From the NCBI GenBank assembly GCA_017651565.1, contig JAGCCQ010000015.1, forward strand, positions 2,034 through 66,033: a stretch of 64,000 nt of DNA, read 5' to 3'. This DNA is from Bacilli bacterium (GTDB taxonomy: Bacteria > Bacillota_I > Bacilli_A > RFN20 > CAG-826). The notes below the pieces were generated by a model, which did no database searches, had not been told where the DNA came from, and saw only the letters and a list, made by a program, of their open reading frames with translations. How positions within the stretch are numbered: the stretch's first letter is position 1; each line of letters begins with the position of its first letter. Positions 1 through 64,000 of this stretch are shown here, piece after piece. Made by a program: the position numbers and the translations under genes.

Positions 1-800
1 TTATTTAACTCTTTAAGAATTCTTTTTACAATGTAAAGATTGTTGCGTTCGTTATGACCGCCTAAATTATAAATTTCTCCAACTCTTCCTTTTTCAAGAA
101 TAGCTAAAATGCCTCTACAATGATCTTCCACATATAGCCAATCTCTTACATTTAAGCCTTCTCCATAAACTGGAAGAGGTTCATCTTTTAAAGCTTTAGA
201 AATCATTAATGGAATCAATTTTTCAGGAAATTGATATGGTCCATAGTTATTTGAACATCTACTTATAGTTACTGGTAAATTATATGTCCTAAAATATGAA
301 AGAACTAATAAATCAGCAGATGCTTTTGATGTTGAATAAGGAGAGGAGGTATGAAGAGGAGTCTCCTCTGTAAAAAACAAATCAGGTCTATCTAATGGAA
401 GATCTCCATAAACTTCATCTGTAGAAACTTGATGAAATCTTTCGATTCCAAATTTTCTACAAGCGTCCATTAAAACAGAAGTACCAATTATATTGGTATT
501 TAAAAACGATTCTGGATCAAATATTGAACGGTCTACATGAGATTCCGCAGCGAAATTTACTACAATATTTGGGCATTCCTTTTCAAAAATATCAAATATA
601 GCTTCTCTATCTCTTATATCGACTTTATAGAATTTATAACGTTCATTTTTAAGTTCTTCATCAATTGTGTGAATATTTGCTGCATAAGTACAAACATCGA
701 CATTAATTACATTCCAATCAGGTCTTTCTGTAAGCAACAATTTACAAAAACAATTACCAATAAAACCTGTACCACCTGTAACTAAAACTGTTTTACTCAT
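1..800 (-). CDS. rfbB: dTDP-glucose 4,6-dehydratase, 3' end truncated by window start
   Basis: ATG at 798-800; translation MSKTVLVTGGTGFIGN...STDEVYGD...YSTSKASAD matches the extended-SDR RfbB Rossmann GxxGxxG and YxxxK motifs. The frame stays open through position 1. Confidence 0.85.
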   Translation of the reverse strand, partial: MSKTVLVTGGTGFIGNCFCKLLLTERPDWNVINVDVCTYAANIHTIDEELKNERYKFYKVDIRDREAIFDIFEKECPNIVVNFAAESHVDRSIFDPESFLNTNIIGTSVLMDACRKFGIERFHQVSTDEVYGDLPLDRPDLFFTEETPLHTSSPYSTSKASADLLVLSYFRTYNLPVTISRCSNNYGPYQFPEKLIPLMISKALKDEPLPVYGEGLNVRDWLYVEDHCRGILAILEKGRVGEIYNLGGHNERNNLYIVKRILKELN

Positions 801-826
801 AAATATTACCTCTTTTCTTAAAAAAG

Positions 827-1756
827 TTATTTCATTAACCCATTTCTCTTCAAAAAAGACTTTATTTGATCTTTTATAAATATAATTGGTCCACCAGTGT
901 ATTTTTTGTAAAAATCTTTTCTGATTTTTTTATCAATAAAAGGCTCACAAAACTCACACTTAAATTCTTTTTGTTCGTTTAAAACCGCTTCATAACGTTT
1001 TTCCGCATTTGAACCATGAGAACCACTTCCGTCATTACCCAAATTTTTAATATAAGAATATTTTGGATAAACTGTAAGTGCATCTTGCTTATAAGCTTCA
1101 TAACACCAAATTACTGCCCAAGAATTTATATTTGACCTCATTTGGTAGTCTAACATAGGTGGCAAGTCAGCTCCCCATTTAGAGAAATTATGTCTTTTTT
1201 TCCAATTGTGTTTAAAGCTCTTGTAAGAAGATACTTCCCAGTCAATGGTTTCCCATCTATCGTACCAAGAAGCCCATCCCCAGCTGCATCCTCTTCCTGC
1301 AAAATAAACATCGTTATTATATTTTGATAAAGAAGGTAAATTAGCTGTATAACCACTTATAGACCATATTTTCTTATTGTCTTTATAAAAATCTAAACCT
1401 GAATTCATATATTCTAAGAAAAAGTCAGTAGACTCTAAATCGTCCTCAACAACTATTGCTCTTCCATATTCTCTCATAACCTGAGTAACACCGTGGATAA
1501 CCGATTTTTTAAGGCCCATATTTTCTTCTGCTTTTGAAACAGTAGTTTCTTTGAAAAGTGAAATTTTTACGAATTCATCTACGTAGTTTCTTACGTCACA
1601 AACATTTTGCTTATCTTTTTCTTTTTTATAATTATCACAATAAATAAATAATTTCGTTTTAGGAGCTAATGCAGACTTATTCAAAGCCTCTAAAGTTGCC
1701 TTTAAATGATCTTTTCTAGCGTACGCAAAAACAATTACTGGAGCAAATTCTTCCAT
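827..1756 (-). CDS. GT-A glycosyltransferase, GNT-I (GT13)-like
   Basis: PVIVFAYARKDHL N-terminus and VVEDDLESTDFFLEYM motif resemble the GnT-I family EDDLEvapDFFeYf signature. Sits in the polysaccharide operon. Confidence 0.55.
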   Translation of the reverse strand: MEEFAPVIVFAYARKDHLKATLEALNKSALAPKTKLFIYCDNYKKEKDKQNVCDVRNYVDEFVKISLFKETTVSKAEENMGLKKSVIHGVTQVMREYGRAIVVEDDLESTDFFLEYMNSGLDFYKDNKKIWSISGYTANLPSLSKYNNDVYFAGRGCSWGWASWYDRWETIDWEVSSYKSFKHNWKKRHNFSKWGADLPPMLDYQMRSNINSWAVIWCYEAYKQDALTVYPKYSYIKNLGNDGSGSHGSNAEKRYEAVLNEQKEFKCEFCEPFIDKKIRKDFYKKYTGGPIIFIKDQIKSFLKRNGLMK

Positions 1757-1759
1757 AAG

Positions 1760-2665
1760 TTAATCCTTTTTATCAAAAATCGTGCTAAAGATTTCTCCTC
1801 TAGCAACTCTCTTAAGATGCTCTCCATAAGGAGATTTTCCATAAAGCTCCGCTGATTCTAATAATTTATCTTCGTCTATCCAGCCGTTTCTATATGCGAT
1901 TTCTTCAGGTGCAGAAATTTTAATGCCTTGTCTACGTTCCACTATTTGTACAAAGGAAGTAGCGTCAACTAAGCTATCCATTGTTCCTGTGTCCATCCAG
2001 GCAAAGCCTCTGCCTAGTAATTTAACACTCAATTTATTTTGCTCTAAATAAAGATTGTTTAATGATGTAATTTCCAATTCGCCTCTTGGGGATGGTCTGA
2101 CTTCTTTTGCAAGTTTTGAAACTCCCTTAGGATAAAAATATAAACCAGTTATGCAATAATTACTTTTTGGATTTTTTGGTTTTTCCTCAACAGAAATAAC
2201 TTTCCCATTTTTATCAAATTCAACAATTCCAAACCTTTCTGGATCGTTGACAAAATATCCCCAAATAGTAGCAATACCATTATCAGCGTTGCTAGCAGCT
2301 TCTTTTAACATCGATGAGAAACCTTCACCATAGAAAATATTATCTCCTAAAACCATCGCGCATGTATCGTCTCCGATAAATTCCTCGCCAATTAAAAAAG
2401 CTTGCGCTAAGCCATCTGGAGAAGGTTGAACTTTATATTGTAAAGATATACCAAATTGTGAACCATCTCCTAATAACTGTTCAAATCTGCCTATATCAGT
2501 TGGTGTCGAAATAACTAAAATATCCTTAATACCAGCAAGCATTAAGGTTGATAAAGGGTAATAAATCATAGGTTTATCGTAAATAGGAAGTAACTGTTTG
2601 GAAGTAACTTTTGTTAAAGGATACAATCTAGTGCCACTGCCCCCTGCTAAAATAATGCCTTTCAT
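1760..2665 (-). CDS. rfbA: glucose-1-phosphate thymidylyltransferase
   Basis: [19 protein letters not shown]-terminus, 301 aa, typical RmlA/RfbA. Confidence 0.9.
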
Positions 2666-3078
2666 ATTTTTTCCTCCATTATCGATAAATATTCATTAAA
2701 GTCTTTAATATATTCATCCTTGTTATAGTAAGTATTTGCTAGTACTAATAAAACTGAGTCTTTTGAAAAATCATACATATCTTTCCAAACCATTCTTGGA
2801 ATATATAGACCTTTATTTGGTTTATCTAAATATACAATTCTCTCGTTTTTTCCATTTTTTAATTTGATAGCGCATTTTCCAGAAACATTAATTAAAACAA
2901 ACTCAGAATCGCGATTTGCGTGTTGTCCTCTAATAGCATCCGAATTAGAACCATAAATATAAAAGATTCTTTTTATGTCAAAAGGAATATTTTTATTTCC
3001 TTCAATAGCAATCAATTTTCCGTTTTGATCACCAGATTCGCGAAAATTAATAATTTCACATTTTTCTAATAAACTCAT
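2662..3078 (-). CDS. fdtA: dTDP-4-dehydro-6-deoxyglucose 3,4-ketoisomerase (FdtA/WxcM-like cupin)
   Basis: About 138 aa cupin. It overlaps rfbA by 4 nt and precedes a DegT aminotransferase, the classic Fuc3N/Qui3N pathway arrangement. Confidence 0.6.
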
Positions 3079-3087
3079 AACAAACCC

Positions 3088-4182
3088 TTATTCAAAATCA
3101 TTGATAGCATTTATAACAATTGTTTGCTCTTCATAAGTCATGCCATTATACATTGGCAAGCTAAGCACTTCGTTAGCATACTTTTCAGTAATAGGAAGAT
3201 CGCCTTTCTTTAATCCTAAATATTCATAAGCTTTGCTTAAATGTGGAGGAATTGGATAATGAATAATTGTTCCAATATCCCTTTCCTTTAAATATTTGAT
3301 AAGATCGTCTCTTCTATTAGGAACGTGGACAACAAATTGATGCCATGTCGAATCTGCTCCTGGTCTTATTTTTGGTAACACAATAAGTGGATTTTTTATT
3401 TCTATGAAATAACGGTCTGCTAATTTGCATCTCTCACTATTTAATTCATCCAAGTGAGTTAACTTAACTCTTAACAATCCAGCTTGTAATTCATCTAATC
3501 TACTATTTGTTCCGACAACTTCGTTTTCATAGCGAACTCTAGACCCATAATTTCTATACACTCTAAATTTATCTGCTAAATCTTCATTATCAGTTACGAT
3601 ACAACCGCCATCACCGAATGCGCCGCATCCTTTGCTTGGATAAAAAGAAAAGCATCCGATATCACCGAAAGTACCAACTCGTTTTCCGTCCCAATGGTTG
3701 CCGTGGCTTTGAGCACAATCCTCAACAACCTTTAAGTTATATTTTTTTGCTAATGACATTATTTTTGTCATATCACAAGCAGTACCATATAAATGAACCG
3801 CTAATATTGCTTTAGTTTTTTTAGTGATTTTCTCTTCAATTTTATTGGCGTCCATATTGTCGTATTCATCTGGTTCTACAAAGATAGGAGTTGCACCATT
3901 CATTGTTATACCCATAACACAAGCGATATAAGCGTTTCCACAAACGATAACTTCGTCGCCATCATGTATATCTAAAATTCTAAAGCTCATCCATAAAGCA
4001 TCTAAGCCACTAGCTAAGCCAACGCAATATTTTGAACCAATATAATTTGCCCATTCTTTCTCAAATTCTTTTACTTCATTTCCGAGTATATACCATCCAG
4101 AACGCAAAACTTCTAAGGCTTTACTCTCGTATTCGGAAGCATATAAGTCAAATTGTCTTTTTAAATTATTTGCCATTATCAT
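3088..4182 (-). CDS. fdtB: DegT/DnrJ/EryC1 family PLP-dependent sugar aminotransferase (FdtB-like)
   Basis: 364 aa; conserved DegT fold motifs. Confidence 0.8.
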   Translation of the reverse strand: MIMANNLKRQFDLYASEYESKALEVLRSGWYILGNEVKEFEKEWANYIGSKYCVGLASGLDALWMSFRILDIHDGDEVIVCGNAYIACVMGITMNGATPIFVEPDEYDNMDANKIEEKITKKTKAILAVHLYGTACDMTKIMSLAKKYNLKVVEDCAQSHGNHWDGKRVGTFGDIGCFSFYPSKGCGAFGDGGCIVTDNEDLADKFRVYRNYGSRVRYENEVVGTNSRLDELQAGLLRVKLTHLDELNSERCKLADRYFIEIKNPLIVLPKIRPGADSTWHQFVVHVPNRRDDLIKYLKERDIGTIIHYPIPPHLSKAYEYLGLKKGDLPITEKYANEVLSLPMYNGMTYEEQTIVINAINDFE

Positions 4183-4194
4183 AACTAAATCTCC

Positions 4195-5241
4195 TTAAAT
4201 ATTACGTATGTCTATGTAGGCTTTTTTATATCTTGTTTTATTAAGAATTGATAATTTAATTCTATGAAATATTAAAGGTGTTGAACTAAAAGGATGTCTT
4301 AAAATTCGTTTAAAATATTCTTTTTTAGAAACACGATTATCCGAAATATATTCTTTAATCAAAGGTAAAAAATTATATTTATTTTCAAAGAAACATTTTT
4401 TCTCTTCGATTTTTCTAAAATATGGATAATATATTTTTTCAATTAAATCTTTATCAATTTTGCAATATGAGAGTAAAGGTATAATTGAATAAGTATATCT
4501 ATCTTTGTTAGTAACGTTTTGAAAATGATAAAAAATAGGTTTAAAGCGTTCTTTGCTCTTTCTATCCTTAAGTTGTTCAAAATTACTATCAACCATTTTG
4601 AATTGTTGAATATTCCAAGGAGCTAAACCAGCTCCCTTTTCTTTTGTGACATTAACAAAATCATATTTGTCCCAATCATTTAAGTACATTTGATCTCCAC
4701 CACAATCAACAGAGCACTCGTTCAAGCATGAAGAAATCCATTTTTTCAATAAATCAATGCTTCTTTTCTCATTACAAAAAGTATTAAATTCAACGCAGAT
4801 TTTGCCACTAAGCTTTTCTTGTCTTCTTCCTTCACGATTCTTTGGGAAATTATGTCTAACAACCTGCACTGTACAGTTATTATCAAGCATTTCTTTTATT
4901 AATATAGTTGGGTCAGAAAGGAATAATAAATCAGCATCGATATAAGTACAAATTTCTTCTTTGTAAAAACTCAGAACATAATAAATTAGTTTAGCTGTGC
5001 AAGTCCAACAAAATTCCCCTCTAGATCTGGACTCTTTTACCTTCTTTAAATCTTCATCTTCAAAATCCTTAAGCGAAATAAGCGAAACATTATTTATTTG
5101 TAAATCATTAAGAATTTCAAAGGCTCTATCATCCATGCACAAAACATAAATTTTTGCAGTAGAATCACATTCAAAAAGAGACTCAATTGTTACCAAAGCC
5201 TTATCTAAATAATTTGAATCAAACAACGTACAATAAATCAT
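4195..5241 (-). CDS. putative GT-A glycosyltransferase (DXD motif, family uncertain)
   Basis: IDADLLFLSDP DXD-like motif; in-operon position. Confidence 0.4.
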   Translation of the reverse strand: MIYCTLFDSNYLDKALVTIESLFECDSTAKIYVLCMDDRAFEILNDLQINNVSLISLKDFEDEDLKKVKESRSRGEFCWTCTAKLIYYVLSFYKEEICTYIDADLLFLSDPTILIKEMLDNNCTVQVVRHNFPKNREGRRQEKLSGKICVEFNTFCNEKRSIDLLKKWISSCLNECSVDCGGDQMYLNDWDKYDFVNVTKEKGAGLAPWNIQQFKMVDSNFEQLKDRKSKERFKPIFYHFQNVTNKDRYTYSIIPLLSYCKIDKDLIEKIYYPYFRKIEEKKCFFENKYNFLPLIKEYISDNRVSKKEYFKRILRHPFSSTPLIFHRIKLSILNKTRYKKAYIDIRNI

Positions 5242-5245
5242 AAAT

Positions 5246-6373
5246 TTATTTATCTTTTTCTTTCTCAGATACTTTTTCTATAACATTTATCCACTTTTTT
5301 TGCCAAGTATCTTTCGAAAATCCACTCTTTACAGTTTCAAAAGCATTTTTTGAGAGTCTAGTTCTTAATTCCCTATCTTTTACTAATCTTTCTAAACACT
5401 CAAATAAAGAATCCGCACTAATGTCACAAATTAAGCCGTTATATCCATCAATAACTATATTAGTTAAACCACCAACATTTGATGATACAACAGCACAACC
5501 GGTACCCATTGCTTCAAGAAGCGATAAAGAGGTGCCTTCAGAACCAATCGAAGCAACAACAGCAATATCGTGTTTTAAGTGAACTAAATGAGATTCACCA
5601 TAGCCATATTTAATAAACGAAACATTTTTATCACCGCTAAACATATCCTTAAGGTAATTTTCATCAGGGCCACCGCCTGCGAAAGTAACCTCTACATTAG
5701 GGTATAATCCAATTAATTTTTTAATACTTTCAGCAAAAATACGAGTTCCACGATATTTTTCGAATCTTCTAGCAAATAGAATTCTTACCTTTTCATTATC
5801 TAATGTCCCAATACGCTCATAAAACGAAGCATAATTTGGAATAACATTTATATCTACTCTCCTATAATATTGTTGTGTTTTGTACCAGTTAAGAAAGTTG
5901 TAATCGACAGCAACACAATAGTTACATTTATTTACATTTTTCAAATCTGAATGGCTTCTATAATTTCTAAAAAGGAATTCAATAAGCGAACTTGATTTTG
6001 GACTTTCGGTTGGTATATCCCAATATATTCCATGTTGAATTGAAATGGTTTTCTTATGATTTATTTTGCAGTTCAATGTATGCGTCATAAAAACTACAAA
6101 ATCATCTTTTTTGACTTCTGAATCAACAAATTTCCTGATAATTTTATTATAAAATTTAATATTGCCTATTTTTGATTTTAATACTCTTATTTGATAACCA
6201 TTCCAATCTATAGATGTGTTTTCTAAACCTTCTTGAATTATAACAACGTCGTAGCCTAATTTAGAAAAAACACTAGCTAGATCGCAAATATAGGTTTGAA
6301 TTCCACCTATCGTTGGTTCTGCTTTTTCTACATCAAAGAAAAGATTATAAATGAGAAATGCCTTATTTTTCAT
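5246..6373 (-). CDS. glycosyltransferase family 4 (GT-B)
   Basis: C-terminal EX7E-like region; VSSNVGGLTNIV; 375 aa. Confidence 0.7.
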   Translation of the reverse strand: MKNKAFLIYNLFFDVEKAEPTIGGIQTYICDLASVFSKLGYDVVIIQEGLENTSIDWNGYQIRVLKSKIGNIKFYNKIIRKFVDSEVKKDDFVVFMTHTLNCKINHKKTISIQHGIYWDIPTESPKSSSLIEFLFRNYRSHSDLKNVNKCNYCVAVDYNFLNWYKTQQYYRRVDINVIPNYASFYERIGTLDNEKVRILFARRFEKYRGTRIFAESIKKLIGLYPNVEVTFAGGGPDENYLKDMFSGDKNVSFIKYGYGESHLVHLKHDIAVVASIGSEGTSLSLLEAMGTGCAVVSSNVGGLTNIVIDGYNGLICDISADSLFECLERLVKDRELRTRLSKNAFETVKSGFSKDTWQKKWINVIEKVSEKEKDK

Positions 6374-7634
6374 AACTTAATTCCGTTCTACAAATATTCT
6401 CATCGCTTAAAGGCTTAACATTGTTTTCTGTTCTGTTATGTCTAAAAACAATTAATAAACCAAATAACGCGAAAAACCAAATATTAACCAAATATGTATC
6501 AGATACCATCAATTGGAAAAAGCCATAAGTTAATGCAATCAAAAACATATTTCTAACCCAAAGTTCCAATCTCTTACAGCCAATAAAGAGATGAAGAATA
6601 CCAAAAAATAACGCCAAAATAATTGCGGTTCCAAATATATAACCAAACGAACATAAAAGTTCTACAAATAAATTATGCGAATATCCATTAACAATTGGTC
6701 TATCTCCCCATAAACCATATCCTAAAACAGGTGATTTCTTTAACGCATCAAACACCTTTCCCCATAATTTAAATCTATCGCTTCCGTTAATAAACGATGA
6801 ATCCATTAATTTTTCAAGGGTTCTTGAATGAATATCTCTAGCCGATAAGAATAAATAGATGCTATGAATAATCGATTTGAAATTAATGATAATAATTAAT
6901 CCCACTATCGAAACAAGAATTATTATAAACACTTTTTTAGAGAATGAAATCGATCTTGAAGTAACAAATAAAGCAGCAAAAAAGCCCGCTAAACAAACAA
7001 GACATCCACGCGCGCCTGCAACAAAAATAATAACGCAACTTAAAAGTCCTAATAGTTTATCAAAGATTGTTTTCCATTTTGAGTCGCTTTTACTTAAAAT
7101 ACAGGCACAAGTAGCCACGAGGGCATTATACGAGAACGACATATAAGTTCCGCCAGGAGATGAGGTTGCAAAATCAAATACAACATAAGCAACCAAAAAT
7201 ATAATTAAAATAATCCTGCTATAAAAGATAATGTAAGCAAAAAGCTTTTTATAATCTACGTTGCATCCGAGGACAAAAAACAACGTTGGAAGGCAGAAAA
7301 AGAATAAAAATAGAGCAGGACTATATGCAATTTTTTCGAAAGAAATATAAATTAAAGAAACGTAGTCTTTATTCAAAAGAGAGAAAAACACTGTTCCCAA
7401 AACAAATAATATAGTTATCAATATACTCAGCACATCACCACGTGTGCACACTTTGTAATATGAGAAAACTCCAATCAACATTGCGAGTCCATAAAAAACA
7501 ATAGAAACGCTAACTGGAATCTTAAAACAATTTTGAATTAAAACATTCAAGAAATATGACAAAAACGAAAACATTAGCAAGAATGCTAAGCAATGCGTTT
7601 CTAAAATTTTACTTTTTTCTTTTCTAGTAATCAT
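6363..7634 (-). CDS. Wzy-type polysaccharide polymerase-like polytopic membrane protein
   Basis: About 10-12 predicted TM helices with a large loop; in-operon. Confidence 0.45.
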   Translation of the reverse strand: MITRKEKSKILETHCLAFLLMFSFLSYFLNVLIQNCFKIPVSVSIVFYGLAMLIGVFSYYKVCTRGDVLSILITILFVLGTVFFSLLNKDYVSLIYISFEKIAYSPALFLFFFCLPTLFFVLGCNVDYKKLFAYIIFYSRIILIIFLVAYVVFDFATSSPGGTYMSFSYNALVATCACILSKSDSKWKTIFDKLLGLLSCVIIFVAGARGCLVCLAGFFAALFVTSRSISFSKKVFIIILVSIVGLIIIINFKSIIHSIYLFLSARDIHSRTLEKLMDSSFINGSDRFKLWGKVFDALKKSPVLGYGLWGDRPIVNGYSHNLFVELLCSFGYIFGTAIILALFFGILHLFIGCKRLELWVRNMFLIALTYGFFQLMVSDTYLVNIWFFALFGLLIVFRHNRTENNVKPLSDENICRTELSYEK

Positions 7635-7643
7635 TTTATGTAA

Positions 7644-8906
7644 CTATTTCTTCTCATCTATTAAACACAGCAAAAAATCTCTGAGTCTTAAAGAATTATT
7701 CTTTGATATATGATTCTTTTCAAATAGAGAGACTCCTGCTTTAGCAGTGTTTTTAATTAACTCTTTATCTTTAACAATTGAACTCAAAATTTCTTTTAAT
7801 TCATCCTCGTTCGTAGCAACAAGAGCTCCATTATTATTTTTTAAATAATCGATAGAAGCTACTTCTGATGGCCCATAACAAAAAAGGCAACGATTAGATG
7901 CGAGGCAATCAGCAATTTTGGTCGAAAGAGAATAACGACAAGCATTTATATTTTTTTCCGAAAAATCTTCAACGTGAACAAGAATATCACTTGTTTCCAT
8001 AATGTTTAAAACCTTCTCGTAGGAAACTTTGCCTAAAAATTGTAAGCCGTTGCCGGATTTAATCTTATCCAGCAAGCATTGTCTTTGCTCACCCGAGTAA
8101 ACCGAAAGCTGAATAGGGAGATTAAATTCATTAATAATAGAACCAATTTTAAGCAATGATTCACATCTGCCAAGACCTATATTTCCTAAGTAAGACATTT
8201 TGATTGGATTAGAAACTTCTTTAGATGCAAAAGAAGTTAAAAAAGAAGAATTAAATAGAACATCAAATTCCTTTTTAAACACTTTTTTGTATGCATCCGC
8301 CATTTTAGGAGTAATACAAATATTTTTTGAATCTAAAATATTCTTTTTCGCTATTCTCTTAAATCTTGTTTTATTAATAAACGAAAATAATCCTTTTTGG
8401 CCATTGCTTAAACTTAAATAAAAATCATCTACCCAATAAATAAGCATTGGGATTTTCAAATATTTTTTGACCCAATGAGCTATTTTGTGACAAAAAACAC
8501 TATCACTTCCATAGAAAAAAATCACATTAGGTTTTTGCTCAGTTAACCATTCTTTTAGTTTTTTTGATTTCCAAGTATTAAATCCCCAAGCAACATCTCT
8601 TAAAAATCTTGTAAAAGGCTTTTTATCGCAATGTTTAATATACTTTGAAGTATCGTCGTGCCTTTTTTCATTAGAAGGATTAACAACATTACCTGCTTTT
8701 TTGAAATATGCTAGAGAATGCCTAATATCGAAATCGGTTATCTCATAAAAACTATTGCAAAAAGGAGCATCTATCTCGCCATCGTGGAAAAATAAATGTG
8801 AAACGCTTTCGGCATCAACATCACTTAGAAGATTTCTGAGCGTTCTGCCATTATTTTCGCTTAAATTCATTGGGTTATGGTTAATTAGAAGAATTCGCAA
8901 TCCCAT
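7644..8906 (-). CDS. GT-B glycosyltransferase (GT4-like)
   Basis: 420 aa; C-terminal GT-B-like region; in-operon. Confidence 0.5.
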   Translation of the reverse strand: MGLRILLINHNPMNLSENNGRTLRNLLSDVDAESVSHLFFHDGEIDAPFCNSFYEITDFDIRHSLAYFKKAGNVVNPSNEKRHDDTSKYIKHCDKKPFTRFLRDVAWGFNTWKSKKLKEWLTEQKPNVIFFYGSDSVFCHKIAHWVKKYLKIPMLIYWVDDFYLSLSNGQKGLFSFINKTRFKRIAKKNILDSKNICITPKMADAYKKVFKKEFDVLFNSSFLTSFASKEVSNPIKMSYLGNIGLGRCESLLKIGSIINEFNLPIQLSVYSGEQRQCLLDKIKSGNGLQFLGKVSYEKVLNIMETSDILVHVEDFSEKNINACRYSLSTKIADCLASNRCLFCYGPSEVASIDYLKNNNGALVATNEDELKEILSSIVKDKELIKNTAKAGVSLFEKNHISKNNSLRLRDFLLCLIDEKK

Positions 8907-8908
8907 AA

Positions 8909-9745
8909 TTATTTCTTTTTATTGCTCCTTGCTAATTTTCTAAAGACAAATCCTCTAATAGAATTAGGTAAAAGTCTTTGTACAATAAATCTTTTTGTAA
9001 CATTTGAGAAATAAGTGAATCTTCCAATAATTTTATTCTTAAGCATAAACTTTTGTAGTTTCTTTTCACTTCTAAAATATTCTTTCCCACCACGTCTGCC
9101 GTACATTTCTTTGCCAATACGGACATTGACTAATGTTTCATCTATATTTGCAAAATTAGCTTTATTTAAAAACATTCTTATCCAAAGATAATAATCTTCA
9201 TCACAAAACCAGTGCAAATATCCACCTGCTTTTAGCATAGATTCTTTTTTCATCATTATAGTTACATGATTCATTGGACATCTCTTTTTTAAATATTTTT
9301 TGATGTCAGAATCAGTTGTAGGAACATTACGATACGCAACAACATTATCTTCGCTATCAATAAATTCAGATATGTTGCCACCAACTACATCAACGTCAGG
9401 ATTTTTTTCTAAAAAAGATAAAAGCTTTTCAAATCTTTCAGGTGAGGAAACATCATCAGCATCCATCTTTGCAATTAAATCATAAGAGCAGTTTTCTGAC
9501 GAAAGTTTTAAAGCTCCACCATGGCCAACGTTTTCTTTTAATCGAATTATCTTGAATTCTTTTCTTTTAGAATATTTTTCAACAACTTTATTTACTTCTT
9601 CAGATATTGGACCATCAACAACCAAAACAACTTCATTTGGTTTTACAGTTTGTTTATCAGTAATGCTTTCTAATGCTCTATCAACAAAAGCAGCATCATC
9701 ATTTTTATATACAGAAGTATAAACAGAAAAAGGTTGATGTTGCAT
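8909..9745 (-). CDS. glycosyltransferase family 2
   Basis: N-terminal GT2 fold with a DxD motif (KMDADDV). Confidence 0.75.
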   Translation of the reverse strand: MQHQPFSVYTSVYKNDDAAFVDRALESITDKQTVKPNEVVLVVDGPISEEVNKVVEKYSKRKEFKIIRLKENVGHGGALKLSSENCSYDLIAKMDADDVSSPERFEKLLSFLEKNPDVDVVGGNISEFIDSEDNVVAYRNVPTTDSDIKKYLKKRCPMNHVTIMMKKESMLKAGGYLHWFCDEDYYLWIRMFLNKANFANIDETLVNVRIGKEMYGRRGGKEYFRSEKKLQKFMLKNKIIGRFTYFSNVTKRFIVQRLLPNSIRGFVFRKLARSNKKK

Positions 9746-10509
9746 TAGTTGACCTCCAAAATTGCTTTTGCTTCATTTATTTTTTGTTCGTATTCGTTCT
9801 GATCAATCTTGCCTTCGTTTAGGAGGAAGTCACCATAATCAATATCGCTTACAGTTCCTTCTCTTTCTATATCGCTTCTCTTAAAAACCTTTACAAAAGT
9901 TTTCAATATTATGCCGATGTCACTAAAAAAACTAATATGATTAACATATTTCAAATCATATTCAAATTTTTGTTCCCAACTAATATTATTTCTACCGTTA
10001 ACTTGAGCAAGTCCAGATAAGCCAGGTCTTACATTGTGTCTATTTCTTTGCTCTAATGTCATAAAAACCATATCTTTAACCAATTGAGGTCTTGGACCGA
10101 TAATGCTCATATTTCCAATGAAAATATTAAATAATTCAGGAAGCTCGTCTAAACTTGTTGATCTTAAGAACTTCCCATAAGAAGATAATCTTTGGTCATC
10201 AGGAAGCAAATTCCCATTTTCATCTTTTTTGTTAGACATTGTTCTAAATTTAATGAGTTTAAAAACAACTTCTGTTTTATCTTTTTTCTTCTTGCCAGGT
10301 CTTTTCTGCACAAAAAAAGGATTACCTTTCATAGCAATTGCCCCAATGATAATTAAAAGGAGCAAAACCGGAGATAAAACCAAGATAGCTATAAAGGATA
10401 ATAAAATATCCCAAAATCTCTTGAAGAAGCTTTTGTAAAAAATGATAGAAAATGTCATTAAAACAATAAAACTTCCAGCTACTATAAGAAGTATTTGCCA
10501 CCAAAGCAT
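9745..10509 (-). CDS. undecaprenyl-phosphate sugar phosphotransferase (PglC/WbaP C-domain type initiating transferase)
   Basis: N-terminal TM; PGLSGLAQVNGRN signature of bacterial sugar transferases. Confidence 0.85.
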   Translation of the reverse strand: MLWWQILLIVAGSFIVLMTFSIIFYKSFFKRFWDILLSFIAILVLSPVLLLLIIIGAIAMKGNPFFVQKRPGKKKKDKTEVVFKLIKFRTMSNKKDENGNLLPDDQRLSSYGKFLRSTSLDELPELFNIFIGNMSIIGPRPQLVKDMVFMTLEQRNRHNVRPGLSGLAQVNGRNNISWEQKFEYDLKYVNHISFFSDIGIILKTFVKVFKRSDIEREGTVSDIDYGDFLLNEGKIDQNEYEQKINEAKAILEVN

Positions 10510-11786
10510 TATTCAAAGCACCTCTTAATAGCTTCGATTATTACTTCTTGCTCTTCTTTTGTCATTTTGTTATCAGAAGGTAAGCAACAACCTCTTTCAA
10601 AAATGTCAGCACCAACATCTTCAGATTCTCCAGAAATATAAGCGTTTGTTTTACATCTAATAGTTCCTAATCTTCCAATACATTCGTGCATTCTATAAAG
10701 AGGTTGCATATGCATAGGTTTCCAAATTGGACGTCCTTCAGCATTTATTGAAGCTAAAACTTCTAGTATTTCAGTTGGGCATGATTTGCCCTCTTCAGGA
10801 ATATAAATAGCTTTCTTGTCATCTCTGACTTGCTTGCACATAGCGTCTTTATCAATGATTAAAGCAGAAAGCCAATAATTAGGTTTTGTTCCTTTAGTAA
10901 TAGGATTCATCTTAATAGGTAAACCTTTTAAGCCTTCCACATATCTTTCATAGATAGCTTTCTTTTGCTTAATATGTTCTTCTAAATATGGATATTGTCC
11001 TCTAGCAATACCAGCTACAACGTTAGAAATACGATAATTGTATCCAACTTCTTCGTGTTGATACCATGGAGCGTTTTCTCTTGCTTGAGTAGACCATTTT
11101 CTTGTTTTATTAGCAACTTCTATATCATCTGTTAATAAACATCCTCCAGATGAACCAGTTATAATCTTATTTCCGTTATAAGAAATAGCACCATAATCAC
11201 CAAAAGAGCCACATTGTTTATTGTCTATAGAAGCGCCCATCGCTTCTGCAGCATCTTCGATTAATAAAGCACCGTGCTTTTCACATATCTTCTTAATTTC
11301 ATCCATTCTTCCTGGGAAGCCATATAATTCAGCAGAAACAACTAATTTAACTTCAGGATAAAGCTCAAAAGCTTTCTCCAAAGCAACTGGATCCATATTC
11401 CAGCTTTCTCTTTCTGTATCTATGAAAATAGGAATGCCACCTTCATACACAACAGGATTTAGCGTTGCATCAAAAGTCATATCAGAGCAGAAAACTTTTT
11501 TGCCTTCTAAAGCACCATGTCCAACAAAAGGCTTACCATATAACTTTTCACCAGCCAATTTTACGCATAAATGTAATGCAGAAGTACAATTGCATAGAGC
11601 AACAGCGTATTTTACACCAGCGGATTCAGCTGCAATTCTTTCTAACTCGTTAACGTTTTCACCGGCAGTTGTCATCCAGTTTTTGTTATATGCATCTGTC
11701 ATCCACTTAAGTTCATCACCATGCATTGTAGGAGATGATAACCATATTTTTTTATCAAATGGAACTAAATCTTTTCTTCTAAACAT
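10509..11786 (-). CDS. DegT/DnrJ/EryC1 family aminotransferase (PglE-like)
   Basis: 425 aa; PLP aminotransferase fold motifs; adjacent to a PglC-like and a PglF-like gene. Confidence 0.8.
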   Translation of the reverse strand: MFRRKDLVPFDKKIWLSSPTMHGDELKWMTDAYNKNWMTTAGENVNELERIAAESAGVKYAVALCNCTSALHLCVKLAGEKLYGKPFVGHGALEGKKVFCSDMTFDATLNPVVYEGGIPIFIDTERESWNMDPVALEKAFELYPEVKLVVSAELYGFPGRMDEIKKICEKHGALLIEDAAEAMGASIDNKQCGSFGDYGAISYNGNKIITGSSGGCLLTDDIEVANKTRKWSTQARENAPWYQHEEVGYNYRISNVVAGIARGQYPYLEEHIKQKKAIYERYVEGLKGLPIKMNPITKGTKPNYWLSALIIDKDAMCKQVRDDKKAIYIPEEGKSCPTEILEVLASINAEGRPIWKPMHMQPLYRMHECIGRLGTIRCKTNAYISGESEDVGADIFERGCCLPSDNKMTKEEQEVIIEAIKRCFE

Positions 11787-13255
11787 ATTTGATCCTCGTT
11801 ATTTTTAATTTCTACTGCATCTTCTTTTATATCTTGTTTTGAAACGTTATTGTTTTCCGATAAATTGTTTTTTGCCATTGACATTGCTAACAAAATTACA
11901 TAAAGGCCCGAGCCAAATAAGTCAAATAGATGAATATCTATCAAAGACATCAAAATAATAATAGCGCAAGCCATTGCTGGATAAGACTTTTCAACAGTAA
12001 TGCCAGACATTACTTTTTTAATAGTAGCAATTCTATAAAACACATAAGTGACTATACCAATAAGACCACAAGAACCAATCATTTGGAATAGAGTATTGTG
12101 GCAGCAATAAGGCATTATACTTGCAAGTTGAACTTTTGGATCACCACCGTTATAGAAAAAGCCTTCGCCAAAAAACATATTTTCTTTAAAAGCTTTAACC
12201 GCATCTAGCCAAAGTCCAATACGCGAATAGCTCACACCATTCATACCTATAGACTCAAAGAATCCGCTTATTTCACAAGCTAAAAGTAATCCTGCAATAC
12301 CCACGCACCAAAAGAACAATAACCTTTTGTATTTATTTCTGGTCAAATTATTTGCAGTATAAAGTAATATTCCTAAATAGAAAGTTATTAAAACAAACAT
12401 AAATAAATATGCTTGTCTTGAAAAAGTAAAAACTGTTCCAGTTATAGATAAAACAGCCAAAATTCCAAACAAAGCTTTATATCCTTTTTTGGTTTCGTAT
12501 TTGATTAAAAACAATAAAAAAGGCAATGTAACAGTAAACAACATTCCTAATGTATTTCTGTTACCCCAACCTAAGAGAATATATAAACGGTAGTCGAATT
12601 CATTACCTTGAGCAAAATAAACAATGTAATAAACAATCATTTCAACAAGAGGTACCAATAGAAAAATTGCTACTTGTTTCGAAACAATTGAAATCGAATT
12701 TTTATCAATATTTACATAAGGTATAACGGCAAAAAAGAGAACAACAAAGAAAAAGAACATAAATCCACCAAACATAGTATTCAACGGATTATATGTTTTA
12801 CTAAAGCTTCCGCTTAATAAAAAAGCAATGCCAACCAAAATTGTAGATAAAGCGACTTTATCAAAAGAAATTTTCTTTTGAACAAAATTTTTAATCGCTG
12901 TAAATATAACGATTCCAACAGGAATTGCTGCAAAAACAATACATGTAATATAAACACCTGGTTGGAAGTAATAACCGCTATTACTAAAAAGATCTTCGTT
13001 TGCAGGAGAATTTTTCAGAGAAATCATTGTTGACATAAAAAGAAAAATTACAAGCAAGCAGTTAAGATTCTTCTTAAATAAAAACGCAAATGATGTAACA
13101 AGAGAAATAACAACAATTACTACTAAATCAAGTCCTAAGTAGTAGCAAAGCAATTCTATTCCGGCTAACATCATAGCGAAATATGATGTGTCAAAAAAAG
13201 AAGATATTTTTAAAACAGCCTTATTAAAAAAGTTGCGCATAATTATACAAATCAA
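11765..13255 (-). CDS. O-antigen ligase/Wzy_C-domain polytopic membrane protein
   Basis: 496 aa, 10 or more TM helices; FSRQ region resembles the Wzy_C/O-antigen ligase loop. Confidence 0.45.
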   Translation of the reverse strand: MICIIMRNFFNKAVLKISSFFDTSYFAMMLAGIELLCYYLGLDLVVIVVISLVTSFAFLFKKNLNCLLVIFLFMSTMISLKNSPANEDLFSNSGYYFQPGVYITCIVFAAIPVGIVIFTAIKNFVQKKISFDKVALSTILVGIAFLLSGSFSKTYNPLNTMFGGFMFFFFVVLFFAVIPYVNIDKNSISIVSKQVAIFLLVPLVEMIVYYIVYFAQGNEFDYRLYILLGWGNRNTLGMLFTVTLPFLLFLIKYETKKGYKALFGILAVLSITGTVFTFSRQAYLFMFVLITFYLGILLYTANNLTRNKYKRLLFFWCVGIAGLLLACEISGFFESIGMNGVSYSRIGLWLDAVKAFKENMFFGEGFFYNGGDPKVQLASIMPYCCHNTLFQMIGSCGLIGIVTYVFYRIATIKKVMSGITVEKSYPAMACAIIILMSLIDIHLFDLFGSGLYVILLAMSMAKNNLSENNNVSKQDIKEDAVEIKNNEDQICLEEKI

Positions 13256-13261
13256 TTGAAA

Positions 13262-14692
13262 TTATTCAATATCTGAGTTCTTTCTTTTTTTAAGATTTAA
13301 TAAAGATTTTCCTTCGGCAAGATTAAAGCCAGCAAGAATGAGATTGACTAACATTGGAGCTAAAATACCAATAGCAACTGAGCCAACAAAAATAATTGAA
13401 AAGTCAAATTCACCTCTAGCTGTAACAATTTCTTCGCTATCAAAATAGACATTTAAATTATCAATCATTATTTTCTTTGCAATAGCTTCATATTGATTAG
13501 TGTAAAATTCTAAATCTGCACGAATATTGGTTAATTTTGATTCAAATGCTTCGAGATTGCTATTGTACTCTGGAGTCAAAGAAGACGTATTTAATTTGTC
13601 TAATTGCAATTTATATAAATTTACTCTTTCTGTATCTTCAGCAATTTGTTTTGTTAAAGCAATAATTTCTGTGTTATATTCTCTAATTTCAAGAGATTCA
13701 ACAGTTGCATTAGTGTTGGTAGAACTTCCACCCTCCGAAGAACCAACAGAACGAACAAGACCATCTCTTTGGTTTTTTAATTCGATTAAAACACCATTAT
13801 TGACAGCTATTTGCCTGTTCAACGATTCAACAGTACTTCTCAAACTTTCAATATATTCTTTTGACTCAGGAACAATATATCCATTAACTTCAAGTTCATT
13901 AGATAAAGAATTGACATAATATGAATCAAAAGCTAATCTCATTTGATTTTGCCAACTACTGATAGTAAATTGGTCCAAATAATAATATCCTTCATCACCA
14001 CCATAGTTTCCAGATGGTAAAAGAACATCACCATATGTTTCTTTTAAAGTCTCGCTGAGTTTTGTTAGGTTTTCTATTCCAGAAACTAAATTGTTTATCT
14101 TATCTGGATAACTTTTAGCCTTATCATATGCTGTAATGTAAGAAGAATAATGAATTTTATCAATTTTATTTTTGCTTACACTGATAACTTCATCTGCGAT
14201 ACATTCGCAAAGAACTTTTGCTTGAAAATCGTTAAGACCATATGAATCTAATACAAGCTCATATCCTTTTTGGTCTTCAACATAAGCTGAATCTTTGTCA
14301 TCCATTTTATGATCGTTTGCCTTGTATCTAGTTTTATAGGAAAAAGAAGTGACAAGATTTCTTTGAGACATCTTTTCTGCATCTAAACCTGATAAATAAT
14401 TGTTATTTTGAATGTATCCGCTAATTTTTTCTTTTGTAACAATTGCACGAGGATCAAACTTTTCACCATCGATATAATAAGAATTCTTTTCGCCATTTTC
14501 GCTAACAACTGTATTAAATCCAGCAACATCATAATCAAAAAAAGCAACATATTCTTTTCTAGAGCTGCTAAACAAACTCAATCCAACAAAACTAGTTACA
14601 AAGAAAACTCCGACCAATACTAAATAAAGCCATTTGTTTCCAAGAAGTAATCTAATTACATCTTTGCCATTAACTCTTTTTTCTTCATTCAT
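13262..14692 (-). CDS. Wzz/CpsC-like polysaccharide chain-length determinant
   Basis: N-terminal TM, long coiled extracytoplasmic segment, C-terminal TM (IIFVGSVAIGILAPMLVNLILAGF). No cognate tyrosine kinase present. Confidence 0.6.
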   Translation of the reverse strand: MNEEKRVNGKDVIRLLLGNKWLYLVLVGVFFVTSFVGLSLFSSSRKEYVAFFDYDVAGFNTVVSENGEKNSYYIDGEKFDPRAIVTKEKISGYIQNNNYLSGLDAEKMSQRNLVTSFSYKTRYKANDHKMDDKDSAYVEDQKGYELVLDSYGLNDFQAKVLCECIADEVISVSKNKIDKIHYSSYITAYDKAKSYPDKINNLVSGIENLTKLSETLKETYGDVLLPSGNYGGDEGYYYLDQFTISSWQNQMRLAFDSYYVNSLSNELEVNGYIVPESKEYIESLRSTVESLNRQIAVNNGVLIELKNQRDGLVRSVGSSEGGSSTNTNATVESLEIREYNTEIIALTKQIAEDTERVNLYKLQLDKLNTSSLTPEYNSNLEAFESKLTNIRADLEFYTNQYEAIAKKIMIDNLNVYFDSEEIVTARGEFDFSIIFVGSVAIGILAPMLVNLILAGFNLAEGKSLLNLKKRKNSDIE

Positions 14693-14758
14693 AAAAATAA
14701 AACCTCTTCAGTTAATCTTATTCTCAACGCTCATGCGATAGAATTATTTTAAAATCAT

Positions 14759-15286
14759 TTAATCAATTTTGTCTACAATATCAATTCCAACCGTTGCTTC
14801 AATCGCTTTTCCGCCAAATGGGAATGTAATTGTAACGTTTCTTTTATGTAAATTAATTTTTTTAATCAATCCTTCAAGACCAAAAAGTTGACCTTTTAAG
14901 ACTCTAATTTTCATTCCTTGCTCTAATTGAATTTGATTAACACCTAATGTGTGATCATTTTGTTTGCCGTAAAGAACTTCGACCATTTTCGACTCAGATT
15001 TGCTTAATGGCAAAAAATTCTCGCTGTTGGACTCTCTTCCCAATAATTTTGCAAATCCTTCAACATAGTATAATTCTCGAAATACTTCTTTAATATTCTC
15101 TGTTTCAATAAAAATGTAGCCAGGAAAGGCAGGTTTTTCACAATCCACCCATTGCCCTTTAATTTTTTTCCTTTGTACGTAAAGTGGAGAAAAAATATCA
15201 ATTAAAAAATCTTTAGTTATGTGACGTTTAATTTCTTCAATCATTCTATCTTCTTTTGATGCTTGAACTTGAATTACGTAGTACAT
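14759..15286 (-). CDS. loaP: NusG paralog (LoaP/UpxY-like processive antiterminator)
   Basis: NGN-like N-terminus MYYVIQVQASKE...PAFPGYIFIE and a C-terminal KOW-like region. GGAGG RBS sits 6 nt before this ATG; the longer ORF from 15313 would translate the RBS. Confidence 0.7.
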   Translation of the reverse strand: MYYVIQVQASKEDRMIEEIKRHITKDFLIDIFSPLYVQRKKIKGQWVDCEKPAFPGYIFIETENIKEVFRELYYVEGFAKLLGRESNSENFLPLSKSESKMVEVLYGKQNDHTLGVNQIQLEQGMKIRVLKGQLFGLEGLIKKINLHKRNVTITFPFGGKAIEATVGIDIVDKID

Positions 15287-15643
15287 ATAGCCTCCGAAAA
15301 AAATTGTATGCAAGACCTTTCGACTACAAAAGTCTAGAAGTATGTCATCATTATTAACTTAAGGTGCGCAAGGCTTCGATGAATTATATAATGAGTCAAG
15401 AAACGAAAATTAAAGACTTAAAACTTTTTATAAGTTGAAAGCACTAATAATTCCCCCGACCCGGGTTATTTAATTTTATTAATAAATTAATCCTTTTACA
15501 ACATATACTTTTCAAAATAGTTTATTTTGATTTACTAATTCAAATTAATACATTAAAAAAAATAACCTACATTTTACTATAAAATAGATTATTTTTAATG
15601 ATTTAGATTCGAAGAAACTTATTTTAGTAAAACTTTGTTAAAA

Positions 15644-17524
15644 TTACGATTCAACATGATAAGTCTTAATAATTTGCCTCAAAAGCATTTTAATTTCATC
15701 AACTTCTTTATCTAGTCCAAAAACCTCAGATATTTGAGTAATTTCTTCTTCAATTGGTTTTGCTGGTTCGCTAGGTTCAACAAAAATTCTTTCATGTGCT
15801 GTTTTCTTTTGGGTCTTTTTGTCGAGAAGCAACTCCTCATAAAGCTTTTCGCCAGGTCTTAACCCCGTTTCAATGATTTCGATATCTTTGCCAGGAATTA
15901 AGCCTGCTTGCTTAATGAGTTTAACTGCAAGATCATAAATTCTAACCGGTTTACCCATATCCAAAATAAAGATTTCACCACCCTTTGCATATAACCCACA
16001 TTGAAGGATTAATGATGATGCTTCAGGAATAGTCATGAAATATCTAATAATATTTGTGTCAGTTAAAGTAATTGGTCCGCCATCTTCGATTTGTTTTTTG
16101 AACAATGGAACAACACTACCATTACTGCCTAAAACGTTACCAAATCTAACCGCTGCATAATTAGTTTCAGATTTGCTATCAAAATATTGAATAATGGTCT
16201 CAGCAAAACGCTTAGTGGCACCCATGACATTAGTAGGTCTAACAGCTTTATCTGTAGAGACTAAAACCATTTTCTTAACTTTATATTTATCGGCCAACTT
16301 AGCAACATTATATGTACCAATAACGTTAGTTCTAATTGCTTCTGCAGGAGAATCTTCCATTAAAGGAACATGCTTATATGCAGCAGCATGATAAATATAA
16401 TCAGGTCTATATTTTTTAATGATTTGTTCAACTCTAATTTCATTATATGTAGAACCAATTAAAGTAACTAATTCGATATCTTTAATATGGCCTTTTTTCA
16501 TCTTTCTAACTAATTCCATTTGAATATCGTAAGTAGCATTTTCATAAATATCAAAAAGAACCAAAGTTGATGGATGAGCCTCAAATATTTGTCTAACTAA
16601 TTCAGAACCAATACTACCACCAGCGCCAGTAACTAATATTGTTTTTCCTTTTAACATGGAGTACATCTCCGAGTTATCAAGATGAATTGGTTCTCTACCT
16701 AATAATTCTTCGAGATCAACGTTAACGATACGTACATCATTTGGTCCAGCCATTTCGCTAAGAAGAGGCATACGTTTAACTCTTACATCAGTTCTTGAAA
16801 GAATATCTAAAATTTCATGATATCTTTCTTTACTTAATGTAGCGATTGCAATAATTACTTCTTCAGCATTATATGCTTTAATAATTTCTTCTATATTATT
16901 AATTGGTCCTTCAATATTAAGTCCGCTATAAATCTTTCCAATTTTTTCTACATCATCATCAACAAAAGCAACTATCTTATTATTGCTATTTAAGTTTTTA
17001 CGTGTATCTTCAACAATAACTTTAGCTGCACTACCAGCGCCAATAACAATTGTTCTAGGTCTTTTTTGATCAACGTGTCTTAATTTAATGCTTGTGATAA
17101 ATCTAGGAACATATCTAGTAGCGCCTAATACCGTTGTTAATGAAATAAAGTATAAAACGAAAGCAGATGCGGCTTCGTAGTGAGATGGTAAGCCTGGAAT
17201 AAATCCACTAATTGCATAACCAGCACAACCAATAATTGTGGAATATAAAGCAATGTATGCTGTATCGTGCAAACCAATTTCCCAAATCTCTAATTTATAG
17301 ATTTTTGTAATTGTAAAAACAATAAGTAAGACAGCCGCTCCACCAAGAGAGAAGAATAAACAGCTTAAATAGTCAATATCACTTGTATTTGAGGCTGTAA
17401 AAAATGCCATTGATATAATACAAGTCAAGATAAAGTCTGTTACAGGATATATAAACTTAAAGAATTTTTTAAACTTCGGATTCATTGCTTTATTGATTAT
17501 ATTATGAAAATAATATCCTTTCAA
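15644..17524 (-). CDS. membrane-anchored NDP-sugar 4,6-dehydratase/epimerase (CapD/PglF/WbpM family)
   Basis: 626 aa; four N-terminal TM helices followed by an SDR domain (LVTGAGGSIGSEL). Confidence 0.85.
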   Translation of the reverse strand: MKGYYFHNIINKAMNPKFKKFFKFIYPVTDFILTCIISMAFFTASNTSDIDYLSCLFFSLGGAAVLLIVFTITKIYKLEIWEIGLHDTAYIALYSTIIGCAGYAISGFIPGLPSHYEAASAFVLYFISLTTVLGATRYVPRFITSIKLRHVDQKRPRTIVIGAGSAAKVIVEDTRKNLNSNNKIVAFVDDDVEKIGKIYSGLNIEGPINNIEEIIKAYNAEEVIIAIATLSKERYHEILDILSRTDVRVKRMPLLSEMAGPNDVRIVNVDLEELLGREPIHLDNSEMYSMLKGKTILVTGAGGSIGSELVRQIFEAHPSTLVLFDIYENATYDIQMELVRKMKKGHIKDIELVTLIGSTYNEIRVEQIIKKYRPDYIYHAAAYKHVPLMEDSPAEAIRTNVIGTYNVAKLADKYKVKKMVLVSTDKAVRPTNVMGATKRFAETIIQYFDSKSETNYAAVRFGNVLGSNGSVVPLFKKQIEDGGPITLTDTNIIRYFMTIPEASSLILQCGLYAKGGEIFILDMGKPVRIYDLAVKLIKQAGLIPGKDIEIIETGLRPGEKLYEELLLDKKTQKKTAHERIFVEPSEPAKPIEEEITQISEVFGLDKEVDEIKMLLRQIIKTYHVES

Positions 17525-17570
17525 TTGTTTGAAGGCATTATCTTGATTTTTAATCTACAAAATTCATAGG

Positions 17571-17599
17571 GAAAAAGAAAAACCCTATAAAATAGGGTT
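17571..17599 (-). terminator. rho-independent terminator after the 17618..18193 gene
   Basis: Minus strand reads aaccctattttatagggtt followed by a T-rich run. Confidence 0.5.
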
Positions 17600-17617
17600 A
17601 TATCTTTTCAATTTAAA

Positions 17618-18193
17618 CTAATCTTTATATTTATATAAGAAAACTGAATAAACAATTCCTAATCCAATAGAAAGAATTGCTTGGAAGAAAATTAATGTTT
17701 GCATTGAGCATGCTGGATTGCCACTACAATATACTCTAAGAATTCTTCCATGTTTCATGCATAAAGCTACTACAATAGAAGCAATAAAAATAGCCCCTAA
17801 AACGTAGAAAAGTATATGAATGATTTTAGAAATAATTCTTTTATTCTTTAAACATAAATTCGCAATAACTAAGCCAGTTATAATTAAAACAAAAATAAAG
17901 CTAACAAAAGCTAAAACGCTTAGTGCAACTGTGATGCTTTTCGCATAGTAATAGAATGGCAAAGAGATGCTACCAACGCCTCCTCCAACGCCTTTATAAT
18001 TGTTAGACATAAAGGTAATAATTAAATTCCAACCATTAATTCCTATTTCCACACCTGCTTCAGTGTTATAAATGTAGCTCCATCCAACAAAATAAAATAA
18101 AAGCAAAGCGATACACCCAACTAGTGCACCTACTGTAAACATTCCCTTTTCTTCTTCAATTGTTTTCGATTGTATTGTTTTAACTTCTTCCAT
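17618..18193 (-). CDS. hypothetical polytopic membrane protein
   Basis: 191 aa, about 5 TM helices; downstream of znuB and the Cys-rich lipoprotein. Confidence 0.4.
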   Translation of the reverse strand: MEEVKTIQSKTIEEEKGMFTVGALVGCIALLLFYFVGWSYIYNTEAGVEIGINGWNLIITFMSNNYKGVGGGVGSISLPFYYYAKSITVALSVLAFVSFIFVLIITGLVIANLCLKNKRIISKIIHILFYVLGAIFIASIVVALCMKHGRILRVYCSGNPACSMQTLIFFQAILSIGLGIVYSVFLYKYKD

Positions 18194-18207
18194 AATTCTC
18201 TCCCAGA

Positions 18208-18696
18208 TTATTTATCAACATAATGATGTAAAGAAGAATAATCTTCTACCACATTAAATTCCGAAACATTAAATGATAAAAATTGTACATCTTCACTAGT
18301 CCCGTCTGCCGCAGGAATAGAAATGGTCTTTTTATCGCTTGATTCTAATTTTCCTGTAACGTGAATCCACGCTTTATCGTTTGTATTATCGTATTGATTT
18401 TTAGGTGCTGGTAATTCTTTGTCGCTATTTAAAATAAAGCCAATAATTGTGTCTTTACCACACTTACATCCAAATCCTGAGGAGCATTGTCTAACACCAC
18501 AAGTATAAGTGACATTATCAGTTGATTTTAATTCGTACGTAAAGCAATCAAACGTTAATGTTTTATCTACGTATTCTTCTGGATATGTTTGAATATTTGT
18601 CATAACCAAAAAGAATGTTTGTTCAGTAAGAACACTATTATCACTACTGCAAGAGCATAATCCCAAAATTGATAAAACAGTTAAAACCTTTTTCAT
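18208..18696 (-). CDS. Cys-rich lipoprotein of unknown function
   Basis: Signal peptide with LGLCSC lipobox; multiple Cys (CGVRQCSSGFGCKCGKD). Starts 2 nt after znuB. Confidence 0.45.
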   Translation of the reverse strand: MKKVLTVLSILGLCSCSSDNSVLTEQTFFLVMTNIQTYPEEYVDKTLTFDCFTYELKSTDNVTYTCGVRQCSSGFGCKCGKDTIIGFILNSDKELPAPKNQYDNTNDKAWIHVTGKLESSDKKTISIPAADGTSEDVQFLSFNVSEFNVVEDYSSLHHYVDK

Positions 18697-18697
18697 G

Positions 18698-19549
18698 TTA
18701 TTTCCTTCTTAATATAATACCCACAACAAGGCAGACAATGAAAGTAAATGCTTCAACTAAAACAATAGTTGAACCGACAGGAGAACCGGCAACCATTGAA
18801 ATAAGAACACCAGTGACAGCATTTACCACCGCCAAAATTACAGAAACAATCGTAACTATCTTATAACTCTTTGCAACTCTCATTGCACTTAAAGCAGGGA
18901 AAACTAGCAACGCAGTAACCAATAAAGAGCCTACTAATCTAATAGCAAGAGAGACAATAATAGCAATAGTTACAGCAATGATGGATTCATAGATTTTTGT
19001 TTCGATTCCACTTGCTCTAGCAAAACTTTCGTCAAAACTAATAACAAAAATTTTGTTATAAAAGATAACGTAAACAGCAATTGTTGCTAAGCAAAGAACG
19101 CCACTAACAATAACATCTACAGGTTGAAGTGCTAAAATCGAAGAAGAGCCAAATAATGTAGTACAAACATCCCCAGCAACATTTCCGCCTGTTTTAAAGA
19201 CATTAATTATAAAATATGCAAAGGCCAAAGAGAAAACAGAAATCATTGCAATCAATGAATCGCCTTTGATTTTTGTGCTGCTTTTAACAGTGATTAATGC
19301 AAACGAGACACCACCTGTTACGAATACACTAAGTATTGTTCCGCCAATACTACTTGCAAATCCCGCCACAATTCCGATGGACATAGCACCGAAAGCAACG
19401 TGAGATAAGCCATCGCCAATATTAGATAGCCTTTTTAAGACTAAAGTAACACCAACGAAAGCACTACAAACAGCAATGAAAACAGTAGCAATCATTGCAT
19501 ACCAAACAAAGTCGTATTTGAAATATTCAAAAATTGATAAAGCAAACAT
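18698..19549 (-). CDS. znuB: metal (Zn/Mn) ABC transporter permease
   Basis: 283 aa ABC-3 family permease; overlaps znuC. Confidence 0.8.
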   Translation of the reverse strand: MFALSIFEYFKYDFVWYAMIATVFIAVCSAFVGVTLVLKRLSNIGDGLSHVAFGAMSIGIVAGFASSIGGTILSVFVTGGVSFALITVKSSTKIKGDSLIAMISVFSLAFAYFIINVFKTGGNVAGDVCTTLFGSSSILALQPVDVIVSGVLCLATIAVYVIFYNKIFVISFDESFARASGIETKIYESIIAVTIAIIVSLAIRLVGSLLVTALLVFPALSAMRVAKSYKIVTIVSVILAVVNAVTGVLISMVAGSPVGSTIVLVEAFTFIVCLVVGIILRRK

Positions 19550-20250
19550 TATTGTCTACCTCCAAAAGATAAAAACTTTTTACCTAAAGGTGAATTGACA
19601 AATTCATCTTTGCTCATGAAATAATTTTCTTCTCCAATAAATAATATTTTTGTAGCTAAATTAACTGATTCATCTAAATCGTGAGAAATCATAACAATTG
19701 TTATATCTTCTTTATGTAATTGTTCTACGATTTGATAGAACTCTTTGATAATTTTTGGATCTAGACCAGTTAATGGTTCATCTAAAAATAAAATGTCATC
19801 AGTAGCGCATAATGCTCTAGCGATTAAAACTCTTTGTCTTTGACCGCCAGAAAGAGTAGAAAACGCCCTATCTTTTAAATCTAAAATATCTAATAATTTC
19901 ATATTTTCAAGAGCTATTCTTTTATCTTCTTTACTAAAGAAAAGTTTTCTGCTACCAGCGTTAATTCTGCCTGAAATAACAATTTCCCTTACTGTTGCAG
20001 GAAAGTCATTTTGAGACTCGTTTGTTTGAGGCAAGTAACCAAACCTCTTAACGTTCAAAGAAGGGGAATACTCAAATTCCCCTTGAATTGGTTTTAATAT
20101 TCCTAATATTGTTTTTAAGAGCGTAGACTTACCTGCACCATTTTCACCAACGATGCACACTACATCCCCCTCATCAATCTCGAAATTAATATTTGAACTT
20201 ACAACCTTTGAATTATAACCTATTGATAAATTTGTACCTTTAATTAACAT
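19549..20250 (-). CDS. znuC: metal ABC transporter ATP-binding protein
   Basis: Walker A GENGAGKST; LSGGQRQR signature. Confidence 0.8.
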   Translation of the reverse strand: MLIKGTNLSIGYNSKVVSSNINFEIDEGDVVCIVGENGAGKSTLLKTILGILKPIQGEFEYSPSLNVKRFGYLPQTNESQNDFPATVREIVISGRINAGSRKLFFSKEDKRIALENMKLLDILDLKDRAFSTLSGGQRQRVLIARALCATDDILFLDEPLTGLDPKIIKEFYQIVEQLHKEDITIVMISHDLDESVNLATKILFIGEENYFMSKDEFVNSPLGKKFLSFGGRQ

Positions 20251-20251
20251 G

Positions 20252-39423: not shown

Positions 39424-40930
39424 TGCCGCCTTTTAAAGTGAGTTTGATATGTTTTGGATCAACTTTAACGGAAACAAGGTCACCGACGTTCCATGTGTAT
39501 GGAGTATCAACAACATAATCTTCTTCCTCTTCAGTTCTAACTAAAACTGAATAGTGATCGCCTTCGTAAACTACGGAGATAATAGTACCGTTTGCGTTAC
39601 CATTATCTTCACCATCGATGATTTCAACATCGCCTAAGCCGAATTCTGCGATAACATCAGCATCGTCTAAATCGTATTTTTTGCCATCTTTACTAATTAA
39701 GTAGAGATCTTCGTCAACATGTGAACCTGGTAATAATTGAGTAACATCGACATCGAATGTATCATCACCAATGACGAGTTTGTTGTTCTTATCTATCCAA
39801 GCATCTGTGTAGATATTCTTAGTGAATTCTTTCTTCATGATTTGAATATCTTGAGCAGCGACTGTAATTGCAACTTCACTACCATCAGGGAAATCTTTAG
39901 TTGTTCTACATTCAACTTCATTCTTACCAACTAAGATAATGTATTGGTAATGAACGCCTTTGAAAACTTTGCTGATGATTTTGCCGTGTAAATCATTTTT
40001 GTAAGCATCCAAATCATCAGAAATCTTAACATCTTCAGGTCTAACGACAACATCAACTTTTTCGTTAACTGGAAAGTCATCTACACAGTCAAATACTTTA
40101 CCTAAGAATTTAACTTTGAGTTTTCCTGCCATTGTAGCGTTATAAATATTCGATTCACCAATGAAGTTAGCAACGAATGCGTTAACAGGTTCATTATAGA
40201 TATCAGTTGGATTACCTACTTGTTGAATCTCTCCGCCCTTCATGACAACGATTGTGTCTGACATAGTAAGAGCTTCTTCTTGGTCGTGAGTAACATAAAT
40301 GAAAGTAATACCTAATTTCTTGTGCATTTCTTTCAATTCAATTTGCATATCTTGTCTCATCTTTAAGTCAAGAGCGCCTAAAGGTTCATCGAGAAGTAAG
40401 ATTTCTGGTTCGTTAACAATAGCTCTTGCAATAGCAACACGTTGTTGTTGACCGCCAGAGAGAGTAGAAATGTCTCTATTTTCAAGGTCTTCTAAATCAA
40501 TAAGTTTTAAAGCGTGCATGACTTTCTTGTCAATTTCTTCACGTGTTAAATGTCTATATTTAGTTACCTTATTGCCGTTTTTATCTGTAGCTTCGTATGG
40601 AATTTTCTTTAATTTCAAACCAAATGCAATATTGTCATAAACATCTAAGTATGGGAATAAAGCATATTTTTGGAAGACAGTGTTAATTGGTCTTTGGTAT
40701 GGAGGAATCTTTGAAATATCTTCTCCATTTAAAAGGATTTTGCCCTCAGTTGGTGTTTCGAAACCAGCAATCATTCTTAATGTAGTAGACTTACCACATC
40801 CAGATGGGCCTAAGAACGTTACGAATTCGCCCTTAGTTATGTCAAGGTTGAAGTCATCGACAACCGTAGTTCCATCGAAGACTTTTGTCACTCCTTGCAG
40901 TGAGATAATACAGTTTTCTTTTTTAGCCAT
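39401..40930 (-). CDS. potA: spermidine/putrescine ABC transporter ATPase with a long C-terminal extension
   Basis: Walker A GPSGCGKST; LSGGQQQR signature; 509 aa, long like Mollicutes PotA. Confidence 0.8.
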   Translation of the reverse strand: MAKKENCIISLQGVTKVFDGTTVVDDFNLDITKGEFVTFLGPSGCGKSTTLRMIAGFETPTEGKILLNGEDISKIPPYQRPINTVFQKYALFPYLDVYDNIAFGLKLKKIPYEATDKNGNKVTKYRHLTREEIDKKVMHALKLIDLEDLENRDISTLSGGQQQRVAIARAIVNEPEILLLDEPLGALDLKMRQDMQIELKEMHKKLGITFIYVTHDQEEALTMSDTIVVMKGGEIQQVGNPTDIYNEPVNAFVANFIGESNIYNATMAGKLKVKFLGKVFDCVDDFPVNEKVDVVVRPEDVKISDDLDAYKNDLHGKIISKVFKGVHYQYIILVGKNEVECRTTKDFPDGSEVAITVAAQDIQIMKKEFTKNIYTDAWIDKNNKLVIGDDTFDVDVTQLLPGSHVDEDLYLISKDGKKYDLDDADVIAEFGLGDVEIIDGEDNGNANGTIISVVYEGDHYSVLVRTEEEEDYVVDTPYTWNVGDLVSVKVDPKHIKLTLKGGIEKYERE

Positions 40931-41103
40931 ATTTATCCAACCCTTTCTCTACCATAGCAGGTGAAAATTTTTACGCAAAAAATCATAGAGAAAATTTCTC
41001 AAAAAAACAATAAAATTTTTTACATTTTTTTCTTGAGCGATTTTTGACGAAAACTGAATTTAAGTTTTTGTTCGATTGAATCGTACTTTTGTTTAAAAAA
41101 GAA

Positions 41104-41153
41104 CGTTCAATTTTTCTTCATTTTTTTCGTTCAATTTTTCTTCATTTTTTTCG
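41104..41153. repeat. tandem 24-bp direct repeat (cgttcaatttttcttcattttttt, two copies, four 12-nt sub-repeats) in a divergent promoter region
   Basis: Exact duplication at 41104..41127 and 41128..41151. Lies between potA (-) and the lipoprotein gene (+). Confidence 0.8.
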
Positions 41154-41161
41154 TGTAATAA

Positions 41162-41189
41162 TTGAAAGTGTTTTTTCAGTTGGTATAAT
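41162..41189 (+). promoter_or_regulatory. sigma-A promoter TTGAAA-16-TATAAT with the ATG 10 nt after the -10 (leaderless or near-leaderless transcript)
   Basis: -10 at 41184..41189; start codon at 41199; no SD sequence. Confidence 0.5.
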
Positions 41190-41198
41190 AATGACATT

Positions 41199-42254
41199 AT
41201 GAAGAAAAAATGTTGTATTTTCCCGCTATTAATTTTGCCACTATTTTCTGCATGCAAAACTGAAGTAAAAACTGCTGATTTTTTAATAGGTGCTATAGAG
41301 AACAAAATCGTCGAATTATCTCTTACAGAACTCTCTTCAAAAATAGATGCGCAACATGACACATTTTTGTTAGCTACTCATAAGGGTGATTCTTGTATTT
41401 GTTGGGCTAATTTTCAGTACACTATTACTCAATTCAATAAGCAAAGAAAAGAAGCAGGGAAAGATTATCTTCCTTTCTACTCTTTCGACACAGAATTAAT
41501 GACAGATAATTTGCCTGAGGATTTCAAAATAGATAAAATTCTTTCAGGCTATACAGATTTTTATATTTTCGATAATGGAGAAGTTTTAGAAAAATACACA
41601 AAAAATGCTAAAAAAGATGCTGCTATTTTTGAAAATGAGTCTAAATTAGCTGAAATTATTAATAGTCATATCAAAGAAGACACAATCGCAAATTACCAAT
41701 ATGTCTCATACGAGTACGCGTGTCGCGATTTAATAAATAAGGATAATAACAATGAATTTGTTTTATTCACCACTAGATCAGGTTGTGGAGATTGTAATTA
41801 CTGCATGCCAAATGTTGTTACACCGTTTTTAAAAGAAAACACCCCTAAAATTCCTGTTTATATTTGCGATATCGAAAAATATAGAGGAACAGAAGAATAT
41901 GATTCTGTTAAAGCTGCGTTAAGTTTGACAGTTGAATCAAATCCATTAGGATTTGGAAAAGGAGTTGTCCCTACTTATCAATATTGGAAAAATGGACAAT
42001 TAATAGATGCAGGTGTTTACGCAAATGACTCATTCTATTTAAATTCAGAAACCAATAAAGTCGAAGTAAAAGAAACATATTTTGATGGAACAAGAGAATT
42101 TAAATACACTACTGAAAACTTAGTTACTAAGATGAATTCTGCTGAATCATTAGAGGTAAAACAATACAACGACAATTACTTTATGGATGTTAAAAAAGCG
42201 GCCGATTTTCACGATCCGCTTCTCAAATCATTCTTAACCTACTACTGCAAATAA
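41199..42254 (+). CDS. lipoprotein of unknown function with a CGDCNYC (CxxC) motif
   Basis: Lipobox LFSAC; 351 aa. Confidence 0.5.
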   Translation: MKKKCCIFPLLILPLFSACKTEVKTADFLIGAIENKIVELSLTELSSKIDAQHDTFLLATHKGDSCICWANFQYTITQFNKQRKEAGKDYLPFYSFDTELMTDNLPEDFKIDKILSGYTDFYIFDNGEVLEKYTKNAKKDAAIFENESKLAEIINSHIKEDTIANYQYVSYEYACRDLINKDNNNEFVLFTTRSGCGDCNYCMPNVVTPFLKENTPKIPVYICDIEKYRGTEEYDSVKAALSLTVESNPLGFGKGVVPTYQYWKNGQLIDAGVYANDSFYLNSETNKVEVKETYFDGTREFKYTTENLVTKMNSAESLEVKQYNDNYFMDVKKAADFHDPLLKSFLTYYCK

Positions 42255-42258
42255 GAAA

Positions 42259-43266
42259 TTACTTTAAATTTAATTTTTCTAACATCAAATCACTAAATGC
42301 GTTCAACATAGTTTGGCGCATTTTATTTTTATTTTCATCACTTGTAAAAGCAGCGTTAATAGCATTGTCATAGATATCAATCACTTCTCTTTTATCAAGT
42401 TTAAATGTCTTAACCATAACAGCCATTTCTTTAATACAATCTGTGTTACTTACAGTCATATTGTCGGAGTTAATTGTTACTCGGATATCTTTATTAATAA
42501 ACTGTCTTAAAGGGACATCTTTATATGATTTTAAAGATTTCGTTTGGAGATTACTTGTTGGACAGAATTCAAAAGAAATCTTAGCGTTATTAACTTTTTT
42601 GACTGAAAACATATCTAAAGATAAGTGAACTCCATGTCCAATTCTAACAGCACCTTCATCTATTGCTCTCATGATTTCATCGCTACCTGTAGCTTCTCCT
42701 GCGTGAATTGTAATATTCAAACCATACTTTCTAGCTTTAGCGAAACATTCATGAAAATAAGAACATGGGTGGATTGTTTCTCCGCCAGCAAGATCAACAG
42801 CAACGACCTTATCACTAGATAATAAATTTGCAGTTTCAACTGTCTCCATATTTTCTTTTTCACATGCGTGTCTCATACAGCAAAGAATCAAATTTGCATC
42901 AATTTTATAGTCACATTCTTTTATTGCTTTTTTTAACCCACATAAAGCGGCCTTAACTACTTCTACTTGAGTCATTCCTTTATTTACATGAAGTAAAGGA
43001 GCGAATCTAATTTCAGCATAGAAAAGACCTAAATCAGCAAGTCTTTTTACTAATGAATATGTAGCGTATTCAATTGACTCAGCGTTTTGTAAAAGTGCTA
43101 CAGGAAGAGCGAATCTTTCCAAATATTCATCTAATGATTTGCAGTCCATAGGGACATAAATATTGCTTGGGAAATCTTTTCCTAAGTCAATGTTATTTAA
43201 TTTGGATAGGTACTTAAAATCTTCTTCGGATAAAGAACCATCTAGGTGTAAATGTAAATCAATCAT
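42259..43266 (-). CDS. add: adenosine deaminase
   Basis: HLHLDGS N-terminus; HAGE motif; HGVHL. Confidence 0.85.
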   Translation of the reverse strand: MIDLHLHLDGSLSEEDFKYLSKLNNIDLGKDFPSNIYVPMDCKSLDEYLERFALPVALLQNAESIEYATYSLVKRLADLGLFYAEIRFAPLLHVNKGMTQVEVVKAALCGLKKAIKECDYKIDANLILCCMRHACEKENMETVETANLLSSDKVVAVDLAGGETIHPCSYFHECFAKARKYGLNITIHAGEATGSDEIMRAIDEGAVRIGHGVHLSLDMFSVKKVNNAKISFEFCPTSNLQTKSLKSYKDVPLRQFINKDIRVTINSDNMTVSNTDCIKEMAVMVKTFKLDKREVIDIYDNAINAAFTSDENKNKMRQTMLNAFSDLMLEKLNLK

Positions 43267-43363
43267 ATATATCTCTTTTCGCTATTAATTATATAAAGAA
43301 GTTATGAAATAAAGTAACAAAAAAATGAGACTCTCAAGAATCTCATTTTAAGTTAACAATTAA

Positions 43364-44344
43364 TTAGATTTGGTCGTTACTGCCAAGGACTTCAGTAATT
43401 TTGTGTTTTACTAATTCCTTAACATATTTTCTACCATCACCGATGTATTGTCTTGGATCGAAATGATCTGGATGAGCCATGAAGTGTTCTCTAATACCAG
43501 CTGTCATAGCTAATCTTAAGTCACTATCGATGTTAATCTTACAAACAGCTAATTTTGCAGCTTTACGCAATTGTTCTTCTGGAACACCAACAGCGTCGAC
43601 CATCTTACCACCATTGTCGTTAATAATCTTAACGTATTCTTGGTTAACAGATGATGAACCGTGTAAAACGATTGGGAATCCTGGTAATCTCTTACTTACT
43701 TCTTCTAAGATATCAAATCTTAATGGAGGTGGTAATAAGATACCTGTTTTAGGATCTCTTGTGCATTGTTCTGGTTTGAATTTGAAAGCACCATGTGAAG
43801 TACCAATAGCGATTGCTAATGAGTCACAACCTGTACGTTTGACGAATTCTTCAACGTCTTCTGGTCTTGTGTAAGATTCATTACCGTGTTCAACAGCAAC
43901 TTCATCTTCGATACCAGCTAAAGTACCTAATTCAGCTTCAACTGTGACGTATGGGTGTTTAGATGTATCGTGTGCGTATTCAACGACTTTTCTAGTAATT
44001 TCGATGTTTTCTTCGAAAGGTTTGCTTGAACAGTCGATCATAACAGATGTGAATCCGTTATCGATACAATCCTTACATAATTCGAAACTGTCACCGTGGT
44101 CTAAGTGTAAGACGATTGGAATTCCAGTTTCCTCAACAGCAGCTTCAACCATTTTTCTTAAGTAAGTTGGGTTAGCATAGTTTCTTGCACCCTTACTGAC
44201 TTGAAGAATGACTGGTGAGTTGCATTCTTTTGCAGCTTCAGTGATAGCTTGAACGATTTCCATATTGTTGCAATTAAATGCACCAATTGCGTAGCCACCA
44301 TTGTAAGCTTTTGCAAATAATTCTTTTGTATTTACTAATGGCAT
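43364..44344 (-). CDS. fba: class II fructose-bisphosphate aldolase
   Basis: 326 aa; typical FbaA sequence (HLDHG...). Confidence 0.9.
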   Translation of the reverse strand: MPLVNTKELFAKAYNGGYAIGAFNCNNMEIVQAITEAAKECNSPVILQVSKGARNYANPTYLRKMVEAAVEETGIPIVLHLDHGDSFELCKDCIDNGFTSVMIDCSSKPFEENIEITRKVVEYAHDTSKHPYVTVEAELGTLAGIEDEVAVEHGNESYTRPEDVEEFVKRTGCDSLAIAIGTSHGAFKFKPEQCTRDPKTGILLPPPLRFDILEEVSKRLPGFPIVLHGSSSVNQEYVKIINDNGGKMVDAVGVPEEQLRKAAKLAVCKINIDSDLRLAMTAGIREHFMAHPDHFDPRQYIGDGRKYVKELVKHKITEVLGSNDQI

Positions 44345-44397
44345 ATTTTAATATCTCCTACCGATATAGATTATACACTAATTAACAAAAATGATTA

Positions 44398-45405
44398 TCA
44401 TTTTTTGAAGAAATCTAAAAGACTTTGGAAAGTAAATACTTTCCTATAATCATAAATTGATTCAAATTTATATTCTTTTAATCGATTACAATAAGGACTT
44501 TCTGGTCCACTTAAAATAGCGTTTGTTAAACTCATTCCAAGTTCTGTGACAATAGATTCTTCCATGAAATACATACATCTAGTATATTTATATGAATCTA
44601 ACCTACTTTTCAGTTTTAAATATTTAGTTACACCTGTAAAAGCATTAGTCCAAATATTTCCAAAAATATAATCGTAATCATGATCTTTAACATCATCTAA
44701 ATAGTTAAAAGCATCTTCATTAATGATTTTGATTTTATTTCTATTTTCACATTTTGGAAGAACATATTTTTCAAAGAAATTTATTATTTCTTGGTCATGT
44801 TCAACAACCGTAATTTCTTTTACTTTTTCATTCAAAGAAGACATAAAAGTAAAATATCCATCTCTTAAACCGAGAATTAATATTTTTCCTTTGATAATTT
44901 TTAATTGTAAATATGTAGAATCTATTACTCTAGGCAAGAGCATTTGCTTTCTATGATTTGAAAAACTGAATATAGGATATGTAATTTCTTTATTAGAAAA
45001 TCCTAAGAAAATATAGTAAAGATTACTATCGGTTTGAAGATAAGAATCGCCACTTAAAAATATCTCGTATGGTTTAATATAATCTAACGAATATGGTAAT
45101 GACGAATTTTCTTTTTTTAACTGAATTAATAAATTCAAATAAACATTATCGACATATCTATTTCCATCTTTATATCTTAAGTTTTTATTTAAATAAAAAA
45201 TATCATTTTCCTTATCTTTTAATAAAGGAGCTTTTTCTACAAAGGAATTAATAATTTCTTTTTTAATTTGGTGATTATAACTACTTTTTGGAGACGAAAG
45301 TAAAGGAAAATGATTATTCAAATACATATACAAATCTGAAATAAAATTTAGATTGTTATTATATGTTTTAAGAAGTCCATCAAGAAATTCTTTATTTGTT
45401 TTCAT
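44398..45405 (-). CDS. hypothetical protein with a spermidine-synthase-like Rossmann fold (degenerate GGGDGG motif GLRDGY)
   Basis: ILILGLRDGY...VVEHDQEII...INEDAF..L....DYIFGNIW parallels SpeE GGGDGG / VEID / DGF..L / DVII.D motifs. Confidence 0.35.
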   Translation of the reverse strand: MKTNKEFLDGLLKTYNNNLNFISDLYMYLNNHFPLLSSPKSSYNHQIKKEIINSFVEKAPLLKDKENDIFYLNKNLRYKDGNRYVDNVYLNLLIQLKKENSSLPYSLDYIKPYEIFLSGDSYLQTDSNLYYIFLGFSNKEITYPIFSFSNHRKQMLLPRVIDSTYLQLKIIKGKILILGLRDGYFTFMSSLNEKVKEITVVEHDQEIINFFEKYVLPKCENRNKIKIINEDAFNYLDDVKDHDYDYIFGNIWTNAFTGVTKYLKLKSRLDSYKYTRCMYFMEESIVTELGMSLTNAILSGPESPYCNRLKEYKFESIYDYRKVFTFQSLLDFFKK

Positions 45406-46111
45406 GAACCTTTTGCTTTAAGAGTGTAAATAAATCTTTTGAGAAACAAGTTTTACCTAATGGAACAATAGAAACAATTCCGTTTAAAACTTGATAACAG
45501 TCACTATTTTTGTCGTCGCTGAAGTCAGTTTGAAGTTCTCGTCTAGCGTAGAATCCTTCTTCTTTATGGACAAAATAATATTCGTCATGACGGTAATATA
45601 AATTGCCAATAGCGATACCTCTAACTGTGTCGCCTAAAGGGAAATTAACATTTAAAAGATAATCTGTACTAAGAAGATCATGTTCCAAAATGAACTCCAT
45701 AACAATATCAAAATATTTATCAACTAGTTCAAAATTTTTCTCGCAAGAAAACGCAACAGATTTTACCCTACCAATGAGCCCACTTAAAGCAGCGCCAATT
45801 GTGCCTGAGAACAATGAATCATATGAAATATTCCAGCCGTTATTACAGCCAGAAACAACTAAATCAAACTGCATATTTAAATTGCATAAACCGAAGCAAC
45901 AGCAATCTGCAGGAGTTCCAGAACAAGAGAAAACATTTTTATCAACTTTTTCTACAACCAACGGTCTACCAACTGTAATTGCTACTGATTTTGCAGAGTT
46001 CTCTACATTAGGAGCAACAATAACTACAGTGCCGTATTTTGATAATTTTCTTCTTAATAATTGAATACCTTCTGCAAAGTATCCGTCATCGTTTACTAAT
46101 AAAATATTCAT
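45392..46111 (-). CDS. surE: 5'/3'-nucleotidase SurE
   Basis: MNILLVNDDGY N-terminus. The shorter start is preferred because a terminator hairpin lies inside the longer ORF. Confidence 0.85.
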   Translation of the reverse strand: MNILLVNDDGYFAEGIQLLRRKLSKYGTVVIVAPNVENSAKSVAITVGRPLVVEKVDKNVFSCSGTPADCCCFGLCNLNMQFDLVVSGCNNGWNISYDSLFSGTIGAALSGLIGRVKSVAFSCEKNFELVDKYFDIVMEFILEHDLLSTDYLLNVNFPLGDTVRGIAIGNLYYRHDEYYFVHKEEGFYARRELQTDFSDDKNSDCYQVLNGIVSIVPLGKTCFSKDLFTLLKQKVHENK

Positions 46112-46138
46112 ATCTTTAATTTTATAGAAAATTAGCAA

Positions 46139-46162
46139 AAAGAAAAGAGGCAAAAGCCTCTC
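46139..46162 (-). terminator. rho-independent terminator closing the Fic/EF-G-paralog operon
   Basis: Minus strand reads agaggcttttgcctct followed by tttcttttt. Confidence 0.55.
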
Positions 46163-46180
46163 TTCCGGAAAACTATATCG

Positions 46181-48232
46181 TCACTCAGTGATACGATTCT
46201 CTTTAATGACCTTGTCCTTCAAATATTCAGGAACTTCTTCGTATGAAGCAAATTCTCTGTTGAAGTAACCAGATGCTTGAGTTAAGGATTTAAGAATTGA
46301 TGCATAATCGATGATTTCTGCTTCAGGGATTAATGCTTCAATATCTTGTAAGCCATCCTTTTCTTCCATATTTTGAATTCTTGCACGTCTAGTATTTAAA
46401 TCTGACATAACGTCACCTGTGTATTCTACAGGAACGATAACGTGAATATTCATAATTGGTTCAAGAATAATTGGATTACATCTTGGATATGCATCTTTGA
46501 AAGCTAATATACCAGCCATCTTGAATGCTTGTTCGTTTGAATCGACTGGATGGTATTTACCATCAACTAAGACACCTTTAACACCAATAACTGGGAATCC
46601 TGCTAATGGGCCAGATTGTAATGCTTCAAAGAAGCCTTTTTCAACTGCTGGGAAATAGTTCTTTGGAACTGCACCACCGAAGACTTCTTCAGCAAATATG
46701 CTTTCTTCAGCTGGCTCAAATCTCATCTTAACAACACCATAGAATCCAGAACCACCAGATTGTTTGACATATCTACCATCACCTTCAGCTGTTTTCTTAA
46801 TAGATTCACGATAGACGATCTTCATTGGTTGAGTTGTGACATCAATCTTATAAACGTCTTTTAATTTTCCTAAGATGAAGTTGATGTGAGAATCACTAAC
46901 ACCGCCTAATAATAATTGTTTTGTTTCATTATTACGTTTAACTTCAACTGCAGGATCTTCTAATTGGATTTTTTGAAGTGCTGGACCAATCTTTGATTCA
47001 TCATTTTTATTAGCTAAAATAATAGCTTTAAAGATAACGGATGTAGGATAATGAGCGCCTTTATAGAAAATCTTTGATTTAGGTGAAGATAATGTCATAC
47101 CTGAAGCAACACCTTCTAAACGAGTAATTGCAACGATATCACCTGCATGTGCTTCGTTAATTGAATCTAATTTCTTACCACACATTGCGTATAACATTGA
47201 GATTCTTTGAGTACCACCATTAACAAATACTTCATCACCAGTACGGATAACACCAGAGTTAATCTTTACTAAGTTAATGATACCTGAATATGGATCACAT
47301 ACTGTTTTGAATACGTAACCTGAGAATGGTTCGTTATCATCAGTTGCTCTAAGAACTTCTTTACCATTTTCATCTTTTGCTTCATATGGTTTTAAATCAC
47401 ATGGAGATGGTAAGTAGTCAATGAACATATCTAACATAGTTAGACAGCCAATATTCTTTGTAGCGGAACCTACTAATACTGGAGCAAGTTCACCAGCTAA
47501 GACACCTTTACGCAATGATTCTCTAACTTCATCTTGAGTGAATTGTTCACCAGCGAAGAATTTTTCTAATAAAGCATCATCTGTCTTAGCGACTTCTTCT
47601 GCGATTGCGTTATATAATTCAAAGACTTTGTCTTTCTTATCATCATAGATAGGAGCTTCATTACATTTGACTCCATCAAAGATGAATGCTTTTAATGCGA
47701 CACAGTTTGCGAATCCATCAAAGCCATCATTATGTCCTAATGGATATGTAAATGGAATTGCTTGTTTGCCTAACTTAGTTCTAATTTCATCTAAGACTTC
47801 GTCAAACTTAACGTTATCTTTATCCATCTTATTAAGATAGATAAATGCAGGTATTCCACGTTTTCTTAATTGATTCCAGTGTTTAATTGTTCCAACTTGA
47901 ACACCAACGGATGCATCAATAATTAAGATAGCTCCTTTAACAGCTCCTAATGCACCGATGTATTCAGAAATGAAGTCATCATTTCCAGGAACGTCAATTA
48001 AGTTGATTTTGTGTCCTTTATAAATTAATGGAATAATTGCAGTTTGAATTGATCCACCACGTTTTTGTTCTTCTGGTAAGTAGTCAGAAATTGTATTTTT
48101 CTTTTCTACTTCACCTTTAGAAGGTATTAATCCACTAGCTAATGCTAATGCTTCAGCTAAAGTTGTCTTACCTGCACTTTGGTGTCCTAAGATTAATACG
48201 TTTCTAATGTTTTTTGCATCATAATTTGCCAT
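46181..48232 (-). CDS. EF-G family translational GTPase paralog with degenerate catalytic motifs
   Basis: 683 aa, five-domain EF-G-like. G1 is GHQSAGKT (canonical AHxDxGKT); switch II is DVPGNDDF (canonical DxPGH, so the catalytic His is replaced by Asn); G4 NKMD is intact. Confidence 0.75.
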   Translation of the reverse strand: MANYDAKNIRNVLILGHQSAGKTTLAEALALASGLIPSKGEVEKKNTISDYLPEEQKRGGSIQTAIIPLIYKGHKINLIDVPGNDDFISEYIGALGAVKGAILIIDASVGVQVGTIKHWNQLRKRGIPAFIYLNKMDKDNVKFDEVLDEIRTKLGKQAIPFTYPLGHNDGFDGFANCVALKAFIFDGVKCNEAPIYDDKKDKVFELYNAIAEEVAKTDDALLEKFFAGEQFTQDEVRESLRKGVLAGELAPVLVGSATKNIGCLTMLDMFIDYLPSPCDLKPYEAKDENGKEVLRATDDNEPFSGYVFKTVCDPYSGIINLVKINSGVIRTGDEVFVNGGTQRISMLYAMCGKKLDSINEAHAGDIVAITRLEGVASGMTLSSPKSKIFYKGAHYPTSVIFKAIILANKNDESKIGPALQKIQLEDPAVEVKRNNETKQLLLGGVSDSHINFILGKLKDVYKIDVTTQPMKIVYRESIKKTAEGDGRYVKQSGGSGFYGVVKMRFEPAEESIFAEEVFGGAVPKNYFPAVEKGFFEALQSGPLAGFPVIGVKGVLVDGKYHPVDSNEQAFKMAGILAFKDAYPRCNPIILEPIMNIHVIVPVEYTGDVMSDLNTRRARIQNMEEKDGLQDIEALIPEAEIIDYASILKSLTQASGYFNREFASYEEVPEYLKDKVIKENRITE

Positions 48233-48242
48233 AATTTTCCCC

Positions 48243-49280
48243 TTATAATCTGAAGTACTTGCTGTATCTACCTTTGGTAATTAATTGAATCTTGTCATCC
48301 TTAACTAATTCAGATAGAGCTTTTTCAATTGTTGTTCTTGATGTTGCATAAAGAACTCTTTCAATGATTTCTTTAGTAACAGGAGTTGCTGAATCTGTAA
48401 CAACTCTAAGAACTTTCTTGTCAGCATTACCTTCTTCAAGGTTGACTTCGATGATATAGTCGAATTTTCTATAAGCTTCGAGAACACACTTAAGGACAAA
48501 TTCTACGAAAGGAACATAATCATTTGTTGCATCTTCCCAGCCTTTTGCTGAAGCTTCAAATGCATCAATATAATCTCCAACACGGTGTTTCATAATGTTA
48601 GGGATTGCGAAGTAATCACCGATTGTGTAATCATTCTTCTTCATTAAGAAGTTGAGTAATAAACGGGATACTCTACCATTTCCATGGTTATATGGATGGA
48701 TGCACATGAAGTCGAACATGAATAAGATGCTTAAGACTAGTTTATTAATATGTTCATCTTTGAGACACTCGTTATATTGATAAATCAAGTTATCTAATAA
48801 TGGGACTACTTCTTCAGGAGCAGCTGTAACAAAGATTGTTCTGAAATCTCCGTCTGGCATCATCTCCTGAATATAGTTTTGAGAGTCTTTATATTGCCCG
48901 CCAAATTCTGGATTATAATCTTTATAAATGTAGTAATGTAGGGTAGAAATGAAGCTTCTATCTAATGGTTGATATTTATTAACTTCAGCGATTAAATTAA
49001 GCGCATTTCTATAGCCTGCTACCATGTGCTCCTGGAAAGTAACTGGTTTAGCACCTTTTACGAATATTTCTTCTTCTCTTGCGTCTTCAATTGTTACGTT
49101 ACCGATTTCGTTACTAGCGATAACTCCGGATCTAACTGCGATGTCAGTTAAAATATCTACTTTCTTTAAATCCTTTGCTCTTAAAGCTTTTCCACGATAA
49201 AGCTCAATAGATTGGAGCAAGGAATTGATGTTTGGGGTGTTTAAAGAAAGTGAAACACCCTTTAAGTCGAACATTCTCAT
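48243..49280 (-). CDS. Fic-family protein (Fic_N + Fido domain + C-terminal wHTH)
   Basis: Fic motif HPYNHGNGRVSR (canonical HPFx[DE]GNGRxxR, with His in place of the acidic residue); 345 aa. Confidence 0.8.
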   Translation of the reverse strand: MRMFDLKGVSLSLNTPNINSLLQSIELYRGKALRAKDLKKVDILTDIAVRSGVIASNEIGNVTIEDAREEEIFVKGAKPVTFQEHMVAGYRNALNLIAEVNKYQPLDRSFISTLHYYIYKDYNPEFGGQYKDSQNYIQEMMPDGDFRTIFVTAAPEEVVPLLDNLIYQYNECLKDEHINKLVLSILFMFDFMCIHPYNHGNGRVSRLLLNFLMKKNDYTIGDYFAIPNIMKHRVGDYIDAFEASAKGWEDATNDYVPFVEFVLKCVLEAYRKFDYIIEVNLEEGNADKKVLRVVTDSATPVTKEIIERVLYATSRTTIEKALSELVKDDKIQLITKGRYSKYFRL

Positions 49281-49395
49281 TATTTATGTACCTCTTTATG
49301 CCTCTAGTATGCACTATAATTGCTTCAATATCAAGATTTTAATTGCATATTTTTCAAAATAAAATGCGTATATATTTTTTTGTAGGATAAACCAT

Positions 49396-49440
49396 TAAAA
49401 TATAATTTTAATAAGACTAGAAAAAAGAACGATGGAATCT
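49396..49440 (-). terminator. rho-independent terminator after the GNAT gene
   Basis: Minus strand reads agaacgaagaattaagattccatcgttct followed by tttttct. Confidence 0.45.
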
Positions 49441-49483
49441 TAATTCTTCGTTCTTTTTCTCAAAATATCGAAAATTGACGTTT

Positions 49484-50008
49484 TCAGTCTAAATTATGCA
49501 GATAAACGTTCTCCATATATTCTTTATCGCCAACTTTTCTAAGCTTAGAATCTATTAATACGCAGCCCATATGTTTATAAAATTCATTAGTTTTATTATC
49601 TTTAAGGCATTGAACAATCATGCTTTTGTAGCCTAATTCTTTAATTCTATCTTTTGCGTAATCAAACATTATTTTGCCGTATCCATGTTTCTGAGCTTTC
49701 TTTAAAAGATAGATGCAATATAGTTCTCCAGCATCTTTATATCCATCAACCCTAGAGTCTCCTAACCCTATTACACCTACTGATTCATTATTAACATAAA
49801 GAATATAACGTTTATAATTAGGATCTTCTGATTTATATTTATCAAAAAGATTTACTTGTCTTTCTACGTTCTTTTCTAATTCATTTACAATCTTTTCTAA
49901 AAAAGAATCGTCAATAATGCCTTTATAAGTTTCAGTCCAAGACATAGTATTTACGTACATGAAGTCATAAATATCTTTCTTTTCAATTTCTTTAATCGAG
50001 TAAGCCAT
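49484..50008 (-). CDS. GNAT family N-acetyltransferase
   Basis: 174 aa; acetyl-CoA-binding motifs. Confidence 0.7.
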   Translation of the reverse strand: MAYSIKEIEKKDIYDFMYVNTMSWTETYKGIIDDSFLEKIVNELEKNVERQVNLFDKYKSEDPNYKRYILYVNNESVGVIGLGDSRVDGYKDAGELYCIYLLKKAQKHGYGKIMFDYAKDRIKELGYKSMIVQCLKDNKTNEFYKHMGCVLIDSKLRKVGDKEYMENVYLHNLD

Positions 50009-50075
50009 ATTAATCCTTATTAATTATTTAATATCTTACTTTAAAGAAATTACATTTGCTAATAAAATAAAAAAC

Positions 50076-50498
50076 ATGAAAAAAGTAATATTTGTATGTC
50101 ATGGCAATATCTGTAGGTCTCCTGCAGCGGAATACATAATGAAACATCTATCTAAAGAGTTTGATGTTTGTAGTAGAGCTACCTCATACGAAGAAATAGG
50201 AAATGATATCTACCCTCCTATGAAAAGAGAACTTTCTAGTCACGTGGTTCCTTATGGTAGACACTACGCTACTAGAATAACTAGAGAAGATTATGAAACA
50301 GCGGATTATATCTTTTATATGGATGATGAAAACGAATATAACTTACGTAGAATGTTTGGTGAATCTGGTAAAATACTTCCAATTTACAAATTCACTCCTA
50401 ATATCAACGAAATAGAAGATCCTTGGTATTCAGATAGATTTGATTTAGTTTTTAATCAAATATACCTTTGTATTCAAAACATAATTAAGAACATTTAA
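50076..50498 (+). CDS. low-molecular-weight protein-tyrosine phosphatase / arsenate-reductase-like
   Basis: CX5R P-loop VCHGNICRS at the N-terminus. Confidence 0.8.
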   Translation: MKKVIFVCHGNICRSPAAEYIMKHLSKEFDVCSRATSYEEIGNDIYPPMKRELSSHVVPYGRHYATRITREDYETADYIFYMDDENEYNLRRMFGESGKILPIYKFTPNINEIEDPWYSDRFDLVFNQIYLCIQNIIKNI

Positions 50499-50537
50499 AA
50501 AGCCTATTTGAAGAAAAGTTTCAAATAGGCTTTTTTT
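50498..50537. terminator. bidirectional rho-independent terminator between convergent genes
   Basis: aaaagcctatttgaa...ttcaaataggcttttttt. Confidence 0.65.
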
Positions 50538-50538
50538 A

Positions 50539-52053
50539 CTAACACTTAGGATTATCAACGTGTCCAACTAAGATAGGCACACCATTAATATCTTTAATAA
50601 TGTAAATAAATGGTTGATTTAAATCTACGTTAAGGGCGTTTCTAAAAGGTTCTGCACTCCTATCGCCACCCATAGCGCCCATAGATAGGCTCTTAACTAT
50701 TGAGCCATCTTCATTAAATTCAATTTCGTTTCTTTGCTTTGCTTGTTGTAAATAGAATCTTACACCTTCAGAACCCTCTTCTAAGAAAGCTTTATGGAAA
50801 GAGTCAATATTATTATCAAACATGTCTCCGAAACCTAGACTTTCAAAACAAGCTTTAAAATCTAGGTCTGATTTAGTCTTGAACTTAGGAGTTTTTAAAT
50901 TAACAAGAATTGGTTCATAATACTCATCATGTTTTGTAGAAACTTCTTTTTCTATATTTTCTTCGAATATATTAACGTTTCTTGTAAGATCAAAAATATT
51001 ATCTTTTGTATCCTTAGGAATAATATAAGTTACAGTTGCGTATCTATTCATATAAATATCTGAAAATGAGATATAAGAACCATAATCATAATATTTGTCC
51101 GTATAAAACTCATGTTGCATATAAGTAACTTGTGTAGTTGATCCATTAGACAAGTAGAAAGTATCTTCTATGTTAGTTTCAGATAAATATTTATAAGCCC
51201 ATGCATTTTTAAAATATAAAGTAGAGAAATAATATAAGACTGTATATTCATTTACTCCTAAGAATTTTTCATCAATAAATCCTTTAGTGTCCACTGCTTT
51301 TTCTACCCATTCAACGAGTTTGCTGCCATTTGTTTGTAAATCAGTTTCATAACATTCACAGTACATTTTAGATAATTTATTTATATAGTCAGGATTTGGA
51401 TCATAAGCGTTATCAAAGAAAGCTGCATTTTTAAGTTGTGTGGTGCTTTCTTGAGAAACGAAAGAATTTGCTTTCATAACTTTGCCATAAAAGTTAGTTC
51501 TGCTTTCTTCGTTTAATCCCAACAAGTTATCAAATTGAGTTTGTAAATCTTCTCTAGAAATAGCACCATATAGTTCATTTAAAATAGAATATAGTCCAAT
51601 GGTTGCATATGACATATTATCTGCTTTAGAAGAATTAACTAAAGAATGATATGTAGTATTAGAGAACTCATTAAATGCGTTTATTTCATTTTCAGCGAGT
51701 TCATTTTTTATCGGAGCATCACTATTTGGATAAGAAATGTCATTAAGTTTTCTTACTGAATTAGATTCTGCTAATGCACTTGCATTTACAGAAAGTCTTC
51801 TTCTTGCAGTTGTTACGCTTTCATTAATATTAATATTTGAAGCAATAGGAATTGCGACAACAGCTATTGCTATAGCAGAAAAGCTAACGATTCCAATAAT
51901 CTTTCCTCTTCTTTTTCTTCTTTCTTTGGCAAGACGAATTTCGTCTTCTCTTGTAAAAATATTAGGTTCTAATTGAGAAACATCGAAAGTTAAATTTACA
52001 TTATTATTAGATTCTTCAAAATCTTTTTTAAATTGTTCTTTTATCTTATTCAT
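50539..52053 (-). CDS. anti-sigma factor-like membrane protein with an extracytoplasmic serpin domain
   Basis: Overlaps the ECF sigma gene by 8 nt. A 55-aa cytoplasmic N-terminus precedes a single TM helix (IIGIVSFSAIAIAVVAIPIA). The 360-aa C-terminal region carries serpin signatures: YFSTLYFKNAWAYKY (serpin NAxYFKGxW) and NQPFIYIIKDINGVPILVGHVDNP (serpin PFLFxIR...LFxGxxxxP). Confidence 0.6.
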   Translation of the reverse strand: MNKIKEQFKKDFEESNNNVNLTFDVSQLEPNIFTREDEIRLAKERRKRRGKIIGIVSFSAIAIAVVAIPIASNININESVTTARRRLSVNASALAESNSVRKLNDISYPNSDAPIKNELAENEINAFNEFSNTTYHSLVNSSKADNMSYATIGLYSILNELYGAISREDLQTQFDNLLGLNEESRTNFYGKVMKANSFVSQESTTQLKNAAFFDNAYDPNPDYINKLSKMYCECYETDLQTNGSKLVEWVEKAVDTKGFIDEKFLGVNEYTVLYYFSTLYFKNAWAYKYLSETNIEDTFYLSNGSTTQVTYMQHEFYTDKYYDYGSYISFSDIYMNRYATVTYIIPKDTKDNIFDLTRNVNIFEENIEKEVSTKHDEYYEPILVNLKTPKFKTKSDLDFKACFESLGFGDMFDNNIDSFHKAFLEEGSEGVRFYLQQAKQRNEIEFNEDGSIVKSLSMGAMGGDRSAEPFRNALNVDLNQPFIYIIKDINGVPILVGHVDNPKC

Positions 52054-52573
52054 TGAAACTACCTCCGTAAAAATCACGAAGTTTATATATTCCGCGTTGA
52101 TATTTAGAGGAAACTTGAGATGTAGTTAGATTATTAGCTATAGCGATCTCTTTAAATTTAAATCCATAAATTAGATGTAAGACTAAATACTGATATTCTT
52201 CTTCATCTAATACTTCTTTAAAATTTTCTAGATAGATGGAAAGATTATCGCTATCGGCTTTTCCCTCTATATTATCGGAATATGCGAGATGGTCTTTATT
52301 TTGGTTATAACGATTAATTGAAAGGTTTTTGGCAGTGACAAGTAAGAAATATTTAAGTTTACTTTCATTATCAAAATTGCCTCTATTTTCATACATCTTT
52401 AAGAAAGTCTCATTTACTATGTCTTTAGCTTCTTCTTCAGACTTTAAAATGTCATAAGAAACGTAATAGACAAGATAACGATACTTATCAAAGACAATGT
52501 TAAAAGCTTCATTCATTTCATTAACTGAAGTTGAACATAACTTTTTTAAAATCGAATAGCCAATCTTTTCCAT
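52046..52573 (-). CDS. ECF (group 4) RNA polymerase sigma factor
   Basis: Region 2 (DIVNETFLKMYENRGNF, LLVTAKNLSINRY) and region 4 (EIAIANNLTTSQVSSKYQRGIYKLR). Confidence 0.8.
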   Translation of the reverse strand: MEKIGYSILKKLCSTSVNEMNEAFNIVFDKYRYLVYYVSYDILKSEEEAKDIVNETFLKMYENRGNFDNESKLKYFLLVTAKNLSINRYNQNKDHLAYSDNIEGKADSDNLSIYLENFKEVLDEEEYQYLVLHLIYGFKFKEIAIANNLTTSQVSSKYQRGIYKLRDFYGGSFNE

Positions 52574-52620
52574 CTCAATAAATAAAACAATTAAAACAAT
52601 CGTTTTTGTCGAAATTTCTT

Positions 52621-53112
52621 TTAATAATCAAATTTATTATTTCCGATATCTATTTTTGTTTTAGTTTTTTCACCCTTAAAAGGTTTTCTAATTTCAATAA
52701 GATTAAGAACTGAATATCCTTTAGACTTTAGAAAATTAATCATTCTATCGTTATTTGGATGGACATAATTAAACATAGTATCTCCACCTAGATTAGTAGA
52801 ATATTCTTCTGCTTTATCGTAAAGCATAGAACCAACACCTTTATTTCTATATTCTTCTGAAACAAAAATATGTTCTACCCAAACTACTCCTTGAACCTTT
52901 AATAAAACATATCCAATAACTTTATCATCATCAATTGCAATATAGAGAGGAAATTTTTCATCGAGATATTGTTGTAATTCATCTTTTGCATCTTCTACAT
53001 CAGGAGAAGTATTTTCTCCTTTAAAGCTTCTCAAAATAACACGAAAATCCGCTAGTAAATTAGCGACATCATTAAAATATTTGTCTTCATATGCAATTAC
53101 TATCATTTCCAA
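52621..53112 (-). CDS. GNAT family N-acetyltransferase
   Basis: 163 aa. Confidence 0.7.
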   Translation of the reverse strand: MEMIVIAYEDKYFNDVANLLADFRVILRSFKGENTSPDVEDAKDELQQYLDEKFPLYIAIDDDKVIGYVLLKVQGVVWVEHIFVSEEYRNKGVGSMLYDKAEEYSTNLGGDTMFNYVHPNNDRMINFLKSKGYSVLNLIEIRKPFKGEKTKTKIDIGNNKFDY

Positions 53113-53131
53113 TACCCCCTTTATTTATTTA

Positions 53132-53419
53132 TTATTTTAAATCCTTATAAATAGATATAACTAATTCTGCGATTTCATCTGAATCTTCAGAATCCACTAA
53201 TAACATTGGTTTAGCTCCAGGATATGGGATTTCTTCTTTTAATTCACTATCTATTAAGGATTTAGTTTTCTTGATTAGAAATTTATCATCATAGACACCA
53301 CCAAAAAGAACTCCGTCCTTATAGAGCATATATTCACCCATCATTTTCTTATACGTAATATTGCTTACTTCTCTAAGCAAATCTAAAACATAATTTAAAT
53401 AATATAAAGAACTTGCCAT
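53132..53419 (-). CDS. TfoX N-terminal domain-like small protein
   Basis: GEYMLYKDGVLFGGVYDDKFLIK resembles the TfoX_N core. Confidence 0.4.
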   Translation of the reverse strand: MASSLYYLNYVLDLLREVSNITYKKMMGEYMLYKDGVLFGGVYDDKFLIKKTKSLIDSELKEEIPYPGAKPMLLVDSEDSDEIAELVISIYKDLK

Positions 53420-53422
53420 AAA

Positions 53423-54184
53423 TTAATAATCAGCTTCAAAGAATGCCCAAGAATATTGGATTAAATATTCACCACGATACATTCTAATCGCATCTGGATT
53501 ATTGTTTTTATATTCATATGCATCGCATTCTACTTTGCTTGTATCGATTGCGTAGCCATTATGATTCTTAACAAAGACATCTTCGCAGTCAATTGCCTTC
53601 AACGTTTTTTGAATATCAGAAAGAAGGTTTCTTAAATAAGACTTATGATCTTCTTCCCACATAACAGCGTTTAATTCATTAACGTTAACCATTGATCCTT
53701 CTCTATCTACTAAATATGCAAATACTTCCTTAGATTTAGAATATGAGAAACGTAATGGTTTGCCATCATAAAATACTTCGAAATTGCCAAAACATTTGAT
53801 TTTTAATTTCTTAGTAGTATGTAACTCGATTGGATATCTTAATCCATCTACTTCTTTTTGAACTTTACTTTCGTTGACAGGTTTAGAAATATAACCAGAT
53901 GCATGAATTTGTATTGCATCAATTGCGTAATTATCATAAGCAGTAACGAAAATAATGTTGATTTTAGGATTAATGCTCTTTAACTTCTTAGCGAGCATAA
54001 CGCCGTTTAATCCAGGCATTTCAATATCAAGAAAAGCGATATCTATTTGATTGTTTTTATTTTCCTCAAGAGCCTTGAGCGGATTAGTATACGCTACTAC
54101 TTCTGAGTCTTTTAAAACATTTTTGACAGACTCCTCTAATCTGAGTAATTGTAACTTTTCATCATCTACTACTAAAATTTTCAT
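53423..54184 (-). CDS. LytTR-family response regulator
   Basis: REC domain (MKILVVDDE...D53) plus a C-terminal LytTR DNA-binding domain. Confidence 0.85.
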   Translation of the reverse strand: MKILVVDDEKLQLLRLEESVKNVLKDSEVVAYTNPLKALEENKNNQIDIAFLDIEMPGLNGVMLAKKLKSINPKINIIFVTAYDNYAIDAIQIHASGYISKPVNESKVQKEVDGLRYPIELHTTKKLKIKCFGNFEVFYDGKPLRFSYSKSKEVFAYLVDREGSMVNVNELNAVMWEEDHKSYLRNLLSDIQKTLKAIDCEDVFVKNHNGYAIDTSKVECDAYEYKNNNPDAIRMYRGEYLIQYSWAFFEADY

Positions 54185-54187
54185 ACC

Positions 54188-55462
54188 CTACTTATAAAAT
54201 AACACAGTTACTTTAGTCCCCTTATCTTTTTCGCTTTCTATCTTCATTTCCCCTTTGCACATTGAAGAAATACGATATTTAACATTATTAATTCCATAAT
54301 GATTTGTAGGTCCTATATTATTTGAATCAAACCCAACACCATCATCACTTATTTCTACTATATTAGCATCTTTGCTATCATAAACTTTAATAGTTACTGT
54401 TCCACCCTCAATTTTCTTTAATATACCATGCTTTACAGCGTTTTCTACAATTGGCTGTAAAGATAAAGGAGGAACAATAAAATCCTTTTTCTTAATATCA
54501 TAGATAACACTTAATCTATCATCAAATCTCATCTTTTCTAATTCAAGATAAGTTTCAATATGTCTAAGTTCATCACTAAATGAAATTAATCCTGTATCGG
54601 TTAAACAAGCAAAATTTGCTCTTAAATATTCTGTAAAAGCATCTAATCCTTCTTGAGCTTTATCTGGATTAATCTTAATTAATGTAGAAATAGAAGCCAG
54701 AACATTATAGATAAAATGTGGTTGAATTTGTGACATCATAATTCTAATTTCTGCTTCTCGATTCTTTTTTTCTTCCTCTGAAAGCATCCTACTTTTCCTC
54801 ATATCTAGGAATAAGAAGAAAATTTCAGCAGTGAAAACAATTGATAGATATCCAAATGCATACCCTTCAAAAACATCCTGAAGAATAATAGCTGCTAGAG
54901 GAATCAAACAATATGATGTAAAAGCAAGTTTTTCTAGTTTAGTTAAATGGTGACTAGATATAGCTAAAAAGAGAACAATTCCAAATGCTACTGCTTGATA
55001 TCCTTGAGATAAAAAGAAAACTTTTGTTCTAGTATAATTTCCATTAACAGAATAAAAGAACATATGATTAAAAATGTTAATAATATCTAAAAGTACAAAT
55101 ATACCAAATAAGGTAAGATTAATGATTATTGTAGTTTTAAAAACTTTTCGTTTAGTAGGAATATATGAAACAGTATATGCAAAGAGTAACAATAACTCTC
55201 CATTATTCATAATGAATAATATCGTGTTGAAACACATTGTCAAAGCATCGTTATTATAATAAATGTTTAGTATGGTGAACATTAACTGCAATATAAGTAA
55301 AACAATTGTAAAAATAGCAAAAACTAAAAGATTTTTCTCATCTCCTCTTTTTGCCTTTTTAAATCCCGCATAAACAACATGGGCAAGCAAAAAGGAAATA
55401 CCAAAAATACATACCAAAGAGTTAAATATTGTTTTGCCGTCCATGTAACTATTATCACACAA
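54188..55462 (-). CDS. LytS/YehU-type sensor histidine kinase
   Basis: Six TM N-terminal region; His_kinase H-box HFIYNVLASI; GHKL ATPase. Confidence 0.8.
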   Translation of the reverse strand: MCDNSYMDGKTIFNSLVCIFGISFLLAHVVYAGFKKAKRGDEKNLLVFAIFTIVLLILQLMFTILNIYYNNDALTMCFNTILFIMNNGELLLLFAYTVSYIPTKRKVFKTTIIINLTLFGIFVLLDIINIFNHMFFYSVNGNYTRTKVFFLSQGYQAVAFGIVLFLAISSHHLTKLEKLAFTSYCLIPLAAIILQDVFEGYAFGYLSIVFTAEIFFLFLDMRKSRMLSEEEKKNREAEIRIMMSQIQPHFIYNVLASISTLIKINPDKAQEGLDAFTEYLRANFACLTDTGLISFSDELRHIETYLELEKMRFDDRLSVIYDIKKKDFIVPPLSLQPIVENAVKHGILKKIEGGTVTIKVYDSKDANIVEISDDGVGFDSNNIGPTNHYGINNVKYRISSMCKGEMKIESEKDKGTKVTVLFYK

Positions 55463-55541
55463 CTCTTCAATACACAGGTATGATAAATAGTAATTTTTAT
55501 CTATTTATGTAAAAGTCCGTCATAAGACGAACCTTTATAAC

Positions 55542-56489
55542 TTATTTAATTAATTCAACTGTTCCACCTTTAAGAACAACCATTTTTACTGCTTGAAGCG
55601 AATAATCCTGTAATTTTAAATGCAATTTCTTTCCTAGTTTCCCTCTAGCCATTACTTTTACATGTCCAACGCTAGATGGAATTATCTTTTTATCTAATAA
55701 AGCTTCAATATCAACAATATCGCCATCTTGAAAATTTTCACATATGGTGTCAATACTTACAGTGCATTTTTTGCCGTTACGCTTTTTGTTCATTACCTTT
55801 TCAGAAATATGACCTGCAGCCACTTCATCACTCATCTTTTGATCTGCTTCTTCAACAGAGATTGATTCTTCGATTTTTTTAGAAGATAAAACTCTAGTTT
55901 TAAATTCTTTTATTAATCCGTTGGAAAGTAAAGAACATGTATCTTCGTAAGGAACATAGAAATCTTTTGTACATAAGAATCCTTTAGAAATATGCAATTT
56001 TCTCATTACGATATCGATTAATTCTTTAGCGTATTCACATCTTCTATCGTTTTTAATTCTATATAAGCAGGGAGTGTCTTCGTATCTCTTGCCCCTAATC
56101 ATTTCAACTTTATATTTGTCATCAACTTCAAATAAAGGATAATAAATGCCTAATGTTTTTCCTCTAATAGTAAATCTCAATATATGTTCTTTTCCTGCAT
56201 TAATTGCTTCATAATGCCAGGAAGTTCTTGCAGTAGTATTTTGATATGAAAGGGCATGTTTTTTTATTGTGTTGTAATATTCTTTTACTTCGTCACTACT
56301 TTGGGAAAGTTTTGCCATGAAAGATTTTATGAATTTGATCTGCAATAGATTACCGTTATCATCTGTAACAGTAATTATTGCGTCGTCATCATAAATTACT
56401 TCGGATATTTTTTCTTCCATAATTGTCCTCCCAAAGTACAGACACACATAAAAACATGTTTTTATATGGTAGATAATACAAGAGGACAT
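55542..56489 (-). CDS. protein of unknown function with a C-terminal ribosomal uL15 (L15/L27A) domain
   Basis: C-terminal about 70 aa (DIVDIEALLDKKII...HVKVMARGKLGKKLHLKLQDYSLQAVKMVVLKGGTVELI) aligns with the bacterial RplO C-terminus (VTPELLLETGVI...[39 protein letters not shown]). The N-terminal 240 aa are novel. The probable start is MEEKIS at 56420. Confidence 0.5.
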   Translation of the reverse strand: MSSCIIYHIKTCFYVCLYFGRTIMEEKISEVIYDDDAIITVTDDNGNLLQIKFIKSFMAKLSQSSDEVKEYYNTIKKHALSYQNTTARTSWHYEAINAGKEHILRFTIRGKTLGIYYPLFEVDDKYKVEMIRGKRYEDTPCLYRIKNDRRCEYAKELIDIVMRKLHISKGFLCTKDFYVPYEDTCSLLSNGLIKEFKTRVLSSKKIEESISVEEADQKMSDEVAAGHISEKVMNKKRNGKKCTVSIDTICENFQDGDIVDIEALLDKKIIPSSVGHVKVMARGKLGKKLHLKLQDYSLQAVKMVVLKGGTVELIK

Positions 56490-56591
56490 GTCACAAAAGT
56501 GCCACTAAATAACTAAATTTAACTATTTTTTATTTAATTAGTAAATTTTGTAAAGAAAAACAGCAGATTTCTCTACTGTTGTTTTTAAGTT

Positions 56592-56668
56592 TGGGGCGAG
56601 TAACAGGAGTCGCACCTGCCAGTGTCTGGTTCACAGCCAGATGTGTTAACTGCTTCACCATACTCGCC
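56592..56668 (-). tRNA. tRNA-His (anticodon GTG) with genomically encoded G-1
   Basis: G(-1)GCGAGTA...TCTGG-CTGTGAA-CCAGA...TACTCGC-C73-CCA; G-1:C73 His identity; perfect 7-bp acceptor stem. Followed by a hairpin plus T-run terminator at about 56548..56585. Confidence 0.75.
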
Positions 56669-56750
56669 AACTGCGATAATTATATTAACTAATATAAGAA
56701 TATTTGTAAAGAAAAAACGACTGCATCGTAATTCTTTCTAAATAATGTAT

Positions 56751-57314
56751 CTAACTTTGACCATTTGCTAATAAAAATCCTGCAAAAATAGACGCAATTG
56801 CAAATATAACTGCACAAACAATAATCTTAATCATTCGTCTCTTTTTAATGCGATTATTATTTAACTCATTATTAAATTCAAGTATAGACCAGACTAATCC
56901 AATCAGAATTAATGCACCACCAATGTATAAAACATACCAGAATGATTTACTTAAAATAATCAAAGCGTCTTGCTGCACTCCATCTTGGTCAAGAAATAGA
57001 AACGTTCCATAAACAGAACCCGCAAAGCTTTTAAAGCCATCACTTGTCCAGATTAATCCTAATGTCAATATTGTTGGAGCAAAAACAACAATAAACACCA
57101 CCATTAGCATACAAAGCCATATAAAAATCAATGCAATTGGTGCAATAGCATGAACCACCATAACTAAAGTGGCTATAATTGAAAACACTACAAAAATACT
57201 TACAGGAGAAAATTTCTTCTTTGAACCATTATCTAAAAGGGGCCCATTATTTGAGGCCCCTGAATTATCAGTATTTTGGGATGTATCGAAATCTGATTTA
57301 AATTTTATCGCCAT
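56751..57314 (-). CDS. hypothetical membrane protein
   Basis: 187 aa, four TM helices. Confidence 0.4.
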   Translation of the reverse strand: MAIKFKSDFDTSQNTDNSGASNNGPLLDNGSKKKFSPVSIFVVFSIIATLVMVVHAIAPIALIFIWLCMLMVVFIVVFAPTILTLGLIWTSDGFKSFAGSVYGTFLFLDQDGVQQDALIILSKSFWYVLYIGGALILIGLVWSILEFNNELNNNRIKKRRMIKIIVCAVIFAIASIFAGFLLANGQS

Positions 57315-57818
57315 TTAACTATTGTTTGCTTTTCTTGCTTGATCTTGGATGTTATCGATAGCAATAACCATTGCTACTAAAATAGCAGCATCCTCAGGAT
57401 CGTTAACAGTTACATTAAATGTATCTGTCCATTGGACATAAGGACGTTTAATATGTCCTATTTCTTTTCCGCCCATTGTAATACTCATATCAAAGCCTAA
57501 ACCAACAGGACCATTAGCAACAACCTTAATTTCTTCTTGCGCTCCTTCGATTGTATAGCTTTGTCTGATTCTGAAGTCTCTAATGACTCTAGCTACGAGT
57601 TTTTTATTAGCATCATAAATTAATGCTTTTCTCTTGATGAAAAACCAGAATTTGTTTCTAACCATAAATAGTCTTTTACCATTTAAGTCTTTAACAAATT
57701 TCTTCTTGGTAATGCTGAAGCATTTTCCTTTTATAGCAAAAGCATCAGCGCCGTTTTCGTCTAAAACCTTACTCGAACCACCGAGTGAGAAAAACTTATT
57801 CTTAACAACTAATTCCAT
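57315..57818 (-). CDS. LURP-one-related/YxjI (tubby-like fold) family protein
   Basis: 167 aa; family-typical repeated F..K/R..L.D..G pattern. Confidence 0.5.
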   Translation of the reverse strand: MELVVKNKFFSLGGSSKVLDENGADAFAIKGKCFSITKKKFVKDLNGKRLFMVRNKFWFFIKRKALIYDANKKLVARVIRDFRIRQSYTIEGAQEEIKVVANGPVGLGFDMSITMGGKEIGHIKRPYVQWTDTFNVTVNDPEDAAILVAMVIAIDNIQDQARKANNS

Positions 57819-57896
57819 ATTTTTACTTTATCATGAGTTAAATAAAACCGCTACACAAAACGTGTAACGGTATTTTATAAGGATATAAATAGGCAA

Positions 57897-59267
57897 TTAG
57901 TCTTTAGAAACTAGGAATGCTTTATAACCAAGATATGCTTCATAAAGATCAACTTTAGAAATGATTTCCATTGGAGCATGCATATTAAGAACAGCGATAC
58001 CAGCATCAATAACATTCATGTTGTAGTTGCCTAAGATATAAGCAATTGTTCCGCCACCGCCTTGGTCAACTTTACCTAATTCTGAACTTTGCCAGTTAAT
58101 ATTTGCTTCATCTAATGTTCTTCTAACGAATGCATAGTATTCTGGGTTTGCATCATTACTACCTGATTTACCTCTAGAACCTGTATATTTGTTGAAGTTC
58201 AAGCCATTTCCTAAGTAAGCAACGTTTTTAGGATCACCTACACTAGCGTAAAGTGGGTCGTAACCAGCAGCAACGTCACTAGATAACATCTTGGAATTTT
58301 CCATTGCCATTCTAGCAAGCCATACTGGATGTCCAACACCCATTAAACCACCTAATTTAGCAATTGTATTTTCAAAGAATAATGATTGAGCACCTGTTGC
58401 ACCAACAGAGCCAATTTCTTCTTTATCAACTAAGATACAGCAAGCTGTATATTCAGCTTTATCCATATCTGCTAAAGCCATTAAAGATGTATATGCACAG
58501 CATCTATCATCATGACCATAACCAGCAACCATGCTTCTATCTAAGCCATAATCTCTTGCTGGGCCAGCAGGAACTACTTCGATTTCAGCTGAGATGAAGT
58601 CTTCTTCTTCAACATCATATTTTTCTTTTAAGAGTTTTAAGACGTTTGCTTTAACAGCTTCTTTTTCTTTATCATCAACAGGAATTGAACCTAAAGTGAC
58701 ATCTAAGTTTTCACCTGTAATAGCTTTTGCTAAAGGTAAAGCCATTTGATCTGCTGATAAGTGAATTAATAAATCAGAAATACCGACAACTGGGTCTTTT
58801 GGATCTTCGCCAATATTAACCTCTACTTTAGTTCCATCTTTTTTACAAATAACGCCATGTAAAGCAAGTGGAATAGTAACCCATTGATATTTCTTAACAC
58901 CGCCATAATAATGAGTGTCTGCATAAGCAAAACCTTTATTTTCATAGAGTGGGTGTTCTTTAAAATCTAATCTAGGCGAATCGATGTGAGCACCTAAGAT
59001 TCTTAAACCATCTTCAAGTGGTTTTTTGCCAACAACAAAAGCGCAAATATTCTTATTTTTATTAATAAAGTATACTTTGTCGCCTTCTTTTACGGACTTA
59101 ACACTATCAGCGTTTTTAAATCCTTTTGCGTCTAAAATCTTAACAGCTTCTCTAACTGCTAATCTTTCAGTTTTTGCAGTAGTAATAAAGTCTTTATATC
59201 CTTCTGCAAAATCCATAATAACTTTGGTATCACTACCATATTTTAACCAAGCATTTTTTCCGTACAT
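57897..59267 (-). CDS. M18-family aminopeptidase
   Basis: GAHIDSPRL (M18 GAHTDSP) motif; 456 aa. Confidence 0.75.
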   Translation of the reverse strand: MYGKNAWLKYGSDTKVIMDFAEGYKDFITTAKTERLAVREAVKILDAKGFKNADSVKSVKEGDKVYFINKNKNICAFVVGKKPLEDGLRILGAHIDSPRLDFKEHPLYENKGFAYADTHYYGGVKKYQWVTIPLALHGVICKKDGTKVEVNIGEDPKDPVVGISDLLIHLSADQMALPLAKAITGENLDVTLGSIPVDDKEKEAVKANVLKLLKEKYDVEEEDFISAEIEVVPAGPARDYGLDRSMVAGYGHDDRCCAYTSLMALADMDKAEYTACCILVDKEEIGSVGATGAQSLFFENTIAKLGGLMGVGHPVWLARMAMENSKMLSSDVAAGYDPLYASVGDPKNVAYLGNGLNFNKYTGSRGKSGSNDANPEYYAFVRRTLDEANINWQSSELGKVDQGGGGTIAYILGNYNMNVIDAGIAVLNMHAPMEIISKVDLYEAYLGYKAFLVSKD

Positions 59268-59289
59268 AGAAATGCCTCCTTATTTTAAC

Positions 59290-59835
59290 CTACTTTGAAT
59301 TTATATAAGAGAATGCTTTATCAATAACATCCTCTTCTAATAATGAAGTAGTATCAATCTTTAAGCAATCAATACGCTCAAGTTGATTTCTTAAATCATT
59401 AATATATTCTACAAATTTGTTGTAATCTTTATCTAATCCAATCGATAAATGAGCCCTATGTCTAGTTGGAACTCTAGAGAGGAATCTTTCATATAAAACT
59501 TTAGGATCACCAGTTAAATATATAATAAAAAGTTCTCCATTATATTGTTTTACAATATCTTGGATACGTAAAATTTCCTCTAACCTAAAATTGGCTTCGA
59601 GTATTACCTCTCCGCCAATTTTTAAAGTCTGTTCTAAAAAATGTATCATTGAATTTACAGCAGCAACTGAAATTCTTTTATTTTCTTCTCTAGTTGAGAA
59701 ACCAACAGAATCACAAATAATTTCTTTAACACAGTCTTTCTTAATACAAGTAAAGTTTAGTGTTTTTGATAAATTATCCGCTAACGTACTTTTACCAGCA
59801 GCTAAATCACCAGTAATAAGTACTACCTTTTTCAT
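59290..59835 (-). CDS. P-loop kinase (AAA_33/zeta-like fold), function unknown
   Basis: Walker A GDLAAGKST at the N-terminus; 181 aa. Confidence 0.5.
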   Translation of the reverse strand: MKKVVLITGDLAAGKSTLADNLSKTLNFTCIKKDCVKEIICDSVGFSTREENKRISVAAVNSMIHFLEQTLKIGGEVILEANFRLEEILRIQDIVKQYNGELFIIYLTGDPKVLYERFLSRVPTRHRAHLSIGLDKDYNKFVEYINDLRNQLERIDCLKIDTTSLLEEDVIDKAFSYINSK

Positions 59836-59838
59836 TTA

Positions 59839-60297
59839 TTATTCCTTAATAAATGCTGCCCAAATGTTCATACCGCCAGCAAGGATTGCTAATGAAGCAG
59901 CTGCAATTGTTGTTCCATATAAGTGATACATATTAAATGAGATTGCATCTTCGATAACAGGAACAAGAACTCTTAACATAATAACAAGAATACCAGCAAG
60001 AATTAAAACTCCACCAGTAACGAAAGATAGTTTCTTTTCGTTATCTGTAAATACACCAATGATTGGAATTAAAACACCAAATACACCAGCTAAAAGAATT
60101 AATACTTGTGCTACAAATCCATATACATGTGGTTGCATGATATCATTTGCACCAAAGAAAACTTCTGCGAATTTTAAATGGCTTCCGTTGAAATCTGTAT
60201 AAAGGATTGTTCCAAATAACATGATGAAGGCAACAAGCGAGAATACACCAGCGATATATCTAACTAAAGCGCTAGTTGTGTCGTATCTTTTGTTCAT
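59839..60297 (-). CDS. hypothetical small membrane protein (4 TM)
   Basis: Hydrophobic profile only. Confidence 0.4.
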   Translation of the reverse strand: MNKRYDTTSALVRYIAGVFSLVAFIMLFGTILYTDFNGSHLKFAEVFFGANDIMQPHVYGFVAQVLILLAGVFGVLIPIIGVFTDNEKKLSFVTGGVLILAGILVIMLRVLVPVIEDAISFNMYHLYGTTIAAASLAILAGGMNIWAAFIKE

Positions 60298-60595
60298 AAT
60301 ATAAATCTCCGTTCTATAAAATTATAAGAAATATTCGCACTATTACAATAAATAATTTATTATTTTGTAATTTCCCTTAAAAATTACGATAATGCTTCAC
60401 GAAAAAGTGCAATAAAATTGTAAATGTGTTTTAAATAATTTTCAATTATTAAATATTTTATCTTTTCAATGGAAATACTAATTTTATAGAAAATGTGTTA
60501 ATTTATAACCTTTTTTTCATACTAAAATAAATCTAAAACTATATAAGAAAAATTGAAAGTCATTGTTTATTTGTAGTATAAATCGAATAGAAGAA

Positions 60596-60630
60596 AAACA
60601 GCACCATTTCTGATGTGCTGTTTTCTATTA
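60596..60630 (-). terminator. rho-independent terminator after mgtC
   Basis: Minus strand reads acagcacatcagaaatggtgctgt followed by ttttc. Confidence 0.5.
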
Positions 60631-61413
60631 ATAACCTTTATGTAAGTTTGGTGTTTCTATATTAAGAACATATCCTGTAGCGAATAATTCTTTTTTAAAT
60701 AAATCAGTATCAATTGGTAAATTATCTTTATTAATAAGTTTGAAGGAAATATCTAAGACTTCTTCGCCATTTTTACTAATAAGATCATTTCTAACAAATT
60801 CAACATCACAGTTAATTCTAGAAGCAAAGACTAAAACATCTTTCATAATGGAAGCATCACTCTTGCAAGAAACAATAACAAATGCACTGCTTCTTGTGAT
60901 TCTAATTTCAAATCTTCTAAAGAAGATTAAAACAAATAAAACGACAAGCATTGCCGCGATAGCAAGTAAGAAATTCATAGATCCACAAGCCATACCGATA
61001 GCCATTGCAAGCCAAATAGTTGAAGCAGTAGTTAAACCTTTAACACCACCATTATTATGAATAATAGTCCCAGCGCCTAAAAAGCCAACACCAGTGACAA
61101 TACCGGCAGCTAATCTAGCTACATCTCTGCCAGCAGCAAATTGAGGGAATCCATAAATAGAAATAATCATAATAATGCATGAACCAACACCAACAATAAT
61201 GTGTGTTCTAAGTCCTGCAGTTCTACCTTTTTTCTCTCTTTCGTATCCAATAATACCAGTTAAAGCGACCGTAAGAATAAGAGCGATAACACAGAGGATT
61301 AAATTGCCCCATGCCCAATCTCCTCCTAATCCGAAATTGCTGTTAAACCAATCTGCTATATTTTGATCTATTGTGGTTACTGAAAAAGTATGTAAATTCA
61401 TTTTAAACTCCAA
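60628..61413 (-). CDS. mgtC: MgtC/SapB family membrane protein
   Basis: N-terminal MgtC TM domain (IIGYEREKKGRTAGLRTH) plus a C-terminal ACT-like domain. Confidence 0.8.
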   Translation of the reverse strand: MEFKMNLHTFSVTTIDQNIADWFNSNFGLGGDWAWGNLILCVIALILTVALTGIIGYEREKKGRTAGLRTHIIVGVGSCIIMIISIYGFPQFAAGRDVARLAAGIVTGVGFLGAGTIIHNNGGVKGLTTASTIWLAMAIGMACGSMNFLLAIAAMLVVLFVLIFFRRFEIRITRSSAFVIVSCKSDASIMKDVLVFASRINCDVEFVRNDLISKNGEEVLDISFKLINKDNLPIDTDLFKKELFATGYVLNIETPNLHKGY

Positions 61414-61504
61414 AAATTGTGTTTATATTGTGTCTTAAAAGACAATTTTATGCAATAAAATATTAAATTATCAAAATTTTAATAAAATATATAAACGCAT
61501 TTTT

Positions 61505-61550
61505 GGGCATAAAAAAATGATTCAAGTAGGTTAAACATGAATCATTGTTT
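61505..61550 (-). terminator. rho-independent terminator after pfp
   Basis: Minus strand reads caatgattcatgtttaacctacttgaatcatt followed by tttttat. Confidence 0.5.
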
Positions 61551-61558
61551 TTTATTTA

Positions 61559-63220
61559 TTATTCGCCTTTTTCTAAAGCAAGTGTTCTAGTTGTTAAATC
61601 ACAAACTTCTGCAGGTCCGTAGTATTGGATAGCACCTGGGAATGTGAAGCAAGTTTCAACTGCCCATTCAGCTCTATGTGCTTCAAAGTATTTGAATGGA
61701 GCACCATCGAGTTCAACAAGAGCTTTTCTAATAACTGGCTTATCTTCACCATGTCTTCTTTCGATGTTCATCATCTTAGTGATTGGCATACCACCAGCAA
61801 CCCATTGGTCAGCAGGTTTACTTAAGTTAGAAACTTTTGATAAGTAACCATTGAAACCATATCGAATTAACATGAATGCGTTATAACCAAGTGAATAACA
61901 ATAGTCAGCATCAAAGTTTGATGGGAATGCACATCTTCCTTCATAACCGAAGAAATGGTGTTGTGTTCCGAATTTACCATTGAATTCGCCTTTAGCTTTT
62001 CTTTCTTTTAAGACGTTACCAACTAATTCAGCAAATAACTTTTCAGATTCAATTAATGAAACTTGAACGTTACCGTGTGGATCTCTTTCTAAGAATAATT
62101 GTTGTTGAATGCTTTCTGGGAGTAATGCAAATACTGCCATAGATTCTTTTGTTAAACCTTTTTCAATGAAAGCATATTTGTCAGCCCAAGTAGTTAATGC
62201 ATTGAATTCATCTGCTTTAGCACCTGCTAATAATTCGTTGATTTCAGCAATTAATTTACCGAATTCTGGAACGAATTCAACAATACCTTCTGGGATGATT
62301 GCAACACCGAAGTTCATTCCTTTGTTGCTTCTAGCAACAACTGAATCAGCGATTTGGTTTGCAATTTGTGATAATGACATTTTCTTAGCAGCGACTTCTT
62401 CACCGATCAAGCAAATGTTTGGTTGTGTTTCAAGAGCACATTCAAGTGCGACGTGAGAAGCACTACGACCCATAACTTTGATGAAGTGCCAATATTTTTT
62501 AGCGGAATTTGCATCTCTTTCGATGTTGCCAATTAATTCACTATAAGTTTTTGTTGCAGTATCGAAACCGAACGAACATTCGATATCGTCGTTCTTTAAG
62601 TCACCATCAATTGTCTTAGGGCAACCAATAACTTGAACGCCTGTGTTATGAGCAGCAAAATATTCTGCTAAAACTGCTGCGTTTGTATTTGAATCATCAC
62701 CACCAATAATAACGATAGCTGTGATTCCGTGTTTCTTACAAACTTCAGAAGCAACTTTGAATTGTTCTTCAGTTTCTAATTTTGTTCTACCAGAACCAAT
62801 GATGTCGAAACCACCAGTGTTTCTGAATTGATCAATGTATTCATCGTCAAAGACGATATATTTATCATCTGTTAATCCACTAGGACCACCTTTAAAACCA
62901 ATTAAGACGTTGTCTTTATTAGTTGCTTTGAGTGCGTCATATAAACCAGAGACAACGTTATGTCCGCCAGGTGCTTGACCACCAGAGAGGATAACGCCAA
63001 CTACTTGTTTTTTAGCAACAGAAGTATTTGTTCCTTTTACGAATGTAATTTCTTTTTTACCATATGTGTTTGGGAATAAAGCAGCAATCTTATCTTGGTC
63101 TGCGACTGATTGAGTTGCTTCTCCTTCTTTAACACAGATACTTGAAATGCCGTTTCTTAACATTCCAGGTAACTTTGGTTGATATTCATATCTTGCTTTT
63201 TGTAATGGTGATAATTTCAT
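61559..63220 (-). CDS. pfp: pyrophosphate-dependent 6-phosphofructokinase (long PPi-PFK type)
   Basis: 553 aa; GGDDS/GGDGS motifs; PFK fold with a long-type extension. Confidence 0.8.
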   Translation of the reverse strand: MKLSPLQKARYEYQPKLPGMLRNGISSICVKEGEATQSVADQDKIAALFPNTYGKKEITFVKGTNTSVAKKQVVGVILSGGQAPGGHNVVSGLYDALKATNKDNVLIGFKGGPSGLTDDKYIVFDDEYIDQFRNTGGFDIIGSGRTKLETEEQFKVASEVCKKHGITAIVIIGGDDSNTNAAVLAEYFAAHNTGVQVIGCPKTIDGDLKNDDIECSFGFDTATKTYSELIGNIERDANSAKKYWHFIKVMGRSASHVALECALETQPNICLIGEEVAAKKMSLSQIANQIADSVVARSNKGMNFGVAIIPEGIVEFVPEFGKLIAEINELLAGAKADEFNALTTWADKYAFIEKGLTKESMAVFALLPESIQQQLFLERDPHGNVQVSLIESEKLFAELVGNVLKERKAKGEFNGKFGTQHHFFGYEGRCAFPSNFDADYCYSLGYNAFMLIRYGFNGYLSKVSNLSKPADQWVAGGMPITKMMNIERRHGEDKPVIRKALVELDGAPFKYFEAHRAEWAVETCFTFPGAIQYYGPAEVCDLTTRTLALEKGE

Positions 63221-63273
63221 ATTTTTTCTCCTTACCGCGAACTATTATATCACTAAAATTAAAAAACACCATT

Positions 63274-64000
63274 CTATAATAGAATGATGTTGTGTTTTTT
63301 GAATTCTTCGATGTCTTCTTTATTCCAGAAAGAAGATTGGACTTCTCCAATATGTGCTTTATTAAGCATATACATGCATAATCTTGATTGACCGATACCA
63401 CCACCAATTGTTAAAGGAAGTTCATCTTTTAAGATTGATTGATGATATGGCATATCTAATTTAAATAATTCATCTTTCTCAGTTAATTGAGACATTAATG
63501 ATTCTTTGTTAACTCTAATTCCCATACTAGAGATTTCAAAAGCCATGTCTAATAAAGGATAGTAAAGTAATAAATCACCATTGAGAGCCCAGTCATCATA
63601 GTCTGCTGCACGGTCATCATGAATTAATCCATTTGATAATTTATTACCAATATTCATTAAGAAAACTGCTTTACGTTCTTTGCATATTGCGTTTTCTCTT
63701 TCTTTTGAAGTCATGTTTGGATATTTCTTAAGAAGTTCTTCTGCACCAATGAAATAAACTTCTTTAGGTAATTCGTTTTTAAAGCCGTATTCTTTACAAA
63801 CTAAATTATATGTTTCTAAGAAAGACGCATAGATTTTTTCAACAACACTCTTTAAGAAGTCGAAGTTACGCTCTTCAGCTTTAATTACTTTTTCCCAGTC
63901 CCATTGATCAACATACAAAGAATGAAGATTATCTGTTACTTCGTTAGGGCGAATAGCGTTCATATCTGTATAAAGACCACTTAATGAGTATTTTTTAAGA
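63274..64000 (-). CDS. asnA: aspartate--ammonia ligase (asparagine synthetase A), 5' end beyond window
   Basis: Class II aaRS-like AsnA C-terminal half. The frame stays open upstream of the annotated Met to the window edge. A terminator hairpin follows the stop at about 63240..63290. Confidence 0.75.
   Translation of the reverse strand, partial: LKKYSLSGLYTDMNAIRPNEVTDNLHSLYVDQWDWEKVIKAEERNFDFLKSVVEKIYASFLETYNLVCKEYGFKNELPKEVYFIGAEELLKKYPNMTSKERENAICKERKAVFLMNIGNKLSNGLIHDDRAADYDDWALNGDLLLYYPLLDMAFEISSMGIRVNKESLMSQLTEKDELFKLDMPYHQSILKDELPLTIGGGIGQSRLCMYMLNKAHIGEVQSSFWNKEDIEEFKKHNIILL

Follow-up and report, generated by a model that had tools for sequence, protein, structure and literature searches.

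The window analysed here is a stretch of 64,000 nucleotides from contig JAGCCQ010000015.1 of an uncultured Bacilli bacterium. On its minus strand lies a gene for a 345-aa protein of the Fic family, followed by a gene for a 683-aa, five-domain homologue of EF-G (Table 1). The two form an operon that is specific to a lineage of uncultured rumen and gut Bacilli. The operon call rests on the 10-nt gap between the genes, a promoter-like site and a single terminator. Upstream of the Fic gene the intergenic region is 203 nt long, and a terminator scan of the locus found none between the two genes. An earlier note on this DNA had described the same pair of ORFs, with the same gap, and had bounded the unit by terminators on both sides. 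Downstream, a terminator-like hairpin (stem at 46166..46141) with a T run is indeed present. Upstream, behind the GNAT gene, a hairpin and T run are visible, but the hairpin is weak and was missed by the scan on account of its 15-nt loop; it is a possible terminator and upstream limit of the unit. The promoters of orthologues read TTGAAA-N17-GATAAT at the matching position. The neighbours of the EF-G homologue are the Fic, GNAT, SurE and spermidine-synthase-like genes, not the str operon (rpsL-rpsG-fusA-tuf), and there is no second EF-G in the window.

Table 1. Features of the Fic/EF-G2 locus, in window coordinates.
Feature	Position	Strand	Basis or remark
Intrinsic-terminator-like hairpin, 11 pairs (5 G-C), and T run at operon end	46131..46166	-	Terminator scan
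EF-G2/EFG II-type paralogue gene, 683 aa	46181..48232	-	Pfam; NCBIfam NF009381; PDB alignments
Switch II DVPGNDDF, residues 80-87	47972..47995	-	Asn84 (47981..47983) for catalytic His
Switch I/G2 RGGSIQ, residues 58-63 (canonical RGITIT)	48041..48058	-	Ser61 for Thr
P-loop GHQSAGKT, residues 16-23	48164..48187	-	Gly16 for Ala; Ser19 for conserved Asp
10-nt spacer with ribosome-binding site (GGGG) of the EF-G2 gene	48233..48242	-	Sequence
Fic-family protein gene, 345 aa	48243..49280	-	ORF; Pfam Fic; PDB 8UQU; AlphaFold2; Foldseek
Fic signature HPYNHGNGRVSR, residues 195-206	48663..48698	-	ORF translation and family alignment
SNEIGN, residues 56-61, at the class II inhibitory motif position S-x-x-x-E-(G/N)	49098..49115	-	Alignment
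Ribosome-binding site AAAGAGGT of the Fic gene	49290..49297	-	Sequence; GAGGTA kept in orthologues
Promoter-like site TTGATA, 17-nt spacer, CATACT	49306..49334	-	9/12 matches
Operator-like element ATATACGCA-N15-TATGCAATT, adjoining the -35 box	49341..49373	-	Comparison of orthologous upstream regions
Weak hairpin (AGAACGA...TCGTTCT) and T run, 3' of the upstream GNAT gene	about 49454..49426	-	By eye

The GTPase aligns to solved EF-G structures over residues 4-676, covering domains G/G', II, III, IV and V, and all five EF-G domains (GTP_EFTU, EF-G_D2, EFG_III, EFG_IV and EFG_C) score above the Pfam cut-off. It passes the NCBIfam model NF009381 (PRK12740.1-5; 774 bits vs a cut-off of 583) and misses the canonical EF-G equivalog TIGR00484 (586 bits vs 659). 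The G-domain signature of EFG II consists of Gly16, Leu25 and Ser61, where EFG I has Ala, Thr and Thr, and the G2 consensus RGITI is relaxed to xxxSx (Margus et al. 2011, PMC3150367). The protein carries all three signature residues, and its G2 reads RGGSI. It had been thought to match no known class of GTPase; judged by family models and signature residues, it is a member of the known EF-G2/EFG II subfamily. With 1WDT, Mycobacterium smegmatis EF-G2 and Bacteroides thetaiotaomicron EF-G2 (fusA2) it has in common the five-domain architecture, a GHxxxGKT P-loop with Gly16, Leu25, the Ser for Thr change in G2 and a location outside the str operon. Members of EFG II are always accompanied in the genome by a canonical EFG I, the fusA product of the str operon (PMC3150367). 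Two narrower EF-G2 equivalogs, NF009377 (494 bits vs 890) and NF058620 from Bacteroides (535 vs 1000), remain below their cut-offs, and the protein therefore represents a different branch of the subfamily. Assignment as a tetracycline ribosomal protection protein was rejected (tet_protect NF012153, 300 bits against a cut-off of 775). TetM, TetO and TetQ are likewise EF-G-derived, ribosome-binding GTPases, but the G' and domain IV regions of the protein here are EF-G-like. The catalytic His, lost here, is generally retained in ribosomal protection proteins.

In the structure alignment DVPGNDDF falls under DTPGHVDF and GHQSAGKT under AHIDAGKT, with NKMD retained, which bears out the reading of these motifs in the earlier note, including the change of the switch-II His to Asn. 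Three residues, Asn84, Ser19 and Ser61, set the protein apart from a hydrolysis-competent translational GTPase. Asn84 is found in 54/54 orthologous copies, and Asn at this position is common only to the closest EF-G2 relatives, at about 50% identity or more. The His itself is present in none of the 80 EF-G2 relatives collected. It is replaced by Tyr in 1WDT (Thermus thermophilus EF-G-2), by Ser in 7UVP and again by Tyr in M. smegmatis EF-G2, a protein without ribosome-dependent GTPase activity. As loss of the His is the rule in the subfamily, the ‘pseudo-translational GTPase’ is an established idea and not a discovery. Few positions are specific to the Fic-linked EF-G2 proteins, and Gln63 is the sole such residue in switch I.

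The Fic domain (PF02661) of the upstream protein scores 55.9 bits against a Pfam cut-off of 24. PDB 8UQU, a Fic protein of Bordetella bronchiseptica, aligns to residues 23-343 with an E value of 2e-41. The AlphaFold2 model has a pLDDT of 95 and is matched by Foldseek to 8UQU, SoFic of Shewanella oneidensis (3EQX/3ZEC, over about 367 columns), 7CB8 and 8CIL, with a probability of 1.00 to many Fic structures. The layout consists of N-terminal helices, an inhibitory-type helix, the Fic core and a C-terminal winged helix-turn-helix, which is formed in the model by helices 286-296, 303-309 and 315-327 and strands 331-335 and 341-344. The N-terminal helical extension, core and C-terminal winged helix place the protein in the SoFic-like winged-helix group, and the same domain layout is seen in SoFic (SO_4266), CccR, CbFic2 and 8UQU. 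Identity to the solved members is only 14-29%. Orthology with SoFic, and with it membership of the SoFic anti-phage defence system, which is patchily distributed in defence islands, was rejected: the NCBIfam equivalog NF046030 gives 21.7 bits against a cut-off of 550, and the surrounding genes are housekeeping genes.

Like the SoFic group, the protein keeps the catalytic His and GNGRxxR. It differs from that group in a natural Gly for Glu, a His for the Mg-binding Asp and a Tyr for Phe. The Fic signature retains the catalytic His195, which lies in the alpha4-alpha5 loop of the fold, GNGR and Arg206, with His199 in place of the acidic, metal-binding Asp/Glu. This replacement, already described from the window, is found in 57/57 Fic sequences. 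The earlier note overlooked that the inhibitory Glu is also gone: the S-x-x-x-E-(G/N) position reads SNEIGN, which aligns to SSNRLEGV of 8UQU and, across about 100 representatives of the family, to SNxIEGI. Gly60 takes the place of the inhibitory and deAMPylating Glu in 56/56 orthologues, with the helix and Ser56 kept; the protein thus falls outside the class II autoinhibited Fic proteins, defined by (S/T)xxxE(G/N). An E-to-G change is known to relieve Fic autoinhibition, and by its aligned position Gly60 is the natural equivalent of this activating mutation. With Asn84 in 54/54, His199 in 57/57 and Gly60 in 56/56 sequences, the substitutions in the two proteins are due neither to chance nor to sequencing error.

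The strict signature of AMPylating Fic proteins is HxFx(D/E)GNGRxxR, and proteins that deviate at the acidic position are considered to catalyse other reactions or to lack activity (PMC3667792). The protein here departs from it through His199 and the Phe to Tyr change, with the other positions kept. Across the 57 Fic sequences, which range in identity from 44 to 99%, His195, GNGR, Arg203 and Arg206 show conservation of at least 98%. The retention of these catalytic residues while identity drops to 44% argues against a dead enzyme.

The pair was found in 56 species. Conservation of the pairing in related genomes had been set beforehand as a check. In each of the 54 species-level genomes where the sequence extends past a Gly60/His199 Fic gene, EF-G2 lies 0-40 nt downstream, and no such Fic was found without EF-G2 among them. 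The median spacer in orthologues is 11 nt. Five of the six in-clade metagenome loci also hold the pair; the sixth, L071, has EF-G2 without an adjacent Fic. Beyond the clade, an EF-G neighbour was absent from the contexts of the closest Fic relatives with the canonical motif (0/4; P0244 group, 35-47% identity), and a Fic gene from the loci of the nearest Asn-type EF-G2 relatives (0/20; 46-58% identity). As the nearest relatives of both proteins are unpaired, the linkage came about along with the active-site changes. No literature linking Fic to EF-G was found, and no Fic partner has been reported for any characterised EF-G2; the partnership appears new. The obligate upstream Fic gene and a dedicated promoter repeat distinguish this clade from other EF-G2/EFG II proteins.

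Part of this conservation reflects shared ancestry, since all paired genomes belong to one clade. The Fic gene might have been inserted upstream of fusA2 in the clade ancestor and inherited as a neutral operon with no functional coupling, an explanation that would suit both the restriction of the pair to one group of related uncultured Bacilli and the loss of adjacency at L071, where EF-G2 was kept. It is nevertheless judged highly improbable. Adjacency holds in 54/54 genomes although both flanks have turned over and Fic identity falls as low as 44%, the intergenic gaps stay within 0-40 nt, the altered active-site residues are confined to the linked lineage and the promoter element is conserved. 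The flanks have been rearranged: SurE lies downstream in about half of the genomes and is inverted in L007, and the upstream genes vary.

The promoter element is a clade-wide inverted repeat, AAyTCrGTA-N15-TACykAAtT (9-15-9). With exactly 15 nt between the arms, it is present in 37/53 orthologous upstream regions, where its place next to the -35 box is constant, and ends 43-61 nt before the Fic ATG. When any spacer of 8-21 nt is allowed, matches turn up in 9% of the shuffled controls and in 5% of the other 200-nt windows. There was no match among 80 metagenome EF-G2 loci, only five of which are Fic-linked. In the window itself the operator-like arms are a diverged, barely palindromic version of the clade repeat. 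Where the arms vary, the subclade also has a variant recognition helix.

SoFic and CccR, related winged-helix Fic proteins, bind their own promoters, and by analogy binding of its own promoter is likely for the Fic protein here. It may be that this is the whole of its function, as a transcription factor for the EF-G2 gene with a Fic domain that is inactive or serves to sense a ligand, and that no covalent modification takes place. The conserved repeat at the promoter, the place of Fic at the head of the operon, where autoregulators typically lie, and the loss of both the inhibitory Glu and the metal-binding Asp, with the departure from the strict AMPylation motif, are consistent with such a role. 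A non-catalytic protein is, however, hard to reconcile with the conservation of at least 98% at His195, GNGR and both Arg residues in 57 sequences, and SoFic and CccR are themselves both regulators and enzymes. A purely transcriptional function is regarded as unlikely.

Fic-fold enzymes that are toxic or target translation beside a controlling partner gene are known from Doc/Phd, VbhT/VbhA, FicT/FicA and Sofic/AS1. Doc is a Fic-fold kinase toxin that phosphorylates EF-Tu and has the motif HxFx(D/N)(A/G)NKR. A class I Fic toxin-antitoxin or Doc/Phd system was rejected here, there being no small adjacent ORF and the motif being GNGR where Doc has ANKR; the partner is a 683-aa translation-factor paralogue and not a small antitoxin supplying an inhibitory helix. 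A toxin of another kind could still be envisaged, in which the de-inhibited Fic protein attacks translation and EF-G2 neutralises it until a trigger arrives, as an antidote that binds the enzyme or a decoy that absorbs the modification, possibly as an abortive-infection module. It is by exactly this Glu to Gly change that SoFic and other Fic proteins become toxic and deAMPylation-deficient. With the PADLOC SoFic model the match reaches 100 bits (E 3.5e-29; the library gives no cut-off), although the NCBIfam SoFic equivalog falls far short. The antitoxin gene of the E. coli Sofic defence protein lies directly downstream, in the position held here by EF-G2, and Fic was not found without EF-G2 while EF-G2 can occur without Fic. 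Against this, the Asn-type EF-G2 is older than the association and stands alone in sister lineages, and therefore has a function of its own. EF-G2 is also more conserved than Fic (mean identity 74% vs 66%), an antitoxin of 683 aa is unprecedented, and the pair, found in 56 species, sits among housekeeping genes with no mobile-element or defence-island genes adjoining. A toxin with its antidote is accordingly considered quite improbable.

The preferred reading, given somewhat less than an even chance, is that a SoFic-like Fic protein has a translational GTPase as its target and works alongside a hydrolysis-deficient EF-G2, in an operon autoregulated by Fic. It draws on analogy with SoFic, which was reported in a July 2026 preprint to AMPylate switch I of EF-Tu (T65/T62, with T65 the main site) and to bind its own promoter. 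The target of SoFic is thus a translational GTPase, and the Fic protein here shares an operon with a paralogue of one. With these findings on SoFic, which matches it in domain layout, both ideas of the earlier note, a toxin/decoy arrangement and a ribosome factor regulated by modification, become more plausible.

The EF-G2 protein keeps its nucleotide-binding motifs and all ribosome-binding domains and is predicted to bind the ribosome. With the catalytic His, the P-loop Asp and the G2 Thr lost, such binding would be expected to proceed without normal ribosome-activated GTP hydrolysis. Characterised EF-G2 proteins carry out slow, GTP-sparing translocation or serve as stress-specific ribosome factors; in B. 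thetaiotaomicron, carbon starvation induces the protein, and its translocation proceeds with no hydrolysis of GTP. The Fic protein probably has two roles. Its C-terminal winged helix would bind the 9-15-9 repeat at its own promoter and so autoregulate the operon, and its Fic domain would covalently modify a translational GTPase, with the co-translated EF-G2 or EF-Tu/EF-G1 as candidates. The SoFic E73G mutant cannot deAMPylate and is toxic. The Fic domain here retains the catalytic His and the anion hole formed by GNGR. Without the Glu responsible both for blocking AMPylation and for deAMPylation, the protein should be a one-way, non-autoinhibited transferase. Replacement of the Mg-binding Asp by His may have altered which metal or donor it accepts. 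As a pair, the two proteins would move translation into an EF-G2-dependent low-energy or stress mode. Against this reading stand the departure from the strict AMPylation motif, the small number of positions specific to Fic-linked EF-G2, the restriction of all paired genomes to one clade, the EF-G2 of L071 with no adjacent Fic and the diverged operator arms of the window. In addition, the EF-G2 residue that matches T65 of EF-Tu is Thr in only 38/54 Fic-linked orthologues; Ser61 alone is invariant, and is required for Mg binding in any case.

A more specific proposal, held tentatively and rather doubtful as it stands, is that Fic is dedicated to modifying a translational GTPase irreversibly and is co-encoded with its own GTPase-dead EF-G paralogue. 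Either EF-G2 would be the substrate, or EF-Tu/EF-G1 would be inactivated while an insensitive EF-G2 takes over. If EF-G2 is the substrate, it would be the first post-translationally switched EF-G2; if EF-Tu/EF-G1 is inactivated and EF-G2 takes over, the operon would be a hard-wired switch between two translation modes.

In a sister lineage, an unrelated P-loop kinase-like gene holds the position of Fic before an Asn-type EF-G2. Such an arrangement is a hint that EF-G2 may be under covalent control more generally.

EF-G2 paralogues occur widely, with a settled function in only a few species: B. thetaiotaomicron relies on EF-G2 for GTP-sparing translation while it colonises the gut, and in mycobacteria one serves as a stress factor. 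The conserved operon offers a concrete, testable route to protein-level control of EF-G2, in a Fic group whose members were recently shown to AMPylate EF-Tu. The Fic protein is also a natural experiment on Fic chemistry, in which the autoinhibitory Glu and the Mg-binding Asp have been lost and the other catalytic residues kept across 56 species. The pairing suggests a new way of regulating protein synthesis. The operon is carried by abundant Bacilli of the rumen and gut that are uncultured and have small genomes, and a starvation-linked switch of translation would bear on their persistence there.

The Fic-domain gene and the EF-G homologue of the window are co-directional and separated by a spacer of 10 nt, with no terminator in the gap between them. 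Pfam places a Fic domain in the first ORF and all five EF-G domains in the second, and a ribosome-binding site precedes Fic in addition to the promoter-like site. The two-gene layout, its short gap, the Fic signature HPYNHGNGRVSR and the GTPase motifs DVPGNDDF and GHQSAGKT are all as described in the earlier note. Downstream, the TTG start of the mechanically listed SurE ORF falls inside the EF-G2 terminator; the true start is probably an ATG at 46111 (MNILLVNDDG). SurE shares its last 14 nt with a spermidine-synthase-like gene. Elsewhere in the window, and also on the minus strand, a sigma-70 region-2 (ECF-like) sigma factor gene overlaps the start of the gene for a 512-aa serpin with a hydrophobic segment at its N-terminus. 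This pair looks like a sigma/membrane-anchored anti-sigma arrangement, with the serpin as the outer domain.

Coordinates of features in the window and in loci (L-numbers) from the genome or metagenome scans
Feature	Position	Strand	Remark
Fic-domain protein, ORF, 345 aa	48243..49280	minus	
EF-G homologue (EF-G2), ORF, 683 aa	46181..48232	minus	
Promoter-like site TTGATA-17-CATACT	49334..49306	minus	5′ of Fic
Diverged repeat arms ATATACGCA-N15-TATGCAATT	49373..49341	minus	
11-pair hairpin and T run	46166..46141	minus	3′ of EF-G2 gene
SurE ORF as mechanically listed	45392..46153	minus	
Spermidine-synthase-like gene	44398..45405		
Sigma factor gene	52046..52573	minus	
Serpin gene	50539..52077		
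Fic with in-frame stop	L045:228-1265		
Fic with shortened winged helix	L044:6001-6993		
Canonical-motif Fic relative and neighbours	L061:5001-6852		Erysipelotrichaceae MAG
In-clade EF-G2 locus without Fic	L071:2411-3480		
P-loop kinase-like ORF	L077:2919-3479; L079:2924-3475; L086/L087/L088:2937-3488		ends 12-25 nt before EF-G2 gene
Loci of Fic-less Asn-type EF-G2 with translation-related neighbours	L080:3029-3388; L082:2660-3364; L085:84-839		

The GTPase belongs to the EFG II subfamily. HMMER alignment with solved EF-G structures places DVPGNDDF under DTPGHVDF and GHQSAGKT under AHIDAGKT, which bears out the proposed change of the switch-II His to Asn. The NCBIfam model NF009381 (PRK12740.1-5) is passed with 774 bits (cut-off 583), the canonical EF-G equivalog TIGR00484 is failed (586 bits vs 659) and the score with the tetracycline-protection models lies far below. 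These curated cut-offs rule out a canonical EF-G or a tetracycline ribosomal protection protein, in agreement with the earlier note, which had excluded both fusA and a tet(M)-type protein. The protein has the subfamily's G-domain signatures as listed by Margus et al. 2011 (PMC3150367), namely Gly16, Leu25, Ser61 and a relaxed G2 motif.

The absence of the catalytic His had been put forward as the main novelty; it is instead an already known trait of EF-G2. A scan of metagenome contigs with the alignment of orthologues recovered 80 relatives at 37-73% identity, none of which carries the switch-II His. At 44-58% identity the position is occupied by Asn in 14 of the 21 loci with a readable motif, and otherwise by Ser, Gly, Thr or Met; at about 37-45% it is mostly Tyr, Phe or Ala. 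The solved T. thermophilus EF-G-2 (1WDT) reads GHAGSGKT and DAPGYGDF, and entry 7UVP, deposited as TetQ and by our inference probably a Bacteroides EF-G2, reads DCPGSDDF. An EF-G unique in lacking the His is thus ruled out, and the His-less paralogue is the norm in a known family. Asn84 is fixed in the orthologues (54/54), one of which (L052) has DLPGNDSF as its switch II. According to sources citing Han et al. 2023 (PMC9841332), carbon starvation induces the EF-G2 of B. thetaiotaomicron, which carries out translocation without hydrolysing GTP.

The closest solved relative of the Fic protein is Bordetella bronchiseptica Fic (8UQU; E 2e-41, residues 23-343). An AlphaFold2 model built from 81 sequences (mean pLDDT 95) predicts N-terminal helices, a Fic core and a C-terminal winged helix-turn-helix, and is matched in Foldseek by 8UQU, SoFic (3EQX, 3ZEC), 7CB8, 4RGL and 8CIL. 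Where class-II proteins have the inhibitory motif S-x-x-x-E-(G/N), the window Fic reads SNEIGN, with the inhibitory Glu replaced by Gly, a change which the earlier note had missed. A search of 1.84 billion cluster representatives returned a broad family whose members measure about 350 aa, nearly all with the canonical SNxIEGI and HPFxDGNGRxSR. Both changes, the loss of the inhibitory Glu and the replacement of the acidic motif residue by His, occur only in the lineage of the window's Fic, which extends to 44% identity. Within it, His199 was found in 57/57 and Gly60 in 56/56 sequences, and the catalytic His195, the GNGR, Arg203 and Arg206 are at least 98% conserved. AMPylation is predicted for proteins with a strict HxFx(D/E)GNGRxxR, and other activities are expected of deviants; Glu-to-Gly is the standard laboratory mutation that lifts Fic autoinhibition (PMC3667792). 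His199 may alter metal or donor specificity, or lower activity. Two members are irregular: the L045 Fic gene, possibly a pseudogene or the product of an assembly error, is interrupted in frame by a stop at codon 278, which aligns to a Glu, and the winged helix of L044 Fic carries a 15-aa deletion.

The Fic alignment, run against one genome per GTDB species, identified 56 loci, all in uncultured rumen or gut MAGs labelled mostly Bacilli, Bacillales or Erysipelotrichaceae; one, L042, bears the name Candidatus Enteromonas, from which we take the order to be probably RFN20. Two contigs, L052 and L029, bear the labels Gemmiger formicilis and Oscillospiraceae; the genes of both are typical of the Bacilli clade and the contigs are probably mis-binned. 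The pairing, whose conservation the earlier note had set as a test, recurs across genomes: each of the 54 loci with sequence 3′ of Fic has a co-directional EF-G2 gene next, after gaps of 0-40 nt (median 11), and no Gly60/His199-type Fic without EF-G2 was seen among these 54. Carriers of the pair include the complete MAGs JAILIF01 (RUI143), JAKSHZ01 (Horse_feces8) and JBGUIX01 (ruminal_MAG_317). The flanking genes differ from locus to locus. Only the closest relatives have the GNAT, phosphatase and serpin genes upstream, about half of the loci have SurE downstream, at distances that vary, and in L007 a SurE-aldolase-deaminase block is found upstream and inverted. Neutral adjacency of the two genes is very improbable, given that the pair is kept through this turnover.

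From the EF-G2 side, six in-clade metagenome loci extend upstream of the gene, and in five of them Fic adjoins it. The exception, L071, has DUF3990 and DUF6275 genes directly upstream; the EF-G2 there shares 88% identity with a Fic-linked orthologue and has all clade-specific residues. Fic was a neighbour in none of 20 loci of Asn-type EF-G2 at 46-58% identity, nor in 53 loci of more distant EF-G2, and no EF-G adjoined the canonical-motif Fic relatives (P0244 group, 35-47% identity to the window Fic) in the four contexts examined. Searches from both sides therefore found no pairing outside the clade. The unlinked relatives indicate that Asn-type EF-G2 predates the partnership, which has a single origin, together with both Fic active-site changes.

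In a sister lineage with a DAPGNDxF EF-G2 50-56% identical to that of the window, a 183-186 aa P-loop kinase-like ORF lies upstream (PDB 2RHM “putative kinase”, E 5e-11; Pfam AAA_18 below threshold). An unrelated gene of phospho-/nucleotidyl-transfer type thus occupies the place of Fic. Three Fic-less Asn-type EF-G2 genes adjoin translation-related genes, with ribosomal protein L17 upstream in L080 and the tRNA methyltransferase TrmO in L082 and L085.

A toxin/antidote or defence module would be consistent with the Glu-to-Gly change and the one-sided dependence of Fic on EF-G2, but the housekeeping gene context, the occurrence of EF-G2 alone in sister lineages and its stronger conservation than that of Fic make this improbable. 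In E. coli, the gene directly after that of the Sofic defence protein encodes a small antitoxin (PMC12249575). A defence-system reading from PADLOC was rejected, as the match shows no more than family-level similarity to SoFic, and EF-G2 was not matched. The context of one canonical-motif relative, L061, looks more like a defence island; there the Fic gene is followed by another, shorter Fic-domain gene (236 aa) and a large DUF2726 helicase.

The upstream regions of the Fic orthologues share an inverted repeat, AAyTCrGTA-N15-TACykAAtT, the second arm of which abuts the -35 box; its 33-bp clade form is AATTCGGTA-N15-TACCGAATT, whereas the lineage of the window itself has diverged arms. The arms are exactly 15 nt apart in 37 of 53 regions, and the repeat ends 43-61 nt before the start codon. 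Under a looser definition (any spacer of 8-21 nt), the match rate was 9% among shuffled sequences and 5% among other windows of 200 nt. None of the 80 metagenome EF-G2 loci matched, only five of these being Fic-linked. A terminator of the upstream gene is ruled out because the stem is rich in A/T, the loop of 15 nt contains the T run, and the position is fixed relative to the -35 box though upstream genes vary. Subclades with other arm sequences differ as well where the predicted recognition helix begins, a covariation which is suggestive but confounded by phylogeny. Farther upstream, about 130-160 nt from the start codon, many orthologous promoters (L008, L012, L015 and others, where Fic starts at about position 6001) contain a third arm copy (TACCGAATT). 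This copy is able to form a hairpin with the first arm, with a T run behind it, and could be an extra operator site or the terminator of the upstream gene. That Fic is purely regulatory, as the putative operator and the broken Fic motif might suggest, is unlikely in view of the conserved catalytic residues.

SoFic has the same domain layout as the window Fic and, according to a preprint of July 2026 (10.64898/2026.07.09.737422), AMPylates switch I of EF-Tu at T65 and secondarily at T62. Its deAMPylation requires the inhibitory Glu and is abolished by the Glu-to-Gly change; the E73G mutant is toxic. The SoFic dimer binds its own promoter <100 bp from the start codon, as does CccR (same preprint). 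The best-supported reading of the pair is a self-regulated operon in which a putative SoFic-like enzyme and a hydrolysis-deficient EF-G2 work together, the enzyme acting on a translational GTPase. Fic would be naturally de-inhibited and would not reverse its own reaction, and EF-G2 would be an alternative ribosome factor. The latter may be the substrate, a replacement for inactivated EF-Tu or EF-G1, or an antidote.

A candidate modification site, in the form of a clade-specific Thr, Tyr or Ser, was looked for in the switch regions of EF-G2 and not found. Clade-specific residues are limited to Q63, K402, M470, S477, Q568, T614 and Q620, with Gln63 the sole such residue of switch I in the linked clade. 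Only 38 of 54 linked orthologues have Thr at the position equivalent to EF-Tu T65; Ser61 is invariant, yet it is required for Mg binding anyway.

The literature search found no paper linking any Fic protein to EF-G and nothing relevant on PDB entry 8UQU. What is undescribed is the conserved operon of Fic and EF-G2, with two changes in the active site of Fic and a repeat at the promoter; the system lends itself to experiments.

Follow-up and report, generated by a model that had tools for sequence, protein, structure and literature searches.

Pairs of ECF sigma and anti-sigma factors are a major route of transmembrane signalling in bacteria, although most of these pairs have no known input signal. 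Among the closest described systems is RsiV, an anti-sigma factor that is the direct receptor of a host enzyme and in which a juxtamembrane switch exposes site 1 (PMC4183432, PMC6066255). The SigV-RsiV pair of B. subtilis, C. difficile and Enterococcus (PMC4183432, PMC5014341, PMC6066255) is, like the locus described here, a two-gene ECF module in Firmicutes. RsiV and the 504-aa product of the second gene of this locus are both single-pass, N-in proteins with a short cytoplasmic part, which binds the sigma factor in RsiV and would do so here. The ectodomain of RsiV recognises the attacking host enzyme and the output of the pathway counters that enzyme; the same is proposed for the present module. 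Likewise, SigV is autoregulated, as this module would be, and a juxtamembrane element of RsiV turns binding into site-1 cleavage, a regulated proteolysis that we propose here as well. However, RsiV has an ectodomain of another kind, to which lysozyme binds non-covalently, whereas a serpin sensor would be consumed, either by an irreversible change or as a covalent trap. Furthermore, the N-termini of RsiV and of the 504-aa protein have no sequence similarity.

Other systems share particular aspects with this locus. Corticosteroid- (CBG) and thyroxine-binding globulins are non-inhibitory serpins in which loop cleavage and insertion release the hormone. They provide a protease-triggered switch, as proposed here, but the analogy is mechanistic only because, unlike the 504-aa protein, they are eukaryotic, soluble and without membrane signalling. 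In BlaR1/MecR1, covalent acylation of the sensor is irreversible and proteolytic signalling across one membrane induces the resistance gene. As in the proposed module, the extracellular sensor fold is borrowed from a family of defence or target proteins; however, fold, chemistry and regulator differ, since signalling by BlaR1/MecR1 ends with the cleavage of a repressor and would end here with the release of a sigma factor. The serpin of Bifidobacterium is reportedly protease-inducible. In B. breve and B. longum, it is under the control of a two-component system (Alvarez-Martin 2012, via PMC8201313; PMC8012564). As here, this is a surface or secreted serpin with regulated expression in a gut bacterium, autoregulated in B. 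breve, but the histidine kinase sensor is separate from the serpin; in the present locus, the serpin is fused to the signal transducer and an ECF sigma factor takes the place of the two-component regulator. Finally, in tengpin of Thermoanaerobacter tengcongensis, an N-terminal extension controls the native-to-latent transition (PMC1905895). Tengpin and the 504-aa protein are both Firmicutes serpins in which a conserved N-terminal extension precedes the serpin fold. However, tengpin has no demonstrated sigma partner and is about 20% identical to the serpin studied here, for which a role of the extension is a proposal. The preliminary description of this DNA stated that no anti-sigma factor with a serpin domain was known. 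Our literature search agrees with this statement, as it found no published serpin-tipped anti-sigma factor paired with an ECF sigma, and the word 'serpin' is absent from the main text of the ECF classification of Casas-Pastor 2021.

The locus lies in a stretch of 64 kb of DNA, hereafter called the window. Its features, all on the minus strand, are as follows.

52583..52612, minus strand: ECF-type promoter of the operon, with -35 TCGACAAAA (52612-52604), a 14-nt spacer and -10 TGTTTTA (52589-52583)
52046..52573, minus strand: ECF (group 4) sigma-70 factor of 175 aa, limited to regions 2 and 4
52062..52066, minus strand: GGAGG ribosome-binding site of the serpin gene, within the end of the sigma gene, read from the sequence
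50539..52053, minus strand: serpin-tipped putative anti-sigma factor, 504 aa from the ATG, with an 8-nt overlap with the sigma gene
51901..52053, minus strand: cytoplasmic N-terminus (aa 1-51), proposed sigma-binding module
51841..51900, minus strand: single transmembrane helix (aa 52-71), N-in, from the hydropathy peak and the positive-inside charge bias
51679..51819, minus strand: conserved juxtamembrane extension before the serpin fold (aa 79-125)
50548..51678, minus strand: complete serpin domain (aa 126-502)
50623..50712, minus strand: hinge and reactive-centre loop (aa 448-477)
50497..50535, minus strand: intrinsic terminator hairpin with a stem of 16 bp and a T run after it, beginning 4 nt past the serpin stop codon

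The upstream gene encodes a sigma factor with the small size and the restriction to regions 2 and 4 that define the ECF group (group 4). Pfam recognises Sigma70_r2 (E=2.4e-11), the region 4 matches being weak and below the Pfam cut-off (E=0.002-0.006), and the NCBIfam model TIGR02937 (sigma70-ECF), whose cut-off is 42.9 bits, reaches 65.8 bits over residues 22-167. The nearest solved relative is SigW (5wuq, 6e-8). These matches, the ORFs and the overlap agree with the initial reading of an ECF sigma gene at 52046..52573 that overlaps a 504-aa partner by 8 nt, and public gene calls give the identical 175/504-aa pair. The sigma gene ends with ...AAT GAA TAA and the serpin gene starts with ATG AAT AAG, the 8 shared nucleotides being ATGAATAA. 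In the ORF listing, the serpin gene would encode 512 aa if begun at an upstream GTG. However, a GGAGG Shine-Dalgarno sequence is located 8 nt ahead of the ATG at 52053 but downstream of the alternative GTG, so that the 504-aa product is favoured. The overlap and the internal Shine-Dalgarno sequence argue for translational coupling of the two genes. On the 5′ side, the TGTT core of the -10 element ends 12 nt ahead of the start codon of the sigma gene, which no Shine-Dalgarno sequence precedes; thus, the sigma leader is very short. With an ECF-type promoter upstream and a terminator after the serpin gene, the pair therefore forms a self-contained two-gene operon, which is probably autoregulated.

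The outer part of the 504-aa protein is a complete serpin. Residues 126-502 match positions 2-370 of the 370 positions of the Pfam profile PF00079 Serpin (E=7.3e-38), which places the protein in the serpin superfamily, and the domain can be aligned over its entire length with that of conserpin (5cdx, 9e-15). The AlphaFold2 model (pLDDT 80) retrieves serpin structures in Foldseek with E values of ~1e-27 and TM-scores of 0.7-0.85 normalised to the targets. The serpin assignment had been made earlier from the motifs YFKNAW and PFIYIIKD...PILVGHVDNP; these are indeed present, as is the hinge NEDGSIVKSLSMGAMGG, and they are conserved across the family, while the near-full coverage of the profile and the fold match now confirm the assignment. 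As a complete serpin forms the outer part of the protein, direct sensing of attacking proteases by the cell is probable.

The reactive-centre region deserves closer attention. In inhibitory serpins, the hinge consensus has Glu at P17, Gly at P15, Thr or Ser at P14 and small residues (Ala/Gly/Ser) at P12-P9; these serpins are also marked by a metastable native state in which the loop is exposed and by SDS-stable complexes with the target protease. The conserved hinge of the present family, E-D-G-S-I-V-K-S-L (P17-P9), keeps P17 E, P15 G and P14 S/T/A, and departs from the consensus by having Val or Ile at P12, Lys or Arg at P11 and Val, Leu or Ile at P9 throughout. It had already been remarked that the hinge is not classic, and P12 Val and P11 Lys in the 504-aa protein show this. 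The distal loop is variable with indels, most relatives carrying xAAP-M/I/F; entropy is 0.65 in the hinge, 1.95 in the distal loop and 0.40 in the strands after the loop. As counted from the conserpin alignment, the loop is ~6 residues longer than that of alpha-1-antitrypsin. In the AlphaFold2 model, residues 450-463 form a strand, corresponding to the loop-inserted form, and the modelled loop sequence is compatible with strand insertion. The best Foldseek matches are latent or cleaved serpins, latent tengpin (2pef) being second-best and cleaved CBG being among the top.

Considering these properties, it may be imagined that the protein is an anti-sigma factor whose serpin domain neither inhibits nor senses proteases. 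The serpin fold is used without protease inhibition in HSP47, PEDF and ovalbumin. In such a model, the domain would be permanently loop-inserted or inert towards proteases and would act as a module for binding or stability that responds to general envelope stress or to another ligand. The bulky or charged residues at P13-P11 and P9 would fit this idea, and the confident loop-inserted model, with its latent or cleaved top matches, could argue against a metastable inhibitor. Moreover, the inhibitory mechanism tolerates overlong loops poorly, and the present loop exceeds the length that is well tolerated. However, AlphaFold2 chooses the lowest-energy serpin state, and this need not be the native one. 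Glu at P17, Gly at P15 and Ser/Thr at P14 are retained, and the inward-facing, even-numbered hinge positions are small, P12 excepted. A conserved hinge followed by a variable, indel-rich distal loop is the pattern expected of a bait loop, and the AAP-M/I/F sequences often found there resemble good serine-protease substrates. A serpin blind to proteases appears unlikely. The most likely interpretation is an anti-sigma factor that senses proteases and replenishes its own serpin.

Residues 52-71 are the sole hydrophobic stretch of the protein, with a Kyte-Doolittle mean peaking at 2.66. The excess of K/R in residues 40-58 (8) over residues 79-98 (3) indicates an N-in topology. Hydropathy and charge bias thus agree with the layout first described, a short cytoplasmic N-terminus (~50 aa) followed by one transmembrane helix. 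The cytoplasmic segment is composed of an amphipathic helix with the pattern MNKxKxQFKKDFE, the motif L.FD..QLE.N and, after these, a basic stretch, with F8, D11, F12, E13, L21, F23, D24, L28 and N31 near-invariant. Column entropy is 1.2 in residues 1-16, against 2.47 in the transmembrane helix and 1.29 in the serpin body; hence, the cytoplasmic helix appears to be under purifying selection, being conserved like the serpin fold and far above the transmembrane helix. The conserved part is short, ~33 residues, and AlphaFold2 predicts just two N-terminal helices, 2-16 and 35-49. Class I anti-sigma domains are recognised as four-helix domains of ~80 aa, with HxxxCxxC in the ZAS type, and by a zf-HC2 or RskA-type match; the N-terminus does not belong to this class, ZAS included. 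Residues 1-51 are devoid of HxxxCxxC or any other Cys/His motif. The comparison of the N-terminus (residues 1-60) with anti-sigma domains, which had been suggested, gave no match: at E<=10, residues 1-123 and three homologues gave nothing relevant in Pfam, with no anti-sigma domain, and the N-terminal profile matched no solved anti-sigma chain among PDB sequences. In a set of 5.8 billion proteins, this profile found short fragments of the same family only. When 1.84 billion representatives were searched by phmmer with the cytoplasmic part (58 aa), family members and K/E-rich repeat proteins were returned, so that the motif was not found on any other ectodomain and no case of modular swapping emerged. 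Over-long sigma matches, considered as natural sigma/anti-sigma fusions, turned out to be upstream-extended or chimeric gene calls.

Further information comes from the survey of genomes for an ECF sigma gene beside a membrane-anchored serpin, which had been suggested with the initial reading. Among the 30 GTDB species genomes in which the serpin has the cytoplasmic N-terminal segment, 29 have the sigma gene directly upstream, abutting or overlapping the serpin gene. The pairing is kept in clades with 28-35% serpin identity, in which the sigma factor is so divergent that only Pfam recognises it, and the same arrangement was found at ten metagenome loci and with a sigma factor of 44% identity. 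In L159, the partner has a length of 520 aa, but this is due to a scaffold gap (XXXX) and does not represent a variant. The five relatives that lack the N-terminal motif, with a lipoprotein or plain anchor instead, all lack a sigma neighbour and have a TATAAT-type promoter. Across the compared loci, the module has no other conserved neighbour. This comparative evidence supports a sigma/anti-sigma module. Adjacency, co-loss, conservation of the N-terminus and topology point, if indirectly, to an N-terminus that would bind and inhibit the sigma factor. Together with the ECF-type promoter, they support the original proposal of an ECF sigma with a single-pass anti-sigma factor carrying a serpin ectodomain.

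Alternatively, the 504-aa protein could be an anchored effector only, that is, a surface serpin that shares a transcript with the sigma gene and is under the control of the sigma factor, the N-terminus not being a sigma binder and the sigma factor being regulated otherwise. Some ECF groups need no second candidate anti-sigma gene, the N-terminus is short and unlike any known anti-sigma domain, and, as the lipoprotein versions demonstrate, an ectodomain of this kind functions on the cell surface in the absence of a sigma factor. However, a mere signal anchor would not retain a conserved amphipathic helix, and the motif and the sigma gene are lost together. In addition, no other conserved neighbour is there to act as the anti-sigma factor, and the 175-aa sigma consists of regions 2 and 4 alone, lacking a C-terminal extension or any other feature that would suggest self-regulation. 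Such a role as effector alone seems to us quite unlikely.

In the case of a protease-sensing anti-sigma factor, the segment that links the transmembrane helix to the serpin would be important. It follows the pattern SVxT..R.YS.NEI.IAESNTFKKLN.V.YP.G, with A95, N98, L103, Y108 and P109 invariant in 24 sequences and a pLDDT of 87-91 from about residue 100, and it may serve as a conformational relay or as the site-1 region. In the resting state, the N-terminal amphipathic helix would keep the sigma factor at the membrane. An extracellular serine protease of the rumen or gut would cut the exposed, variable reactive-centre loop, and the cut serpin would undergo irreversible loop insertion, whether or not the protease is trapped. 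Loop insertion or the protease complex would make the juxtamembrane segment accessible to cleavage at site 1, which would be followed by intramembrane (site-2) cleavage, and the sigma factor would thereby be freed. The freed sigma would transcribe its own operon from the conserved promoter, and probably a few further surface proteins; the spent surface serpin would thereby be replaced. We consider it reasonably probable that the locus is such a self-contained ECF module, with a single-pass anti-sigma factor, a serpin ectodomain, protease-triggered sigma release and operon renewal. A more specific idea, possible but rather doubtful, is that the stressed-to-relaxed transition is itself the transmembrane signal, one loop cut rearranging the ectodomain and the juxtamembrane extension and committing the anti-sigma factor to destruction. 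If so, the protein would be a single-use, stoichiometric protease counter in which consumption of a suicide inhibitor is coupled to its own resynthesis, and the first serpin shown in bacterial transmembrane signal transduction.

A serpin sensor would name its own ligand class, serine proteases, and the input is therefore directly testable. Bacterial gene regulation would join inhibition and hormone release among the uses of the metastable serpin fold, in a natural design where a consumable inhibitor reports its own depletion. The module also points to a specific monitoring of protease stress by uncultured, reduced-genome Bacilli of gut and rumen. Being compact (promoter, sigma, sensor) and apparently orthogonal, it could serve as a protease-responsive synthetic switch. 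That the serpin would instead target a surface or secreted serine protease of the cell itself, of the HtrA or subtilisin type, which would also be the site-1 protease so that the module would report endogenous rather than foreign protease activity, is very improbable: serine site-1 proteases do exist, such as DegS acting on RseA, and in L014, L015 and L020 a gene ~4 kb downstream encodes a secreted S8 subtilase that carries a Big_2 domain, but it neighbours the module in only these three related loci, and no protease gene is conserved beside the module or found beside it in the window.

The promoter motif gives a view of what the sigma factor may control. Within the window, the sole perfect match to TCGACAAAA-N14-TGTTTTA is the operon's own promoter. 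Main-clade loci have the same bipartite motif 5′ of the sigma gene, with identical spacing and a variable spacer sequence; the -10 element is TGTT in most loci and the canonical CGTC in some. In the divergent clade, the motif reads TGCACCAAA-N13-CGTC (L023), with TGTC in L024, the first-base offset being unchanged. Compared with ECF autoregulatory promoters of the AAC...CGT type, the -35 element has CGAC/GCAC and then an A-run in place of AAC. From its position, the promoter would be used by the sigma factor that it precedes. It had been suggested to map the regulon by a search for the promoter in front of GNAT, TfoX and LytTR genes. Apart from the operon promoter, matches in the window carry 2-3 mismatches, which is chance level, and the upstream GNAT, TfoX, response regulator and kinase genes have no promoter motif and are not conserved beside the module; the response regulator gives no LytTR match. 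Because these neighbours are not conserved and the motif is essentially confined to the front of the sigma gene, the suggested regulon is not supported. Lipoprotein serpin relatives are without an ECF promoter, and thus are not obviously regulon members. With a relaxed motif, 19 of the 20 matches in 403 kb stand ahead of the sigma gene.

The hosts of the module are uncultured rumen and gut bacteria, and a 100% identical sigma factor is annotated in 'MAG: Bacilli bacterium'. Anti-sigma factors of the RseA, RsiW and RsiV type are cut first at site 1 and then at site 2, with an S2P protease encoded in the genome. A crude screen of the ORFs of the window for S2P motifs flagged one ORF of 1016 aa.

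The sigma factor gene and the gene of its putative anti-sigma partner are adjacent on the minus strand.

52612..52583, minus strand: ECF-type promoter, TCGACAAAA-N14-TGTTTTA, directly upstream of the sigma ATG
52046..52573, minus strand: sigma ORF, 175 aa (ORF call)
50539..52053, minus strand: serpin ORF, 504 aa, downstream of the sigma ORF (ORF call)

In the window sequence, the two genes overlap by 8 nt (ATGAATAA); the sigma frame ends with ...GGA GGT AGT TTC AAT GAA TAA and contains the serpin ATG. A GGAGG within this gene end is located 8 nt 5′ of the ATG and 3′ of an alternative GTG. A 504-residue product is therefore likely, and the same start is found in public gene calls on identical contigs. 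A 16-bp hairpin followed by a T run begins 4 nt past the serpin stop codon, and the next gene downstream, encoding a low-molecular-weight phosphatase, is on the opposite strand. The transcription unit consists of the two genes, sigma and serpin.

Judging from its sequence, the 175-residue protein is an ECF-type sigma factor. Pfam detects Sigma70_r2 at 2.4e-11 and gives weak matches for region 4, TIGR02937 scores above its cut-off across residues 22-167, and SigW is the closest solved relative. In the partner, residues 126-502 span the whole PF00079 profile (E=7.3e-38), and conserpin aligns with the protein end to end. The AlphaFold2 model, based on 59 homologues, has a mean pLDDT of 80, the serpin body being mostly at 84-93, and is matched by hundreds of serpin structures. 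The preliminary description was accurate in all its sequence details (gene pair, 8-nt overlap, serpin hallmarks), and its assignments of an ECF sigma factor and of a serpin, here a complete domain, both hold. The partner is organized as follows.

Segments of the 504-aa protein, with mean column entropy over 59 homologues where computed
Cytoplasmic segment, ~51 residues: predicted helices 2-16 and 35-49; entropy 1.20 for residues 1-16 and 1.44 for residues 17-33
Basic stretch between the cytoplasmic segment and the hydrophobic helix: entropy 2.03
Residues 52-71: single hydrophobic (TM) helix with a positive-inside charge bias; entropy 2.47
Residues 79-125: conserved juxtamembrane extension, N-terminal to the serpin fold
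Serpin body: entropy 1.29

In the homologue alignment, the serpin hinge is nearly invariant, N-E-D-G-(S/T)-(I/V)-(V/I)-(K/R)-S-(V/L/I). It retains P17 Glu, P15 Gly and P14 Ser/Thr, but positions P12-P9 carry beta-branched and basic residues where inhibitory serpins have small ones. The distal reactive-centre loop is variable, with indels, and shows xAAP followed by Met, Ile or Phe in most members; the loop is about six residues longer than that of alpha-1-antitrypsin. In the AlphaFold2 model, residues 450-463 form a confident strand, and the model is closest in structure to serpins in the latent (tengpin, antithrombin) or cleaved (CBG, PAI-1) state. The model therefore shows that the loop can be housed as strand 4A, which does not by itself fix the native state. 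The same strand and the same latent or cleaved matches might also be expected of an ectodomain that does not sense proteases, for example one that is inert and permanently inserted; we consider this unlikely. Altogether, the data are compatible with loop insertion following an attack on the loop, and either a true suicide inhibitor or a substrate-type switch would account for them.

Clustering at 90% identity divides the family of the 504-aa protein into at least 177 groups; where organisms are named, its members come from MAGs labelled Bacilli or Erysipelotrichaceae. A neighbourhood scan using one genome per GTDB species gave 34 serpin loci, many of them in rumen-derived MAGs. A homologue of the window's sigma factor is directly upstream of the serpin gene, abutting or overlapping it, in 28 of these loci. 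L031 adds one more: its upstream ORF is beyond the reach of phmmer, yet Pfam recognizes Sigma70_r2 and r4. Among the 30 species-level genomes with a cytoplasmic N-terminal segment on the serpin, 29 show the pairing, including clades where the serpin is just 28-35% identical to that of the window. Searches started from the sigma factor show a tight family (56-100% identity); the most distant sigma listed with an examinable partner, at 44% identity, precedes a serpin of ~490 aa. At locus L010, two ORFs (8-214 and 230-550) make up the sigma homologue (8-550) before an intact serpin gene; a frameshift or pseudogene would explain this, unless the assembly is in error.

The set includes two incomplete loci, L020 and L032, which are cut or fragmentary. 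At L018 (5950-7329) the serpin is a lipoprotein version (LCSCG) and at L019 (4900-6339) it has an anchor only; both are devoid of the N-terminal motif and of the sigma gene. Outside the set, the short lipoprotein-type relatives P0095, P0108 and P0086 (loci L161-L165) have no adjoining sigma gene, pyruvate kinase or acyltransferase being encoded upstream in its place, and carry a TATAAT-type promoter. These lipoprotein or plain-anchored relatives, L018 and L019 included, are ~50% identical to the serpin and are preceded by a TATAAT-type promoter, so fused and unfused versions coexist in this bacterial group. Only at L012 (5661-7461) has a full-length family member lost its sigma factor. There, the N-terminus is truncated and replaced over its first ~17 residues, and the start of the serpin gene overlaps an unrelated ORF of 104 aa that has no Pfam match; this looks like a decayed module. 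Clustering of all neighbouring ORFs showed that only sigma and serpin are conserved across loci. Thus, the cytoplasmic motif and the sigma gene are gained or lost together, while the remaining neighbourhood is variable.

This co-occurrence supports the anti-sigma reading of the preliminary description, as do the positive-inside TM helix and the cytoplasmic segment itself. The near-invariant residues of the latter, F8, D11, F12, E13, L21, F23, D24, L28 and N31, form in part a hydrophobic i/i+4 stripe along helix 2-16, and such constraint would not be expected of a plain signal anchor. The expected domain match was not obtained, as neither Pfam nor PDB sequences contain a known anti-sigma domain similar to the segment. 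That result would suit an anchored effector that does not bind sigma; since residues 1-16 are far more constrained than the TM helix (1.20 against 2.47) and the motif comes and goes with the sigma gene, this alternative appears quite improbable. Searches of protein sets found the motif on no other ectodomain. If it does bind sigma, the segment would be a family-specific module.

Autoregulation is usually recognized by a conserved ECF-like promoter before the sigma factor's own operon. In the window, the only perfect match to TCGACAAAA-N14-TGTTTTA in 64 kb is the site upstream of sigma. Main-clade loci keep both boxes and their spacing while spacer and flanks vary, and some genomes (L008, L009) have the canonical ECF -10 CGTC. 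The divergent clade shows TGCACCAAA-N13-CGTC in L023, so that first base and -10 are as far apart as in the main clade, and TGTC as -10 in L024. With a relaxed motif, 19/20 matches in 403 kb are upstream of a sigma gene. We infer that the sigma factor uses the promoter of its own operon. The -10 core (TGTT) is 12-13 nt from the sigma ATG in nearly all main-clade loci, and the window's sigma gene has no Shine-Dalgarno sequence (52574-52589, minus strand). The leader would therefore be very short or absent, pointing to a sigma mRNA that is leaderless or nearly so. In the divergent clade the sigma leader is normal and includes an AAAGGA or GGAGG site.

A metagenome scan with the promoter motif returned mostly chance matches, together with 10 sigma-serpin loci and six other contigs. 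On the latter (L060, L066, L069, L099, L104, L124), TCGACAAAA-N14-TGTTTTATT precedes the gene of a ~274-aa protein with a signal or lipoprotein-like N-terminus and a C-terminal membrane anchor. The protein has no Pfam match and at least three divergent versions of it exist, the motif being directly past the terminator of the upstream gene. No sigma gene is found on the six contigs and no homologue of the protein in the window. As no more than a lead, it is a candidate for a second target of this sigma family. The regulon first proposed, comprising the GNAT, TfoX-N and response regulator genes, is outside the module, as is the upstream LytS-type kinase gene: these neighbours are not conserved and have no promoter match.

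Architecture, coupling and promoter of the module are matters of observation, and from them we propose a mechanism. Attack of a protease on the reactive-centre loop would cause loop insertion, which would alter the packing or exposure of residues 79-125. The anti-sigma factor would then be cut at site 1 and next within the membrane; the freed sigma factor would re-express the operon, replacing the spent serpin. RsiV may serve as a model for such enzyme-triggered release: its ectodomain binds lysozyme as the enzyme that attacks, whereupon a juxtamembrane element opens site 1 to signal peptidase (PMC4183432, PMC5014341, PMC6066255). Tengpin, where an N-terminal extension governs serpin conformation (PMC1905895), would be a second precedent, for the role of residues 79-125. 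That the circuit targets the cell's own protease is very unlikely: a secreted S8 subtilase (Peptidase_S8 2e-44 plus Big_2), which could be an endogenous target or a processing protease, is encoded ~4.3 kb downstream of the serpin gene in L014 (11824-13479), L015 and L020, but is not conserved beyond these three related loci.

ECF sigma factors paired with a single-pass sensor anti-sigma factor are a well-known kind of system. Full-text literature searches on serpins with anti-sigma, ECF or sigma factors retrieved no description of such a protein, in agreement with the earlier claim of novelty. A serpin anti-sigma factor is mentioned neither in the main text of the ECF reclassification paper, nor in a gut serpin review, nor in a serpin superfamily phylogeny. 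Public annotation of the family reads 'serpin family protein' or 'hypothetical'. The closest described regulation of a bacterial serpin is, as cited in PMC8201313, a two-component system in Bifidobacterium. Within the reach of these searches, a serpin in the proposed role of sensor is new, as is the family-specific N-terminal module; the group tables of the ECF Hub may list the pairing.

Downstream of the module, the window encodes a Fic-domain protein (48243-49280, minus), an EF-G-like GTPase with all five EF-G domains (46181-48232, minus) and SurE (45392-46153, minus), which are housekeeping or unrelated and show no sign of a link to it. On the other side are a LytS-type histidine kinase (PF06580 and HATPase_c) and response regulator pair (53423-54184 and 54188-55462, both minus), then TfoX_N and GNAT genes on the same strand, a cluster confined to the window's own species. 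The C-terminal 130 residues of the response regulator, previously labelled LytTR, match no Pfam family, LytTR included, at E<=1. Finally, a 315-aa ORF (55542-56489, minus) carries a ribosomal uL15/L27A-type domain (PF00828, 3.5e-9) at residues 243-312, after ~240 residues without significant match, and is an unusual fusion for a domain of this type.
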